A stretch of 64,000 nt of DNA from an uncultured bacterium (GCA_963845185.1 CAWJRG010000010.1:768001-832000), one strand, 5' to 3'. Positions 1 to 64,000 are shown, numbered from the stretch's first letter. Program-made: numbers and translations. The notes: generated by a model not told the origin, from the letters alone.

Positions 1-46
1 TTGCGTCATCAAGGTTTTCGTTTTCCTTTATTAAAATCTCTGTCAT
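1..46 (-). CDS. rpsU: 30S ribosomal protein S21, 5' part (runs off window)
   Basis: Minus strand reads MTEILIKENENLDDA, matching the S21 N-terminus; AGAGGAGGG RBS upstream. Not in the ORF track. Confidence 0.8.
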   Translation of the reverse strand, partial: MTEILIKENENLDDA

Positions 47-110
47 ATAAAAATCTTCCCTCCTCTATGATAAAAATGGAATTTAAAAACAATAATACTT
101 TTAGCTAGCA

Positions 111-138
111 ATTATACTGTGAAAATTCGATTTGTCAA
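111..138 (-). promoter_or_regulatory. sigma70-type promoter for rpsU
   Basis: TTGACA-16 nt-TATAAT on minus strand. Confidence 0.65.
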
Positions 139-262
139 GTTTTTATTTAACTTATTTTAGAATCGTCTTTATTTTAAAGCAATAAATGCACAAAATATTT
201 CATTTACAAAATCTATTTTAGAATTTTGAAAACTAACTAATTATCCTAAATTAAACATCAAT

Positions 263-1657
263 TTATTCATAAAGTAAGTTGTTTTTTACAACTTTTTGAA
301 TATGTGGATAGGAAGAGTAAGTTGCTGAAACTTTTATAACCGCTACATATAAGTTACCCTTTTTTAAATATTTATCTATATATTCTTTTGGTATTTTCCA
401 TTTTATTGAATTTTTCCCAGTATCAAGTTGCAACCCATTGCACACTTCTATTATGTTCTTTTCAGTTTCTACTTCAATGGTTGCATAACTTTTTTCAGTT
501 AAAAAAAACTCAAATTTGTACATGTCGTTTTCTATTTTATCCTTTTCTACTTTAAAATTAATGACATCACTGCCGACCCAAAAATACTGAGCTGAATTCT
601 TATCGGAAACAAAAATCTGTCCGTAATGTTTATATATAGCTATACCCGTTGGATTTTCAAATTCGTAATCATTCATCCCATATTTTCCAAAAGATGTAAT
701 ATAAAATAGTTCCGGAGAAAATTTATGTACCTGTGAATTTAATTCATCAACTACATAGACGTTGCCGTAATAATCCTGCTCCAGAGTTGTCAGAAAAACT
801 TTTTTATTTAATAATTCATTTACTCTTATCGAGCGGCTTAAATTTCCTTTGAAATCCAGCTTCTGTATTCTGGAATTATTACCGTCTATTAAATATATAA
901 AGTTGTAATTATATCCGTTGTATCTTTCGTTCATATCACATATAGCTATTCCTTGAGGACTGGAAATTCCATACGATTTGTCTATAGAGTATAAAAATCC
1001 GCCAGATTTGTCAAAAACCTGTATTCTGTTGTTGCCAGTATCAGAAACATAAATTCTTCCCATTGAATCAAGTGCAACATAGGTTGGATTATTGAATTCG
1101 CCATTGTCCGTTCCTTGCACGCCTATTGTACGGATAAAAATTATCTTTTTGCCGTCGTTGTATAGTCTTACAATTCTATTATTTCCTGCATCGGCCACAT
1201 ATACATCACCATATTCGTTGCAAGCAATACCTATTGGATGAAAAAATTCTCCATCCCCGTGTCCTTCCTTGCCGAATATAGCCAATGAATACATAGACGG
1301 ATTATATATTATCTCTGAATTGCCGGAATTAATTCCATAAACCGTTAATTGCCAATCATCTTTACCTTCATTTATTTTTCCGTAATCAGCAATAAGTTTT
1401 GTTGCCGCAAGATCCTGTGGGTTATTAAAATAAGTGCGGTTACCAAGAAATACTTTAAGCCAAAAAGGCGTGCCGCGGTGTATTCCAAACGGAGTATGCC
1501 AGAAACTCGGATAAACCAATGTTGTTGGCTTATCAATTATTAACTCGGGTTTATCTTCATCTGGCGTATCGATAGGTATGGGTTGATCTGCTGAGGAAAC
1601 ATAATTGCTGAATAAAATAAGAATTATGATTATTATAAGGCTAAATAATTTTCTCAT
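263..1657 (-). CDS. Secreted NHL-repeat beta-propeller protein
   Basis: Signal peptide; repeated F..P.GIA...G.VYV.D.GNNRI NHL motifs; possible C-terminal Ig-like domain. Confidence 0.8.
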   Translation of the reverse strand: MRKLFSLIIIIILILFSNYVSSADQPIPIDTPDEDKPELIIDKPTTLVYPSFWHTPFGIHRGTPFWLKVFLGNRTYFNNPQDLAATKLIADYGKINEGKDDWQLTVYGINSGNSEIIYNPSMYSLAIFGKEGHGDGEFFHPIGIACNEYGDVYVADAGNNRIVRLYNDGKKIIFIRTIGVQGTDNGEFNNPTYVALDSMGRIYVSDTGNNRIQVFDKSGGFLYSIDKSYGISSPQGIAICDMNERYNGYNYNFIYLIDGNNSRIQKLDFKGNLSRSIRVNELLNKKVFLTTLEQDYYGNVYVVDELNSQVHKFSPELFYITSFGKYGMNDYEFENPTGIAIYKHYGQIFVSDKNSAQYFWVGSDVINFKVEKDKIENDMYKFEFFLTEKSYATIEVETEKNIIEVCNGLQLDTGKNSIKWKIPKEYIDKYLKKGNLYVAVIKVSATYSSYPHIQKVVKNNLLYE

Positions 1658-1665
1658 TTTATTAC

Positions 1666-2421
1666 CTAAAACCCAAAATTTAATGTTAGAAAATTTAAAT
1701 TATCTTTATTTTCATAACTAATTTGCATATTTGGATTTTCAAAATTAATAACTTTTCCTGTAATTGTTCCTATAAATCCTCCAAGCAAAACATCAGATGG
1801 CCAGTGTGCGTTTTTATAGATACGTGCTATACCGCACAAAAAAGCTATGGGATAAGTAATATAACCTATATTATAATTGTCACCTAATATTGTTGCCCAT
1901 GCAAATGCAGCAGTGGTATGGCCTGAAGGCAACGAACTATCGGATAAAGAAAATGGTTTATAATTAAACTGAGTATTTGCATTAGATGGTCTTTCTCTAC
2001 CTACGATAATTTTGGTTATATATGCAACCATACCGCTAACCGCGATTCCTTCTATTATTCTTTTTCCTACTTTTCTTTCTTTTTCACTGCCTACTGCAAA
2101 AAGAATGGAATCGGCCGCTAAAATATATAGTCCATCACCGCAGTCATTAAAAATATTAAAAAATTGATCTTTTGTACTATTTTTATTTTTTTGAATTTCA
2201 GTAGATATATATTTATCATTATTCATCAATGAAATAGTTGTGCCTGCAAGTATTATAGTTATTATTAAACTTTTTAATGGACTTTCAGTCACGCTTGAGC
2301 CCAAATTTTCAAAGTCTTCAAAAAATAATCGGTTTAATATGTTTTCTTCCGCTGCTATATTCATGGCAAAAATTATGATTGTCAAAAAAATTATTATTAT
2401 TGTTTTAAGTATTTTAGCCAT
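1666..2421 (-). CDS. PAP2-family phosphatase
   Basis: KIIVGRERP, PSGH and ARIYKNAHWPSD motifs. Confidence 0.85.
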   Translation of the reverse strand: MAKILKTIIIIFLTIIIFAMNIAAEENILNRLFFEDFENLGSSVTESPLKSLIITIILAGTTISLMNNDKYISTEIQKNKNSTKDQFFNIFNDCGDGLYILAADSILFAVGSEKERKVGKRIIEGIAVSGMVAYITKIIVGRERPSNANTQFNYKPFSLSDSSLPSGHTTAAFAWATILGDNYNIGYITYPIAFLCGIARIYKNAHWPSDVLLGGFIGTITGKVINFENPNMQISYENKDNLNFLTLNFGF

Positions 2422-2430
2422 TTTAAAATT

Positions 2431-3042
2431 TCACCTGTAAAGGTTGTTCTTTTTTATATATTCGCAAACTTTTTCTCCAAGCTCAACAGCGCACTCCTCG
2501 CCGCTTCTTATTTTCACTCTAAGGTTTGATGATGATATATGGATTAAATCTGTATGGGCCCAGTATATTACATTTGCCATATTGCCATACTTTTTAACTA
2601 TCATTTCTTTTGTGTAGTATTCCCTTGGAAATATTATAAAATCAAGTAGTTTTAAAATCTGTTCATGATCCTTCCACATGTCAATAAGGTAAAATGCGTC
2701 TGTCCCTATCAAAAAAAATACTTTTTTGTCAGGGAATTCATTTTTAAAATACTTAATGGTATCTATGGAATAGGAAATTGTTTTCTGAGCTATTTCAAAA
2801 TCGGAAAAAATAAAATCCTGGTCTTCATGTATGAGCAGTTTCACCATATCAGCCCTGTGGCTTGCGTCCAGCACGTTCCTCGGCTCCTTGTGCGGTGGTA
2901 GGTATGACGGGATAAAAAACACTTTTTCCAGTTTAAATTCTTTTTTAGCGGCCTTGGCGAGCTTGAGGTGCCCTATATGGGGTGGATTAAAAGTACCTCC
3001 GAACAACCCTATATTTTTTTCCTCACTCACGGATTTGACCAT
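2431..3042 (-). CDS. nadD: Nicotinate-nucleotide adenylyltransferase
   Basis: GLFGGTFNPPHIGH and ISSS motifs; follows proA. Confidence 0.95.
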   Translation of the reverse strand: MVKSVSEEKNIGLFGGTFNPPHIGHLKLAKAAKKEFKLEKVFFIPSYLPPHKEPRNVLDASHRADMVKLLIHEDQDFIFSDFEIAQKTISYSIDTIKYFKNEFPDKKVFFLIGTDAFYLIDMWKDHEQILKLLDFIIFPREYYTKEMIVKKYGNMANVIYWAHTDLIHISSSNLRVKIRSGEECAVELGEKVCEYIKKNNLYR

Positions 3043-4279
3043 TCCCGAATATTATATATTTTTCTGAAGTAAGTTCACGCAACGCCATGGGCCCCCTGAC
3101 GTGCAGTTTTTGGTTTGAAATACCCATCTCAGCACCTAGCCCAAACTGGTTTCCGTCAGTAAACCTCGTCGATGCGTTCACGAAACATGCGGCTGAGTCC
3201 ACTTCTTGCAAAAACCTCATGGCGTTTGTGTAGTCCTGAGTGACTATTGCATCCGAGTGGTGCGACCCGTAATTATTGATGTGCCGTATTGCTTCGTCCA
3301 GGTCATTTACGACCTTTACGGAAAGAATAAGGTCAAGGTACTCTGTAGACCAGTCTTCCTCGGTCGCGTCTTTTATGTCCTTTAGGATTTTTTTTGTTTC
3401 CGCGTCGCCCCTGATTTCAACTTTTGCCTTTTTAAACTCTTCATTTATGTAAGGCAAAAATTTTCTGGCGATATTTTTATGCACAAGAAGCGTTTCCATG
3501 GCGTTGCATACAGCCGGTCTCTGCACTTTTGCGTTATAGCATATTTTTATAGCCATATCAATGTCCGCTGTTTCGTCCACGAATGTATGGCATATCCCTT
3601 CGTCATGCCTTATGACTGGTATTAACGAATTTTCCTCTATAAACTTTATTAGACTTTTTCCGCCCCTTGGTATGACAACGTCGATATATTCCTTTAATTT
3701 AACCATGCAGGTTATTGATTCCCTGTTTGTGTTGTCAATGACTTCCACCACACCCTCGGGCATGCCAGCTTTTTTTATCCCTTCTTTTATCAACTGTGTT
3801 ATTATTATGTTTGAATTTATCGCGTCTGAACCGCCGCGCAGTATTATTGCATTTCCGGATTTTATGGTCAAAGCCGCAGCTTCCGTGCAGACGTTTGGCC
3901 TTGCCTCGAAAATAAAGCCTATTACTCCCAGCGGCATACGCATTTTGCCTATTTTAAGGCCGTTTGGCACTGTCCACGCCTGTGTGATCTCGCCGACAGG
4001 ATCCTTCAAAGCGATAACATCGTTTATAGCCTTTATCATCTCGTCAATCCTTTTATCGTTCAGGGATAGCCTGTCCACCAGCGCCTTTGACATTTTCTTT
4101 GCTTCAGCCGCTTTAATGTCCTTCATATTTTCTTTTTTAATTTTATCCCTGTTAGCGTCAACGGCTGAAATTATATTTTTCAGGGCTACATTTTTAACGT
4201 CGGTATTCAGTTTAACCATTTCCCTGCTTGCCTCTTTGGCGGACCTTGCCTTTTGTGCTATTGTTTCCTTCAAATCCAT
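3023..4279 (-). CDS. proA: Glutamate-5-semialdehyde dehydrogenase
   Basis: FEARPNV, CNAMETLLVH, NASTRFTDG..FGLGAEMGIS motifs. Confidence 0.97.
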   Translation of the reverse strand: MDLKETIAQKARSAKEASREMVKLNTDVKNVALKNIISAVDANRDKIKKENMKDIKAAEAKKMSKALVDRLSLNDKRIDEMIKAINDVIALKDPVGEITQAWTVPNGLKIGKMRMPLGVIGFIFEARPNVCTEAAALTIKSGNAIILRGGSDAINSNIIITQLIKEGIKKAGMPEGVVEVIDNTNRESITCMVKLKEYIDVVIPRGGKSLIKFIEENSLIPVIRHDEGICHTFVDETADIDMAIKICYNAKVQRPAVCNAMETLLVHKNIARKFLPYINEEFKKAKVEIRGDAETKKILKDIKDATEEDWSTEYLDLILSVKVVNDLDEAIRHINNYGSHHSDAIVTQDYTNAMRFLQEVDSAACFVNASTRFTDGNQFGLGAEMGISNQKLHVRGPMALRELTSEKYIIFGNGQIRE

Positions 4280-4343
4280 AAAACCACCTCAATATACTTT
4301 TGGGCAGATATTTTTATCGGTTAAATCCCTGCGCTTTGCGTGA

Positions 4344-5501
4344 TTAGAAAAACTCTTCTATCACGCTGTTTGAAAGCAGGAATCCCTTCCTTGTCAGGCT
4401 TATATTTTCATTGCCTTTATCGACAAGCCCTATATCCGCGAACTTGTCTATTATCTTACAATATTTCTTGTAAAAATCAATTTTAAAAATTCCGGCGTAT
4501 TCAAGCATGCTTACCCCACTTTTTTTCCTTAAATTGAGCATTATATAATCTTTTTCATATTTGGCGTCGTCGTATATGTCTTTTTCCATTATTGTGTCTT
4601 CATTGTTGTTTATCCTTTTTATGTACTCGGCTGGGTCTTCCGTATTTTTATACCTTTCGTTGCTGAAAAACGAAGCAGCCCCAGCCCCGACGCCCAGGTA
4701 CTCGCCCATTTTCCAGTAATTCATATTATGCAGACATTCATATCCTTGCTTGGCAAAATTGGAAATTTCATACTGGAGATATGAATTTTTTTCTAGCATG
4801 TTTGCAGAATCCATGTACATACTCTCTATCTCTTCGTCGTCGGGCAGGGTTATTGATTTTGTCTGCAACATATCAAAATATTCAGTATCCTGATAAGCTG
4901 TAAGCATATAAAATGAAATGTGTTTTGGGCTCAGACCTATAGATTTTTTAATATCGCTGAAAATATCTTCTTTTTCTTCCCCGTGGATTCCATACATTAA
5001 ATCAATACTAAAATTATCAATGTGCTTTTTTATTGTTTCCACCGCTTTGTAGGCTTTATCCGCGTCGTGTATTCTCCCTAATTTCTTCAGTAGCCCATTG
5101 CTGAAACTCTGTGCGCCCAGACTGATTCTGTTGACATAAGTTTTTAAGAGCCCTGTTTTTTCCTCGGTTACTGTTTCAGGGTTTGCTTCTATTGTCATCT
5201 CTACAAAATTTTTTTTGTCTACGATTGAATACAGCCCTGAAAAAAAACTTTCAAGCTGTTTTACGCTCAAAAAAGTCGGAGTACCGCCGCCTATGTATAA
5301 TGTATTAAAAATTAATCCGACTTTTTCCTTTTTTACCCTCAGCTCCTTCAAAACTGCATTAATATAATCATCAATAAGGTAAGCCCTGTCGTCGTAGGAA
5401 TTGAAATCGCAGTATGCACATTTTTGTATGCAGAAAGGAATGTGAATATATAAGCCTGAATTTTTGGATGTACTTACCTTGTTATTGTTTTCATTTGTCA
5501 T
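4344..5501 (-). CDS. hemW: Radical SAM heme chaperone HemW
   Basis: LYIHIPFC..KC.YCDF, GGGTPT, YEISNF, HNMNYW motifs; start uncertain. Confidence 0.9.
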   Translation of the reverse strand: MTNENNNKVSTSKNSGLYIHIPFCIQKCAYCDFNSYDDRAYLIDDYINAVLKELRVKKEKVGLIFNTLYIGGGTPTFLSVKQLESFFSGLYSIVDKKNFVEMTIEANPETVTEEKTGLLKTYVNRISLGAQSFSNGLLKKLGRIHDADKAYKAVETIKKHIDNFSIDLMYGIHGEEKEDIFSDIKKSIGLSPKHISFYMLTAYQDTEYFDMLQTKSITLPDDEEIESMYMDSANMLEKNSYLQYEISNFAKQGYECLHNMNYWKMGEYLGVGAGAASFFSNERYKNTEDPAEYIKRINNNEDTIMEKDIYDDAKYEKDYIMLNLRKKSGVSMLEYAGIFKIDFYKKYCKIIDKFADIGLVDKGNENISLTRKGFLLSNSVIEEFF

Positions 5502-5526
5502 TTTTAAACTCAAACTTTTATTAAAA

Positions 5527-6252
5527 TTATTTTATTATTGCTGTCGCAGGCGTTGATGAATTTGCGTTTGCGTCAGGCAGAATAATACTATAATGTCTTA
5601 TTATTTTTATTCTGTCTGGCGGCCAGTAAACAAACCAGGCCTTGCCCCTCAAATATTTGTAAGATAAAAATCCCCAAAACCTGCTGTCTTCTGAATTATC
5701 CCTGTTATCTCCCATAACAAAAAAGGCATCTGAAGGCACTTTAACCGGCCCAAAATTATCCCTCACTGTCATTTCCATGGGTAATGTCCTAATATCTTTA
5801 TGAAATATATATGGCTCGTCAAGTCTTATTCCGTTCACATAAACTATTTTATCTTTTATTTCTATCGTATCTCCCGGTACGCCTATGCAGCGCTTAATAA
5901 ACATTAATTTGGGATTTTGAGGGTATCTAAAAATTATAACTTCTCCTCTTTGTGGTTGTTTAAATTTAAGTATAGTTTTATTGGAAAAAGGTAAATTGGT
6001 ACCATAAATAAACTTATTTGCAATTATATGATCACCTATAAGCAAAGTATCTTCCATTGATGATGTGGGTATTTTAAATGCCTGTATTATTAATGTCCTT
6101 ATAATAGTCGCAATTATAATGGCTTCAAATGCTGGTTCAACCCAATCCCTTATGACGTTAGTTTTTGACAGTTTAAAAATTAAAACAACAAGGATTTCCC
6201 CTATTGTTAATATAATAAATAAGCTCCAGAATATTACCTCTGTTTGCTCCAT
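5527..6252 (-). CDS. lepB: Signal peptidase I
   Basis: IPTSSMEDTL, FIKRCIG, GDNRDNSEDSR motifs. Confidence 0.95.
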   Translation of the reverse strand: MEQTEVIFWSLFIILTIGEILVVLIFKLSKTNVIRDWVEPAFEAIIIATIIRTLIIQAFKIPTSSMEDTLLIGDHIIANKFIYGTNLPFSNKTILKFKQPQRGEVIIFRYPQNPKLMFIKRCIGVPGDTIEIKDKIVYVNGIRLDEPYIFHKDIRTLPMEMTVRDNFGPVKVPSDAFFVMGDNRDNSEDSRFWGFLSYKYLRGKAWFVYWPPDRIKIIRHYSIILPDANANSSTPATAIIK

Positions 6253-6409
6253 TTTTTCTCCTAATATCGTATCAAATAAAATTAGTATATTTATTTATAT
6301 AATTAATCTAAAAAAAAAGCAATAATTAATAATTGTTATAAAAAATCTAATTAAATTTATATTGAATCTATGTAAGTTGGTTAAACTATATCAAATTAAT
6401 AGCTAATTA

Positions 6410-6962
6410 TTTTTTTTGTATTAAACTGGAACTGCAAACAAGCAATTCTATTAAAATATTCATTTCATTGATAAATATACTTATATTAATTTCTAAAAAT
6501 TTTACAATTATGCAATTGATTCATATTTCAATTCATTCTAACTTTCTGATTATATTCTTTTGGATGCCAATTAGACTTTTTCTGACTCCAACGCATCGTG
6601 TGAAGTATCTTGCTTATATGTGCAGAATGATAACGTATTTTGAATTTTCTATATATAACATCTGCTATTCGCGAACACGTCCATAAATCTGTTGAGTATC
6701 CTACACTTCTAGCTCCTTTTAAAAGTATATTTTCAATTTTTAATTTATTTTTTATGGTCAACTTTGATGGGCGTCCTGAAGACGTTTTTGCTTTTAACAT
6801 CTCTTTTCCACCTTTTTTGTATGCTATATTCCAACGGTAAACCGAACGATACTCTACACCTAATCTCCTTGCTACTTTAACCGGACCAATCTTTTTTTTC
6901 AAAAGTAATATTGCTTTTATACGTCTTTTTTCCAATTTTTGTGGGCTTCCGAGTGGTCTCAT
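6410..6962 (-). mobile_element. IS630-family transposase remnant: intact HTH ORF 6528-6962, decayed DDE part
   Basis: ORF resembles IS630 N-terminus (VARRLGV..SVYRW, SGRPSKL, DLWT); downstream frame ISIFINEMNIL loosely resembles a decayed VFIDESG motif; no intact DDE ORF. Confidence 0.75.
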
Positions 6963-7031
6963 AATAACAAACTCCTTTATCCTTATTATATGACTTTAAT
7001 TATGCAATATTCTATGAGTTTTAATAACCAT

Positions 7032-8129
7032 CTATGTTAATAATATTTCCCCATTTTTAATTTCAAATAAATTTGAAATTTTAAAATTTTTAAAATTTTC
7101 TTTATATGTCGTTGTTATTAATATTTGTTCAAATAAACTAAAAGTATTAATTACAAATTCTTTGTTTGGATTGTCTAGCTCTGAAGAGAAATCATCTAAT
7201 AGGATAATAGGATACATTGCTCTTTCTTGTTTGATCATTAGACCTTCAGCAAGTTTAATCAAAATTGCAGAAATTCTTTGTTGGCCTTCGGATGCGTATT
7301 GTTTCGCAGGTTTATTATCATAAAAGATTTCAATATCATCACGATGTGGACCAATTAAAGTGATAGCCCTTGCTATTTCATCATCTATATTGTTATTAAA
7401 AAAATTATTATATTTATTTTTTATCATTTGAGGTTCAAATACATCAAAAATTTTGGAACTATATTTCAAAAAAATTCTATTTTTATTCTGGAATAAATTT
7501 TCATTTAATATACGATTTAAACTTTCAATAAATGTATTTCTTAAAACTAATATTTTTGTTCCATCTTCGGTAATTTGATTATTCCATATATCTAATATAT
7601 TCTTTTGCAATCTATTTTCTTTAATTTGTCTAAGAAGATAATTTCTGTGAGCTATTTCTTTTGAATATCTCATTAAAATTTGATAATAATCATTGCTTAT
7701 TTTTGATATTAATTCATCAATAAAATTTCTTCTAACAGACGGTTCGCCTTTAATTATCATTATATTTTCAGGCGCAAATAGAACTATTGGAAGTTCACTG
7801 ACAATATGAGATATACGCATTAATTTATTATTATTAATTTTAATAGATTTTTTTCTTAAAATATTATTATATTCCGCAATATATTCCTTATTTATTTCAG
7901 CAAATGAGGCATTAATAACTATTTGCATTTGTTTTTGCCCTTGCTTTATTAATACATTATCATCAGAAGTTCTAAATGATTTAGTCATTGCCAACCAATA
8001 AATTGCTTCAATTATATTCGTTTTTCCTGTTCCATTTTCACCATAAAATAGATTTATTCCTGAATTAAGATTTAAAGTTAGTTCACTATAATTTCTAAAA
8101 TTTTTAATATTAACATTTCTTATCTGCAT
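7032..8129 (-). CDS. recF: DNA replication/repair protein RecF
   Basis: NFRNY, GENGTGKTN, GPHRDD, ASEGQQR, LLDDFSSELD motifs. Confidence 0.95.
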   Translation of the reverse strand: MQIRNVNIKNFRNYSELTLNLNSGINLFYGENGTGKTNIIEAIYWLAMTKSFRTSDDNVLIKQGQKQMQIVINASFAEINKEYIAEYNNILRKKSIKINNNKLMRISHIVSELPIVLFAPENIMIIKGEPSVRRNFIDELISKISNDYYQILMRYSKEIAHRNYLLRQIKENRLQKNILDIWNNQITEDGTKILVLRNTFIESLNRILNENLFQNKNRIFLKYSSKIFDVFEPQMIKNKYNNFFNNNIDDEIARAITLIGPHRDDIEIFYDNKPAKQYASEGQQRISAILIKLAEGLMIKQERAMYPIILLDDFSSELDNPNKEFVINTFSLFEQILITTTYKENFKNFKISNLFEIKNGEILLT

Positions 8130-8221
8130 TATGACTTAATACTCCTTAATATAATTTGAAGCTTATTTAAGCATTAAATTGCATTAACTAATTCCATAAT
8201 TTTACAGATTAATTTCAATAA

Positions 8222-8237
8222 TGTTCTACGTGGAACA
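8222..8237. promoter_or_regulatory. parS centromere-like site
   Basis: TGTTCTACGTGGAACA, one mismatch to the parS variant TGTTCCACGTGGAACA; intergenic next to rsmG, about 7 kb from oriC. Confidence 0.8.
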
Positions 8238-8265
8238 TTAATAGTACACATTTACTTTTTCTAAA

Positions 8266-8985
8266 TTATAAAGGATTTTTCTTTATTTTATTGAGCATTC
8301 CGTGGTAAATACTAGCAGTTTTCCACAACTTTTTAACAAAAATAATCGAATGTTGACCATAATTATCAGGTAATTTATAACTAAATATATTACAAATATT
8401 TATGCCTACACCTCTATGTAATCTCAAATTTTTATTAATTTCGTGAACCTGTTTTTGACTAGCATAAAAACAAATTAAACCATTATTCTTTATAAAAATA
8501 TTAGTAATTTCAATTGAAGTATTAAAATTCGAAAAGGCACGTATTGTGCAAGAATCATAATTTTCCCTATATTTACAGTTTTTAGCAGCAATTTCAGCTC
8601 TATTAAACAAAATATCAACATTTTTTAAATTAAGTATATTAACAATATGTTTTAAAAAAAGAACTCTTTTTTTATTGGATTCTAATAGAGTTATTTTAAT
8701 TCTTGGTAAAATTATTGCTATTGGAATTCCAGGAAATCCAGCTCCAGAACCAACGTCTAATAATGTTTCATATTGTGAAACATTATTAGATTTTAATAAA
8801 TATATTGAATCAATGAAATGTTTAACTATTATTTCTTTATCTGTTTTAATTGATGTTAGATCTATTTTATTATTGTATTTCTTTATTTCATTTAAATAAA
8901 TATAGAATTTTTCTAATACACTTAAATTTAATAACTTAATATCAAAATTTGAAAAGTATTTTTCCAACAATTCTTTAGTATGCAT
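8266..8985 (-). CDS. rsmG: 16S rRNA m7G527 methyltransferase
   Basis: KHFIDS, LLDVGSGAGFPGIP, LLESNKKR, RAE motifs. Confidence 0.93.
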   Translation of the reverse strand: MHTKELLEKYFSNFDIKLLNLSVLEKFYIYLNEIKKYNNKIDLTSIKTDKEIIVKHFIDSIYLLKSNNVSQYETLLDVGSGAGFPGIPIAIILPRIKITLLESNKKRVLFLKHIVNILNLKNVDILFNRAEIAAKNCKYRENYDSCTIRAFSNFNTSIEITNIFIKNNGLICFYASQKQVHEINKNLRLHRGVGINICNIFSYKLPDNYGQHSIIFVKKLWKTASIYHGMLNKIKKNPL

Positions 8986-9373
8986 ATTAACTTATTATCT
9001 CACTATAAAATGAATTTTTCAATTAATTTTATTATCATCCTCTAACTTCTACGTATTATTGACCAAAATACATATTTATGCTAATATTTATATATAACAA
9101 ACTAACTATTTTGGTTTGAGTTGAATATTGAAAAAAGTATTAAATTCTGAATTATAATTGAAATTTGAATGATTTTTTCTAAAAAAAATTATTTTGATAT
9201 TAACTAAATATGTAAGTAAGGTATTCCTTCATCGGTTATATTCCTTGTTTGAAATTGGAACAAGAATATTTTTATTTCCTATGTTTTCGATTTCTGTAAA
9301 GCTAAATAATTTGGTTCTAATATGTTTAAAGTTTCTACATGAATTATTTTATTAAAGGAGGAATAGTATAAAA

Positions 9374-10927
9374 ATGGCTAAAAAAGCCAAGGATAAATTA
9401 ATTGAAAAAGAAAAAGCAAAAGGAAAAGGTATTAAAATAAGTCTTGGTTTTAAATTTAGTTTTTTTGTTGCACTTTTATTGACTGCTATTATGATAATGA
9501 TTACAGTATCAATTTATAATGAAGAGCAACAGGCTCTCACTAAAGAAGTTAAGGAACGTGGCGTTGCAACTGCAAAAAATCTTGCAAATAATGCATCTGA
9601 CCCATTAATAAAAAACGATGATCTTTCACTTGCAATTCTTACAAAAGAGGTTGTGCAATTTCCGCAGAAAGAAGAAAATGAAAATGAAAATTTTATAAAA
9701 AATTTTATTAGTATTTTCAAAAATGAATTACTGCAAAAAAAAGAAGAAAACGCTGTAAAAAATGAAGGAATACTTGAAGCTTTTATTGTTAATAATAAAG
9801 ATGGAACAATAGCGGCTGCAAATGATATAAATAGAAATGGTAAAATATATCAACTACCAGCAGGAATTAATCCATTAAAACCTGACCAAGATATTTTAAT
9901 ACAATCTTATAATAAGGGCATTAAAGAATTTTTTGATATTGCTGTACCTATATTGACAGTAGTGAATAATAAAAAATATTTTGTTGGTGAAGTCCATCTG
10001 ACTATATCACAAAGTATTATTTCCAAAGTTGTCACTATTGCGGCGGTAAAAATCGCATTAATAATTCTTGTATTTCTTGTAATTGGTATAATTGTTTCCA
10101 TATTACTTGTTAACATTATGGTCAGACCGATAAGGTATCTTGTAGAAGGCGTAAGAGCAATTGGAGAGGGTAAATATGATGTACAAATAAAAATCAAAAC
10201 AAGGGATGAACTTGGTGAGTTAACAGAAGCTTTTAATAATACTGCCAAAAGTTTAAAAGAAAAAGAATTACTAAAAGGCGCATTTTCAAAGTACGTTTCA
10301 AGTAGTATAATGGAAGAAATTTTAAATGATCCAACAAAATTATCACTTCACGGTAAAAAAGTAAAAACTACAATACTTTTTGCTGATATAAGAGGCTTTA
10401 CATCGATGGCTGAAAATCTTCAACCGGAAGAAGTAGTCGATATAATAAATGAATATCTTACACTTCAAACTGATAAAGTATTTAAATGGAATGGCGTTCT
10501 TGACAAATTTATAGGTGATTGCGTTATGGCTGTATATGGTGTGCCCTTTCCGAAAGAAGATGATGCATATAGAGCAGTAATGACAGCTATTGACATAAGG
10601 GATAGCGTCGATAAATTAAATTCAATAAGACGGAACAGAAACCAGATAGTTGTAGGCATAGGGATGGGCATAAATACTGGTGATGTTGTATCTGGAAATA
10701 TGGGTTCTCCCCAGAAAATGGATTATACAGTTATAGGAGATAACGTTAATCTTGCTGCCCGTCTCGAAGCAAATGCTCCCGCAGGAGCAATATGGATAAG
10801 TGAAAGTACTTATAATGAAACTAAAGAATTAATTGATTATAAAGAACTTGAATCAATAAAAGTTAAAGGTAAGAAAGATCCTATAAAGATATTTGAGCCA
10901 ATTTCGTTAAAATTGAAAAACAAATAG
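9374..10927 (+). CDS. Membrane HAMP-domain class III adenylate cyclase
   Basis: Two TM segments, HAMP (DELGELTEAFN), FADIRGFT, DKFIGD, DYTVIGDNVNLAARL. Confidence 0.9.
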   Translation: MAKKAKDKLIEKEKAKGKGIKISLGFKFSFFVALLLTAIMIMITVSIYNEEQQALTKEVKERGVATAKNLANNASDPLIKNDDLSLAILTKEVVQFPQKEENENENFIKNFISIFKNELLQKKEENAVKNEGILEAFIVNNKDGTIAAANDINRNGKIYQLPAGINPLKPDQDILIQSYNKGIKEFFDIAVPILTVVNNKKYFVGEVHLTISQSIISKVVTIAAVKIALIILVFLVIGIIVSILLVNIMVRPIRYLVEGVRAIGEGKYDVQIKIKTRDELGELTEAFNNTAKSLKEKELLKGAFSKYVSSSIMEEILNDPTKLSLHGKKVKTTILFADIRGFTSMAENLQPEEVVDIINEYLTLQTDKVFKWNGVLDKFIGDCVMAVYGVPFPKEDDAYRAVMTAIDIRDSVDKLNSIRRNRNQIVVGIGMGINTGDVVSGNMGSPQKMDYTVIGDNVNLAARLEANAPAGAIWISESTYNETKELIDYKELESIKVKGKKDPIKIFEPISLKLKNK

Positions 10928-10969
10928 GTGTAGACCAATATTTAATTTAAATTAAAAGGATAATAAACT

Positions 10970-12220
10970 ATGGAACAAGAAAGTAAAAAAGACATATTAA
11001 AAACAATAACAAGATACGCTCAAGCCGGCGAATGGAATAAAGTAATCAAAGGATATGAAGAGCTGCTTGGACGTGATCAAAATGATATTAGTTTGCATAA
11101 TTCTCTTGGCGATGCTTATGCAAAAACCGATGAACATAGGAAAGCTTTTGAACATTATCTAACAGTGCTGAATGATTACCAAAAAACAAAACAAGTTTCA
11201 AAAATAAATTTTTTATATAAAAAAATTGTTAAATTAAATCCACGAAAATTTGATTTAGAAGGAAAAGCTTTGCATGAAAAACTTACACAAATTGTTAATG
11301 CGCAGGCTTTATATGATAAAGAAGATTATGATAATTCTATTCCTGCATTAAAGGAAGCAATAAAATTAGATCCTTTTAATATCGATTTATTCATGCGTTT
11401 GGGTGATGTTTGTGAAAAAAAAATGTTGATAGGTGATGCAGTTGAAGCATATGTAAAATTACTTAGGATATTAATCGAAAAAGAAATGTTTGAGGAAGCT
11501 TTTGCCGCTGCTGAAAAAATTTTAACTCTTGATAAAGGAAATATTGACGCTAAGGCAATTCTAGCAGAAAGTTATATTATAAAAGGTGATAAAGAAAAAG
11601 GCGAACAGGCTTTTAATGAAATACTTTTTTTTATTAAAGAAAAAAATTTTATTGCACAGGGAAAGGAAGTAGCAAAAAAGGCAATGGATTATTCACTCCT
11701 TATAGGAAGGGAATATTATGCTTATTTTCTCTTTAAAGATAATAAAATAGATGAGGCAAAGCGTATACTTTCTGAAGCTTATGATCTTACAATGGAAGAA
11801 AAATTACTTTTTGGTAAAATATATTTTAAAACACTTGATTTTGATAAAGCAAAAGACATTTTTCTTTCTTTAAGCCCTGATTTAATACAAAATAACATTG
11901 AGATAAATGAATTATTGGGTGATATATTCTTGAAACTTAGAGAATATAAAAAGTCCTCTATATATTATTTTACAGCTGTTAAATTACTTTTAAATAAAAA
12001 TATGCTTGATGCCGCACTAGTTATGGGTAATAAAGTTATTAATGTAGATTCCGATAATATTGAGCTTCATGAAATAATGGCAAATATATACTTAAAAAAG
12101 GGAATGAAAAATAATTTGATTGACGAATATACAAGGTTAGCTGCCCTATATGATAAATTAAACCGAAAAGAAGATGCTATGAAAATACGTCAAATGCTCA
12201 CAAAATTAAAAATTATATAA
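10970..12220 (+). CDS. TPR-repeat protein
   Basis: Multiple TPR-like helical repeats. Confidence 0.75.
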   Translation: MEQESKKDILKTITRYAQAGEWNKVIKGYEELLGRDQNDISLHNSLGDAYAKTDEHRKAFEHYLTVLNDYQKTKQVSKINFLYKKIVKLNPRKFDLEGKALHEKLTQIVNAQALYDKEDYDNSIPALKEAIKLDPFNIDLFMRLGDVCEKKMLIGDAVEAYVKLLRILIEKEMFEEAFAAAEKILTLDKGNIDAKAILAESYIIKGDKEKGEQAFNEILFFIKEKNFIAQGKEVAKKAMDYSLLIGREYYAYFLFKDNKIDEAKRILSEAYDLTMEEKLLFGKIYFKTLDFDKAKDIFLSLSPDLIQNNIEINELLGDIFLKLREYKKSSIYYFTAVKLLLNKNMLDAALVMGNKVINVDSDNIELHEIMANIYLKKGMKNNLIDEYTRLAALYDKLNRKEDAMKIRQMLTKLKII

Positions 12221-12225
12221 ATGAT

Positions 12226-12579
12226 ATGAAGCCTTTTTTATGTGATATGTGTGACTTCCCGGTAAAAATACAGGATGCGCTGGTCAGGTGGCACCACAAT
12301 AAAAAGCAGAAGTTTGCCGAAAATTTCCAGATAATCCACGAAACCTCGCCGTGCAACAATACACAAAACAACTACTTTAATAAAAGTCTTGCTCTTGATT
12401 TCGTGTTTAAGAATATGCCTGAATTTTTGTCGTATATTGCCAGGTTTGATTACGATAAAAATGAGTTGAAAAATTTTGTACATAAAATAGAAAAGGACAG
12501 GTCGTATATCAGGAGGTTTAATGCCGACAAAAAAGTTGTTAAGAAGCTTATCATACTCCTAGACGGTTTCGGAAACTAG
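12226..12579 (+). CDS. Hypothetical protein with CxxC
   Basis: Tightly packed in operon; CDMC and H...C possible metal ligands. Confidence 0.55.
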   Translation: MKPFLCDMCDFPVKIQDALVRWHHNKKQKFAENFQIIHETSPCNNTQNNYFNKSLALDFVFKNMPEFLSYIARFDYDKNELKNFVHKIEKDRSYIRRFNADKKVVKKLIILLDGFGN

Positions 12580-12581
12580 CT

Positions 12582-13049
12582 GTGGAACACAATGATGTTA
12601 GAAAAAGATTAAAACAATACACGGCAGGGGAAATAAAAGACCTGGCCCTTCTCTCTGAAATGGAAAAGCACATCGACACATGCTACATATGCAAAAAAGA
12701 GCTTAGCATGTGGAACGAGTCGCTTGATAGACAGAAATTACTGCAGGAGCTAGGCAAAAACCTATCGCCTAAAGATTTTAGAAGCAGGGTAGGACAAAGG
12801 ATGGCTTCGCTTGACAGGAACCCTAACTTGCCGCCTTTTGTAATACAATTCAGAAAAATCAGCCGGTTCAGGATAAAAGCTGCCAGGAATGTGTCTATAT
12901 ATAATATCATTATTGCCTTTATATTAATCCCGAATCTCGTTCTTTCAGCATTTATTGTATTTTTAAAGCACAACGCTATTCCTTTTTTACTCATTCTTTT
13001 CAGTATTCTGATTTTATTCTTGCTTTCATTAAGAGAAAAGCTTAAATAA
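12582..13049 (+). CDS. Zinc-finger (zf-HC2) anti-sigma-like membrane protein
   Basis: HIDTCYIC (HxxxCxxC) near N-terminus; two C-terminal TM helices. Confidence 0.65.
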   Translation: MEHNDVRKRLKQYTAGEIKDLALLSEMEKHIDTCYICKKELSMWNESLDRQKLLQELGKNLSPKDFRSRVGQRMASLDRNPNLPPFVIQFRKISRFRIKAARNVSIYNIIIAFILIPNLVLSAFIVFLKHNAIPFLLILFSILILFLLSLREKLK

Positions 13050-13059
13050 CTTCATTGTT

Positions 13060-15036
13060 TTATTTATAAATGGTGCTTTTAATAGTTATTTCAACTCTGC
13101 GGTTTTTCGCTCTTCCTTCGTCTGTATCATTTGTTGTTAGCGGCCGCTGATCTCCGTAGCCTACAGTCGTTATTCTTTTTTCTTCTATTCCAAGGAGATT
13201 AATCATAAAAAATTTAATTGCTTCAGCCCTTGCTTTAGAAAGTTCCTCATTAGTTTTATATTTTATGCCAGTGGGAGGTATGTTATCAGTATATCCTTCC
13301 ACAACTATATCTGACTCTTTGTATTTATCAGTTACTTTTTTCATTTCTTTTAGAATATTATAAGCTGATATTTTAACATCAGCTAGACCTATATCAAACA
13401 AAGCATCAGATGCAAAAGTAAGTTTTACTTCTCTGAGCAAAACTACTTGTGATTGCACCTGTGTTTGATTTTTATTTCCCACTTTATCGTCGGCGGAAAA
13501 ACTGTAATAATAAATATCCCCTGTATTTACGTATTCTCCATTTGTTCCTTTTCCATCCCATATATAAGACAGTGGTGGATCTCCATACCCGCTAGTAGTA
13601 AAAAATATTTTTTTATCCTTATTCCAAATTATAAATTGCCATACGCCAATATTATTTTTATCATGCGCATAAAAAGTAAATGTAGCAGGTATTAATAACG
13701 AACTTTGTCTTTCACCCGGTCTTAAAAGTTTAGGTTCCGCATCCACTCTTACATCAGGAGGAGTATTGTCTATCTCAACTGATATATGGTTGGACTCTGA
13801 AGTGCCATTTGAATATTCAGCTAAAAGCGAAGCATTGTAAACCCCGTCAGGCAATACAATGCCATTTGCTTTACCATCCCATTCTATGCTTTTTGCCGCT
13901 TTATCACCTGTTAAAGTGACAAGATGCGTACCTGTATAATTTGTAATATTTATTTTAAAAGATTTAATTTTTTCAGGAAATTTCAACAAAGGGGTAAAAT
14001 AAGTCGTATCTAAAAATCCGTCTCCATTGGGTGAAAAAACCGCTGGGTTTACCTTTAAATTTACCGGAGGCGTTCCCCAATTATATAATAATGAAAACCT
14101 TTGCGTATTCCCAAGTTCATCGTAGCTATTGTAAGCATAATCAAATTCAAAATTATCATATCTGATTCCTAACCCAATAGTCGGTTGGTTAAACGCGCCT
14201 AATTTATAACCCGCCCTTATGGCAACTATATTATAAAACCAGTATTCCGCTCCGATACTATATAGCGTATTATAATCAACTTGCAATGTTGTCTGTGCTG
14301 ATAAAAGAAGGGAATTAGAGAGCAGACTATCTGATATGCCCAGCTGAACCATTGCCGGCGGTTCAAAACCTTGCTGTTCCATGGTTAATTCAGAGCCTAT
14401 ATTTGATATTGTAAGACCAAAGCGCACATAATTGTCGTTTAAATTTAATTTGTACATTCCACCGATAGCTCCTGTAATGCCGAAACCAGTTGCTCCATTT
14501 ATATTTTCGCTTGAGTATTTTAAATTTATGCCTGCTGAAATATCATTCCTCAAGTCAAGACCATAGCAGAGAATTACCGAGTAATCATAAGGAGTAAAAT
14601 AGTTTTTAACAAGGCTGTCCCAAAAACTCTGGTCATATTGCGGATTATTTAAATCGCTTAAAACATCCGGTGTAAGCGCGCTTGTATTTGCCATTTTATC
14701 AACCTGGAACCATGTAAAAGCAAATCCAAATTTTCCAACATCAATAAAAGGCATGGGAGTTGTCATGGCAAAAAATTCATAATTAATATCCTGGAACCAT
14801 GATATGTGGGTCATCTGAATTTCATAACCAAGCGCTGATGTCAAACCGGCAGGGTTATAATAAATACCATAAGTACCGTCTGAAACGGCTGTAAATGCTT
14901 CGCCCATACCAACGGCTCTTGCAAAAGGTGAAATTTTTAAAAAATTCGAACTTGTTGTCCCTGCAAGCTCTTGCCCTGCGTGTAGATTCATATTTATTAA
15001 TATAATAAATGAAATTAATAACAGTACTTTCTTCAT
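13060..15036 (-). CDS. PorV/PorQ-like beta-barrel + FlgD-like Ig domains + OmpA C-terminal domain
   Basis: ARAVGMGEAF..YYNPAGL N-terminus; FSPNGDG and WDGK Ig motifs; VEGYTD..LSKARA..NRRVEI OmpA domain; start set at MKKVLL after GGGAGG RBS. Confidence 0.75.
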   Translation of the reverse strand: MKKVLLLISFIILINMNLHAGQELAGTTSSNFLKISPFARAVGMGEAFTAVSDGTYGIYYNPAGLTSALGYEIQMTHISWFQDINYEFFAMTTPMPFIDVGKFGFAFTWFQVDKMANTSALTPDVLSDLNNPQYDQSFWDSLVKNYFTPYDYSVILCYGLDLRNDISAGINLKYSSENINGATGFGITGAIGGMYKLNLNDNYVRFGLTISNIGSELTMEQQGFEPPAMVQLGISDSLLSNSLLLSAQTTLQVDYNTLYSIGAEYWFYNIVAIRAGYKLGAFNQPTIGLGIRYDNFEFDYAYNSYDELGNTQRFSLLYNWGTPPVNLKVNPAVFSPNGDGFLDTTYFTPLLKFPEKIKSFKINITNYTGTHLVTLTGDKAAKSIEWDGKANGIVLPDGVYNASLLAEYSNGTSESNHISVEIDNTPPDVRVDAEPKLLRPGERQSSLLIPATFTFYAHDKNNIGVWQFIIWNKDKKIFFTTSGYGDPPLSYIWDGKGTNGEYVNTGDIYYYSFSADDKVGNKNQTQVQSQVVLLREVKLTFASDALFDIGLADVKISAYNILKEMKKVTDKYKESDIVVEGYTDNIPPTGIKYKTNEELSKARAEAIKFFMINLLGIEEKRITTVGYGDQRPLTTNDTDEGRAKNRRVEITIKSTIYK

Positions 15037-15417
15037 AATTATATTCTTTTCCTCCCGCATTCTTAAATTCAATTTTACCGGGAATTTTGTCCGATATTTT
15101 TGATAGTTAAATTGTAATGTATTTTCCAAAAAAAAACAAGTAATTACTTTTATTTTCAAATTGCTATAGAAAAATAAAAAAAATTCTTCTTGAATAACAG
15201 CTTTACAAACGAGTTAAATATATTCATCCATATGGTGAAAGGGGGGACGACCTTATAAATGTTTATATAAATTGCAATTTTTAATTTCATATAATACTTT
15301 AATGAAAACTTCTCGTTGAAAATTCTGTCAGGGTTTTATTTTTTAGTTCTATAAAAGTATACTAGTAATACACTTAAAGATTATTCGAAATTTTATTTCC
15401 TATTTTTAAGTTTTTGC

Positions 15418-15446
15418 TTGACTATACTCGCTTATAATTCTATAAT
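15418..15446 (+). promoter_or_regulatory. dnaA promoter
   Basis: TTGACT-17-TATAAT. Confidence 0.65.
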
Positions 15447-15559
15447 CTATTCATTGCAGAATTTTTGGGGCAATTGAAAATAGTAATATTATTCGTAATT
15501 TTACTATGATTTATATGGCTGAAAAAATTTTTTATGTTATAATAAATATGTTAACTATT

Positions 15560-15666
15560 TGTTGATAAATATGTTAATATTTGTGGATAAATTATATTTC
15601 GTTTGTTTTATAATAGTTTTTTGTAATATTATTAATGTGGATAATACTTATCAACTTTGTGGATAA
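15560..15666. promoter_or_regulatory. DnaA-box cluster upstream of dnaA (oriC part 1 / autoregulation)
   Basis: Perfect TGTGGATAA at 15582, 15636, 15658; TGTTGATAA at 15560; TTATCAACT at 15648. Confidence 0.9.
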
Positions 15667-15686
15667 CTTCTAAGGAGACGATAAAA

Positions 15687-17039
15687 ATGAATGTTGATTC
15701 ATCCCAATGGGACAATATATTGGGAAAAATTAAAGTGGAAAACCCGGCTTTATATATATGGCTTGAAAAAACAAAAATTATGTTTAATGATGAATTAAAC
15801 AAATATATCATAGAAGTTTCAGATACGCTGCATAAACAAACACTTAACAGTAAATATAAAACCGATGTTTTCAATATTCTGAAGGAGAATACAGGTCAGG
15901 AAATTGATTTTGATTTTGACATTAAAAAAGAAACCGGCCATATAAAAGAAACTTCCTCAAAAATTGTCATTAATGAACGCCAGATATCCCTGCCGCTGGA
16001 ACCACGGCCGGAGCATATACCAAATTTAAACAGCAAATATAAATTTGAAAATTTTATCATAGGGGACAATAACAGGTTTGCCCAAGCAGCTTCCATGGCA
16101 GTCGCGGAATCCCCGGGGCAGACCTATAACCCGCTTTTTATTTACGGAGGCGTCGGCTTAGGCAAGACGCATCTTCTACACGCCATAGGCAATTTTGTTT
16201 TTGACAACAAACCCTCGGCAAAAATCCTGATAATCACATCTGAAAAGTTTCTTTTTGAAGTGGTGCAGAAAATCCGTGAAAACAAAATGGATGAGTTCAG
16301 GGAAAAATACAGGAACGTAGACCTGCTTCTTGTTGATGATATTCAATTTCTGCAAAGAGGTGAGAGCGCAAGGGAAGAATTCTTTCACACTTTTAACGAG
16401 TTGTATAACCTGAATAAACAGATAGTGGCAACTTCTGATTCTCCACCGCATGAATTAAGGCTTGAGGAAAGGCTGCGTTCGCGTTTTTCTGCGGGTTTGA
16501 TTGTTGATATACAGCCGCCCACTTTTGAAACCAGGGTAGCAATATTAAGACAAAAATCAAAGGAATTCAACAGAAATATCCCTGACATTGTCATTGCATA
16601 TATTGCAGAGCATATTGTAAGTAATATCAGGGATTTAAGCGGCACGCTTCTAACCCTTATTGCACTGGCCCAACAAAGCAATCAGGAAATAAATCTTGAT
16701 GTAGCCAAGCAGGTCGTAAAAATGAAAATCCCGGATATTGAGCTTACAAAAAAGATCGGCATTGATCTAATACAAAAAACAGTGGCTGACTACTTTAATT
16801 TAAAAATTCAGGACTTGTCGTCAAAGAAAAGACCCGAGAATATAGCGAAAGCGCGTCAAATAGCCATGTATATAACCAGAAATATGACTGATTATTCCCT
16901 TGTACAGATAGGCCAGTATTTTGGCGGTAAAGATCATACAACTGTTATGCATGCAATAGATAAAATCGAAAAATTGATAAAAGAAGATGATAAATTTAAA
17001 GCTGTTATTGATGAATTAATTATGCGTATAAAACAATAA
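15687..17039 (+). CDS. dnaA: Chromosomal replication initiator DnaA
   Basis: YNPLFIYGGVGLGKTHL, LLVDDIQF, GGKDHTTVMHA; ATG 15687 after AAGGAG. Confidence 0.98.
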   Translation: MNVDSSQWDNILGKIKVENPALYIWLEKTKIMFNDELNKYIIEVSDTLHKQTLNSKYKTDVFNILKENTGQEIDFDFDIKKETGHIKETSSKIVINERQISLPLEPRPEHIPNLNSKYKFENFIIGDNNRFAQAASMAVAESPGQTYNPLFIYGGVGLGKTHLLHAIGNFVFDNKPSAKILIITSEKFLFEVVQKIRENKMDEFREKYRNVDLLLVDDIQFLQRGESAREEFFHTFNELYNLNKQIVATSDSPPHELRLEERLRSRFSAGLIVDIQPPTFETRVAILRQKSKEFNRNIPDIVIAYIAEHIVSNIRDLSGTLLTLIALAQQSNQEINLDVAKQVVKMKIPDIELTKKIGIDLIQKTVADYFNLKIQDLSSKKRPENIAKARQIAMYITRNMTDYSLVQIGQYFGGKDHTTVMHAIDKIEKLIKEDDKFKAVIDELIMRIKQ

Positions 17040-17300
17040 TGTTAATACTATGTTATTTGATATATTGATATCCTGTGCATAAAGTAATCCTGATAAAAAT
17101 GATAAATTTTTTGTGGATAAATTAGGGAATATGTATTAAAATATTATTAATTATCAACATTAAGAAATATAATATTATAAAGGTTTTAAAAGAGTTTCTT
17201 TTAATTTTAGTGATATGCACAGTACAACAACAGCAACAATATTTACTTTATAAAATTTTGTTATTATAATAGACCAAGAAATTGTGGAAAATAATTTAAA
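17040..17300. other. oriC (dnaA-dnaN intergenic part)
   Basis: Boxes TGTGCATAA 17074, TGTGGATAA 17112, TTATCAACA 17151, ATATGCACA 17213, TGTGGAAAA 17283; trinucleotide array 17223-17240 then AT-rich tract. Confidence 0.85.
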
Positions 17301-17319
17301 AACCTACAAGGAGGCAAAG

Positions 17320-18423
17320 ATGGAAATAAAGACTAATAAAAAGGAAATACTTGATTCGCTTTTAATAATTCAGAATTTTATTTCAACAAGTACTACATTA
17401 CCTCTTCTTTCAAATATTTTATTTGAGGCGGATAATGAGTATTTATATTTGATGGCGACTGATATGGATATAAGCGCAAAGGTAAAATGTAAATTAAGCA
17501 AAATTGAAAAAGAAGGAAAAACAACTATACCCAAGAAAATAATACCTTTAATCAAAGAACTGCCTGATGCTGAAATTTCATTTATAGCCGATAAAAACGA
17601 CAATATTAAAATACAATGCTTGAAATCGTCGTATAAAATACCTGGTTTACCAGCAGATGATTTTCCTGTTTTACAGCTTGACGATAAAAAGCTGGAAACC
17701 ATGAATATTTCGCAGAAAATGTTAAGGGAAATTATTAATTTAACTGCGTTTTCAGCCCTTAAAGATACTGCAAAAAGAAATTTAAACGGGTTATTTTTTA
17801 AGTTTGAAGAAAAGATACTTGAAGTTGTTGGCACTGATGCCCACAGACTGGCTTACGTAAAGAAAACAACGAAAGAACCGGTAAAAACAAAATTTGAATA
17901 TATTATTCCTTTAAAAACAATCAATGAAATTTCAAAAATTATAACTGATGATGAAAAGGATATAACCATTAATTTTTATCCAAAATTAATCGAGTTTAAA
18001 CTTGAAAATATTGAAATTGTATCAAGGATAATAGATGAAAATTATCCCAATTACAACCAGGTGATACCGAAAGAATTTAACATGAGCGCAATTGTAAACA
18101 AAGAAGAACTGCATTCTTCTTTAAGAAGGGCTGTTACGATTTCAAGCGATAAAGCTAAAATTGTATCTTTCAAATTTGAAAAAAATAAACTATACATAAA
18201 TGCTCAAGCGCAGGATGAAGGAGAAGCATTTGAAGAGATGGATATAAAATACGACAATGAACCCATAGAAGTTTCATATAACGCGATATACATCACTGAA
18301 GTTTTAAAAGCAATAAGTCAGAATGAAATTGAAATAAAGTTAATCAGTTCTATGAATCCTGGCCTGATAAAACCTGTTGATGACAATGATTTTGTATACA
18401 TTATAATGCCCATTAGAAAATAG
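17320..18423 (+). CDS. dnaN: DNA polymerase III beta clamp
   Basis: LPLLSNIL, TDAHRLA, YPNYNQVIP, IIMPIR; GGAGG RBS before ATG 17320. Confidence 0.97.
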   Translation: MEIKTNKKEILDSLLIIQNFISTSTTLPLLSNILFEADNEYLYLMATDMDISAKVKCKLSKIEKEGKTTIPKKIIPLIKELPDAEISFIADKNDNIKIQCLKSSYKIPGLPADDFPVLQLDDKKLETMNISQKMLREIINLTAFSALKDTAKRNLNGLFFKFEEKILEVVGTDAHRLAYVKKTTKEPVKTKFEYIIPLKTINEISKIITDDEKDITINFYPKLIEFKLENIEIVSRIIDENYPNYNQVIPKEFNMSAIVNKEELHSSLRRAVTISSDKAKIVSFKFEKNKLYINAQAQDEGEAFEEMDIKYDNEPIEVSYNAIYITEVLKAISQNEIEIKLISSMNPGLIKPVDDNDFVYIIMPIRK

Positions 18424-18437
18424 GAGCTGATGCAAGT

Positions 18438-19061
18438 ATGTGTTTTAAATCAAGTTTCAAAGTTGTATTGTACATATGGTTTATTTTTTTATTCATATTT
18501 CCCGCCGGAGCGGAAGATATAAAAAACAAAGAAAAAGTGCTTTTTTTTATTTCCCAAGCTGATTTCAGGGATGAGGAATATATAAAACCGGAAAAAATTC
18601 TTAAGAAAGCCGGGTATGATGTTGTAACTATTTCAAACACAAAAGAACAGGCAAGTGGCATGCTTGGCGCAAAAATAATGCCCAATATGGCACTTTCTTC
18701 TGTAAAGAGTTCTGCAGGATACGCTGCTTTTGTCATTGTCGGAGGAAGTGGCGCCATAAAATACGAATGGGCAAACAGGGATTTAATGGCTTTAATTCAA
18801 GATTTTTATCAAAATAATAAAATAATAGCGGCGATTAGTCTTGCGCCTGTTGTCGTTGCCCAAGCAAAAGTACTGGAAAAAAAATTAGCGACGGTAGCAA
18901 ATATAAAAGAAGCAAAACAAGAATTAAAGAAATATAAAGTCAAATATATTTCAAAAGATATAGTAATAGCGGGTAATATAGTGACTTCAGATGGGCCGCA
19001 AACAGCGCATATATTTGGAAAAACTATAATGAAATTGCTCCTCAAGGGGGAAAAAAGATAA
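18438..19061 (+). CDS. DJ-1/PfpI-family protein with signal peptide
   Basis: [28 protein letters not shown]. Confidence 0.8.
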
Positions 19062-21512
19062 TGGCAGACACGCCCGTAAGAAATATTCTACAGGTCCCTA
19101 TAGAAGAAGAAATGAGGGTTTCGTACCTTGATTATTCAATGAGTGTAATAGTAGGACGGGCTTTGCCTGTAATAACCGACGGCTTTAAACCTGTCCATCG
19201 CCGGATAATATACACGATGTATGATATGGGGCTTTATCATTCAAAGCCTTACAGGAAATCGGCTAAAGTTGTCGGTGAGGTGATGGGAAATTATCATCCG
19301 CATGGTGATGTGGCAATTTATGAAACCATGGTTAGGATGGCCCAGGATTTTTCATTCAGGATGCCGCTTGTAGAAGGACAGGGAAATTTTGGATCGGTTG
19401 ACGGAGACCCGCCGGCCGCTATGCGATATACAGAAGTAAGGATGCAAAGGATAACCGAAGAAATTATAGCCGACCTTGACAAAGATACTGTTGATTTTGT
19501 GCCGAACTATGATGAGACGCGCAAGGAGCCTGTTGTATTGCCTGTAAAATTCCCGCAGCTTTTAGTCAATGGCTCTTCAGGTATCGCGGTCGGCATGGCG
19601 ACAAATATTCCCCCGCATAATTTAGGCGAAGTTATCGACGCAACAATTTATGTAATAAACAATAAAGACGCCGATATTGACGATATTTCAAAAATAATAC
19701 AGGGGCCGGATTTTCCTACGGGTGCTTTTATAATTGGAAAAGACGGGATAAAACAGGCTTACAAAACAGGCAGAGGTTCCATTACAATTCAGGCAAAAGT
19801 AAAAATTGAGGAGTCAAAAAAAGGCAGACAACAGATAATTATCACAGAGTTGCCTTATATGACAAATAAGGCGCAGATGCTTGAGCATATTTCGGATCTT
19901 GTCAGGGAAAAGAAAATCGAGGGCATAACTGATTTAAGGGATGAATCAGACAGGGAGGGAATGAGGGCAGTAATAGAAGTAGGAAGAAACGACAACCCGG
20001 AAATTGTCCTTAACCAGCTTTATAAGCATACTTCACTCAAGACAACTTTTGGAATAATATCCCTTGCATTGATTAACGGCAGGCCGAAAATTTTAAATAT
20101 AAAGGAATTCTTGGACAGCTTCATCCAGTTTAGGAAAGAAGTGATAATAAGAAGAACAAAGTTCAGAGCTTGATAAAGCGGAAAAAAGAGCGCACATACT
20201 TGAAGGATTGAAAATAGCACTTAAATACCTTGACAGGGTAATAAAATTAATCAGGGCTTCAAAAAATGCTGAAGAAGCGAAAAACGGCTTGATGAAAACT
20301 TTTAAGCTTACTGACGTACAGGCGCAGGCAATACTCGATATGAGGCTGCAGCAACTTACCTCGCTTGAAATAGAAAAAATAGAGGAAGAATACAAGGAGC
20401 TGATTAAGTTAATAGAAAAACTCAAAATGCTCCTTGCTAGTGAAAGGAAAATTCTAGATTTGATAGTAGACGAGTTAAATGAGGTCAAAACTAAATATGC
20501 AGATCCGAGAAGGACACAGATAATTGCGAGGGAAAAAGAAATAACAATGGAAGATTTAATACAGGATGAAGATATGGTTATAGCGATAACTCACAACGGG
20601 TACATCAAACGACAGCCGGTTTCGGCATATAAAGCGCAAAAAAGAGGCGGTAGAGGCGTAATAGCCATGACTACAAAAGAAGAGGATTTTGTAGAAGATA
20701 TTTATATTTCCAATACGCATGATTATATCATGTTTTTCACGTCAACAGGCCGCTGCCACTGGATTAAAGTTTACGAAATACCTGAAGCCAGCAGGCAGTC
20801 CCAGGGCAAAGCAATAATAAATCTTTTAAAACTTGAAGAAGACGAGAAAATAACTGCTTATGTCTCAGTAAAGGAATTTAGGGAAGATACAAATCTTATA
20901 ATGGTAACAGAAAAAGGACTGATTAAAAGGACTAATTTATCATTATTTTCAAAACCAAGGGCTGGAGGCATAATTGCCATAAGTCTTAATAAAGATGATA
21001 GTTTAATAGAAGCTAAAATTGCAACTGAAAAAGACGAGGTGTTTTTGGCTACGCATGAGGGAAAAGCTATAAGATTTGCGGTAAAAGATATTAGAGAAAT
21101 AGGAAGGTCAGGTATGGGTGTGAAAGGAATTAAGCTTAACAAAACAGACAAAGTAGTGAGTACGGCAATACTGCCGGCGGGCGCAAAAGATATAACTCTT
21201 CTTACCGTTACTGAAAAGGGATTCGGAAAGAGGACTAAAATTACCGAATATAGGCAGCAGAGCAGAGGCGGTAAAGGTCTTATTAACGTAAAAGTTACGG
21301 ACAAAACAGGTGAAGTCGTAAATATTAAGGCGGCGAATGATAGCGATGAACTTATGCTTATTACTACAAAAGGCACATTGATTAGGACTAAAATAAAGGA
21401 TATTAAAACGATAGGAAGAAATACCCAGGGAGTAAGACTGATTAAACTTAAAGAGAGCGAAAAAGTAAGTGCAGTTGCGAGGGTAATAGACGAGGAAAGC
21501 CAGGAAGAATAA
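19061..21512 (+). pseudogene. gyrA: DNA gyrase subunit A, split by a single-base insertion near 20165 (probably an artefact; intact if corrected)
   Basis: 5' ORF has [22 protein letters not shown]; 3' ORF has GyrA-box QKRGGRG and pinwheel repeats; removing A20165 gives continuous [20 protein letters not shown]. Confidence 0.93.
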
Positions 21513-21534
21513 ATTCCTGAAGGAGGATTTTTTA

Positions 21535-24060
21535 ATGAAGCGGTCAACGCTTGCGTTTTGGACATTGTTTATAGCCATTGTTATTTTTTTTGGAGCGCCT
21601 TTTAGCCTGTTATATTATTTTGATTCCGAAAGAGTCAAGCAGCTTACTGAACAGGAAAAAAGAATTGTCTACAGTGAAAACGAAAAAAATATTTCAATAA
21701 TTAAAAATCAAATAACCGAAAATTTGAATAAAATAAATTTAATAGTCAATTCTCTTTCACCTGTGGAAATATCAAAAAAATATTCGTTTATAACAGAAAA
21801 CAGAATAATACAAAATTACAGTTATTCTCAAAAGAAAACTCTGCAGGCAATAACAAAAGAGTTTTCATCAAAAACAGGCGGAATAGAAGACGATGTTGCG
21901 CTTTTATCGGTAAATGGTAGAGTATATGAGGCGAACAAACCGGCTTTGAAAAATGTAGATTTTATTAGCAACCAGAAACGGATTCAAACAGCTTCTTCTA
22001 AAAAGGCTATGGAGGAAATTAGCTTTAGCAGCGGCACTGCCGAATATTTTATACCATTAACAGACACAAAAGACAGATTTGTTTCTATTTTATATTTGAA
22101 AGAAAATATTACATCAAAAGTGGAAGAGGCAAGAAACAGTACCCTTACAAAACATGCATATAATTTTGTGATAGATTCTACAGGCAGAGTTATTTTACAT
22201 ACCGAAAAGCAGAAAGAAAACAATGAAAATATTACTAATATTCCAGATTTGAAAGATATCATAAGCGGCGGTACTTCAGAAGATAATATTAGGGAAGCCA
22301 ATTATAATAATTTGCACGGCTTAATAGGCTATGAAAAAAATAAGTTATTGAATAATCTAATAACGTGTGTTTTTGTTCCGTATTCGGATTACAGTTTTTA
22401 TAAGAGGGGAGGCTCCAAATATCAATCGATTTTATATGATTATACAATACTCGCGGGACTGGGCTGTGCATTGTTTTTAGGAGTTATTTTAATACTAACA
22501 ATAAGCGCTGGGCCGTATAAACCATTAAGGAGAATAGTAAAAGCACTTACACATATAGACGAGGAAGGTTTTACTGAGCTTTTGCCAAAAGCGAAAAAAG
22601 GCAATTATAAAAAATTATCCGACTCGCTTTTAATACTGCGAGGCAGAGTGAAAGCAGCCGAGGAAAAAACAGAAAAACTTGCGCATATGTCAAAAGAGTT
22701 AGAGGAAGAACTTTCAAAGGAAGCTTCACATTCGGACAAGGAAGTTTCAGCGCTTCGTGATACTATAAAAGTTCTTGAAAATACAAAAACAACACAGGAA
22801 GACGAGCTTTTAAAATTAAAACAGGAAAGTGAAAAAGTCAAAAAACTAGAAAAATCACTTTTTGATTCAAAGGAGAATACTTATAAGGATAAAATTAACA
22901 GTTTGGAAAAAGAATTAAACAGCGCAAAAGCGGAAATTAAAAAGGCACAGGAATTAAAAATCCCTGCAGAAAAAGAAAATATGCGCATGGAATCAATACT
23001 TATGATGAATACCGAATTAAAAGGCGTACTTTCAGTTATTAAAACATATATTTCTTCTGTTTTGGGCGGTGAAGGAAAAATAACGGACGCGCAACAGCAG
23101 TTTTTAGGTGTTGTTATTAATAAATCCGCAAGACTGGAAAGATTGATTAATGATTTGACGGAACTTGCACGCCTTGAAAAAGGTGAGGTAAAATTAACAA
23201 ACCAGCCCATGGATATAAATACTATAATACAGGATACTATATTTGCGATACAGCCCCAGGCAGATATTAAAAAAGTAGAATTAAAAGTTAATTTTTCTCC
23301 AACATTGCCCTCAGTTAATGGAGATTCGGCCAGGGTGTCAAATACTATAACCCAGCTTATTACGCAGGCAATTAAAGTATCGCCTAGAGGAGGGCAGGTT
23401 ATAATTCTGACAAAGGAAGAAAAAGGTAATGTATATGTCAGGATAACCGATTTCGGCATGAGCCTGCCTGCAGCCAAAGCAAATGCGCTTTTTATAAATT
23501 TTCACGGTACAGACTCATCGGCTGGACCGGAATTCGTAAATTCAGGCCTGCGGTTTCCAATAATAAAGGCTTTATTGAATAATATGAACGGTGATATATG
23601 GATTGAGTCGGAAATAGGAAAAGGAAAAACTTTTGTTATAGCTTTTATTAAAACAGGTGGGGTTGGCGTCAATCCTTTTATAAAAACAACTGCCGTGGCA
23701 TCAGATACATTCAAGCCTGCCGCAGTGCCAAAAATTGAACCGGCAAAACCTACAATACAGCCGCCTGCCTCGGGAATCAAAATACAAAGAAATGTAATGT
23801 CTGATATAATGGCAAGCAAAATAGAGCCTGAATCTTCTAAAAAAGAGGAAAAGGCCGTAACTCTTGGTGATCTGTTATCTTTTGACGATAAAGACATTGA
23901 TAAAAAGGTGAAATTGCCTGGTAAAGATGTGCAGATTCCACCGGATTTATTAAAGGATACAAAAGTATCTGAGAAAAAATCCAAGGCTGTTTCGCTCCCG
24001 GATGAATTACCGCCGCTTCCAAATATAGAACTAGAAGATGATAAAGGAACAATTACATAA
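21535..24060 (+). CDS. Cache-domain membrane histidine-kinase-like protein with degenerate catalytic motifs
   Basis: TM-Cache-TM-HAMP-coiled coil-HisKA/HATPase architecture; H, N and G boxes altered; Pro/Lys-rich tail. Confidence 0.8.
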   Translation: MKRSTLAFWTLFIAIVIFFGAPFSLLYYFDSERVKQLTEQEKRIVYSENEKNISIIKNQITENLNKINLIVNSLSPVEISKKYSFITENRIIQNYSYSQKKTLQAITKEFSSKTGGIEDDVALLSVNGRVYEANKPALKNVDFISNQKRIQTASSKKAMEEISFSSGTAEYFIPLTDTKDRFVSILYLKENITSKVEEARNSTLTKHAYNFVIDSTGRVILHTEKQKENNENITNIPDLKDIISGGTSEDNIREANYNNLHGLIGYEKNKLLNNLITCVFVPYSDYSFYKRGGSKYQSILYDYTILAGLGCALFLGVILILTISAGPYKPLRRIVKALTHIDEEGFTELLPKAKKGNYKKLSDSLLILRGRVKAAEEKTEKLAHMSKELEEELSKEASHSDKEVSALRDTIKVLENTKTTQEDELLKLKQESEKVKKLEKSLFDSKENTYKDKINSLEKELNSAKAEIKKAQELKIPAEKENMRMESILMMNTELKGVLSVIKTYISSVLGGEGKITDAQQQFLGVVINKSARLERLINDLTELARLEKGEVKLTNQPMDINTIIQDTIFAIQPQADIKKVELKVNFSPTLPSVNGDSARVSNTITQLITQAIKVSPRGGQVIILTKEEKGNVYVRITDFGMSLPAAKANALFINFHGTDSSAGPEFVNSGLRFPIIKALLNNMNGDIWIESEIGKGKTFVIAFIKTGGVGVNPFIKTTAVASDTFKPAAVPKIEPAKPTIQPPASGIKIQRNVMSDIMASKIEPESSKKEEKAVTLGDLLSFDDKDIDKKVKLPGKDVQIPPDLLKDTKVSEKKSKAVSLPDELPPLPNIELEDDKGTIT

Positions 24061-25452
24061 TTGCAGGTGATTTTATTGAAACGATACGTTACATTAATCT
24101 TTATTATAACCTGCCTATACTCATTTTCATTTTCAGAAGTAAACGTCAGTGGAACTATTGATAAAATTGAGAATTGGACGACTCAGAATTCTCCATATAT
24201 AATAAATGATGAATTAACAATAAAAGAAAAAGGTTTTATTACTATTTATCCAGGTACTGAGGTTAAGTTTGAAAAAAAGGGAAGAATAATAGTTCAAGGA
24301 CGTCTATATGCAAAAGGGACCATACAAGCGCCAGTAAGGTTTGTATCGTCAGATGGAGAAAGTTTTTACGACGGTATAAGATATGAGAGTAAGTATAAAA
24401 ACGTTATGGAATATGCCATAATGATTCGCGGTGCCATAGTCACCGAGGGAACTTCGTTAACAATGAACAACTGTTATATTTTGAATTCAACAGGAGTTGA
24501 AATTTTGGATTTTTCAAATGTTATTTTAAAAAACAACTATTTTTATGAAAATACATACGGATTATACATAGAAGGCCAAAAAATAAGCTGTACTGCAAAC
24601 GGAAATACTTTCAATAAGTGCCGATATGGTTTATATTTAAAGGACCCATATAAAGGGGAAATAAAGGGTAACAATTTTTTTGATTCCTCATACGTGAACG
24701 TTATAAATTATACATCTTACCCAATTAATTGCAAAAATAACTATTGGGGTTTTAAAACAGAAAAAGACATATCGAAAACTATTGCTGATAAAACTAAGGA
24801 TAAAAATTTTGGATTGATTGTTTTCAAGCCTTTTGAAAAAAAACAACTTGCGTTGTTCATGCCGCCTCCTTCATTCGCTTCGCTTGTCAGGATTTATTTA
24901 AACGTACCTAAAAGAGAGGAGGAAATACGCCATATAGGTCTGAGCGCTGGTATGTCTTTTTTTATGCCTATTACGCCGGAAAGTCTGCAGAAAGAATCTT
25001 ATTATGGCTTAGGTTTTGACGCTGAATTTGTGTCAACAATTGCAGGGCCTTTTATGCTTGGAATTGAAGCCAAGTCACTAGGACTTGACAACCAGAATAA
25101 ATCGCTTTATAACTATCAATACAGCGCAACAAACCTTTTTTTTAATCTTTATGGCTATATGGGATACAAAAAAGATGTTTTTCTTCTTCCTTATGTAAAA
25201 TTTGGTAATGGCTTATCAATTATATCTGAACAATACAAATATTTTTTAACAGGTGAGACCAAAAAAAATAATAATATGTATTATATTGTATATGGAGGCG
25301 TAGGCATGGAATTTTTTGCGGAAAAATTTTTGTCAATAAGTCTTAATGCCGGCTATAACTATTCACCGGCAAATAACGGCGGGCTTTCAAATATAACAAC
25401 AGATTTACTAGCGAAAATATATTTTAGCACGCCATTTTTTTTAAACGAATAA
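24061..25452 (+). CDS. Secreted parallel beta-helix protein with C-terminal outer-membrane beta-barrel-like domain
   Basis: WT..NSPYII start, NNYF..N.YG repeats, NNYWG; amphipathic Tyr/Gly-rich C-terminal strands. Confidence 0.65.
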   Translation: MQVILLKRYVTLIFIITCLYSFSFSEVNVSGTIDKIENWTTQNSPYIINDELTIKEKGFITIYPGTEVKFEKKGRIIVQGRLYAKGTIQAPVRFVSSDGESFYDGIRYESKYKNVMEYAIMIRGAIVTEGTSLTMNNCYILNSTGVEILDFSNVILKNNYFYENTYGLYIEGQKISCTANGNTFNKCRYGLYLKDPYKGEIKGNNFFDSSYVNVINYTSYPINCKNNYWGFKTEKDISKTIADKTKDKNFGLIVFKPFEKKQLALFMPPPSFASLVRIYLNVPKREEEIRHIGLSAGMSFFMPITPESLQKESYYGLGFDAEFVSTIAGPFMLGIEAKSLGLDNQNKSLYNYQYSATNLFFNLYGYMGYKKDVFLLPYVKFGNGLSIISEQYKYFLTGETKKNNNMYYIVYGGVGMEFFAEKFLSISLNAGYNYSPANNGGLSNITTDLLAKIYFSTPFFLNE

Positions 25453-25456
25453 GGCA

Positions 25457-25741
25457 ATGCAACATATAAAAGAATTTGTTGAAAAATTCCTAAAAAAGGC
25501 ACATATAGGAGAACAAAGGGAAGAAGATTTTATATTTAATAATTGGTCAAATATAGTAGACAGAGATTTGGCGGAAAACGTTGAACCATATAAATTTTTA
25601 GAAGGAAAACTGTACTTGTACGTGAAAAACAGCGTTATGATGAATGAATTGACATATAAGAAAAAAGATATTAAAATAGTGATTAACAATATTTTCAGGG
25701 AAGAAAAAATTAAAGATATAATTTTAAAAATCAAACAATAG
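25457..25741 (+). CDS. dciA: DUF721 / DciA helicase loader-like protein
   Basis: W..IV...LAE...P......LYLYV.NSV...EL pattern; directly upstream of gyrB. Confidence 0.75.
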   Translation: MQHIKEFVEKFLKKAHIGEQREEDFIFNNWSNIVDRDLAENVEPYKFLEGKLYLYVKNSVMMNELTYKKKDIKIVINNIFREEKIKDIILKIKQ

Positions 25742-25812
25742 TTATTAAATTCGGTAGACTTCATCATTAATATAACATCCGAAAGGATTTGAGCCAAAGC
25801 AGGAGGATATAA

Positions 25813-28446
<2,634 letters not shown>

Positions 28447-28457
28447 TTGTTAACACC

Positions 28458-29126
28458 ATGAAATTAACAAAAGATGAGATAATATTTTTTTTAAAGCAAA
28501 CTCCAATTTTTTCAGATGTTTCAACAAAGGGAATTAAACTTATAGCTGCCAATGTGGAAGAAAATATTTTCAGAAAAGGGCAGATTATATTTAATGAAGG
28601 TGAAAAAGGCTCTAATTTTTACATAATAAATAAAGGCATAGTAAAAATTGTAAAGTGGTCAAAGCAAGGAAGAAATAAAACCCTAGCAATCCTTAAAGAA
28701 AAAGATAATTTTGGTGAAATGGCGATCTTAACAAACGAAGGTAGATCTGCAACCGTCGAGGCTTTAACAGAGGTTACTGCTTTAAGCATCAGCGGTATCA
28801 AATTCGAGCAACTTATAAGACAGGAGCCTTCAATTTCTTTACAGATAATAAAAACTTTGTCAGGTAGGCTTGCAAAGGCAGACAGGCACATTAAAAATCT
28901 TGCCCTTGGTAATGCAAGATCTAGAGTGGCTAATATTCTGCTGGATTTTAAAGGCGACTTTGATAAAATAAAATTAACCCATCAAGAAATGGCTGCTCTT
29001 GCAGGTATTACCAGGGAAACGACAACTCGTATATTAAAACAAATGCAAAGCGATAAAATTATTCATACAAACAACAGGCAGATTAAAATTGAAAATCTGG
29101 AGAAACTGGAAGAAATTGCTTTATAA
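28458..29126 (+). CDS. Crp/Fnr-family regulator
   Basis: FGEMAIL..RSATV cNMP pocket; THQEMAALAGITRETTTR HTH. Confidence 0.92.
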   Translation: MKLTKDEIIFFLKQTPIFSDVSTKGIKLIAANVEENIFRKGQIIFNEGEKGSNFYIINKGIVKIVKWSKQGRNKTLAILKEKDNFGEMAILTNEGRSATVEALTEVTALSISGIKFEQLIRQEPSISLQIIKTLSGRLAKADRHIKNLALGNARSRVANILLDFKGDFDKIKLTHQEMAALAGITRETTTRILKQMQSDKIIHTNNRQIKIENLEKLEEIAL

Positions 29127-29182
29127 AGCTAAAGTTATAAATTAGTTACTACACATTTAAATAAAGTCGGTACAGGTGAAAA

Positions 29183-29851
29183 TTGAAGATAAAAGTTAAA
29201 AAAATAGATTTTAAAGGAGCAATTTTTGATGTTGATGGTGTTATTATTGATACTGCACACATACATCATAAATCATGGGAAAAGGTTCTGAAAAAGCATA
29301 ATATTGATTTTTCATTTCAAGAATTTAAAAATAAAATAGACGGAAAACCGCGTTCGAAAGGTGCGAAAACAATATTACCTAACCTAAGTGATTCCAAAAT
29401 TGAAAAAATTTGCAGTGAAAAACAAATGCATTTTATAAAATTTCTTGAAAATTCAAAAATAATAGTATTTAAAAGTACAGTTAATTTTATAAAGAAACTT
29501 AAAAGAGCCGGTATAAAAATCGCTATGGCTTCGTCAAGTAAAAATGCAAAGCCTATTTTAAAAAAGATAAAACTATATTCTTTGTTTGATGCCGAAGTTG
29601 AAGGGGCAAATCTTAAACACGGAAAACCGCATCCGGAAATATTTCTGAAGGCGTCTAAAAAATTAAAATTGAAACCCGAAGAATGTTTAGTTTTTGAAGA
29701 CGCGCAAATAGGAATAGACGCAGCGATAAGAGCAAAAATGAAGTGTGTTGCCATCAACAGGGATGATTCATATGTCATAAAAGGTGCGGACATACTAATA
29801 AAAGACCTTAAAGATTTAACCTTAAAGAAAATAAATAATTTGTTTAAATAA
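29183..29851 (+). CDS. HAD hydrolase, beta-phosphoglucomutase family
   Basis: FDVDGVIIDT, ASSSKNA, GKPHPEIF, VFEDA. Confidence 0.85.
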   Translation: MKIKVKKIDFKGAIFDVDGVIIDTAHIHHKSWEKVLKKHNIDFSFQEFKNKIDGKPRSKGAKTILPNLSDSKIEKICSEKQMHFIKFLENSKIIVFKSTVNFIKKLKRAGIKIAMASSSKNAKPILKKIKLYSLFDAEVEGANLKHGKPHPEIFLKASKKLKLKPEECLVFEDAQIGIDAAIRAKMKCVAINRDDSYVIKGADILIKDLKDLTLKKINNLFK

Positions 29852-30010
29852 CGGTATCATTTTAAAGTTGTATTGTGTTAGTCATTAAATAATTTAACTG
29901 ACTATTTAAATTTTACAAACTTTAGATTTAAAAGTTGTAAGTCGATTTAATATTGTAATTTTTTGTATGTTTTATCGAAAACAGTAACAAAGGAAAGGGA
30001 AATATTTTTT

Positions 30011-31077
30011 ATGCAAAATAAATTAGATATGCCGATAAAAAGAATTTTTTTAATTAGCTTAATAATAGGTATTTTAATCGCTTTCGTATATGAACCTTTA
30101 TATTTTATAATTTCAGATTTTTTTCAAAAGAAAATCAATGTTTCACCATGGCAGGAAATTGCTTCTTCAGCATTATTGGTATTTTTTATCTCGGACTTTC
30201 AGTTTATTTTATAATAACTTTGACGTTAGGAATCTTTTCAAAACATATTTTAAATTATTTAGTAAAAGAATTAAGATATAAAGAACTTTTACCTCCCACC
30301 TTCAGCATAGAAAAGAAAAGAAGTTTCAAAGAAGCATATAAAGATATAATAAATATATTTGATGTTTTTATCCGCAATTTTATTCTTGTAAAACAGGATA
30401 AAGATAAATTTGCAAAAACAGTAGAAACATATCTTGACCCATCTCTTACTCAGCAAATCTATGACAGAAATATAAATGAAATTTACTTGGGTAGCAAGAA
30501 AAAAACAGCAACCATATTTTTTTCAGATCTTCGTGGATTTACGGCTTTAACAGAAAGCTTGGATCCGAACAAAATTATAAAAATATTAAACCAGTATTTT
30601 TCATGCGCTACAAAAATAATAGACAACAATAAAGGAAAGGTAAATAAATTTATAGGTGATGCGGTTTTAGCTGTTTTCGAAGAAGCCCCAAAATATATGA
30701 ATTATATAGAAGCGGATAAAGCTATAATAGCGGCACTTGATATCCAGACAAATTTTAAGATTTTAATGAAAAAGTGGCGCGATGAAATAGATCCATTATT
30801 AAACCTTGGATTAGGAATAGGTATTGCAAGAGGAGAAATTATCGTCGGAAATATAGGTTCCGAAGAAAGAATGGAATATGCAGTAATAGGAGATACTGTA
30901 AATTTTGCAAGCAGACTTTGTGACATTGCTAAAGACGGGCAGGTTATTATAAGCGATTATATTTATAAGTTACTTGAAAACGATCTTGAAGTTGATGTTT
31001 TACCTGCAACCACCGTCAAAGGTAAATCAGGGATGTATGATATTTATTCGGTAAAAACTAGAAAAATGATAGTATGA
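30011..31077 (+). pseudogene. Membrane class III adenylate/guanylate cyclase, frameshifted at or near T6 run 30182-30187
   Basis: Upstream ORF has RBS and TM helices; downstream frame has FSDLRGFT, NKFIGD, EYAVIGDTVNFASRL; one extra T joins the frames. Confidence 0.75.
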
Positions 31078-31108
31078 AAAATAATACATCCCTATGAAAT
31101 GAATAAAT

Positions 31109-32974
31109 ATGGAACAAAATAAGCGATTAAACATAATAAAATATAATATAATTGTGGCGCTCGCTGGCGGAATTAATGGAATGCTTGCCTTCGCTATATT
31201 CAAGCATGCAAATGATCGAACCATGTCTTTGACTTTATACAGAAACGATTATATTTGCTTGTTTTTATGCATTTTAATCTTTATTATTATGCATACTGTT
31301 TTATGGGCAGGGATAAGCATTTTTTTTATAAAATTTTTTAAATTAAGTCCTGAAAAAGAATTTAAAAAAAATACTTATATATTTGCCATACCTTTTTTAC
31401 TGATAATGGCATTACCTATTTTGGTAAAATATTACTCAAAACTAGTTGCTTTAAATTTGAAGGTACTTGGTGCTGTCTATATGCCATGGGGAGGATTCAT
31501 TCATTTTAACCCTGCAGGTTATTTTTTACTGATATTGTTTGGATTTATTATCATTACAATATTATTCATTTTTATTTTAAGATTTGTTGTACAAATGTAT
31601 TATAATGATTTTCATAAGCCAAACACGGCAAAAATACTTTTAGTCAGTACTTTTATATTTTATACCTTAACTACTACATATATCACATTTATATATCCGC
31701 CGACAGCAGATGAACCTCATTATCTTATCATAGCACAAAGTCTTATTAATGATTTTGATGTAAACCTTGAAAATAATTATATTACAGACAAAACATACAG
31801 AGCTTTTTATCCAGGAGAACTTGAATATCAAAATATACACAATACGCATGATAAAAACGGAAAAGGCATTTATTCAATGCATAGTATAGGTCTGCCTATA
31901 TTGATAGCCTTATTCTATAAAATAGGAGGAAGGGTTTTTGTTCAATTGTTGATGAATTTTTTTACAGCAGTATTAATATTGGTTTTTTATTTATTCCTAA
32001 AAAAAATAAATGTTAAAAATGAACTCGCATATTTATCAAGCATGTTAATTGCTTTAACCGTCCCAATTCTTACTAATTCCTCGCTTGTGCTCACAGAGAT
32101 ACCTGCCGCAATTATTATTTTATATTGTTTTTATGTTTTATATGAATATAAATTTTCCGATAATAACTTTAGTTTACTTCTTGTTTTTTTGGGTATTGCT
32201 TTTTTACCGTGGCTGCATTCTAAACTTGTGTTATTTTCTGTGATATTCTATTTTTATTACTATGTTAATATTATAAGATATAAAGATTTTAAATTAAAAA
32301 AGGAAATAACAAACAATTCAATAATTATAGTATCAGTATTGCTTTTTATCTATTTTTATTATTCAATTTATGGAAATTTTGCGCCTTTTGCACTTGTAAG
32401 CATTTGCACTAGCAGTTCATTTTATTTTATATTCAGCTTACAACATGCAATAAAGGCTTTTTTTGCAATATTGTTTGACAGAAGCTATGGAATTTTTACA
32501 TATAATATGTTTTATTTAATTATACTATGGGGAATAATGCTTTTCATAAAGCAAGGAAAAATAAGACAACTTATACCTTTTTTCTTAATTTTGCCTTATT
32601 TTTTTATGTTTTTGTTGTGGAATGACTGGGGCGGTTCAATCACCCCAATGCGTCAAATGATACCTATACTTCCTGTGGCTTCCTTATACGCAGTATACTT
32701 TTTACAAGAAAGCAATTTTATCAGAACGAGATTATTTAAATTTATTGTGGTATATTCTTTGTTTATTTCATATATTCTTATGGTTTTTCCCGTATTGAGA
32801 TACATGAGCAGCAAAGAAAAAATATACCATTTTTTTGACAAATATAATTTACTGTGGTTTTTACCTTCCTTTTATGATAATATAGGTTTAAAACATTTTA
32901 TAACAGTGATATATTTTATCATTATAATAGCGTTATTTTTTAAATACGTACCAAAGGAAAAAAATGAGAAATAA
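31109..32974 (+). CDS. Multi-pass GT-C-fold glycosyltransferase-like protein
   Basis: More than 12 TM segments; ADEPHY acidic motif in first large loop; coupled to a GT2 gene. Confidence 0.65.
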   Translation: MEQNKRLNIIKYNIIVALAGGINGMLAFAIFKHANDRTMSLTLYRNDYICLFLCILIFIIMHTVLWAGISIFFIKFFKLSPEKEFKKNTYIFAIPFLLIMALPILVKYYSKLVALNLKVLGAVYMPWGGFIHFNPAGYFLLILFGFIIITILFIFILRFVVQMYYNDFHKPNTAKILLVSTFIFYTLTTTYITFIYPPTADEPHYLIIAQSLINDFDVNLENNYITDKTYRAFYPGELEYQNIHNTHDKNGKGIYSMHSIGLPILIALFYKIGGRVFVQLLMNFFTAVLILVFYLFLKKINVKNELAYLSSMLIALTVPILTNSSLVLTEIPAAIIILYCFYVLYEYKFSDNNFSLLLVFLGIAFLPWLHSKLVLFSVIFYFYYYVNIIRYKDFKLKKEITNNSIIIVSVLLFIYFYYSIYGNFAPFALVSICTSSSFYFIFSLQHAIKAFFAILFDRSYGIFTYNMFYLIILWGIMLFIKQGKIRQLIPFFLILPYFFMFLLWNDWGGSITPMRQMIPILPVASLYAVYFLQESNFIRTRLFKFIVVYSLFISYILMVFPVLRYMSSKEKIYHFFDKYNLLWFLPSFYDNIGLKHFITVIYFIIIIALFFKYVPKEKNEK

Positions 32975-33662
32975 AATTTTATCGATAATTATACCTGTCT
33001 ATAATGAAGAAAACACAATCAGCCAGCTTGTGGAAAAAGTGCAAAAATTAAAATTATTAGGGATAAAAAAGCAAATAATTATCATAGATGACGGTTCAAC
33101 CGATTTAACCAAAGACAAATTAAAGAAAATAAAAAAAAGATATAAAGATGTGCTGATAATTATTAAAGAGAAAAACGAAGGCAAAGGTTCTGCCGTAAGA
33201 AAAGGTATTGAATATGTAAAAGGAGATTTTTCCATTATACAGGATGCGGACTTGGAATATGACCCCGAAGATTACAAAATACTCATAAAACCGATACTTC
33301 TTGGCAAGGCAGATGTTGTTTATGGCTCTAGATTTCTTGGGATTCACAGAGCTTTTTTATTCTGGCATTATGTAGCAAATAAAATGCTTAACTTTATAAC
33401 AAACGTACTTTATGACAGCATTTTAACCGATATGGAGACATGCTATAAAATTTTTAAAAGTGAAATACTGAAAGGGCTTAACCTGAAATCAAAAGGATTT
33501 GAAATCGAACCTGAAATAACCGCAAAAATTTTAAAAAGGAAATATAAAATATATGAAGTGCCTATAAGCTATTACGGCAGAAGCTATGATGAAGGGAAAA
33601 AAATAACTGTTATGGATGCGTTTAAAGCCGTGTTTATACTATTGAAATATAGGCTTTTTTAA
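32964..33662 (+). CDS. GT2 glycosyltransferase (DPM1-like polyprenol-P-sugar synthase)
   Basis: IIPVYNEE, DDGSTD, QDADLEYDP, TDMETCYK. Confidence 0.9.
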   Translation: MRNKILSIIIPVYNEENTISQLVEKVQKLKLLGIKKQIIIIDDGSTDLTKDKLKKIKKRYKDVLIIIKEKNEGKGSAVRKGIEYVKGDFSIIQDADLEYDPEDYKILIKPILLGKADVVYGSRFLGIHRAFLFWHYVANKMLNFITNVLYDSILTDMETCYKIFKSEILKGLNLKSKGFEIEPEITAKILKRKYKIYEVPISYYGRSYDEGKKITVMDAFKAVFILLKYRLF

Positions 33663-33765
33663 TTAATTTAACTTTGCAAATTTATAAGAGATCAGTTGAA
33701 ATAAGACGTTAGAAATGTAAAGAGCAACATGAAATTGGATATGCTTAAATTATAAATTTGAAATT

Positions 33766-34040
33766 AATGCCATACCTAGGCGGGGAACCAGCGGTGCCCT
33801 GTACCGGCAATCCGCTTCAGCCGGGCCGAGAACTTATCCGAGGGTATGTTTTTCAGACAACTTAAAATTAATTTTTGGCGTTGAAGGCCGGGTCTGATGC
33901 ACTCATCGGCTCTTGAACCCCGTCAGGTCCGGAAGGAAGCAGCGGTAAAATATGTCCGAGAGGTGTCCTCAGGCAGCCTAGCCGGAGTCAAAATTTTTTT
34001 TGAGCCTGTAAGCATAATCGACGATAAGTGGTATGGCATT
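33766..34040 (+). ncRNA. ffs: Large (Alu-domain-containing) bacterial SRP RNA
   Basis: Helix 8 GTCAGGTCCGGAAGGAAGCAGC; Alu-like 5' GGGGAACCAGCGGTGCCCTGTACC..AATCCGC; ends pair (AATGCCATAC/GTATGGCATT); upstream of dnaX. Confidence 0.93.
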
Positions 34041-34160
34041 ATTAAATTAATCCGGATGTATCTATTAGAAAGATGATAAAACCTGGTCTTACGAGACATT
34101 TTTGTATACTGTATTTTAAATAAGGGTATATTTTTGATTTATTACTGCAGGAGAAATTAT

Positions 34161-35816
34161 ATGGATAGTCAGTACACAGTCTTTACAAGAAAATGGCGGC
34201 CGCAAACATTCGATGATATAATAGGCCAGGACCAGGTTGTAATATCGTTAAAAAGGGCTATTGAATTAAACAGAATAATGCATGCCTATTTATTTTCAGG
34301 GCCGCGCGGCGTAGGAAAGACAACTACAGCCAGAGTGTTTGCCAAGGCGTTAAATTGCGAAAAAGGGCCTATTATTACGCCTTGCAACAAATGCGTAAAC
34401 TGCAATGAAATAAAAGACGGTGTATCGCTTGATGTCATTGAAATTGATGGTGCGTCTAATAGAGGGATTGAAAAAATAAGGGAACTAAGAGAGCATGTAG
34501 GGTATGTTGCAGCCAGAGGCAAGTACAAAATATATATAATTGATGAAGTACATATGCTTACAACTGAAGCTTTTAATGCTTTGCTTAAGACGCTTGAAGA
34601 GCCGCCAAAGCATGTCATATTTATTTTTGCAACAACAAATCCCCAAGCGTTACCTCAAACCATCCTTTCAAGGTGCCAACATTTTAAATTTAAAAGGATG
34701 CCAGTAAATATAATTATTTCCAATTTGCAGATGATTGCAAAAAATGAAAAAATAGAATACGAAGAACAGGCGCTTTATATAATAGCACGGGCGGCAGACG
34801 GGGCATTAAGGGACGCACAGCGCAGTTTTGACCAGGCAATCACTTATGCTGGGGGGAAAAAGATAACGGCCTCTATGGCAAGCGAAATGCTCGGTGAAAT
34901 AGAAATTGATTTAGTAAATAGTATTGTCGAGGCAATAATAGAAAAGGACATGAAAAAAGCCTTAGGTACCATTGAAAATATTTTTGATTCGGATTATGAT
35001 CTGAAAAATTTTATTAAGATTTTTATAGAAACAATCAGGAATCTGCTGATGATCAAGACAGTTGATACAAAAGATATTTTAATGCTTGGCGATGAAGAAT
35101 ACAAATTTCTAGTTAAATTAAGCGCTGGTATTGATAAAAAGTATATTTTGTACATATTGCAGAAATCTTTTGATATAGAACAGCTTATAATTAAAAGTTA
35201 TTTGCCCGACATAGCTCTTGAAGCCTTTATAATAGATATTATTTTGCGTCAGGAGGACAACAATACCCAGATTAGTGAAAATGTTTCTGAAAATGGACAA
35301 AAAACATCTTTAAAAAAGGTATTTGCTGAAACACAGAACAAGGAAGAAGCAAAGACCGAACTACCGGCCAATAAAGAAGCCGAGGCTGTAAATGCACCGA
35401 TTTTAATAGATGAAATAGAAGAACAGGCGAATATACAGCAATTAACAAAAGAAATAATTGAAAAAAGATGGGAAAACGTAATGGAGAGGGCAAAAAATAA
35501 AAAAGAAGATGAAGATTTTATACATGCTTTGACAACAGCAGGAATTGTTTCATATGAAGAACCCACGCTTTTCATGATAGGGGATACTAACCTATCAGCT
35601 GAGTTTCTGAAAAAAAATATGGAAAAAATTAAAATAATATTGAGACAAGAATTTAAAAAGGAAATAAAAATAGTTATTTACGAAAAGGAAGAATATAAAA
35701 ATAGGTACAAGTTGAAAAAAGAAATAACAGAAGAAGAAGCAAAAAACCACCCGGTAATAAGGAAGTTATCAAAGATATTTGATATTTCTTCTGTAGAAAT
35801 TAAAAAGACGAAGTAA
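34161..35816 (+). CDS. dnaX: DNA polymerase III gamma/tau
   Basis: RKWRPQTF, GPRGVGKTT, IIDEVHML, SRCQ. Confidence 0.97.
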   Translation: MDSQYTVFTRKWRPQTFDDIIGQDQVVISLKRAIELNRIMHAYLFSGPRGVGKTTTARVFAKALNCEKGPIITPCNKCVNCNEIKDGVSLDVIEIDGASNRGIEKIRELREHVGYVAARGKYKIYIIDEVHMLTTEAFNALLKTLEEPPKHVIFIFATTNPQALPQTILSRCQHFKFKRMPVNIIISNLQMIAKNEKIEYEEQALYIIARAADGALRDAQRSFDQAITYAGGKKITASMASEMLGEIEIDLVNSIVEAIIEKDMKKALGTIENIFDSDYDLKNFIKIFIETIRNLLMIKTVDTKDILMLGDEEYKFLVKLSAGIDKKYILYILQKSFDIEQLIIKSYLPDIALEAFIIDIILRQEDNNTQISENVSENGQKTSLKKVFAETQNKEEAKTELPANKEAEAVNAPILIDEIEEQANIQQLTKEIIEKRWENVMERAKNKKEDEDFIHALTTAGIVSYEEPTLFMIGDTNLSAEFLKKNMEKIKIILRQEFKKEIKIVIYEKEEYKNRYKLKKEITEEEAKNHPVIRKLSKIFDISSVEIKKTK

Positions 35817-35833
35817 ATCAGGAGGCAGTGCAA

Positions 35834-36160
35834 ATGAAAGGCATGGGAAATATGGGTGATATGCTTGGAAAGGCCAAACAATTGCAGAATAAAATGCTGC
35901 AAATGCAGGAAGAAATCAAGCAAAAAACCGTAGAATCATCTGTAAACAGCGGTGCAGTGACCGTTATGGCAAACGGGGCAAAACAAATTTTGAGTATAAA
36001 AATCGGAAAAGAGCTGTTGGCTTCGCAGGATGAAGAAATCCTCCAGGATTTACTGATAATGGCGGTCAATGAGGCGTTAAATAAAGCACAAGCCATGATG
36101 GAAGAGGAAATGAAAAAATTAACAGGAGGAATGGGGTTAAACCTTCCCAATTTATTTTAG
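35834..36160 (+). CDS. ybaB: YbaB/EbfC nucleoid-associated protein
   Basis: AKQLQNKM, LQDLLIMAVNEAL; between dnaX and recR. Confidence 0.93.
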   Translation: MKGMGNMGDMLGKAKQLQNKMLQMQEEIKQKTVESSVNSGAVTVMANGAKQILSIKIGKELLASQDEEILQDLLIMAVNEALNKAQAMMEEEMKKLTGGMGLNLPNLF

Positions 36161-36165
36161 ATCCA

Positions 36166-36771
36166 ATGTATAATTATCCAAATTCACTGCTAAAATTAAT
36201 TAATGAGATATCAAAATTGCCGGGGATAGGACCTAAAATGGCCGAGCGTATATCGCTTTTTCTTTTGAAAAAAAGAGGCGAATATGTGAACGAATTGTCC
36301 GTCGCGCTTGGAGAAATAAAAAACATAAATTTTTGCAGAAATTGTTTTAATGTAGCGGACAAATCGGTTTGTTCGATATGCGATGATGGAACCAGGGATA
36401 AAGAATATATCTGTGTGGTCGAGGGACCAGAAGATATTGTAACAATTGAAAGAACCGGCAAATATAACGGATATTATCATACACTGCATGGACTTATTAA
36501 TCCATTAAATAATATAATGCCTGAAAACCTTAAAATTAATGAGCTTGTAGAAAGGTTAAAAAAACAAGATACCGTAAAAGAATTGATTCTTGCGATAAAT
36601 CACACTGTTGAAGGCGACGCCACGTCGTTATATATCAAAAGAGAAATACAGGAAGCCGGTTTAAATCTTAAAATAACAAGGCTGGCAAAAGGGCTGCCTA
36701 CAGGTTCTGATATAAGGTACGCCGACGAGATTACACTTGGGCAGGCAATACTGGAAAGAAAAGAAATTTAA
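36166..36771 (+). CDS. recR: Recombination mediator RecR
   Basis: LPGIGPKMAER, C4 zinc finger, EGDATSLY, YADEITL. Confidence 0.97.
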   Translation: MYNYPNSLLKLINEISKLPGIGPKMAERISLFLLKKRGEYVNELSVALGEIKNINFCRNCFNVADKSVCSICDDGTRDKEYICVVEGPEDIVTIERTGKYNGYYHTLHGLINPLNNIMPENLKINELVERLKKQDTVKELILAINHTVEGDATSLYIKREIQEAGLNLKITRLAKGLPTGSDIRYADEITLGQAILERKEI

Positions 36772-36856
36772 TTCGCCTGCACAAAAAAATCAGGTAATAT
36801 ACGCTCACTTCACTCATAACTATAATCGGCGAGAACAGATGAAAGGCGGTAATTAA

Positions 36857-38686
36857 GTGGGTAAAAACAACGAATTAACCGTAAAAATAATTATAGTGGT
36901 TATTTCATTTTTACTTGCTTTTATGCTTTCGCTAAGACCGCTTGATAACTCGGATTATGGATTTCACCTGCGTACAGGACAGGATATAGTAAAAAACCAT
37001 CATTTTCCCATGACTGAAAATTATTCTTATACGGCAAAAGGTAATTTTAATCCCGCATATTCGTGGATATTTGACAGCATAAGCTATGTCTTTTATGAGG
37101 CGGGGAATATTAATGGGCTTATTTATTTACAAATTCTCCTGATTTTTATAATATTTTCAATTATTTTAACTCATTTATTTAAGACAGAATTACTGCGGCA
37201 AAATTTTTTATTATCAGTGCCTGTGGCACTAAATATTATATTGGCGTTTTCGTTTTTACTTATGCCGAGAATAATGATCCGGCCGCATCTTCTGGGATAT
37301 GTTTTTCTTTCGCTTTTTATTATTGTTATGGACAGGGTTGCGCATGAGCAAAAGGACATACATGATACAAAAAATTTTTTTAAAAACAATAATTTCTGGA
37401 TTGCAATTGTTATCTTTTTGTTCTGGATTAATAGCCATTCATCATTTGTCGAAGCATTTGTGTTTCTGGGTATCTGGATAATTTCAGAAATTATCAGTAA
37501 TATACTTGGAAATAAAAAAACAGAATTTACTAAATTTTTATTTTTTGCGCTTATTTTTGGTTTTTTGAGTTTTTTTACTCCGAATTTTAATAAAATTTTT
37601 GCGACGTTTGTTTCCGCGTCAAAATCTACTGAAGAATTTTATTCACTGTTTGAAATTTTTCCGGCTTGGGGATTGTTCTATACTGTAATTATATTTCTTT
37701 ATATCATACTTTTTATTAGGATAGCAGTTTATTATTTTCGAATAAAAGATTTTTACCGTTCTTTTTCGATAATTTTTTTTACAGCACTGGGCATTTATTC
37801 GATAAGGTTTTTAGGCGAAGCTGGCATTGTGGTAGGAATTATGTCTGTTCCTGCTGCAGTAGATATGGTAAAGCATGCTGAAAAAAAGCCAGAGATAAAA
37901 AGAATTTTATTAATTTTATTAATCTCACTTACCATTGCGCAATCTGGTCTTATACTAGAATATCATAAACCGGTTAGAATGGGCATGGATGAAACAAAAC
38001 TTCCGGTTTATTCTACGGCTTACTTAAATAAACTGGATTTAGACGGCAGGATGTTTAACTATTTAGGGTGGGGCGGTTATCTCATTTGGGAACTACAAAA
38101 ATACCCTGTATTTATAGATGGCAGAATGCAGGTTTATTCAAATAATTTTCTCAATAATTGTAGTAAAATGTTGCGAAAACCACCTATTTATTTTTATGAA
38201 CAATGCGCCAAGTACGGAATCTCTTTTGCCGTGGTTCCATACGCAACAAATTTTGGTGATATGATAGTAGATGATTTTTCAGACTATCTTTTTGACAAGA
38301 ATGAATGGGCACTTGTATATTTTGACAATAATTCACTAGTTTATTTAAAGCGGGGCTTCAGCAAAAAAAATGATGCTATTATTGCCAGAGATGAATATTC
38401 AATACTGGAACCAACAATATGGCAGCCTGCTTTGTTGTATAAATATTTAAACAATGTTACAACACGTCAAAAACTTATTAAAGATCTTCATGTGTTTGAT
38501 CAATATTTGGATAACAACAGTACAACTCAAAAACTTATTAATGAGCTTCAGCGTTCTGTTTCGGAATATCCTGACTGTGTTTATTCGCATTTTTGCCTTG
38601 CATATGTAAAGTTTAAAACCGGAGATTTTACTGGCGCAACCAGGGAACTGGATATAACCAGAAAATTAACCCACAATATTAGATAG
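36857..38686 (+). CDS. Multi-pass membrane protein, putative GT-C glycosyltransferase (paralog 1)
   Basis: DYGFHLRTG loop, IRPHL, WINSHS, WGGYLIW..VFIDGR; C-terminal TPR-like helix. Confidence 0.65.
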   Translation: MGKNNELTVKIIIVVISFLLAFMLSLRPLDNSDYGFHLRTGQDIVKNHHFPMTENYSYTAKGNFNPAYSWIFDSISYVFYEAGNINGLIYLQILLIFIIFSIILTHLFKTELLRQNFLLSVPVALNIILAFSFLLMPRIMIRPHLLGYVFLSLFIIVMDRVAHEQKDIHDTKNFFKNNNFWIAIVIFLFWINSHSSFVEAFVFLGIWIISEIISNILGNKKTEFTKFLFFALIFGFLSFFTPNFNKIFATFVSASKSTEEFYSLFEIFPAWGLFYTVIIFLYIILFIRIAVYYFRIKDFYRSFSIIFFTALGIYSIRFLGEAGIVVGIMSVPAAVDMVKHAEKKPEIKRILLILLISLTIAQSGLILEYHKPVRMGMDETKLPVYSTAYLNKLDLDGRMFNYLGWGGYLIWELQKYPVFIDGRMQVYSNNFLNNCSKMLRKPPIYFYEQCAKYGISFAVVPYATNFGDMIVDDFSDYLFDKNEWALVYFDNNSLVYLKRGFSKKNDAIIARDEYSILEPTIWQPALLYKYLNNVTTRQKLIKDLHVFDQYLDNNSTTQKLINELQRSVSEYPDCVYSHFCLAYVKFKTGDFTGATRELDITRKLTHNIR

Positions 38687-38945
38687 AGGAGTGATATCAG
38701 CAATTAAAAATATATAAAATGACAGTCTTTCCCAGATTAAATTTGGTTAATAATCCCGACAATGAATACGAAAGTTTAATCTTTTGCTACTGATATTTAG
38801 ATTGTATGATAAAATATTATAAATAATTTATATTTTTAGAAATTAGTAATTTAATTAAATATAATAAAAAGAAATATTGAAAACTTGAAACCCACAATGT
38901 TTCATTCAGTAAAGATAATAAATAAATTAAGAAGGAGATAATCAT

Positions 38946-40751
38946 TTGATTAAAAATAAGGAATTGATAATAAAAATAATGATAATTATTATTTCGTTCT
39001 TACTTGCTATATTATTTTCGTTTACGCCGGTTGACAATCCTGACTATGGCTTTCATTTAAGGACAGGACAGGATATAGTAAAAAACCATTTTTTCCCTTT
39101 AACTGAAAACTATTCCTACACGGCAAAAGGAAATTTCAACCCAGCATATTCATGGATTTTTGACAGCCTAAGTTATATTTTTTATGCATTTGGAAATATA
39201 AACGGGCTTATATATTTTCAGATAATATTGACATTTATTATATTTTTCTTAGTCCTGTTTAATTTTTTTAAAAAAGATCTTGTAAATAAGAATATATTTT
39301 TGTCCGGCCTCCTTGCTCTCAATATCTTATTTGCATTTTCGTTTTTACTTATGCCAAGGATAATGATAAGGCCGCATCTCTTTGGATATGTCTTTTTTAC
39401 AGTTTACCTACTTATTATGGATAATGCTGCCCATGACCAACAAGAAACCGGCTTTAAATTGTTACTAAAAAATAAGAATATAATCGCCGCAATTATTATA
39501 TTCCTATTCTGGGTAAACAGTCATTCGTCATTTGCTGAAGGTTATGCACTCTTAGTGATATGGATAATTTCGGTCGCATTAAGGGATTTTTCGCAAAAAG
39601 GAAAAAAATTAAATTTATTAGGCCTGATAGGGATAGCTATCATATTATTTGTCATATGTTTTTGTACCCCGAACCTGGGCAGGATATTCGCGCCGTTTGT
39701 GGGTTCTACAAAATATACTGAAGAATTCTTTTCTTTATTTGAGATCCTGCCTAAATCCGGATTTTTTTATATGTTCCTTATAATGTTTTACGTCATTATT
39801 TTTGCTGTAATAAGCCTGTATTACTTTAATAAAAAGAACTATTTCAGGTCGTTTGCTCTTGTTTTTTTTGCTGCACTTGGAGTTTATTCAGTTAGATTCC
39901 TTGGAGATGCAGGTATAGTAGCAGGAATCCTTACAGTACCGGCGGCAAAAGACTTGACAAATATCTGTGAAACAAAAAATAACTTGAAGCACGGGCTAAT
40001 AATAATCTTTGCCACGCTCGCGATAGCGCAGGGAGTGCTGATAATGCATTACCATAATCCGAATGGGATGGGCATGAATAAATCAAGTTTTCCTGTCAAT
40101 TCTGTCAAATATCTCAAACAGCAAGATATTGACGGACGCATGTTCAATTCATTTGAGTGGGGAGGATACCTTATCTGGGAGCTTCAAAAATATCCTGTAT
40201 TTGTAGATGGCAGAGTACAGGTTTATCCGGAAGAATTTATAAATAATTTCAGGATTAAGATCCTGCAAAAACCACCGCTTTATTTTTACGAACAGTGCCA
40301 AAAATACGGTATTTCCTTTGCCGTGGTGCCTTATGCATCAAACATTGGCAGAATGATAGCAAACGATTATTCTGGATATCTATTTAATAACAAAGACTGG
40401 GCGCTTGTATATTTTGACAATAATTCGCTGGTTTATATAAAGCGAGGCTTCAGTAAAAAGAATGACGCAATTATTACCAGAGATGAATATACGATGCTGC
40501 AGCCTACAATAATGGCCCCTCCTTTAATGGATAAATATTTAAACAATGATTCAAAGCGGCAAAAGCTTATTAAAGAGCTTCAGCGTTCCATTTCCGAATA
40601 TCCTGACTGCATTTATTCGCATTTTTGTTTGGCTTATATTAGATTTAAAACAGGGGATTTAACTGATGCAATAAAGGAATTGGAGACTACAAGAAAACTA
40701 TATCCAAATCCGCAAGTAGAAATACTATATCAACAATTGAAAAAGATGTAA
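38946..40751 (+). CDS. Multi-pass membrane protein, putative GT-C glycosyltransferase (paralog 2)
   Basis: Collinear with paralog 1 over the full length, long identical peptides; AAGGAG RBS before TTG. Confidence 0.65.
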   Translation: MIKNKELIIKIMIIIISFLLAILFSFTPVDNPDYGFHLRTGQDIVKNHFFPLTENYSYTAKGNFNPAYSWIFDSLSYIFYAFGNINGLIYFQIILTFIIFFLVLFNFFKKDLVNKNIFLSGLLALNILFAFSFLLMPRIMIRPHLFGYVFFTVYLLIMDNAAHDQQETGFKLLLKNKNIIAAIIIFLFWVNSHSSFAEGYALLVIWIISVALRDFSQKGKKLNLLGLIGIAIILFVICFCTPNLGRIFAPFVGSTKYTEEFFSLFEILPKSGFFYMFLIMFYVIIFAVISLYYFNKKNYFRSFALVFFAALGVYSVRFLGDAGIVAGILTVPAAKDLTNICETKNNLKHGLIIIFATLAIAQGVLIMHYHNPNGMGMNKSSFPVNSVKYLKQQDIDGRMFNSFEWGGYLIWELQKYPVFVDGRVQVYPEEFINNFRIKILQKPPLYFYEQCQKYGISFAVVPYASNIGRMIANDYSGYLFNNKDWALVYFDNNSLVYIKRGFSKKNDAIITRDEYTMLQPTIMAPPLMDKYLNNDSKRQKLIKELQRSISEYPDCIYSHFCLAYIRFKTGDLTDAIKELETTRKLYPNPQVEILYQQLKKM

Positions 40752-40820
40752 ATCAATAACCTAGTAGATTTAGTAGCGAACATATATGATTTATATTGAT
40801 TAGTGGAAAGTTTTAGTGAG

Positions 40821-40861
40821 TTATCCACAAAACATCCCCAATTTTCCACAAGTTATCAACA
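40821..40861. promoter_or_regulatory. Distal DnaA-box cluster
   Basis: TTATCCACA 40821, TTTTCCACA 40842, TTATCAACA 40853, co-oriented, between convergent genes. Confidence 0.7.
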
Positions 40862-40946
40862 ACAAAAAACAGCTTTATTTTTAATGGTTTTTATGGATTT
40901 TTACAATATATCTAGCAGGTTTTTCACAAAGCACTTGTAAAATCAG

Positions 40947-41453
40947 TCAAATCTGTAGAATATTACATATTATTTCATTATCTTCAACTTCTAATAGGCC
41001 AATAGAATTATATTTTATTCCGCATGTCGCACTACCAGGATTAAAATATTTTATATTCTTAAATGTATCGTTATATGCAGAATGCGTATGCCCAAAAATT
41101 ATCATGTAGGGAAAATCTTTTGAAAAAGTTTTATATAATTTATCCTTGATTACATAAGGGGAACCGCTTCCATGAGATATACATACAATAAATTTATCAT
41201 TTATTTTTGTTGTTATTTCAAGGGAATAAGTAATTTCATGCGAGTCCATATTGCCCTTTACAGCATAAACAGGAGCTATTGTTTCAAGTTCGGTTATAAC
41301 ACCGTTATTAACAATATCCCCGCAATGTATAATAAAATTTGCACCTTTAAAATAATTGTATATTTCTTTAGGAAGGGATTTAGCTCTTGAAGGAATATGT
41401 GTATCTGAAATAACCCCTATTTTTTTGATTCCGACATTATTTATTGATGTCAT
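40947..41453 (-). CDS. YfcE-family metallophosphoesterase
   Basis: ISDTH, HCGD, VKGNMD, FGHTH, FNPGS. Confidence 0.9.
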   Translation of the reverse strand: MTSINNVGIKKIGVISDTHIPSRAKSLPKEIYNYFKGANFIIHCGDIVNNGVITELETIAPVYAVKGNMDSHEITYSLEITTKINDKFIVCISHGSGSPYVIKDKLYKTFSKDFPYMIIFGHTHSAYNDTFKNIKYFNPGSATCGIKYNSIGLLEVEDNEIICNILQI

Positions 41454-41832
41454 TCTTAAATTTGTTAACTTCAAGAAGTATTTTCGCAAGGTCGTCATTG
41501 CTTAATTTATCAAGGGCTTTTTCCAGTCTGTCTATTTTTGAATCAGATTTGTTTTCTTCACCGTGCAATTTATCAAGGCCGGAGGCTGTAACATATTTCT
41601 GCTGTAGATCACCCAACACCCTAAATAGAAGTTTTGTTTCGCCTACCGATAAATGACCTTTGGTTTTTTCCTGTAGGATTTTAAGCATGTTAATTATTTG
41701 CCTTGCATGAGGAAGGTTCTGAATTTTTTTGCCGCTTATAAAACGGGGAACTTCACCCAAAGACATTAAGGCTGTCTGTGAAAGAAGCAGTACAAGATTA
41801 ATGAAATCTAAATTATCCGTTTCCTCAGCCAT
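41437..41832 (-). CDS. DUF1844-domain protein
   Basis: F..LV..L...AL..LGE..ARQIINML..L.EKTKG.L..E pattern. Confidence 0.7.
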   Translation of the reverse strand: MAEETDNLDFINLVLLLSQTALMSLGEVPRFISGKKIQNLPHARQIINMLKILQEKTKGHLSVGETKLLFRVLGDLQQKYVTASGLDKLHGEENKSDSKIDRLEKALDKLSNDDLAKILLEVNKFKNDINK

Positions 41833-41908
41833 TTTTGCTCCATTATTCAAATGAAATTCTTTTATTTATAAGCATCTAGTTAAAGAAAAATAATTAAGAT
41901 TAAATTAT

Positions 41909-42634
41909 TTAAAAAACTTTAAATTTTTTGAATTTTTTTACAAATAACTCCCAGTGGTCCTTAAAATCCCAGTAGCGCCCGGCAAAAGTAGTTGTGCCAT
42001 TAAGTATGCTTTTTTTAAAATCTTCTGCATTTTTGCCTTTAAAAAGAGTATATGCAGTTCCAATGCCATCGAGCGAATGTGAATCTGAACCCCCTGTAAC
42101 AGGTAATTTCCAGTATTTGTTATTTATTTTTCGAGCCTTTGCATCGGTAATCTTTCCTGCTATTGCGGGATTAATCAACTCGACAGCATCAAAATATATA
42201 AATTTATTTTTGCTTTTCAACACATCCTTAAAGCTGCCTTCGCCAACGCTGGTCGTAAGCCAGCTCAAAGGATGAGGTACTATACAAATACCGCCCTGCC
42301 TATGTATTTCCTCAATTGTCCTAAAAAGGCCGGTATATCTTTTTATCCTGTTTTTCATAAATAGACCGATTAGGTGCCCTTTCAAAGTGCTTACTTCCTC
42401 GCCGACTATTATCTGAATACGGTATTTTTTTTTCAGCGCATATTCTTGCGCAGTCAGACCGCCCTTTATCTGGTCATGATCGGTGATGGCTATTACATCA
42501 AGATCGGTATAATGTTCAACATAATCGACAATTTCCTGTACCGTGCACACAGCGTCGCCTATTGATGAATGTATATGATAATCAGCTTTACCCCAGCCTT
42601 TTAGTTTATTTGGTAATATTATTTTTTTAGTCAT
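41909..42634 (-). CDS. PHP-family phosphoesterase
   Basis: DYHIHS, AITDHD, GEEVST..GH, PHP, GGSDSH. Confidence 0.9.
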   Translation of the reverse strand: MTKKIILPNKLKGWGKADYHIHSSIGDAVCTVQEIVDYVEHYTDLDVIAITDHDQIKGGLTAQEYALKKKYRIQIIVGEEVSTLKGHLIGLFMKNRIKRYTGLFRTIEEIHRQGGICIVPHPLSWLTTSVGEGSFKDVLKSKNKFIYFDAVELINPAIAGKITDAKARKINNKYWKLPVTGGSDSHSLDGIGTAYTLFKGKNAEDFKKSILNGTTTFAGRYWDFKDHWELFVKKFKKFKVF

Positions 42635-42637
42635 TAC

Positions 42638-43522
42638 TTATTGCTCCCACATGGGTCTAAACATATACCATTCTTCAGGATATTGTATAATTATTTTTTC
42701 TGCTTCTGTAAAAATTGCCTGCGTTATTGTCTGTAAATCATTTTCCCTGGAGCCAGTTAGTTTATAATCAAGTATAGCACTAGGAACCCCATAAAACCAG
42801 TCATTTTCACGCATAAGATAACCGACTATTATCTTGGCGCCTGTTTTCAAGGCAAGCCTAGCTGCGGCTGAAGCAACATAAGTCTTTTTTCCAAAAAAAT
42901 CTACCATAACCCTGCTTATATCGGTATTGGGCAGGGGCCGGTCAACGAGTACGTTTAATATACAGTTGTTTTCGAGACAGGAATAGGCATCCCTTAAGTT
43001 TTTATTAGGAAGTATCAAGTTAATGCCGTAATTTTTTCTCGATTCCTCTATAAATTTTGAATAACCGCCGCCAAGGTCATCAACGATTGCCCAAACAGGG
43101 ACTTTTTTATTAAAATAAGAGGCTATTGTTATGCCTGCAATATCCCAGTTTGAAAAATGTAATGTGGCAATAATAAGTCCTTTTTTAAAATTAAGCGCAT
43201 GTTCTATTTCAGCCACGCCTTTACCACGCATCTCAGGAATCCTGCCGGATTTTAGAATTTTATCTATATAAAGAAACTCCACGTTAAATTTGCCATAATT
43301 AGTAAAATTGTCATTCATCGTTTTATATATTTCCGCAGGGGTAGCCTGCCTGCCGAATTTTTTTTGTAAAATAACTGAATAATTATTAAATACATTTTTT
43401 CTTTTCACTCCCCATATAAAAAAAATGAATTTTGTGATCGCACCGGCAACTCCATAAAGGAATTTTATCGGAAAAATTGATATGAATTTTGAAAAAAGTT
43501 TTAAAAAGAGATACATTATCAT
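42638..43522 (-). CDS. Lipid acyltransferase, PatA/LpxL family (copy 2)
   Basis: LHFSNWD, VLVDR, VDFFG, AARLALKTGA, YPEEWYMFRPMW. Confidence 0.8.
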   Translation of the reverse strand: MIMYLFLKLFSKFISIFPIKFLYGVAGAITKFIFFIWGVKRKNVFNNYSVILQKKFGRQATPAEIYKTMNDNFTNYGKFNVEFLYIDKILKSGRIPEMRGKGVAEIEHALNFKKGLIIATLHFSNWDIAGITIASYFNKKVPVWAIVDDLGGGYSKFIEESRKNYGINLILPNKNLRDAYSCLENNCILNVLVDRPLPNTDISRVMVDFFGKKTYVASAAARLALKTGAKIIVGYLMRENDWFYGVPSAILDYKLTGSRENDLQTITQAIFTEAEKIIIQYPEEWYMFRPMWEQ

Positions 43523-44649
43523 TCAGCGCTCCATATTTTCTTATAATATTGTATGTTCATTTTTGCTATTTTCTCCCAAGTGAAATTACGCGCCTTTATA
43601 ATGCCATTCGCGCCGATTTTTTTTCTTAATGATCTGTTGCTTATAAGAATATCAAGTTTATCGTAAAGGTCAGCTACATCCCTGCTTTTTGCAAGCAAAC
43701 CGTCTTTGTTATTGGAAACAACGTCATTATAACCAGGTATATCAAAAGCTACAACTGGGATACCGGTAGCCATAGCTTCAAGAAGAACTATTCCAAAGCT
43801 TTCCCCAAAAATTGCTGGTGAGCAAAAGATATCAGCACTTGAATAATAGCGGGGTAAATCTTTTATAGAAACAAAACCTTCGAAATGAACATCCTGTAAC
43901 TTGTTCTTCCCGACGAATTTTTTATAAAGGTTAAGTAAAGGACCTCGGCCAACGATTATCAGACGTATATTTTCATATTTAGTTAAAAGCTTTTTGTAAG
44001 ATTCTAGCAAATAAATAAGACCTTTTCTTTTTTCTATCCTTCCAACAAACAATATATTTATTTTTTTATCATCATACTTTTTAATTTTTTTATTTTTTCG
44101 TTTAAAACGTTTTATACTGACTCCGTTTGGTATTATTTCAACTTCGCCATTAAAATATTTAGCAATACTCCGTTTTGCGGAAGGAGAAACAGCTATTTTG
44201 CCGTGTAAACGTTTCCATAAAGGATATAAAAAACCTCTGCTTAATTTATAAAATAGGTTAGAATTAAAATTGGCATGAAAAGTAGCAATGTTTGTAGATT
44301 TTGAATATTTGATTATTTCATGCGATAAAAAAGGCACAAAAGGCTCCTGAAAATGTATGATATCAAAATTGTAATTATCCAGTATTTTTTTTGTTCTGCT
44401 TTTACCTATAAATAATATAATCCTTCCTGTAGAGCCATTGACAAAAAAAGGAACTCCTTTTCCTATTCGTATTACATCTTCTTCATCTATGCTATGTCCG
44501 CTGAAATGGCCTGTTATAATCTTAACAAAATATCCCATTTTCTTATATTCCTTTTTTAAATGATATACATATTCCTGTACACCTCCGGGTAAAGGGTAAT
44601 AATAAGGGGTAACTATCGCGATTTTTTTGAACAATTTCTTTTTAGTCAT
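43519..44649 (-). CDS. pimA: GT4 phosphatidylinositol mannosyltransferase, PimA-like
   Basis: PY...PGGVQ, HFQEP, ATFH, GESFGIVLLEAMA; operon context. Confidence 0.75.
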   Translation of the reverse strand: MTKKKLFKKIAIVTPYYYPLPGGVQEYVYHLKKEYKKMGYFVKIITGHFSGHSIDEEDVIRIGKGVPFFVNGSTGRIILFIGKSRTKKILDNYNFDIIHFQEPFVPFLSHEIIKYSKSTNIATFHANFNSNLFYKLSRGFLYPLWKRLHGKIAVSPSAKRSIAKYFNGEVEIIPNGVSIKRFKRKNKKIKKYDDKKINILFVGRIEKRKGLIYLLESYKKLLTKYENIRLIIVGRGPLLNLYKKFVGKNKLQDVHFEGFVSIKDLPRYYSSADIFCSPAIFGESFGIVLLEAMATGIPVVAFDIPGYNDVVSNNKDGLLAKSRDVADLYDKLDILISNRSLRKKIGANGIIKARNFTWEKIAKMNIQYYKKIWSAE

Positions 44650-45502
44650 ATTTTATCCATACTTTTTGAAGCATGCACCATTGCTCCGGGTATTGGTTTA
44701 TTATCTTTTCCATTTCAATAATGATTTCTTTTGACAGTTTTTCCACATTTTCCTGTGATTTTTCCAGCATTTCAAGATTAAGAATTTTTTTAGTATTAAT
44801 AGCCGGTATAAAATAAAATGGATTTTCTTGCCTAAGCATGCCGCCAAAAATAATAGGGCTTTTATGAGCAAGGGCAAGCTTCGCAGGTCCACTCGGTATA
44901 TAAGCTTTATTGCCGAAAAAATCAAGTATCAGGCCATTTTTATCGAGATCCCTGTCTGATAGAAGTACAAGTATTTCATTATGTTTTAAAGCGTTTAGCA
45001 TCGATTTTATATCATTTGATTCTATTACTTTCATACCAAAACGCTCGCGTGTTTCCTTAAACCAGCGAAAAGCGCCGGATGATAATTTTTCAACAACAAC
45101 ATTAGTCCTGCCTGGAAAAAGGCTGGCTAAAAAAGATCCGCCCAAGTCCCAATTGCCTATATGCGTACTTATCCCAATAAGTCCATGGCCATTTTCAAGT
45201 AATCCGCTTATAAAGTTAAAAGTTGCTTTAAATATATTTTGGTCTGATATTGCATTTAAAAGAATTTCTTTTTTGCAGAAAAGGTCAAAGTAGTAACGGC
45301 CGTAGTTTTTGTAAATCTCTGCCAAAATTTTATCCGGTACATCAGTGGCGTTTAAAACAAAACAAATATTCTTTTTTAAAGTATGTTTTTTAATTTTTGA
45401 AAAGAAAAAAAGGATTAATGCGATTTTCTCAAAAATAAAATATCCCGCCTTACGCGGGATATTCTTTAAAATAAATTCTGATATTTTAAAAATAAAATAC
45501 AT
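44642..45502 (-). CDS. Lipid acyltransferase, PatA-like (copy 1)
   Basis: THIGNWDLGG, LLSDRDL, FFG..A.IPSGPAKLAL, PEQWCMLQKVW. Confidence 0.8.
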   Translation of the reverse strand: MYFIFKISEFILKNIPRKAGYFIFEKIALILFFFSKIKKHTLKKNICFVLNATDVPDKILAEIYKNYGRYYFDLFCKKEILLNAISDQNIFKATFNFISGLLENGHGLIGISTHIGNWDLGGSFLASLFPGRTNVVVEKLSSGAFRWFKETRERFGMKVIESNDIKSMLNALKHNEILVLLSDRDLDKNGLILDFFGNKAYIPSGPAKLALAHKSPIIFGGMLRQENPFYFIPAINTKKILNLEMLEKSQENVEKLSKEIIIEMEKIINQYPEQWCMLQKVWIKYD

Positions 45503-46594
45503 TTATTTTTTGTGTTTTTTTGTATTACCGTCAATAAATTCAGCAACCATTCTTTTTGCAGTCGTATCTGAATATTGTTTCGGAGGGGTCTTCATGAAAT
45601 AGGCACACGGGCCTTCAAGGATGCCACCGATTTTTCTATCCAATGCTATTTTTGCGCACCGAATAGCATCTATTATTACGCCTGCGCTGTTTGGCGAATC
45701 CCATACTTCAAGTTTAAGCTCCACATTTAAAGGAACATCGCCAAAATTTGTGCCCTCGAGCCTGATATAAGCCCATTTTCTGTCTTCCAGCCACGGGATA
45801 TGGTCGCTCGGGCCTACATGTACGTCGGTTTTTTCATTTATTTCATTCTGCAACTGGCTTAGGACAGAATTTGTTTTTGATATTTTTTTTGAATACAGCC
45901 TTTCTCTTTCAAGCATGTTCATAAAATCCATATTACCGCCAAAATTGATCTGATAGGTTCGCAATATTTTTACGCCCCTGTCGCCGAATAATTTTGTGAG
46001 AACCCTGTGAACTATAGTTGCGCCGACCTGTGATTTTATATCATCGCCTATGATAGGCACACCAGCATCCTTAAATCTCTGCGCTGATTCTTTATTAGAG
46101 GCAATAAATACAGGTATAGCATTAATAAATGCAACTTTTGACTTAAGAGCTTCTTCGGCATAATACCTTGTTGCTTTTTCAGAACCAACAGGAAGGTAAC
46201 TTATAAAAACATCTGTTTTTGTTTCTTTTAATACTGCGGCAATATCAACAGGTTTTTTTGGAGATTCAATGATAACCTGTCGATAATATTTTCCAAGGCC
46301 GTCAAATGTATGCCCGCGCAGTACTTTTACTCCAGTTTTTGGAATTTTTGCGAATTCAATGGTATTATTCGGGAAGCTTGCAAGAGCATCTTTTGTATCT
46401 TTACCAACTTTATTTATATCAACATCAAACGCGGCAACAAGCTCAATATCCTTTACCCTGTAACCGCCAAGGTTTGCATTCATAAGACCCGGAACAAATT
46501 CTTCATCTTTCACATTTTTATAGTATTCAAGACCCTGCACAAGAGAAGAAGCACAGTTGCCCGTCCCGGCAATTGCAATTCTTATTTTTCCCAT
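45503..46594 (-). CDS. ino1: myo-inositol-1-phosphate synthase
   Basis: [49 protein letters not shown]. Confidence 0.96.
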
Positions 46595-46619
46595 CTTAGT
46601 AAAACCTCCTTTTAGCGCC

Positions 46620-47222
46620 TTAATCATTATTCAAATTTTTTGTTTTAACAAAAACCCACCAAACTCTCTGAATAACTGTTATAAAAGAAAAAAATCCTAT
46701 TACTAACATTGCTTCAAAAATTCTGTTAATCAGCAAGCCAATAATAAAAATTATTAACCTTTCGGGACGCGTAAAAACTCCCACTTCGCAGTCTATTTTT
46801 AAAGCACCTGCCCTTGAACGAGTGTAACTAATCAAGAAAGATAAAAACATCACTATGTATGAAAGGATAATACCATACCGCGAATCTAAATTTACATAAT
46901 GCATTAAAACCGCAAAATATAAGATTCCCTCTGATAATCTGTCAACCGTAGAATCAAGGAAACCGCCAAACTTGGTCTTTTTATTCATTTTGCGCGCAAG
47001 TACACCGTCCAGCATATCAAAAATACTACCCAAAAGCACTATAACAGCAGCTAAAATGAAATTGCCCTTAATAATATAAAAGGCGCCGACGCAAGTTATG
47101 ATAAAACCCAACCATGTAACGGCATTTGGAGTAAAGCCTGCCTTACTCAAAAGAACAATTATAGGCGCGAGAATTTTCTCGCTAAAACCTTTTAAATTAT
47201 CACGTAATTTTTGGTAAGCCAT
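46620..47222 (-). CDS. pgsA: CDP-alcohol phosphatidyltransferase (phosphatidylinositol-phosphate synthase-like)
   Basis: [37 protein letters not shown]; adjacent to ino1. Confidence 0.88.
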
Positions 47223-47295
47223 TTTTAGGCAATAAATATCTCCTAAAACATTATAATCAAAAAGTGTTTAATTTATTAAGAAAACAACGAGGTCT

Positions 47296-47324
47296 GTTAT
47301 AACACCAATTATAATTTTTGTCAA
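47296..47324 (-). promoter_or_regulatory. sigma70 promoter for pgsA-ino1 operon
   Basis: TTGACA-17-TATAAC on minus strand. Confidence 0.65.
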
Positions 47325-47358
47325 TAAAAATTCATTAGCCCAGATTACTCCATCGTGG

Positions 47359-47520
47359 AACTCCTCGCAGATGCGATTAAGCCTTTGTATCTTCACTATT
47401 TAGGCGAGGTGGGGACCAGACACCGCAACTAATGCTGCTCTGATCATATTCCATGGCGCCGGGTATAGATTCATCCTTCTGAAAAGCAAAGGTTAAAAAC
47501 AGCTTCAACTGCGAGGGTCG
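47359..47520 (-). ncRNA. ssrS: Probable 6S RNA (rod-like structured RNA)
   Basis: GC-rich intergenic segment; nested pairings CCTCGCAG/CTGCGAGG, CCTTTG/CAAAGG, GATCAGA/TCTGGTC, GCAGC/GTTGC; central unpaired region; TACAAT upstream on minus strand; strand not certain. Confidence 0.55.
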
Positions 47521-47605
47521 GACATTGTAGATAGTTGCAATTACGCCATTAAATTGTCATGACATATATAATTTAATGAGGATAATTAATTATTTTATGA
47601 GAGGG

Positions 47606-49132
47606 TTATTTTGGAGAGGTTTTTGTAATAAGTTTTAATTTAATTTCCGCACGCCGGTTTACAAAACGTTCTTCTTCGCTCTTGTTTGGTTTTAAAGGTT
47701 TTTTCTCGCCAAAACCCTTTAAAATAAATTTTGCGTCAATTAATTTATGCCTTACAACAAGATAATTTTTTACCGATTTTGCTCTCGCAGTCGATAATTC
47801 ATAATTTGACGGGTAACGTTTTGTATGAATAGGTATATTATCGGTATGGCCATCAACAGCAATATAAGAAAATTTATATTTTTTAATGATTTTTGAGATT
47901 TCATCAAGTACTGCAAAATATTCCTCTTTGATATTTGCGGAACCGCTGTCAAAATGAATAGTAGGATAAAATAAAATATAATTGCCTTTTTTTACGGCTT
48001 TAACTGCCAATTGGTTTTCGGGTATTACTTCTGGCGTTGCTTCCGGCTGCATGGTAACAACTGTTTCCGGCCTAGTAGGTATTGCAACCGCAGTAATTGA
48101 CGAGGCAACTGGGGATGACTTTACAGCGAAAACATTTTCAACGTTTTCTTTATGTATAGGTTGTGCAACAGGCGGAGCTGTTGGAACCGCAGTTGGCAAA
48201 GGATTTTCCAATACTCTATACAGCCAGGAAGGAGAAACACCGCCGCCGTTTGATATTCTCTGCTGATTTGAACCATCATTATTCATAGTCCATAATTCGG
48301 GCTGGTACTTATCGTTTCGTGCGCTTGAGAAAACGATAAGGTTTCCATCGTGAGAAAAACAAGGTGAATCGCTTCTGCCGTCAAATGTTAATTGAAGTTT
48401 CTGGGTTGCCCCTATATCAAGCGACCAAATATTAGAAACATCTTCATCCAGGACAGTAAATGCTATTTTATTTCCGGCAGGAGACCACGCCGGTGAAGCC
48501 GCAATTTTATTCAATAAATTTGTCAGGGGAGAATCCTGCAAACTGTAAAGATCCTTAATATATAAATTATAAGTATTCATTTTTTCAATCCTTGAAAAAA
48601 CAAGTTTATTGTCTTTTGAAAGAGCAGGGGATATGCAATCATGCGAAGCAGTTAAAGCTTCCTGATTATAGCCATCCCTGGTAATTTTCCACAATTCTTT
48701 GTTCCTTGAATAAATAATAAAAGACGAATCTGTGCTCCAAATAGGCGCATTATGTATGCCGAAATTCTGTATATCGCCCTCAACAGTATCTTCATCGAAG
48801 GTCAGCTGATAAGGCCTGCCTGTCTTAAAATCGCCGACCCAGAGGTTATAACTATTTTTGGTTTTAGCCCAATACGCGACATAAAACCCGTCGGGCGATG
48901 CAGAAGGGAACCATTTGCTGTTATTATCCGAAAATATTTCCTCACGCCCGGTACCGTCTGTATTTGACCAAAATAAATCGCCTTTATAAGTAAATAATAT
49001 TTTTTCCATATGCGGTATTGGCGTCATGGTTGGTACAGGAGTAGGCAGTGCTTTTTGCCTTTTCCTTTCACACGCGGGGAAAAGGCATAAAATAAGCAGT
49101 ATATTGATTATAATAATAAATTTATTTTTCAT
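47606..49132 (-). CDS. Lipoprotein: TolB-like PD40 propeller, Pro/Thr linker, OmpA domain
   Basis: FPAC lipobox; SPAWSP repeats; DGHTD..LSTARA..NRRAEI. Confidence 0.82.
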   Translation of the reverse strand: MKNKFIIIINILLILCLFPACERKRQKALPTPVPTMTPIPHMEKILFTYKGDLFWSNTDGTGREEIFSDNNSKWFPSASPDGFYVAYWAKTKNSYNLWVGDFKTGRPYQLTFDEDTVEGDIQNFGIHNAPIWSTDSSFIIYSRNKELWKITRDGYNQEALTASHDCISPALSKDNKLVFSRIEKMNTYNLYIKDLYSLQDSPLTNLLNKIAASPAWSPAGNKIAFTVLDEDVSNIWSLDIGATQKLQLTFDGRSDSPCFSHDGNLIVFSSARNDKYQPELWTMNNDGSNQQRISNGGGVSPSWLYRVLENPLPTAVPTAPPVAQPIHKENVENVFAVKSSPVASSITAVAIPTRPETVVTMQPEATPEVIPENQLAVKAVKKGNYILFYPTIHFDSGSANIKEEYFAVLDEISKIIKKYKFSYIAVDGHTDNIPIHTKRYPSNYELSTARAKSVKNYLVVRHKLIDAKFILKGFGEKKPLKPNKSEEERFVNRRAEIKLKLITKTSPK

Positions 49133-50198
49133 CTGGACTACCTGAATCTTCTATAATGGAACTGTTTGTTTTTATTTCTGCAAGTACAGGGAAATAAGAT
49201 TTAAAATAATAAGTGAGGCGTATGCTTTCCTTTGTCGAATTAATATTTGTCTTATAAATATCATTGCCTTCAACATAAAGCATGTAATTTCCGTCAGGGA
49301 ACCAAAAAGGGCTAAACCCGCCGTTAAAAGTGATTTGTTTTTCTGAAGAACCGTCAATTTTGGTTATCCATATATTAGGGCCTTTGTTGACATCAGATAT
49401 ATAAGCAATATAATTTTGCTTAATATCTTTGCTGTTTCTGCTCCAGGTTATGTCATTATTAGGGTAATAAGTTTCCTTAATAAATTTATTGTCCAGGCCT
49501 ATATGCGTTATTGTGCATATTCCCCTGTTATTAAAATAGGCTATGTTGCTGTCGTCTCCCCAGTCAAAAGAAGGGGTTATTATATCGCTGGCTACTATTT
49601 TGTTCATATTTGTGCCGTCCGCCAGCATGCTCCACAAGCCGTTGTGAAGTTTTGTTTTTTCCCTTGAAAAGATAATTTTTTCGCCTTCAGGCGAAAGCCT
49701 GAACATGCTTACATCGTGTGTGCCTGTCAGCACAGACGGGGTTTCGCCGGTTTTGTCAATCGTCCAAATATCGCCTTTTTTCAAGAATATCACATTGTTT
49801 GAATCCTTTGACCAGCCTATCTGTCCACGGTTGTATAAATCTATAATTGTTATATTTTCTTTGTCGTTGGTAAGAGGCTTCTGTCCTGTGCCGTCAAAAT
49901 TCATCAGCCATAAATTAATAAACCCCGACCTGTCGGAATAAAAGGCTATTTTTGCCCCGTCAGGCGATATTGCAGGGCACCAGTTATTTTTTTCCTTTGT
50001 CAGAACGTTTTTATCCTCGCCGTTTACACTCATGCTGCCTATCTGCAGAAAATACTTGCTGTCTTCCATAACATAAAAAATGAGTGTTTTATAATTCGAA
50101 GCTTGTATTTTTTCGGTTTCCGGCTGGCCAAACAGAAAAAATGGAATAAGGAGGAAGGTGATAATTAAAAGAAAATTAAATTTTGATTTTATGTTCAT
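49122..50198 (-). CDS. TolB-like PD40 beta-propeller protein
   Basis: PAISPDGAKIAFYSDRSG, SPFWFPDG; signal peptide. Confidence 0.8.
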   Translation of the reverse strand: MNIKSKFNFLLIITFLLIPFFLFGQPETEKIQASNYKTLIFYVMEDSKYFLQIGSMSVNGEDKNVLTKEKNNWCPAISPDGAKIAFYSDRSGFINLWLMNFDGTGQKPLTNDKENITIIDLYNRGQIGWSKDSNNVIFLKKGDIWTIDKTGETPSVLTGTHDVSMFRLSPEGEKIIFSREKTKLHNGLWSMLADGTNMNKIVASDIITPSFDWGDDSNIAYFNNRGICTITHIGLDNKFIKETYYPNNDITWSRNSKDIKQNYIAYISDVNKGPNIWITKIDGSSEKQITFNGGFSPFWFPDGNYMLYVEGNDIYKTNINSTKESIRLTYYFKSYFPVLAEIKTNSSIIEDSGSPDEK

Positions 50199-50537
50199 TT
50201 TCTCCTCATCGGCTTTTATACTAAAACATAACGTGCATATTTAATTCTATTTAAATCATAGTATATTCTATTCATTTATAAAGTCAAGAATTATTTGAAT
50301 TTGAAAGGTTTTATCGAATTTAAGACATTTATACAAAAAATTGACATAAAATCAGCAATTCAAAATACTGACAAATTTTCAATTTTACAAATATCCGTCA
50401 CAAACCCGGAATAAATCAGGCGTTGAGTAAAGGTAAATAATAAAAACAAATTTAAAAAATAAAAAATTTGTTGTATAATAACAAACAGATATAGGTGCTT
50501 TTCATATTGTACAAAACCTTATTTTTAGGAGAAAATA

Positions 50538-51470
50538 ATGGGAAAAAGATTATTAATTTTAACCATAATATCTTTTTTATTTTTATGCATTTCCTGCAAA
50601 CAGCTAAACAGAAATAATCCTACTGACCCGAAAAGCAGCACATATATAGGCATAACATATGACGGGCAATTATCCAATACGTCAGGCGCGACTATAAGGG
50701 CGATGAACATAAACAGCGGCTTAATAACCTTCGGAGCTTATACCACATACGCAAGCATAGGGGATTGTGTAATTGAAATACTTGGAAGCCAACAACTGGT
50801 ATACATAGGAACGACGGGCAATGTCATTGGGACTTTTGCCGATATAACAGACATGTGCAACGACGGAAGCGGGGATTTATTTGTAACAGACAACAAAAGT
50901 GCCGTGCAGATAATCGACCCTCAATATAACTTTCATTATTTTAATGTTACGGCAACAAGCGTGTCTACATTATATTTAGCATGTTATCAGAACAGCATTT
51001 ACCTTGCCAATACTTCGGACAAGACAATACAAATTTATGGCGGAGGTAGTCCCACAAACCTAGACATATACAACATGACTAATTCAGTTTCAGTGACGGT
51101 TACAGCCAACGGCTATTTTTCCCCGGGCAGGATATTTACTTCGGCAAATTATATCTTTGTCGTGAACAGTTTGAATAAAAAGGAAGTTTTAAAGTTAAGC
51201 CATGGATCTCTGGCAATGCAGGCAGACATAATATTCGGGGCGGATGTCATAGACGCGGCGCTATATTCAAACAATACAATCCAGCTTTTATCCGAGCAGG
51301 CTGTATATCAGATCAATGAAAACCTGTCGTTAGCCGGAGCGAAAGAATGGGGCAATTTTGGGCAGGGTGACGGGAGAGTCATTAACGGTCAGCTCATCGC
51401 TTATGATAACATAACAGGAAAAATTTACATACTTGACGGCACAGAAATAAAAATATTCGGGTCAAATTAA
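50538..51470 (+). CDS. Lipoprotein, probable beta-propeller
   Basis: CISC lipobox, NPTDP, WGNFGQGDG. Confidence 0.6.
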   Translation: MGKRLLILTIISFLFLCISCKQLNRNNPTDPKSSTYIGITYDGQLSNTSGATIRAMNINSGLITFGAYTTYASIGDCVIEILGSQQLVYIGTTGNVIGTFADITDMCNDGSGDLFVTDNKSAVQIIDPQYNFHYFNVTATSVSTLYLACYQNSIYLANTSDKTIQIYGGGSPTNLDIYNMTNSVSVTVTANGYFSPGRIFTSANYIFVVNSLNKKEVLKLSHGSLAMQADIIFGADVIDAALYSNNTIQLLSEQAVYQINENLSLAGAKEWGNFGQGDGRVINGQLIAYDNITGKIYILDGTEIKIFGSN

Positions 51471-52400
51471 ATGAAAAAAAGCATATTAACAGGAAGTCTT
51501 TTCATGTTTTTTTTAATTTCACAATATTTATATCCTGCAACATACAGCGCCGCTCAGCCGGCAAACGCTGGCTATTACACTGCCACAACTAAAACCACAG
51601 CAGTGCAGTTTTATAAGACAGCACCAGGCACTGTTCCCCAGCAAACTCCGGCAAATCAAAGTGCCGGCGGGTATGCAGCGCCGGCAACAAACACTACACA
51701 GGCCGCGTATGCACCCACTCAGCTCACAATGACTCCGGAACAAAAAGACGAACTCAGGGCTGAATATATGATTAAGGGCGACGAGCTTTTTAGGGCATAT
51801 AAGTACGATGAGGCAATAAGATATTATTACGCTGCAGTCAAAGTGCAGGACAATTATATGCGCGGCTGGAAACAAATGGCGTTTTGTTATTACCTACTTA
51901 AAAAACATCAGTACGCCTACTCGGCCTTTAAAAAAGTGCTTTCATTTGACCCGAACGACAAGGATGCAAAGGAATTCATGGATTATTACAATTCCATGAT
52001 TACAAAAGGCCAGAAAAAGCCGATAAAAAGGGAAATGTCCGATTCCTCATGGAGATCGGCAGTACTGCCCGGATGGGGTCAGATCTATAATAACCAGGTG
52101 TTAAAAGGACTTCTTTTTGGAAGCGGGTTTTTGATATCTGCAGGGCTTACTGTTTATGACATAGTTGATGAAAGGTCAAAATTCGACAAGTATGAAACGG
52201 CAAACGAGAACCTTGATATAGCATATAGCGCAGCGCAGGATGCCTATAACATGGCCTTGACCTTCGGCATTGCCACGGCTCTTATATGGATCGGCGGCAT
52301 GGTTGACGCGGCCTTAAATTATAACTGCGAGGAAGCAAGGTCAGTGGATGTGACACTTAAAAACAACACAATTTTTCTTTGCGAGACAATCCGGTTTTAA
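51471..52400 (+). CDS. TPR + DUF5683-like membrane protein
   Basis: Signal peptide, Ala/Thr/Pro linker, TPRs, RSAVLPGWGQIYN. Confidence 0.7.
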   Translation: MKKSILTGSLFMFFLISQYLYPATYSAAQPANAGYYTATTKTTAVQFYKTAPGTVPQQTPANQSAGGYAAPATNTTQAAYAPTQLTMTPEQKDELRAEYMIKGDELFRAYKYDEAIRYYYAAVKVQDNYMRGWKQMAFCYYLLKKHQYAYSAFKKVLSFDPNDKDAKEFMDYYNSMITKGQKKPIKREMSDSSWRSAVLPGWGQIYNNQVLKGLLFGSGFLISAGLTVYDIVDERSKFDKYETANENLDIAYSAAQDAYNMALTFGIATALIWIGGMVDAALNYNCEEARSVDVTLKNNTIFLCETIRF

Positions 52401-52401
52401 T

Positions 52402-53559
52402 TTAAAATCTCCCGTAAACAAGTCCCTTGCCCACGTGTTTTTTTAAAAAATTCAATATATCCCTGTGTATTTTTATTTTTTCACCTTTATAATATTTGGA
52501 GCCCGGGAAAGCAATTAGTTTATGCGCGTGTATTTTTATGCCCTGCGCGACAAACCGTTCCATCATTTTCAATGTAGTGTCAATATCCTCCTGGTTTTCA
52601 AAAGGGAACCCGAAAATAAAATCAACATTTGTCTTAAACCCGCTTTTTCTGGCGAGCGAGACCGCTTTTTCAACATCAGCGCTTGTATGCTGCCTGCCTG
52701 TCAGCTTTAAAATCCTGTCTGAACCGGATTGCGCGCCTATTATTATATTGTCGTTGTTGCAGTATTTTCTCAGCAGCAGAATGGTGTCTTCATTTACAAA
52801 TTCCGGCCTGATTTCTGAAGGGAACGAGCCGAGATAAAGCTTTCCCCTGGTTTTTAATGTTTTATTCAGGGTTTTTACAAGGTTTTCAAGAGCTTGATAA
52901 TTTATCGTTTTGCCATCTGGCGAGCCGTATGAGAGTGCGTTTGGCGAGATAAACCTGATGTCGTTAAGCTTGTATTTAAGCATGAACTCAACGTGTCTTA
53001 CTATATCCTCAATGCTGCGGTGCCGCGGCTTTGTTCCGGCGAGTTTTGATGTCTGGCAAAAAGAACAGGCAAAAGGGCATCCCCGCGTTATTTCTATGTA
53101 TAATATCATATTCGGATTTTTAAAAGGGAACGCCGGGTATTTGTTCAGGTCAACAGGGATTCCTTTAATGACACGGGAGACAATATCCGCTGCAGAGTCA
53201 AGGTTTTTGATTAATGCCGGCAATGATTCTTCGCCTTCGCCGCAGATAATATAATCGGCTTTATTGTTAAGGCAGTCCTGCGGGTCGCACGATGCATGCG
53301 GTCCGCCTGCGATTATAACGGCATTATTGAAATTATTTTTGATTTTTTTTATTTCGGAAAATGCTTTTTCTTTTCCTTTGGTTGAAAAAGAATAAATAAA
53401 AACCGGATTTTCATGATTAACCAGCTCCCTGATTTTTTCCACGGAAAACTCATTTAATATGGCGGTTTTTTTATCGTCAAAATATTTGTCTGTTTCAAGC
53501 GCACCCATCAGGGCTGAAATGCTGCTTTTATTGTATTTTGTTAGGCGGTAAATTATCAT
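52402..53559 (-). CDS. B12-binding radical SAM protein (TIGR04013-like)
   Basis: AGGPHAS, GEGEE, EITRGCPFACSFCQT, GSFPSEIRPE. Confidence 0.85.
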   Translation of the reverse strand: MIIYRLTKYNKSSISALMGALETDKYFDDKKTAILNEFSVEKIRELVNHENPVFIYSFSTKGKEKAFSEIKKIKNNFNNAVIIAGGPHASCDPQDCLNNKADYIICGEGEESLPALIKNLDSAADIVSRVIKGIPVDLNKYPAFPFKNPNMILYIEITRGCPFACSFCQTSKLAGTKPRHRSIEDIVRHVEFMLKYKLNDIRFISPNALSYGSPDGKTINYQALENLVKTLNKTLKTRGKLYLGSFPSEIRPEFVNEDTILLLRKYCNNDNIIIGAQSGSDRILKLTGRQHTSADVEKAVSLARKSGFKTNVDFIFGFPFENQEDIDTTLKMMERFVAQGIKIHAHKLIAFPGSKYYKGEKIKIHRDILNFLKKHVGKGLVYGRF

Positions 53560-53620
53560 GGTAAATTCATTATATCCCAGGCGCTTTATATTTAGCAAGT
53601 CAGAAAAAAGTTGGTTATAA

Positions 53621-53743
53621 TCCCTCTCCCTTGACGGGAGAGGGTAGGGTGAGGGTGAAGTAGCGGCAAAAGAGCATTAACACATGAGTGGACAGTTGCT
53701 ACGTCACCCCCATCCCAGCCTTACCCCGTTGAGGGGTAAAGGA
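53621..53743. repeat. Inverted pair of CCCTCTCCC..GGGAGAGGG-type palindromic repeats (REPIN/MITE-like)
   Basis: TCCCTCTCCCTTGACGGGAGAGGGTAGGGTGAGGGTGA at 53621 and diverged inverted copy TCACCCCCATCCCAGCCTTACCCCGTTGAGGGGTAAAGGA at 53704. Confidence 0.75.
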
Positions 53744-53841
53744 TATTGTTAAAACCGATGTGGAAACTGCATGTTAGTAATAAACTCGATTTTTGCTTGT
53801 TTTTGAAGTATAATAATTCAAAATTCCATGAAAGGAGAAAA

Positions 53842-54609
53842 ATGCAGAACAACGATATTTCAATGTGGAAAAAAACATACAACGTGCACGTTTATGAATC
53901 CGACCAGAGGGCAAGGGCAAAACTGACATCCCTGTGCAATTATTTTCAGAACAGCGCTTGGGAGCATTACAATGCCATTAACATGCAGCGGGGCCCGTTT
54001 TTGACTATAAAGCAGATATGGCTCATGACAAGGATGGAAATAGAGTTCAGCAGGTTCCCGCAATGGGACGAGGATATAGAAGCTGTCACCTGGTCCCGCG
54101 GCATTGACAGGATGCTTGCTTTCAGGGATTTTAAAATGATAGGAGAGAAAGGCGATGAGATAGCGCGGGGCACGACAACATGGGTGGTGATTGACATAGA
54201 GACAGGGAAAATACAGCGTCTGGATGAAATGTCGAAAAAATGGCCGTCTTTGCCCGATAACAAAGCAATAGGGAAGTCTGCGGACAAGATTGAAACCCTG
54301 CAAAAACCGGTATATGGCACGGCATTTAAGGCAAAATACAGCGACCTTGACGTCAATATGCATGTAAACAACGTAAAGTATATTGAGTGGGCCCTTGACT
54401 CTTATCCGCTGGAAATAATTGATACAAGGGAAATTAAAAGAATACAGGTTAATTTCGAGGGTGAAACAAAACTGGGCGATGAAGTGGCAGTAGGCTCAGA
54501 AAAAATTTCTGACACCCCGCTTATATTTTTAAATAATGTCGTCAGGAAAAAAGATGATAAAGAAGTTTGCAGGATAAAAATAGAGTGGGGTGAAACGCTT
54601 GTCAAATAA
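53842..54609 (+). CDS. Acyl-ACP thioesterase
   Basis: RFPQWDEDI, YSDLDVNMHVNNVKYIEW; AGGAG RBS before ATG 53842. Confidence 0.9.
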   Translation: MQNNDISMWKKTYNVHVYESDQRARAKLTSLCNYFQNSAWEHYNAINMQRGPFLTIKQIWLMTRMEIEFSRFPQWDEDIEAVTWSRGIDRMLAFRDFKMIGEKGDEIARGTTTWVVIDIETGKIQRLDEMSKKWPSLPDNKAIGKSADKIETLQKPVYGTAFKAKYSDLDVNMHVNNVKYIEWALDSYPLEIIDTREIKRIQVNFEGETKLGDEVAVGSEKISDTPLIFLNNVVRKKDDKEVCRIKIEWGETLVK

Positions 54610-54691
54610 GAATTTATATTGATCATTTGTATTTTTTATCCTTTGTTTTGATGGTAATAGCCAAAAACTACAAAAACAGATACAAAAAGAA

Positions 54692-54720
54692 TTGACAAAA
54701 AAATAAAAGGCAGGTATAAT
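54692..54720 (+). promoter_or_regulatory. Consensus sigma70 promoter
   Basis: TTGACA-17-TATAAT before lipoprotein gene with AGAGGAGG RBS. Confidence 0.75.
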
Positions 54721-54754
54721 TGTCAAGTATCAATAATTTAAGAGGAGGGAACAT

Positions 54755-57067
54755 ATGAAAAATAGCCTTTTAATATTTTTGGTTCTATTTATCGTCATTT
54801 TAATAAGCATTTGCGGATGCAAAAAGCTCAAACCACCTACGTTTCCTGCTGCGGCTTTGGCCACTAGCACGCCAAATATAGCAGCAACAATGCAGGCGCA
54901 GGCAACACAAACCGCAATTTACCTTGAGACAGCGGGCATTTCTGCCCAGCAATCAGCAACAGCCCAAGCGCAGCAAACAGCAACAACACAGGCGCAGGCA
55001 ACACAAACCGCAATCTACCTTGAGACAGCAGGATTTTCTGCGCAGCAATCAGCAACAGCTCAGGCACAGCAGACAACAACTGCCCAGGCTCAGCAGACAT
55101 TAACAGCGCAGGCGCAAGAGACAGCAACTGTTCAGGTGCAGCAGACAGCAACAGCCCAGGCGCAGCAAACATTAACAGCCCAGGCGCAGCAAACATTAAC
55201 AGCCCAGGCGCAACAGACAGAAATAGCCCAGGCGCAGCAGACATTAACAGCTCAGGTACAGCAGACAGCAACAGCCCAGGCACAGCAAACGGCAATTGCC
55301 ATGGCGCAAGAGACAGCAACAGCCCAGGCACAAGAGACAGTGACAGCCCAGGCACAGCAGACAGCCCAGGCACAGGTACAGGCAACTGCGCAGGCACAGG
55401 CAACACAAACCGCGGCTGCATTGCAGACAGCCGGGTTGTCAGCGCAGGAGACTGCGACAGCAGAGGCAGCGGCAACGGCAACAGCTGTGGAGCAGATGGC
55501 CACCTTGGTTGCGGCGGCTCAAAAGACAGCGGATGCGGAACTGACGGCCACGGCAATAGCAATAGCCACTTTTGGCACGGCTACATATACGCCGAATGCC
55601 ACGGAAACGGCAGCGGCGCAGATTGCGACAGCTGAAGCGGCAATTACACTCACATATCTCGCTACAGCGGGCCAGACTGCCCAGGTAGCGGCGACAGAGA
55701 CCGCGACAGCCGCAAATGCAAACGCTACAGCAACCGCCGCGGCTGTTAATACAGCGGAAGCTATGAGAACAGTCGTTACAATATCGCCGTCAAATACTCC
55801 GACTATAAATCTTACTCCAAGCCTCACTCCAACCCTGACTCTTACCCCTACAGCGGGTATTCCGCCTGCGCCTTATACAATATATGCTTATGTATCGTTT
55901 TATGACTTTGACTCCTACGGGACTAATGTATACGGAACTGTTTATATGTATGACGCAAACTATAATACGGTACAAAAAGTAAGCGCAACATTAAAAGATA
56001 TTACAAAAGCATCCCAGGTCAGTTTAACCAATAACGGCAGCGGCTATTGCTACGCCTATTATTATGATGCCAATCCGTCAGGCGACACGTTTGAAGTGGA
56101 TGTTTATTTTAACGGGGTAACTTATACATCACAGGCAGCTATGCCGGCGATCCCCCAGTTGAGTGCAGACGGCAACACGGTTTCATGGCAGTCCGGCATT
56201 ACCAGCGGCAATGTGTATGTTGACGATCCGGCAGGGAATCAGACCCTTGGGCAGAGCATTTCCGGCACCAGCATGGATATCTCTTCGGCTTACACGCCCG
56301 GAGTTTACGGGGAATACTATGTAGGAGTAAATTTATCAAACGCAGGGACATTTACAGGAGGCGCATCGGCATCCAGCAGTTTCAGCGTCAAACACAACAC
56401 AGCCTGGGACGTGGATGTAACATCGGGATCCATAACTGTCATGCCCACGTCCACGCCTGCACCGACAGTCACCGGTATAACAATAGAGGCGATTATAATG
56501 GAAAATGACCTGGAGGGAGGCCTGTCTGCCCAGGACATGGTATATATTATGGACGCAAGTTACAACCCTATAACAGACGCCGGTGTAATAATAAAGGACC
56601 TTACAAAATCCTCGCAGACTACGGTATATTACAATGCAACAAATAATTATTACCAAGTTATTGGGGCTGATTATACAGCCGGAGATACATATGAAGTGGA
56701 TGTGTGCGTGAGCGGAATAACTTATACTGCACAAGCTTCTGCGCCAAGTATCGCAAGCGGGAATTTAAGCACGGACGCCAATACGGTTTCGTGGACTAGC
56801 AACGGAAACTATAATGAGGTAGATGTTGACGACTCAAGCGGCAACCAATTATTTTATCAAACTAACCTGCCTGGAAACAGCGTGGATATTTCATCATATG
56901 ACGCTGCAGTAGGGGATTATTCAGTAAACCTCTGGCTGGGCAATGCATATAGCAATAATTCATCGTTTAGTGGATTAGCCTACGATTCGGCTGTATTTGC
57001 CGGAGTGGGTATGGGCGTGATAGGCATTATATATGAAGCCAGCTGGGATGTGTCTGTCACTTACTAA
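54755..57067 (+). CDS. Surface lipoprotein with Gln/Ala/Thr repeat stalk and two tandem beta-rich domains
   Basis: ICGC lipobox; (AQQTxTAQ)n; TPT linker; two homologous domains (D.YEVDV...GVTYT.QA...W.V.VT). Confidence 0.75.
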   Translation: MKNSLLIFLVLFIVILISICGCKKLKPPTFPAAALATSTPNIAATMQAQATQTAIYLETAGISAQQSATAQAQQTATTQAQATQTAIYLETAGFSAQQSATAQAQQTTTAQAQQTLTAQAQETATVQVQQTATAQAQQTLTAQAQQTLTAQAQQTEIAQAQQTLTAQVQQTATAQAQQTAIAMAQETATAQAQETVTAQAQQTAQAQVQATAQAQATQTAAALQTAGLSAQETATAEAAATATAVEQMATLVAAAQKTADAELTATAIAIATFGTATYTPNATETAAAQIATAEAAITLTYLATAGQTAQVAATETATAANANATATAAAVNTAEAMRTVVTISPSNTPTINLTPSLTPTLTLTPTAGIPPAPYTIYAYVSFYDFDSYGTNVYGTVYMYDANYNTVQKVSATLKDITKASQVSLTNNGSGYCYAYYYDANPSGDTFEVDVYFNGVTYTSQAAMPAIPQLSADGNTVSWQSGITSGNVYVDDPAGNQTLGQSISGTSMDISSAYTPGVYGEYYVGVNLSNAGTFTGGASASSSFSVKHNTAWDVDVTSGSITVMPTSTPAPTVTGITIEAIIMENDLEGGLSAQDMVYIMDASYNPITDAGVIIKDLTKSSQTTVYYNATNNYYQVIGADYTAGDTYEVDVCVSGITYTAQASAPSIASGNLSTDANTVSWTSNGNYNEVDVDDSSGNQLFYQTNLPGNSVDISSYDAAVGDYSVNLWLGNAYSNNSSFSGLAYDSAVFAGVGMGVIGIIYEASWDVSVTY
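54893..55440 (+). repeat. Coding tandem repeats (24-bp period plus 96-bp duplication)
   Basis: ACAGCCCAGGCGCAGCAAACATTA-like units; 54893 and 54989 near-identical at 96-bp offset. Confidence 0.85.
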
Positions 57068-57085
57068 TCCTATATTTTAAAAGCC

Positions 57086-58174
57086 TTAGAAAGGTAAATC
57101 AAGCTGGTTTTTATCCTCTGTTTTTACAGGCAAAGGCGGGCTTTCGTTGAAATTATGCATTGAGACGCCGAGCAGCCTGATTTTCTTTTTCCCTGCATCG
57201 GTTTTTAAGAGAAGTTTTTCAATATATCCCATTATTGTCGCGCCTGACTGCACGGGCTTTTCCACGGTTATGCTCCTTGTTATCTGCTGGAAGTCAAAAT
57301 ATTTTATTTTCAGGGTTATTGTTTTTCCTTTTTTATCGGTTTCCTTTAAAAGCTTTTCCACCTCAAAGCACAATTCTTCGAGTATTTCCCTGATTTTTTC
57401 CGTGTTGGTTATGTCCTCTGGCAGGGTTGTTTCCCTGCCTATTGATTTCCTTTCCCAGTTCGGCTCGACAGGCGAGTCGTCAATGCCGCGCGCTAAATTA
57501 TAAAACCACTCGCCTGATTTGCCGAAGTGTTCTGTAAGTTCTTCCATGGATTTTTTCTTTAAATCCAGCCCAGTCCTAACGCCTATCTTATGCATTTCTT
57601 TTTCAGTGACCTTGCCCACGCCGTGAAAGCTTCCTATTGCCAGCTTGGAAATGAATACGTCGGCATCTTTGGGCGCGACCACGGTCAGGCCGTCCGGCTT
57701 TTTAAATCCTGACGCGATTTTTGCCAGGAACTTATTGTATGAAACGCCTGCAGAGGCAGTGAGCCGTGTTTTTTCATATATTTTTTGTTTTATCTGTTTT
57801 GCTATTTCAGTGGCGGATGATATTCCTTTTTCATTTTCCGTGACGTCAAGATAAGCTTCGTCGAGCGAGGCAGGCTCAACAAGGCCGGTGTATTCATGGA
57901 AGATTTCATTTATCTGGTTGGAAACTTCTTCATATTTGTCAAAATTCGGATGCACAAGGATTGCCTGAGGGCATAGTTGCATGGCCTTTGCAGAGGACAT
58001 GGCAGAGCGCACGCCGAACTTACGCGCCGCATAAGAGCATGCAGCTACTACGCCGCGCTCTTTTATTGTGCCGCCGACAATTACGGGCTTTCCTCGCAAT
58101 GCAGGGTCATCCCTCTGCTCTACTGACGCGTAAAACGCGTCCATATCTATGTGGATGATTTTTCTTGGTTTCAT
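57086..58174 (-). CDS. dinB: DNA polymerase IV
   Basis: IIHIDMDAFYASVEQRD, SLDEAYLD, KFLAKIAS..KPDG; C-terminal clamp motif QLDLPF. Confidence 0.96.
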   Translation of the reverse strand: MKPRKIIHIDMDAFYASVEQRDDPALRGKPVIVGGTIKERGVVAACSYAARKFGVRSAMSSAKAMQLCPQAILVHPNFDKYEEVSNQINEIFHEYTGLVEPASLDEAYLDVTENEKGISSATEIAKQIKQKIYEKTRLTASAGVSYNKFLAKIASGFKKPDGLTVVAPKDADVFISKLAIGSFHGVGKVTEKEMHKIGVRTGLDLKKKSMEELTEHFGKSGEWFYNLARGIDDSPVEPNWERKSIGRETTLPEDITNTEKIREILEELCFEVEKLLKETDKKGKTITLKIKYFDFQQITRSITVEKPVQSGATIMGYIEKLLLKTDAGKKKIRLLGVSMHNFNESPPLPVKTEDKNQLDLPF

Positions 58175-58219
58175 GGTAAAATAAGTATACAATTTCATTT
58201 TTTGAAAAGGAAGAAAATT

Positions 58220-59554
58220 ATGAAAAGGATTTTGCTCATCAACCCGTGGATTTACGATTTCAAGAGCCATGATTTCTGGATAAAGCCTTTCGGGCTATTA
58301 AGGATAGCGTCGCTGCTCAAAGACAAGGGATTTAAAGTTGACTTGATTGACTGCATGGACAGGCAGGACGAGAGCATTCCTGATGAGTTCAGGCAGAGCG
58401 ATGAATACGGCAAGGGCAGGTTTTATAGCGAAATTATAGCGGAAAAGCCGAAACCATATAATAAGGTCCCGAGAAATTATAAAAGATACGGCATTACTCC
58501 TGATGCCTTCAACAAAAAACTTGAAAAGCTGGAAAAGCCAGATTTGGTTCTTGTGACTTCGAGCATGACTTATACTTATGAAGGCGTATACCATGCCATA
58601 AGCCTGCTGAAAGAAAATTTTTCCGGCGTCCATATAATACTCGGCGGGATTTACGCAACCCTATGTTTTGACCACGCCAGGGAAAAGTCAGGCGCCAACA
58701 CAGTATGGAAAGGCGACATAAATAATTATTTTTTAATGTCGCTGAACAGACTCACAGGAGTGTCGTTTGACCCCATGGAAGAAAATGATTTTAACGAGTT
58801 TATCCCTGATTATTCGTTTTATCCGCATACGCCGTATGTTGTCATGCGTCTCACAAAAGGCTGCCCTTACACCTGCACGTACTGCGCCATAAAGGAACTT
58901 TGCGAGGGGTTTTACCAGCGCAAGCCCGGAAATATACTGAAGGAATTCGAGTCGTACCATAACCGCGGCATTAAAAATATAGCGTTTTACGACGACGCCT
59001 TATTTTACAAGAACCATTTCATAAAACAGATTTTGCGGGAGCTGGTTAGCAGGAAATACGGTTTTAACCTGCACACGCCAAACGGCCTGCATGCCGCCTA
59101 CATTGACGGCGAGCTCGCTGTGCTCATGAAACAGGCGGGCTTTGTGGATGTGCGGGTCTCGCTCGAGACAAGCGATTACAGCATGCAGAAAACAACCGGC
59201 GGCAAAGTGTCAAATGATTTGTTTGAGCAGGCAATAAAAAATTTACGGGACGCAGGCTATAAAGATGACGATATAGGGATTTACCTGCTCGCCGGCATGC
59301 CCGGGCAGGACCTGGACTCAATATTAAAAGACGTTGATTACGTGAAACAATTTGATTTAAAGGTAAAAATAGCCAATTATTCGCCAATGACTGCAACGGC
59401 GGATTTTGCGAAATTCAGGTCCGACGTAAAGGCCGGCCTCCAGAAAGAGCCTCTCATGCAGAATGAGTTTTACTTCTTATCAATCAACACCGATTTTAAC
59501 TGGAAAATGTACCAGCAGGTAAAAGAGGAAATACAGGATAAAGACGAGGATTGA
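58220..59554 (+). CDS. B12-binding radical SAM protein
   Basis: ILLINPWIYDF, GGIYATL, TKGCPYTCTYC, FYDDAL, HTPNGLH. Confidence 0.85.
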   Translation: MKRILLINPWIYDFKSHDFWIKPFGLLRIASLLKDKGFKVDLIDCMDRQDESIPDEFRQSDEYGKGRFYSEIIAEKPKPYNKVPRNYKRYGITPDAFNKKLEKLEKPDLVLVTSSMTYTYEGVYHAISLLKENFSGVHIILGGIYATLCFDHAREKSGANTVWKGDINNYFLMSLNRLTGVSFDPMEENDFNEFIPDYSFYPHTPYVVMRLTKGCPYTCTYCAIKELCEGFYQRKPGNILKEFESYHNRGIKNIAFYDDALFYKNHFIKQILRELVSRKYGFNLHTPNGLHAAYIDGELAVLMKQAGFVDVRVSLETSDYSMQKTTGGKVSNDLFEQAIKNLRDAGYKDDDIGIYLLAGMPGQDLDSILKDVDYVKQFDLKVKIANYSPMTATADFAKFRSDVKAGLQKEPLMQNEFYFLSINTDFNWKMYQQVKEEIQDKDED

Positions 59555-59707
59555 ATATTTAGCTATATTTATAAAGCTTTTTTCAACAAAATCAACTTTT
59601 CTGCAACTATTTGCATAAAAGTATTGACTTTTTTGCAAAGCAATGAACAAAAGTTGAGTGCAAACCCTATTAATGTGGCATACCAAGCCATGCCTCAAAT
59701 ACAATTC

Positions 59708-59761
59708 TTGACAATTAAATGATTTTTAGCTATAATATATTTAGTTTTGGTAATTACCAAA
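59708..59761 (+). promoter_or_regulatory. abiE promoter with palindromic operator
   Basis: TTGACA(59708)-17-TATAAT(59731); perfect palindrome TTTGGTAATTACCAAA at 59746-59761. Confidence 0.75.
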
Positions 59762-59787
59762 TTATGGCAATAGAAGGAACTAAAAAA

Positions 59788-60576
59788 ATGGATAAAAAAG
59801 ACATGGGCTATAAAAGTATTTCAAAAGATGAGCTTGAGCTTATTTCCCGGGCTGAATTTACAGGGGAAAAGGTACTGACCGGAGAGTACGCGGCCACGGT
59901 ATTCGGTGATAAGAAAAAGGCAGCCAAAACACTTTATCGCCTCGCTAAAAAAGGCCGCCTGATACAGATACAGCGCGGCAAGTATTTTATTGTGCCTATA
60001 CGGGCGCCTAAACAGCTCTGGATGCCGAATGAATTTATAGCCGCCAAATACTGGATGGAAGGGACGCCTTATTACATAGGATATTTTACCATGTACAATT
60101 ACTGGGGTTTCACCGAGCAGATTCCGCAGATACTTTTTGTTTTAAACACCGCGAAGTCTTTGGAAAAAACAATAGGAGTGTTAAGGTTCAAAGCTGTTAA
60201 AATAAGCCAGGACAAGTACTACGGCATACAGGAGCTGGAAATTGACGGTGAAAAAGTAAATATCAGCGATAAAGAGCGTACACTTGTAGATTTTGTTTAT
60301 AACCCGCTTGGTTCATTTGACAATCTTAAAGAAGTGCTTATATCAAACGCGCCGGATATAGACATGGAAAAATTCGCGGAATATCTTATTAAATACCCTG
60401 AAATAGCGGTGCGTAAACGGGCGGGATATATACTGGAAAAAGCGGGAGCAGAATCCCGGTTCATGAAAAAAATAAAAAAGACGTTTGACCCGGACGCGTC
60501 AAAGGTTGTTTTAAATCCGTTCAATAAATCAGGAAAAGGAAAAACAGACAGGAATTGGGGGTTAATCATAAATTAA
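59788..60576 (+). CDS. Type IV TA antitoxin, AbiEi family
   Basis: wHTH LYRLAKKGRLIQIQRGKY, YYIGY..WGFTEQIP, SDKERTLVD. Confidence 0.85.
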   Translation: MDKKDMGYKSISKDELELISRAEFTGEKVLTGEYAATVFGDKKKAAKTLYRLAKKGRLIQIQRGKYFIVPIRAPKQLWMPNEFIAAKYWMEGTPYYIGYFTMYNYWGFTEQIPQILFVLNTAKSLEKTIGVLRFKAVKISQDKYYGIQELEIDGEKVNISDKERTLVDFVYNPLGSFDNLKEVLISNAPDIDMEKFAEYLIKYPEIAVRKRAGYILEKAGAESRFMKKIKKTFDPDASKVVLNPFNKSGKGKTDRNWGLIIN

Positions 60577-61441
60577 AAGGATTGAAGGGGAAAGTTTAAA
60601 AGAATTATGCGGCGCGCTTGCCGGGCAGCACGGGTTCAGGCCGGCAGTCATTGAGAAGGATTATTACCTGACCATGTTGCTGAGTCATATAGGGGAAATA
60701 GCGGGCAACAGCCTGGTTCTTAAAGGCGGTACACTGCTTAACAAAATGTACCTAAACTATTACAGGATGAGCGAAGACCTGGATTTTTCTTATGCCGGCA
60801 AAGAAGATATTGATTCAAGAGGCAAAAGGTCAAAAGCCATGGCTCCGCTTAAAAAGGAAATGGCTGATTTTTTAGTCGGCCTCGGCATGCGGCTGGAACA
60901 ACAGGAAAGCAGGGGCTTTAACAACTCGACCCAGTATGTTTTCGTGGCGCTGTATGATTCAGTATTCATCGGTAAAAATGAGAAAATTAAAATCGAAATA
61001 TCATTAAGGGCGCGTGTGTATGATACGCCCGTACTGATGGAAGTAAAACATTTTTACAAGGATATATTTACCGGCGAGGACCTGATACCCGGCGGCAAAG
61101 TGCTGTCGCTCTCGTACAACGAAGCTGTTGCCGAAAAACTTAAGGCGTCCATAACAAGGCAAAACCCGGCTATAAGGGATTTTTATGATTTGAAACATAT
61201 TTATGATGCTGGTTTTGACTTTGGGAATGACTCATTTATCAGGTTATTTCAAATTAAGTTAAGCGATGAAAAATATTCCGGTAATTACACGGTTAATTTT
61301 GGTATGGATGATGGTGAAATAGAGCTTTTGAGAAAGCAGATAGAAGTGGATTTGAAACCTGTGATACGGAATGAAGAAGATTTTAATCTTGATGCTGTTT
61401 TTAAGACATTCAATCCGATCTTGAGCGGTTTGACAAAATAA
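60572..61441 (+). CDS. Type IV TA toxin, AbiEii nucleotidyltransferase (start uncertain; first ATG at 60674)
   Basis: IEKDYY (upstream of first ATG), LKGGT, YRMSEDLDF, AEKLKA, RDFYDL. Confidence 0.85.
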   Translation: MKRIEGESLKELCGALAGQHGFRPAVIEKDYYLTMLLSHIGEIAGNSLVLKGGTLLNKMYLNYYRMSEDLDFSYAGKEDIDSRGKRSKAMAPLKKEMADFLVGLGMRLEQQESRGFNNSTQYVFVALYDSVFIGKNEKIKIEISLRARVYDTPVLMEVKHFYKDIFTGEDLIPGGKVLSLSYNEAVAEKLKASITRQNPAIRDFYDLKHIYDAGFDFGNDSFIRLFQIKLSDEKYSGNYTVNFGMDDGEIELLRKQIEVDLKPVIRNEEDFNLDAVFKTFNPILSGLTK

Positions 61442-61465
61442 ACGCTATCTTAACAGGAGTGAATA

Positions 61466-61618
61466 GACTTTGTAAAATTCAGGCCGGACATAAAAGCAGC
61501 GCTTCAAACAGAACCACTCACACAGAATGAGTTTTATTTTCTTTCAATCAATACCGATTTTAACTGGAAAATGTACCAGCAGGTAAAAGAGGAAATACAG
61601 GAGGAAGACGAGGAGTGA
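61466..61618 (+). pseudogene. Second, diverged copy of the radical SAM gene 3' end (50 codons)
   Basis: DFVKFRPDIKAALQTEPLTQNEFYFLSINTDFNWKMYQQVKEEIQEEDEE* vs 59402-59554; no start codon, in-frame stop upstream. Confidence 0.9.
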
Positions 61619-61622
61619 CCAT

Positions 61623-61660
61623 ACTTCCCCCTTTAATAAAGGGGGACAAAGGGGGATTTA
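61623..61660. repeat. CCCCCTTT..AAAGGGGG palindromic repeat
   Basis: TCCCCCTTTAATAAAGGGGGACAAAGGGGGATTT; same hairpin-plus-G-tract layout as 53621. Confidence 0.65.
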
Positions 61661-61664
61661 AGTC

Positions 61665-61800
61665 ATGACGCAAATACAATTCTTGGCAGTTGAGTGATTT
61701 TCAGCTATAATATATTTAGTTTCGGTAATTATCAAATTATGAGAATAGAAGAAACTAAAAAATGGATAGAAAAGATAAGAGATATAAAGGTATTTCAAAA
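61665..61800 (+). repeat. Diverged copy of abiE promoter/leader (59690-59826)
   Basis: TTGGCA(61683)-17-TATAAT(61706), degenerate palindrome, remnant MDRKDKRYKGISK vs AbiEi MDKKDMGYKSISK. Confidence 0.88.
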
Positions 61801-61840
61801 AGGAGTATAATTAAGAAAACTAAGGACAAAGGAGACGGTT

Positions 61841-62860
61841 ATGAAAAAACTTTTACCAGTAATAATCTTATTATTTTGTTTTAGTATTTTTGTTTATTCG
61901 AATGACGAAGATAAGTATTTTTCAGACGGTAAAACTGCATTTGATGCAGAAAAATATGATGAGGCAATCAAAGACTTTGACAAAGTAATATCTATTGATC
62001 CCAAAAATGCCGAGGCTTACGCATACCGCGGCAGGGCAAGAAGCGATATAGACCCAAAGAGCGCTATTGAAGATTGTAGCAAAGCAATAGAACTTAATCC
62101 GTCACTTTCAAAAGCATATTATGGTCGTGGAAATGCTAAAGATAACTCAGGTGACCATGAAGGAGCGATTCAGGATTATAACAAGGCAATCGAGCTTAAT
62201 CCAAAAGATGCGGCGTTGTACAATGGCCGCGGGCTTGCTAAGGCTCAATTAGGCGACTATACAGGAGCTATTAAGGATTGCAACAAAGCAATAGAGCTTG
62301 ACCCAAAGGATACGGATTCGTATTACAACCGCGGTGTTGCTAAAGATTATTTAAAAGATTTTAAAGCCGCTATTAATGATTATACTATGGCAATAGAGCT
62401 TGACCCGAAGTATGCGCTGGCTTATTACGGTCGAGGGCTTGCTAGAGCTAAATTAGGCGACTATACAGGAGCAATTAAGGATTGCAACAAAGCAATAGAG
62501 CTTGACCCGAAGTATGCGCTGGCTTATTGCTATCGCGGTGTTGCTAAAGAAGCTTTAGACGATAATATAGGAGCAATTAAGGATTTTAATAAGGCGATAG
62601 AACTCAATCCTAAATTCGCAGAAGCTTATGGTGTTCGCGGGGAAACCAAATATAAATTAGGCGACTATACCGGTGCTATCAAGGATTTTAATAAGGCGAT
62701 AGAGCTTAACCCAAAGGATGCAGAAGCTTATTACGACCGCGGGCTTGTTAAAAAAGACTCAGGCAATGTAAAAGGTGCACTTGAAGATTTAAGTGAAGCT
62801 GGAGAATTAGGATATGATAAAGCTTATGACATAATCAAAAAAATTCAAAATGAAAAGTAA
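61841..62860 (+). CDS. Secreted TPR-repeat protein
   Basis: Signal peptide; about 8 canonical 34-aa TPRs (AY..RG.AK..LGDY.GAI.D..KAIEL.P). Confidence 0.92.
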   Translation: MKKLLPVIILLFCFSIFVYSNDEDKYFSDGKTAFDAEKYDEAIKDFDKVISIDPKNAEAYAYRGRARSDIDPKSAIEDCSKAIELNPSLSKAYYGRGNAKDNSGDHEGAIQDYNKAIELNPKDAALYNGRGLAKAQLGDYTGAIKDCNKAIELDPKDTDSYYNRGVAKDYLKDFKAAINDYTMAIELDPKYALAYYGRGLARAKLGDYTGAIKDCNKAIELDPKYALAYCYRGVAKEALDDNIGAIKDFNKAIELNPKFAEAYGVRGETKYKLGDYTGAIKDFNKAIELNPKDAEAYYDRGLVKKDSGNVKGALEDLSEAGELGYDKAYDIIKKIQNEK

Positions 62861-62914
62861 GGCTAAAAATAAACCTATTGAAAAACTAGAAATAAAAAAC
62901 AACAAGGAGGCTTT

Positions 62915-63325
62915 ATGAAAATTGTTAAAAATCCTTTCCTTGCAGGGGTATTATCATTTTTTGTTTATGGTCTCGGGCAAATGTATGTTGGTGATGTTAA
63001 AAAGGGACTTAGAAAATTTTTTACGTTTTATATTACCTGTTTTATTATTGGTATTGTAATGGCTTTTCTTTGTGCTGCTATACCGGGGGGAAGTTCAAGT
63101 TCAGTTTATATTACGGTCGTTTTTTTGATTATAGAAATCATTGCCGGTATTGTCATTGTTATTAATTGGATAAAAAATATAAGAGAAGCATATAAAATGG
63201 CAGAACAAAATAATGCAGCTATTGGCAATGAGATTACTGAAGATACAAAAAAATGTCCGTATTGTGCCGAAATAATAAAAAAAGAAGCAAAAATTTGTCG
63301 TTTTTGTGGTAAAGAACAGGCTTAA
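62915..63325 (+). CDS. TM2-like membrane protein with C-terminal zinc ribbon
   Basis: KNPFLAGVLSFF..GLGQMYVG; CPYCAEIIKKEAKICRFCG. Confidence 0.8.
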   Translation: MKIVKNPFLAGVLSFFVYGLGQMYVGDVKKGLRKFFTFYITCFIIGIVMAFLCAAIPGGSSSSVYITVVFLIIEIIAGIVIVINWIKNIREAYKMAEQNNAAIGNEITEDTKKCPYCAEIIKKEAKICRFCGKEQA

Positions 63326-63396
63326 AATTACCGTAGATTAAACTGTTTTTAAAACAAGATGTTTGTATAACATTTAAATATTGGAGGCAATTATGA

Positions 63397-64000
63397 GTGC
63401 GCCGAGAAAAGCGTATCGGTTCGCGCTGGTGAAAGTCCAGCCTGGGCAAAGGTCAGCCGCCAGCCCAATACCAAATTCCACAAATAGTGAGGCAACGAGC
63501 TAAATGAAGCTGGAAGGCGGGAGACATCGGGATACAACGCAAGTGAAGGTATTGAGCCCCGAAATCGCCAACGTGTCGGAGGCCGACATTTTTCATAAAA
63601 GAGCAGGCAGCAGTCCCACAATCATAAAAAGGCGAGAGAGTGGGAATCCGACGGGGTCTAAGTCCGTGTCAAGATGTCAAGGAGCAGATATGAACTCGGG
63701 AGAGCCGGGACACCCTCAAAACGAGAGTATGCGGCGACAAATCCTAAAAGATAAGGAGCCGCAAAAGATGTTCCGGCAGTCTGACTATCCCATAGTATCG
63801 ATGAAGTCTACGAAAGTAGATGGAGAAAGGGGATAGAGGGAATGCGTATGGACATAAGGGAGACAACCGCCACACACAGAGGTGGAGACGGAATGGCAAC
63901 AAAACTTATGACCATAACAATGCGGGCAAAGGAAAATCCAAAATTGAGATTTACATCGCTGATACACCTGCTCAATGAGGAGTTTCTAATGGAGTGCTTT
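63397..64000 (+). mobile_element. Group II intron, 5' part (continues beyond window)
   Basis: 5' GTGCG boundary; domain I/III-like motifs (GGTGAAAGTCC, GAGCCCCGAAA, GGCCGAC, ACGGGGTC, GAACTCGGGAGAGCC, GGCAGTCTGA..CATAGTA); followed by RT ORF. Confidence 0.92.
63893..64000 (+). CDS. ltrA: Intron-encoded reverse transcriptase/maturase, N-terminal part
   Basis: MATKLMTITMRAKENPKLRFTSLIHLLNEEFLMECF, typical IEP N-terminus; GAGGTGGAG RBS. Confidence 0.88.
   Translation, partial: MATKLMTITMRAKENPKLRFTSLIHLLNEEFLMECF

Follow-up and report, generated by a model that had tools for sequence, protein, structure and literature searches.

A candidate operon for an acylated phosphatidylinositol monoglycoside in an order of LPS-type diderm bacteria

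The early phosphatidylinositol mannoside (PIM) pathway of mycobacteria and other actinobacteria depends on Ino1 and on the products of the pgsA1-patA-pimA operon. In an actinobacterial PIM operon that served as our control (L130), the acyltransferase gene immediately precedes the glycosyltransferase gene, and the gene for phosphatidylinositol phosphate (PIP) synthase (PIPS) lies upstream. As of 2019 no mycobacterial PIP phosphatase had been identified (PMC6506517), nor, as of 2022, had the acyltransferase that acts on the inositol of PIM, which is expected to be periplasmic and unlike PatA (PMC9490103). Among diderms, Bacteroides thetaiotaomicron makes phosphatidylinositol (PI) from the cluster BT_1522-1526 by way of MIPS, PIP synthase and a cluster-encoded, PgpA-like PIP phosphatase, BT_1525; the products are PI and an inositol sphingolipid, and the cluster is without genes for glycosylation or acylation (PMC9246714). 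Uncharacterised clusters of a Chloroflexota type (ino1-AT-AT-PHP-GT4-PIPS or ino1-GT4-PIPS), a label that rests on two titled proteins since most such loci carry no taxon name, hold the full gene set in locus L053 and most of it in L065, L069 and L070.

Here we describe an operon within a 64,000-nucleotide stretch of DNA from an uncultured bacterium (GCA_963845185.1, CAWJRG010000010.1:768001-832000; hereafter the window) that probably builds, on the cytoplasmic side of the inner membrane, an acylated phosphatidylinositol monoglycoside that is most plausibly a mannoside. Gene content and order, residues, distribution and the conservation of a hairpin were read directly from the genomes, and from these we infer each of the activities. 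Like the early PIM pathway, the operon encodes PgsA1-, PatA- and PimA-like enzymes that keep most of the tested residues, and as in the control its GT4 gene is immediately preceded by an acyltransferase gene, with the PIPS gene further upstream. It differs from actinobacterial PIM loci in its LPS-type diderm host, in having ino1 inside, in a second acyltransferase of another subfamily, in a PHP phosphoesterase gene and an internal hairpin, and in having no PimB', there being no second GT4 within the operon. Its candidate PIP phosphatase is a PHP, that of B. thetaiotaomicron a PgpA-like enzyme. With the Chloroflexota-type clusters the operon has in common a PHP clade and the signature of its second acyltransferase, but the gene order is different, and PIPS and Ino1 here cluster with sequences from the phylum of the host.

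The operon, its host and its distribution

The features of the locus are as follows.

47296..47324, minus strand: candidate sigma-70 promoter, TTGACA-17-TATAAC, 5' of the PIPS gene; unproven, the pattern having been picked after sighting
46620..47222, minus strand: PIPS, PgsA1-type CDP-alcohol phosphotransferase, 200 aa
45503..46594, minus strand: Ino1, myo-inositol-1-phosphate synthase, its ATG preceded by AGGAGG
44642..45502, minus strand: AT1, PatA-type acyltransferase, 286 aa
45437..45465, minus strand: terminator-like hairpin and U-run within AT1 codons 13-22, from a terminator scan
43519..44649, minus strand: GT4, PimA-like glycosyltransferase, 376 aa
42638..43522, minus strand: AT2, second PF03279 acyltransferase, 'DRP..WY' subfamily, 294 aa
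41909..42634, minus strand: PHP metal phosphoesterase, amphipathic helix at the C-terminus, candidate PIP phosphatase, 241 aa

A preliminary description of this DNA had proposed six coupled ORFs in the order pgsA-ino1-acyltransferase-GT4-acyltransferase-PHP, and all six are in place. The junctions measure 25, 0, -8, -4 and +3 nt, the first counted to the ATG at 46594; the listed ino1 ORF begins upstream of that codon, at 46627. The motifs reported there are present (as SYTRSR, RPER, H..NWD, DR, PGGVQ and GESFGIVLLEAMA), except that its 'H.EP' is really HFQEP. The operon's 'own promoter' is a candidate only: the TTGACA-17-TATAAC pattern exists, but a general scan found sigma-70-like sites at chance level (30 against 29.6 expected). 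For the intergenic stretch upstream, nothing in Rfam reached the gathering score, nor did 23 relatives yield a match. The neighbouring DUF1844, YfcE and TolB/OmpA genes, and two genes for large membrane proteins, were not counted as operon parts because in most relatives they are not adjacent to it.

The genome carries lpxC, lpxK, bamA and a separate LpxL, and the host is therefore, on its gene content, an LPS-type diderm; it is not an actinobacterium. A check for lpx genes had been suggested, and lpxC and lpxK were indeed found, so that lipid A genes coexist with the operon; lpxC occurs in 23 of the 24 genomes of the order. The low GC content also cited for a non-actinobacterial host is regional: the window has 34.9% GC, the genome 42.3%, and orthologous loci lie between 28 and 48%. 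Homologues are titled Ca. Goldiibacteriota.

The six-gene order is identical in 17 of 20 relatives of the order, far above chance, and the other three loci are cut by contig ends. At E<=1e-40 the GT4 was found in 21/24 genomes of the order and in none of 75 others of the phylum; the PHP orthologue occurs in the same 21 genomes. For PIPS and for Ino1 alike, the sister sequences are those of families f21 and f22 (FastTree support 0.97 and 0.963), in which the order PIPS>Ino1 is retained and the other four genes are absent. In one genome (G081, 82% complete), PIPS-Ino1 is followed by a terminator and then by a convergent PEP carboxykinase gene, with no further operon genes and a PHP of the housekeeping type only; the same PEP carboxykinase gene follows PHP in several relatives. 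From these comparisons, the operon looks like an older PIPS-Ino1 core with an AT1-GT4-AT2-PHP add-on that genomes have either in full or not at all. Recent transfer of the operon into this genome was rejected, as it is order-wide and its GC content tracks that of its locus. A plasmid collection yielded matches to two actinobacterial records only.

The view of the locus as a mycobacterial-type operon in a non-actinobacterium stands, but its presentation as an exception was overstated, because similar clusters are common outside the Actinobacteria; a phylogenetic comparison, also suggested earlier, did not nest the GT4 or the acyltransferases in actinobacterial clades. Our literature search, whose coverage excluded most subscription journals, found neither this operon nor any PIM genes of the lineage described.

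Proposed pathway, phosphoesterase and hairpin

In the pathway that we propose, Ino1 would convert glucose-6-phosphate to inositol-3-phosphate, which PIPS would join to CDP-diacylglycerol to give PIP, and PHP would likely strip the phosphate from PIP. GT4 would then put one sugar on inositol O2, AT1 would acylate the 6-OH of that sugar in the manner of PatA, and AT2 would add another acyl chain elsewhere, perhaps on the inositol. The sequences thus favour the route from glucose-6-phosphate to an acylated inositol glycolipid that had been suggested, although it is not self-contained, because CDP-diacylglycerol, the nucleotide sugar and the acyl donor come from elsewhere. The enzyme types likewise fit a multiply acylated PIM-type lipid, although which sugar it would carry and where its second acyl chain would sit are predictions.

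The PHP is a candidate PIP phosphatase by its linkage and co-occurrence. Nine residues (H20, H22, D27, H53, E80, H87, H121, D184 and H186), which we take from the PHP fold in general to be metal ligands, are kept wherever sequence covers them. Its predicted model (pLDDT 92) is a PHP barrel with a helix at 224-240, and the nearest fold is the uncharacterised TM0559. In a tree that omits two PHPs of housekeeping type and seven rows that were redundant, the PHPs of the order fall into a single clade with those from PimA-linked metagenome loci (bootstrap 100; 91 when L075 is included); a version with long-branch outgroups was unusable. PHP adjoins GT4 in 10 of 80 loci, and in L075 it lies together with an acyltransferase in one ORF of 661 aa; none of the 17 PIPS-AT-GT4 loci of actinobacterial type has a PHP in the vicinity. 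Support from fusions is slight: two PHP-GT4 fusions (P0272 and P0274) were discarded, their GT4 parts being weak or absent on the operon profile, and the seven long matches have GT4 parts without a clear PimA character.

It is quite possible, if short of probable, that PHP acts otherwise, in head-group turnover or in turnover of a nucleotide by-product, and that PgpA or another enzyme makes PI, a reading that concerns this step and overlaps with the pathway as a whole. PHP is not the sole candidate because the genome also has an IMPase and PgpA, the family of the Bacteroides PIP phosphatase (PMC9246714). The characterised fold neighbours of PHP are RNase AM, PsfC and a nucleotide phosphatase-type amidohydrolase, and the G081 genome keeps PIPS-Ino1 without this PHP, an observation that, with the position of PHP downstream of the hairpin, also counts against our preferred explanation. 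Against another role, PimA requires PI, and PHP is gained and lost with the PimA block; the single pgpA adjoins pgsA; and within f22 an unlinked cousin PHP is found in 22 of 31 genomes, Ino1 in 29 of the 31.

The hairpin within AT1 starts 38 nt past the ino1 stop (z -4.5). In 16 of 21 genomes its energy is -17.7 to -24.5 kcal/mol, against -3.8 to -8.2 in synonymous recodings, of which at most 1 in 500 matched it, and the region has the strongest synonymous conservation of the whole operon; the hairpin is lost in the other five (two families). It has a GC-rich stem, a U-run and the marks of selection as RNA, as an intrinsic terminator should. Strong terminator-like hairpins seldom fall within an ORF in this genome (3 of 75), and core-only loci have an intergenic terminator right after ino1 in 11 of 17 cases, judged by eye. 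The hairpin is likely, on this evidence, a leaky terminator at the seam between core and add-on, so that the core would be transcribed above the add-on; a ribosome restarting at the AT1 ATG, which abuts the ino1 stop, would favour read-through. We think it rather unlikely that the palindrome serves instead as an operator in the DNA or as a stem for mRNA stabilisation or processing. The near-invariance of the stem sequence speaks for such an element, but where it does vary, pairing is kept by a G-U change (L041), by a shifted register (L036) or by lengthening of both arms (L046); moreover, a U-run follows the stem, the genome holds no second close copy, and the core-only relatives have their terminator at the same place.

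Glycosyl transfer, acylation and inositol lipid synthesis

The assignment of GT4 as PimA-type, made earlier from motifs, agrees with its best solved match and with most tested residues. Against structures, PimA gave E 7.7e-46, the next structure 3.4e-16 and PimB' 5e-12. Nine of the ten PimA residues listed as critical for transfer (PMC9202250) are kept in the window GT4 (Y9, Q18, N63, R68, H118, R196, E199, R201 and E274, not Y62); across 21 genomes eight are invariant, Y62 is never kept, and R68 is Gln in seven. In a tree the GT4 falls among non-actinobacterial homologues beside low-GC sequences, which may reflect compositional attraction. Its next-best matches are about 45% identical, one of them titled Dehalococcoidia, and the other GT4s of the genome are at most 30% identical.

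The sugar is a separate matter, and it is distinctly unlikely, in our judgement, that GT4 uses a UDP-sugar (glucose or GlcNAc) in the same pathway to give an acylated glucosyl- or GlcNAc-PI rather than a mannoside. The PimA contacts to guanine and ribose of GDP, D252, D253 and K256, are S, I and L in the window GT4 and kept in 0 of 21 genomes, and D253 and K256 are also replaced in many non-actinobacterial homologues; the genome, moreover, contains GalU. The loss is not decisive because these three positions are absent from the residues common to PimA and PimB', which is also a GDP-mannose user (PMC9202250). The mannose-contacting E274, S275, F276 and I278 are invariant, AT1 retains E149 and R164, which in PatA were modelled on mannose O4 and O2 (PMC4792965), and the E-value for PimA is better than that for any UDP-sugar GT4 structure by some 30 orders of magnitude. 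Two ManC-like genes, scoring below cut-off, could supply GDP-mannose. Beyond PimB', the actinobacterial PIM2/LM/LAM pathway uses GT-C mannosyltransferases; the genome has four GT87 matches, none of them linked to the operon.

AT1 appears to be PatA-type, as proposed. PatA is its best solved match (E 2.4e-18; LpxM 4e-6), and catalytic and most acceptor residues are kept: the equivalents of Y83, H126, W130, D131, E149 and R164 are invariant in 21/21 genomes, with departures at E200 (Asp) and H284 (Cys). Of its 11 signature positions, all but one are as in the actinobacterial-type group, and against NF005919 it scores 135 (cut-off 209). AT2 belongs, by its residues, to a distinct subfamily: it keeps H126, R164 and the acid, with F/L for Y83, D for E149, Y for H284 (a position thus substituted in both enzymes) and DRP instead of DRD, and does not carry the PatA residue set as a whole. 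Its closest structure is again PatA (E 1.8e-14), with LpxM near (1.2e-10), and a search with its predicted model (pLDDT 94) gave the same order in Foldseek (4e-16 and 1e-12). The AT2 signature is common to P0292, titled Ktedonobacterales, and to one AT of two-AT loci. Whether AT1 and AT2 arose by duplication receives both answers from our trees, which join them under FastTree and recoding and part them under LG+F+G4.

Both enzymes share their Pfam family (PF03279) and fold with LpxL and LpxM, AT2 scores higher with PRK08419 (94.9) than with the PatA model (81.4), and depositors have called some AT2 homologues Kdo2-lipid IVA lauroyltransferase. That they are extra late lipid A acyltransferases, in an operon of unrelated envelope functions, is nevertheless very unlikely. 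Lipid A has its own LpxL-family gene, which adjoins kdsD/kdsC/lptCAB-like genes (named by eye), has a different acceptor-site signature and falls outside AT1 and AT2 in all three trees, and neither AT1 nor AT2 has the grouping or signature of LpxL/LpxM; five genomes without the add-on have a single such gene each, AT1 and AT2 being lost together with GT4 and PHP.

Solved structures and residue tests support PIPS as a PIP synthase. Its best PDB match is M. tuberculosis PgsA1 (E 1.5e-21), ahead of the DIPP synthases (2.8e-12 and 3.5e-7). The signature DxxDGxxAR..GxxxDxxxD (Asp/Gly/Arg) is invariant in 18/18 sequences, with PF01066 above cut-off, and so are R94, S132, Y133, R137, R152 and R155 of the inositol-phosphate pocket (PMC6506517); R195, also invariant, is matched to R186 by position only, outside the aligned region. 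PIPS reaches 142.8 bits with NF045883 (cut-off 170; 257.6 for the actinobacterial control, which passes) and just 105 of 350 with the BT1523 model. Ino1 scores 119.7 bits with PF01658, above cut-off, and 543 with TIGR03450, below the cut-off of 638. PIPS, Ino1, AT1 and AT2 are thus all under their NCBIfam cut-offs, which we count against our preferred explanation. The preliminary description had raised a soluble di-inositol phosphate as the product of the transferase. That such a di-myo-inositol phosphate is formed here, and glycosylated by GT4 to give a compatible solute, is extremely improbable: Ino1 and CDP-alcohol transferases do serve that route elsewhere, and two genomes of the phylum (L141 and L153) have Ino1 beside longer, distant transferases, but the operon has no cytidylyltransferase domain or gene, the DIPPS matches are far weaker, and two acyltransferases are coupled in.

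Significance of the locus

PIM-type glycolipids are regarded as a trait of the actinobacteria, and here the genes predicted for such a lipid coexist with those of a lipid A pathway across an order. The fullest form of our proposal, which taken whole we hold to be doubtful, is that this LPS-bearing order would make a tetra-acylated mannosyl-PI by means of a PHP-fold PIP phosphatase and an inositol-acylating PatA paralogue, the balance of plain and decorated lipid being set by an attenuator in AT1 that translational coupling overrides. We know of no characterised example of either enzyme type.

The hairpin would provide an example of a module fitted behind an old operon, with the old stop surviving inside a new coding sequence. 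The operon may not reveal the mycobacterial enzymes themselves, because loci of actinobacterial type are without a nearby PHP and a different acyltransferase is expected there (PMC9490103). It is nonetheless a compact candidate, open to testing in a harmless foreign host, for both chemistries, the dephosphorylation of PIP and the acylation of inositol.

The operon and its genomic setting

The preliminary description had recognised six genes resembling a mycobacterial phosphatidylinositol-mannoside (PIM) operon, and all six lie where it had placed them. We list them here with the other features of the window discussed below.

33771-34035: bacterial SRP RNA, large type
36857-38686 and 38946-40751: tandem pair of ~600-aa polytopic membrane proteins resembling each other in sequence; motif D(Y)GFHLRTG
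41909-47222, minus strand: PIPS (PgsA1-type PIP synthase), Ino1, AT1 (PatA-like), GT4 (PimA-like), AT2 (second acyltransferase) and PHP (metal phosphoesterase), in that order
45437-45465, inside AT1: terminator-like hairpin from a terminator scan, with a 12-pair stem and U-run
47223-47605: 383-nt gap 5' of PIPS, its middle GC-richer and folding into a long imperfect rod (z -1.0)
63432-63666: group II intron domain

The gene junctions measure 25, 0, -8, -4 and +3 nt. The motifs reported earlier are present in the operon proteins, save that 'H.EP' correctly reads HFQEP, and the promoter proposed upstream is a possible candidate only. An AT-rich composition holds for the window (34.9% GC) but not for the genome (42.3%); the operon, at 34.8%, ranks among the lowest 4% when the genome is divided into 5.3-kb windows, and positions 1-48000 are mostly far richer in AT than the genome. 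The 383-nt gap, which had no match in Rfam or among 23 relatives, may represent a remnant or else an RNA of unknown type. The tandem membrane proteins gave a weak DUF6541 match only and look GT-C-like by eye; their adjacency to the operon is not conserved.

The nearest homologues of GT4 (60-75%) bear the titles Ca. Goldiibacteriota or Goldbacteria; a few carry the depositor title Spirochaetia, and the one placed in trees (L002) joins the same clade. The suggested search for lipid A genes found lpxC, lpxK and bamA over cut-off in the host genome (99% complete), and lpxA, lpxD, lpxB, kdtA and a kdsD-kdsC-lpxL-lptCAB cluster were recognised by eye. Across the host's order lpxC is present in 23 of 24 genomes. 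GT4 (E<=1e-40) occurs in 21 of the 24 and in none of 75 genomes from elsewhere in the phylum, a PHP orthologue occurs in the same 21, and the six genes keep this order in 17 of 20 relatives, the remaining three being cut by contig ends. The PIM-like operon is real and conserved, in an LPS-type diderm order.

Ino1 is more widely distributed than GT4 (22/24 genomes of the order, 29/31 of family f22). In the 20 Ino1 regions examined, the sister lineages f21 and f22 carry PIPS followed by Ino1 in the lpt cluster, with no PimA- or PatA-like genes, and their PIPS and Ino1 are sisters of the order's copies (tree support 0.97 and 0.963). Within the order, one genome (G081, 82% complete) has PIPS-Ino1, a terminator and then a PEP carboxykinase gene, the junction lying on one contig; that gene faces PHP in several relatives. 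G081 has one LpxL-family gene, and its sole PHP is of housekeeping type. Taken together, the sister lineages and G081 indicate that the operon is an older PIPS-Ino1 core to which a block of four genes, AT1-GT4-AT2-PHP, was joined. The genomes compared are kin rather than independent samples, and only a handful of events underlies all these distribution patterns.

In the f21/f22 loci (L139-L158) PIPS-Ino1 interrupts the LPS-transport cluster, lying between lptB and rpoN. A ~410-aa amidohydrolase-family gene usually follows, and often an S1/P1 nuclease-like gene (by eye) does too. We read this layout as linking the synthesis of plain inositol lipid to the lpt genes. One locus (L148) has ino1 in two near-identical facing copies, one broken into two ORFs, possibly an assembly artefact.

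Predicted enzymes and pathway

The best match of PIPS is M. tuberculosis PgsA1, and its signature and inositol-phosphate pocket (residues as given in passages of PMC6506517) are kept in 18/18 sequences; PIPS, Ino1, AT1 and AT2 alike fall below NCBIfam cut-offs. GT4 matched the PimA structure at 7.7e-46, the next structure scoring 3.4e-16. Residue numbering for PimA and PatA was taken from pairwise alignments to structures, and residue counts cover the window and 20 relatives, with L003 and L004 dropped as duplicates. Nine of ten critical PimA residues (from passages of PMC9202250) are kept in GT4, Y62 being the exception; the GDP contacts D252, D253 and K256 are not kept. Many of these GT4s are already labelled PI mannosyltransferases by JGI pipelines, and two ManC-like genes in the host genome could supply GDP-mannose. 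Elsewhere, PimA-related GT4s occur as tandem pairs (L005:6998-9236 and L006:2269-4547, both titled Saccharimonadia, and L082, L094, L096, L097 and L117) with no PIPS, Ino1 or AT nearby; these might glycosylate inositol lipids derived from a host.

In AT1, the PatA residues Y83, H126, D131, E149 and R164 (from passages of PMC4792965) are kept in 21/21, while E200 is replaced by Asp and H284 by Cys in all 21. AT2 has a different signature, common to a Ktedonobacterales-titled protein and one acyltransferase of two-AT loci, and its predicted structure ranked PatA first and LpxM a close second. The lpt-linked LpxL genes show a third signature.

All the metal ligands are present in PHP, which also has a hydrophobic segment, HPLS(W/Y)LT, and an amphipathic helix at its C-terminus; its nearest fold is the uncharacterised TM0559 (22%). 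A PHP of this kind adjoins GT4 in 10 of 80 metagenome loci of PimA-like genes; none is present in the 17 actinobacterial-type PIPS-AT-GT4 loci within the DNA examined, and many loci are short. A tree of 28 rows, built after removal of two housekeeping and seven redundant ones, unites the PHPs of the order with the GT4-linked PHPs in one clade, and unlinked f22 cousins fall outside it. Such ~236-aa cousins with a C-terminal helix (L159-L168, L172) occur in 22/31 f22 genomes, and in G043 the cousin is split across two frames. The lineages with an unlinked cousin (f22, G043) have PIPS-Ino1 and lack PimA. PimA requires PI. Passages of PMC6506517 treat the mycobacterial PIP phosphatase as unidentified, and that of Bacteroides is described as PgpA-like (PMC9246714, in part). 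We lean towards PHP being the PIP phosphatase, an idea examined here through the PHP tree, the loss of the four-gene block and the f22 comparison. The PgpA and IMPase encoded in the genome speak against the assignment, as does G081, where PIPS-Ino1 coexists with a housekeeping-type PHP only.

In the proposed pathway, Ino1 would convert glucose-6-P to inositol-3-P, PIPS would convert this to PIP, and PHP would release PI, to which GT4 would add a sugar, probably mannose on O2; AT1 would then acylate the sugar at its 6-OH, and AT2 would give a further acylated form. Because the operon lacks PimB', a single sugar probably makes up the head group; extension by unlinked GT87 proteins, of which the host genome has four matches, is possible.

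A hairpin within AT1

In 16 of 21 genomes, spanning five families, the hairpin inside AT1 has a folding energy of -17.7 to -24.5 kcal/mol, which at most 1 in 500 synonymous recodings matched there. In the other five genomes (families f7 and f8) it is lost (-2.1 to -6.9 kcal/mol, with 5 to 403 of 500 recodings as good), and the peptide is mostly retained. With these five excluded, a choice made after the hairpin had been seen, AT1 codons 14-22 rank first in synonymous conservation among 1655 windows (0.86 vs 0.45 +/- 0.09). When all 21 genomes are used, the top-scoring windows still overlap the 3' arm of the stem and the U-run (0.77 vs 0.44 +/- 0.08); the codon-14 window then reaches 0.69. Pairing is kept through G-U in one genome and in a shifted register in another, and both arms are extended in a third. 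In the genome, 3 of 75 strong terminator-like hairpins lie inside an ORF; an intergenic terminator directly follows ino1 in 11/17 core-only loci (by eye). We suggest that the hairpin may terminate transcription and that translation of AT1 may override it.

Relation to known PIM pathways

None of the papers returned by our literature search deals with this operon or with PIM genes of the lineage, and neither 'inositol' nor 'lipid' appears in the main text of PMC7031533, on Goldbacteria. The operon appears to be a new variant of the known PIM pathway. Inositol-mannoside lipids have reportedly been seen in Thermomicrobia and Thermosporothrix and, if so, PIM-like lipids outside the Actinobacteria are less surprising. 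The operon offers candidates for two enzymes, together with a hairpin conserved inside coding sequence, all of them cheap to test.
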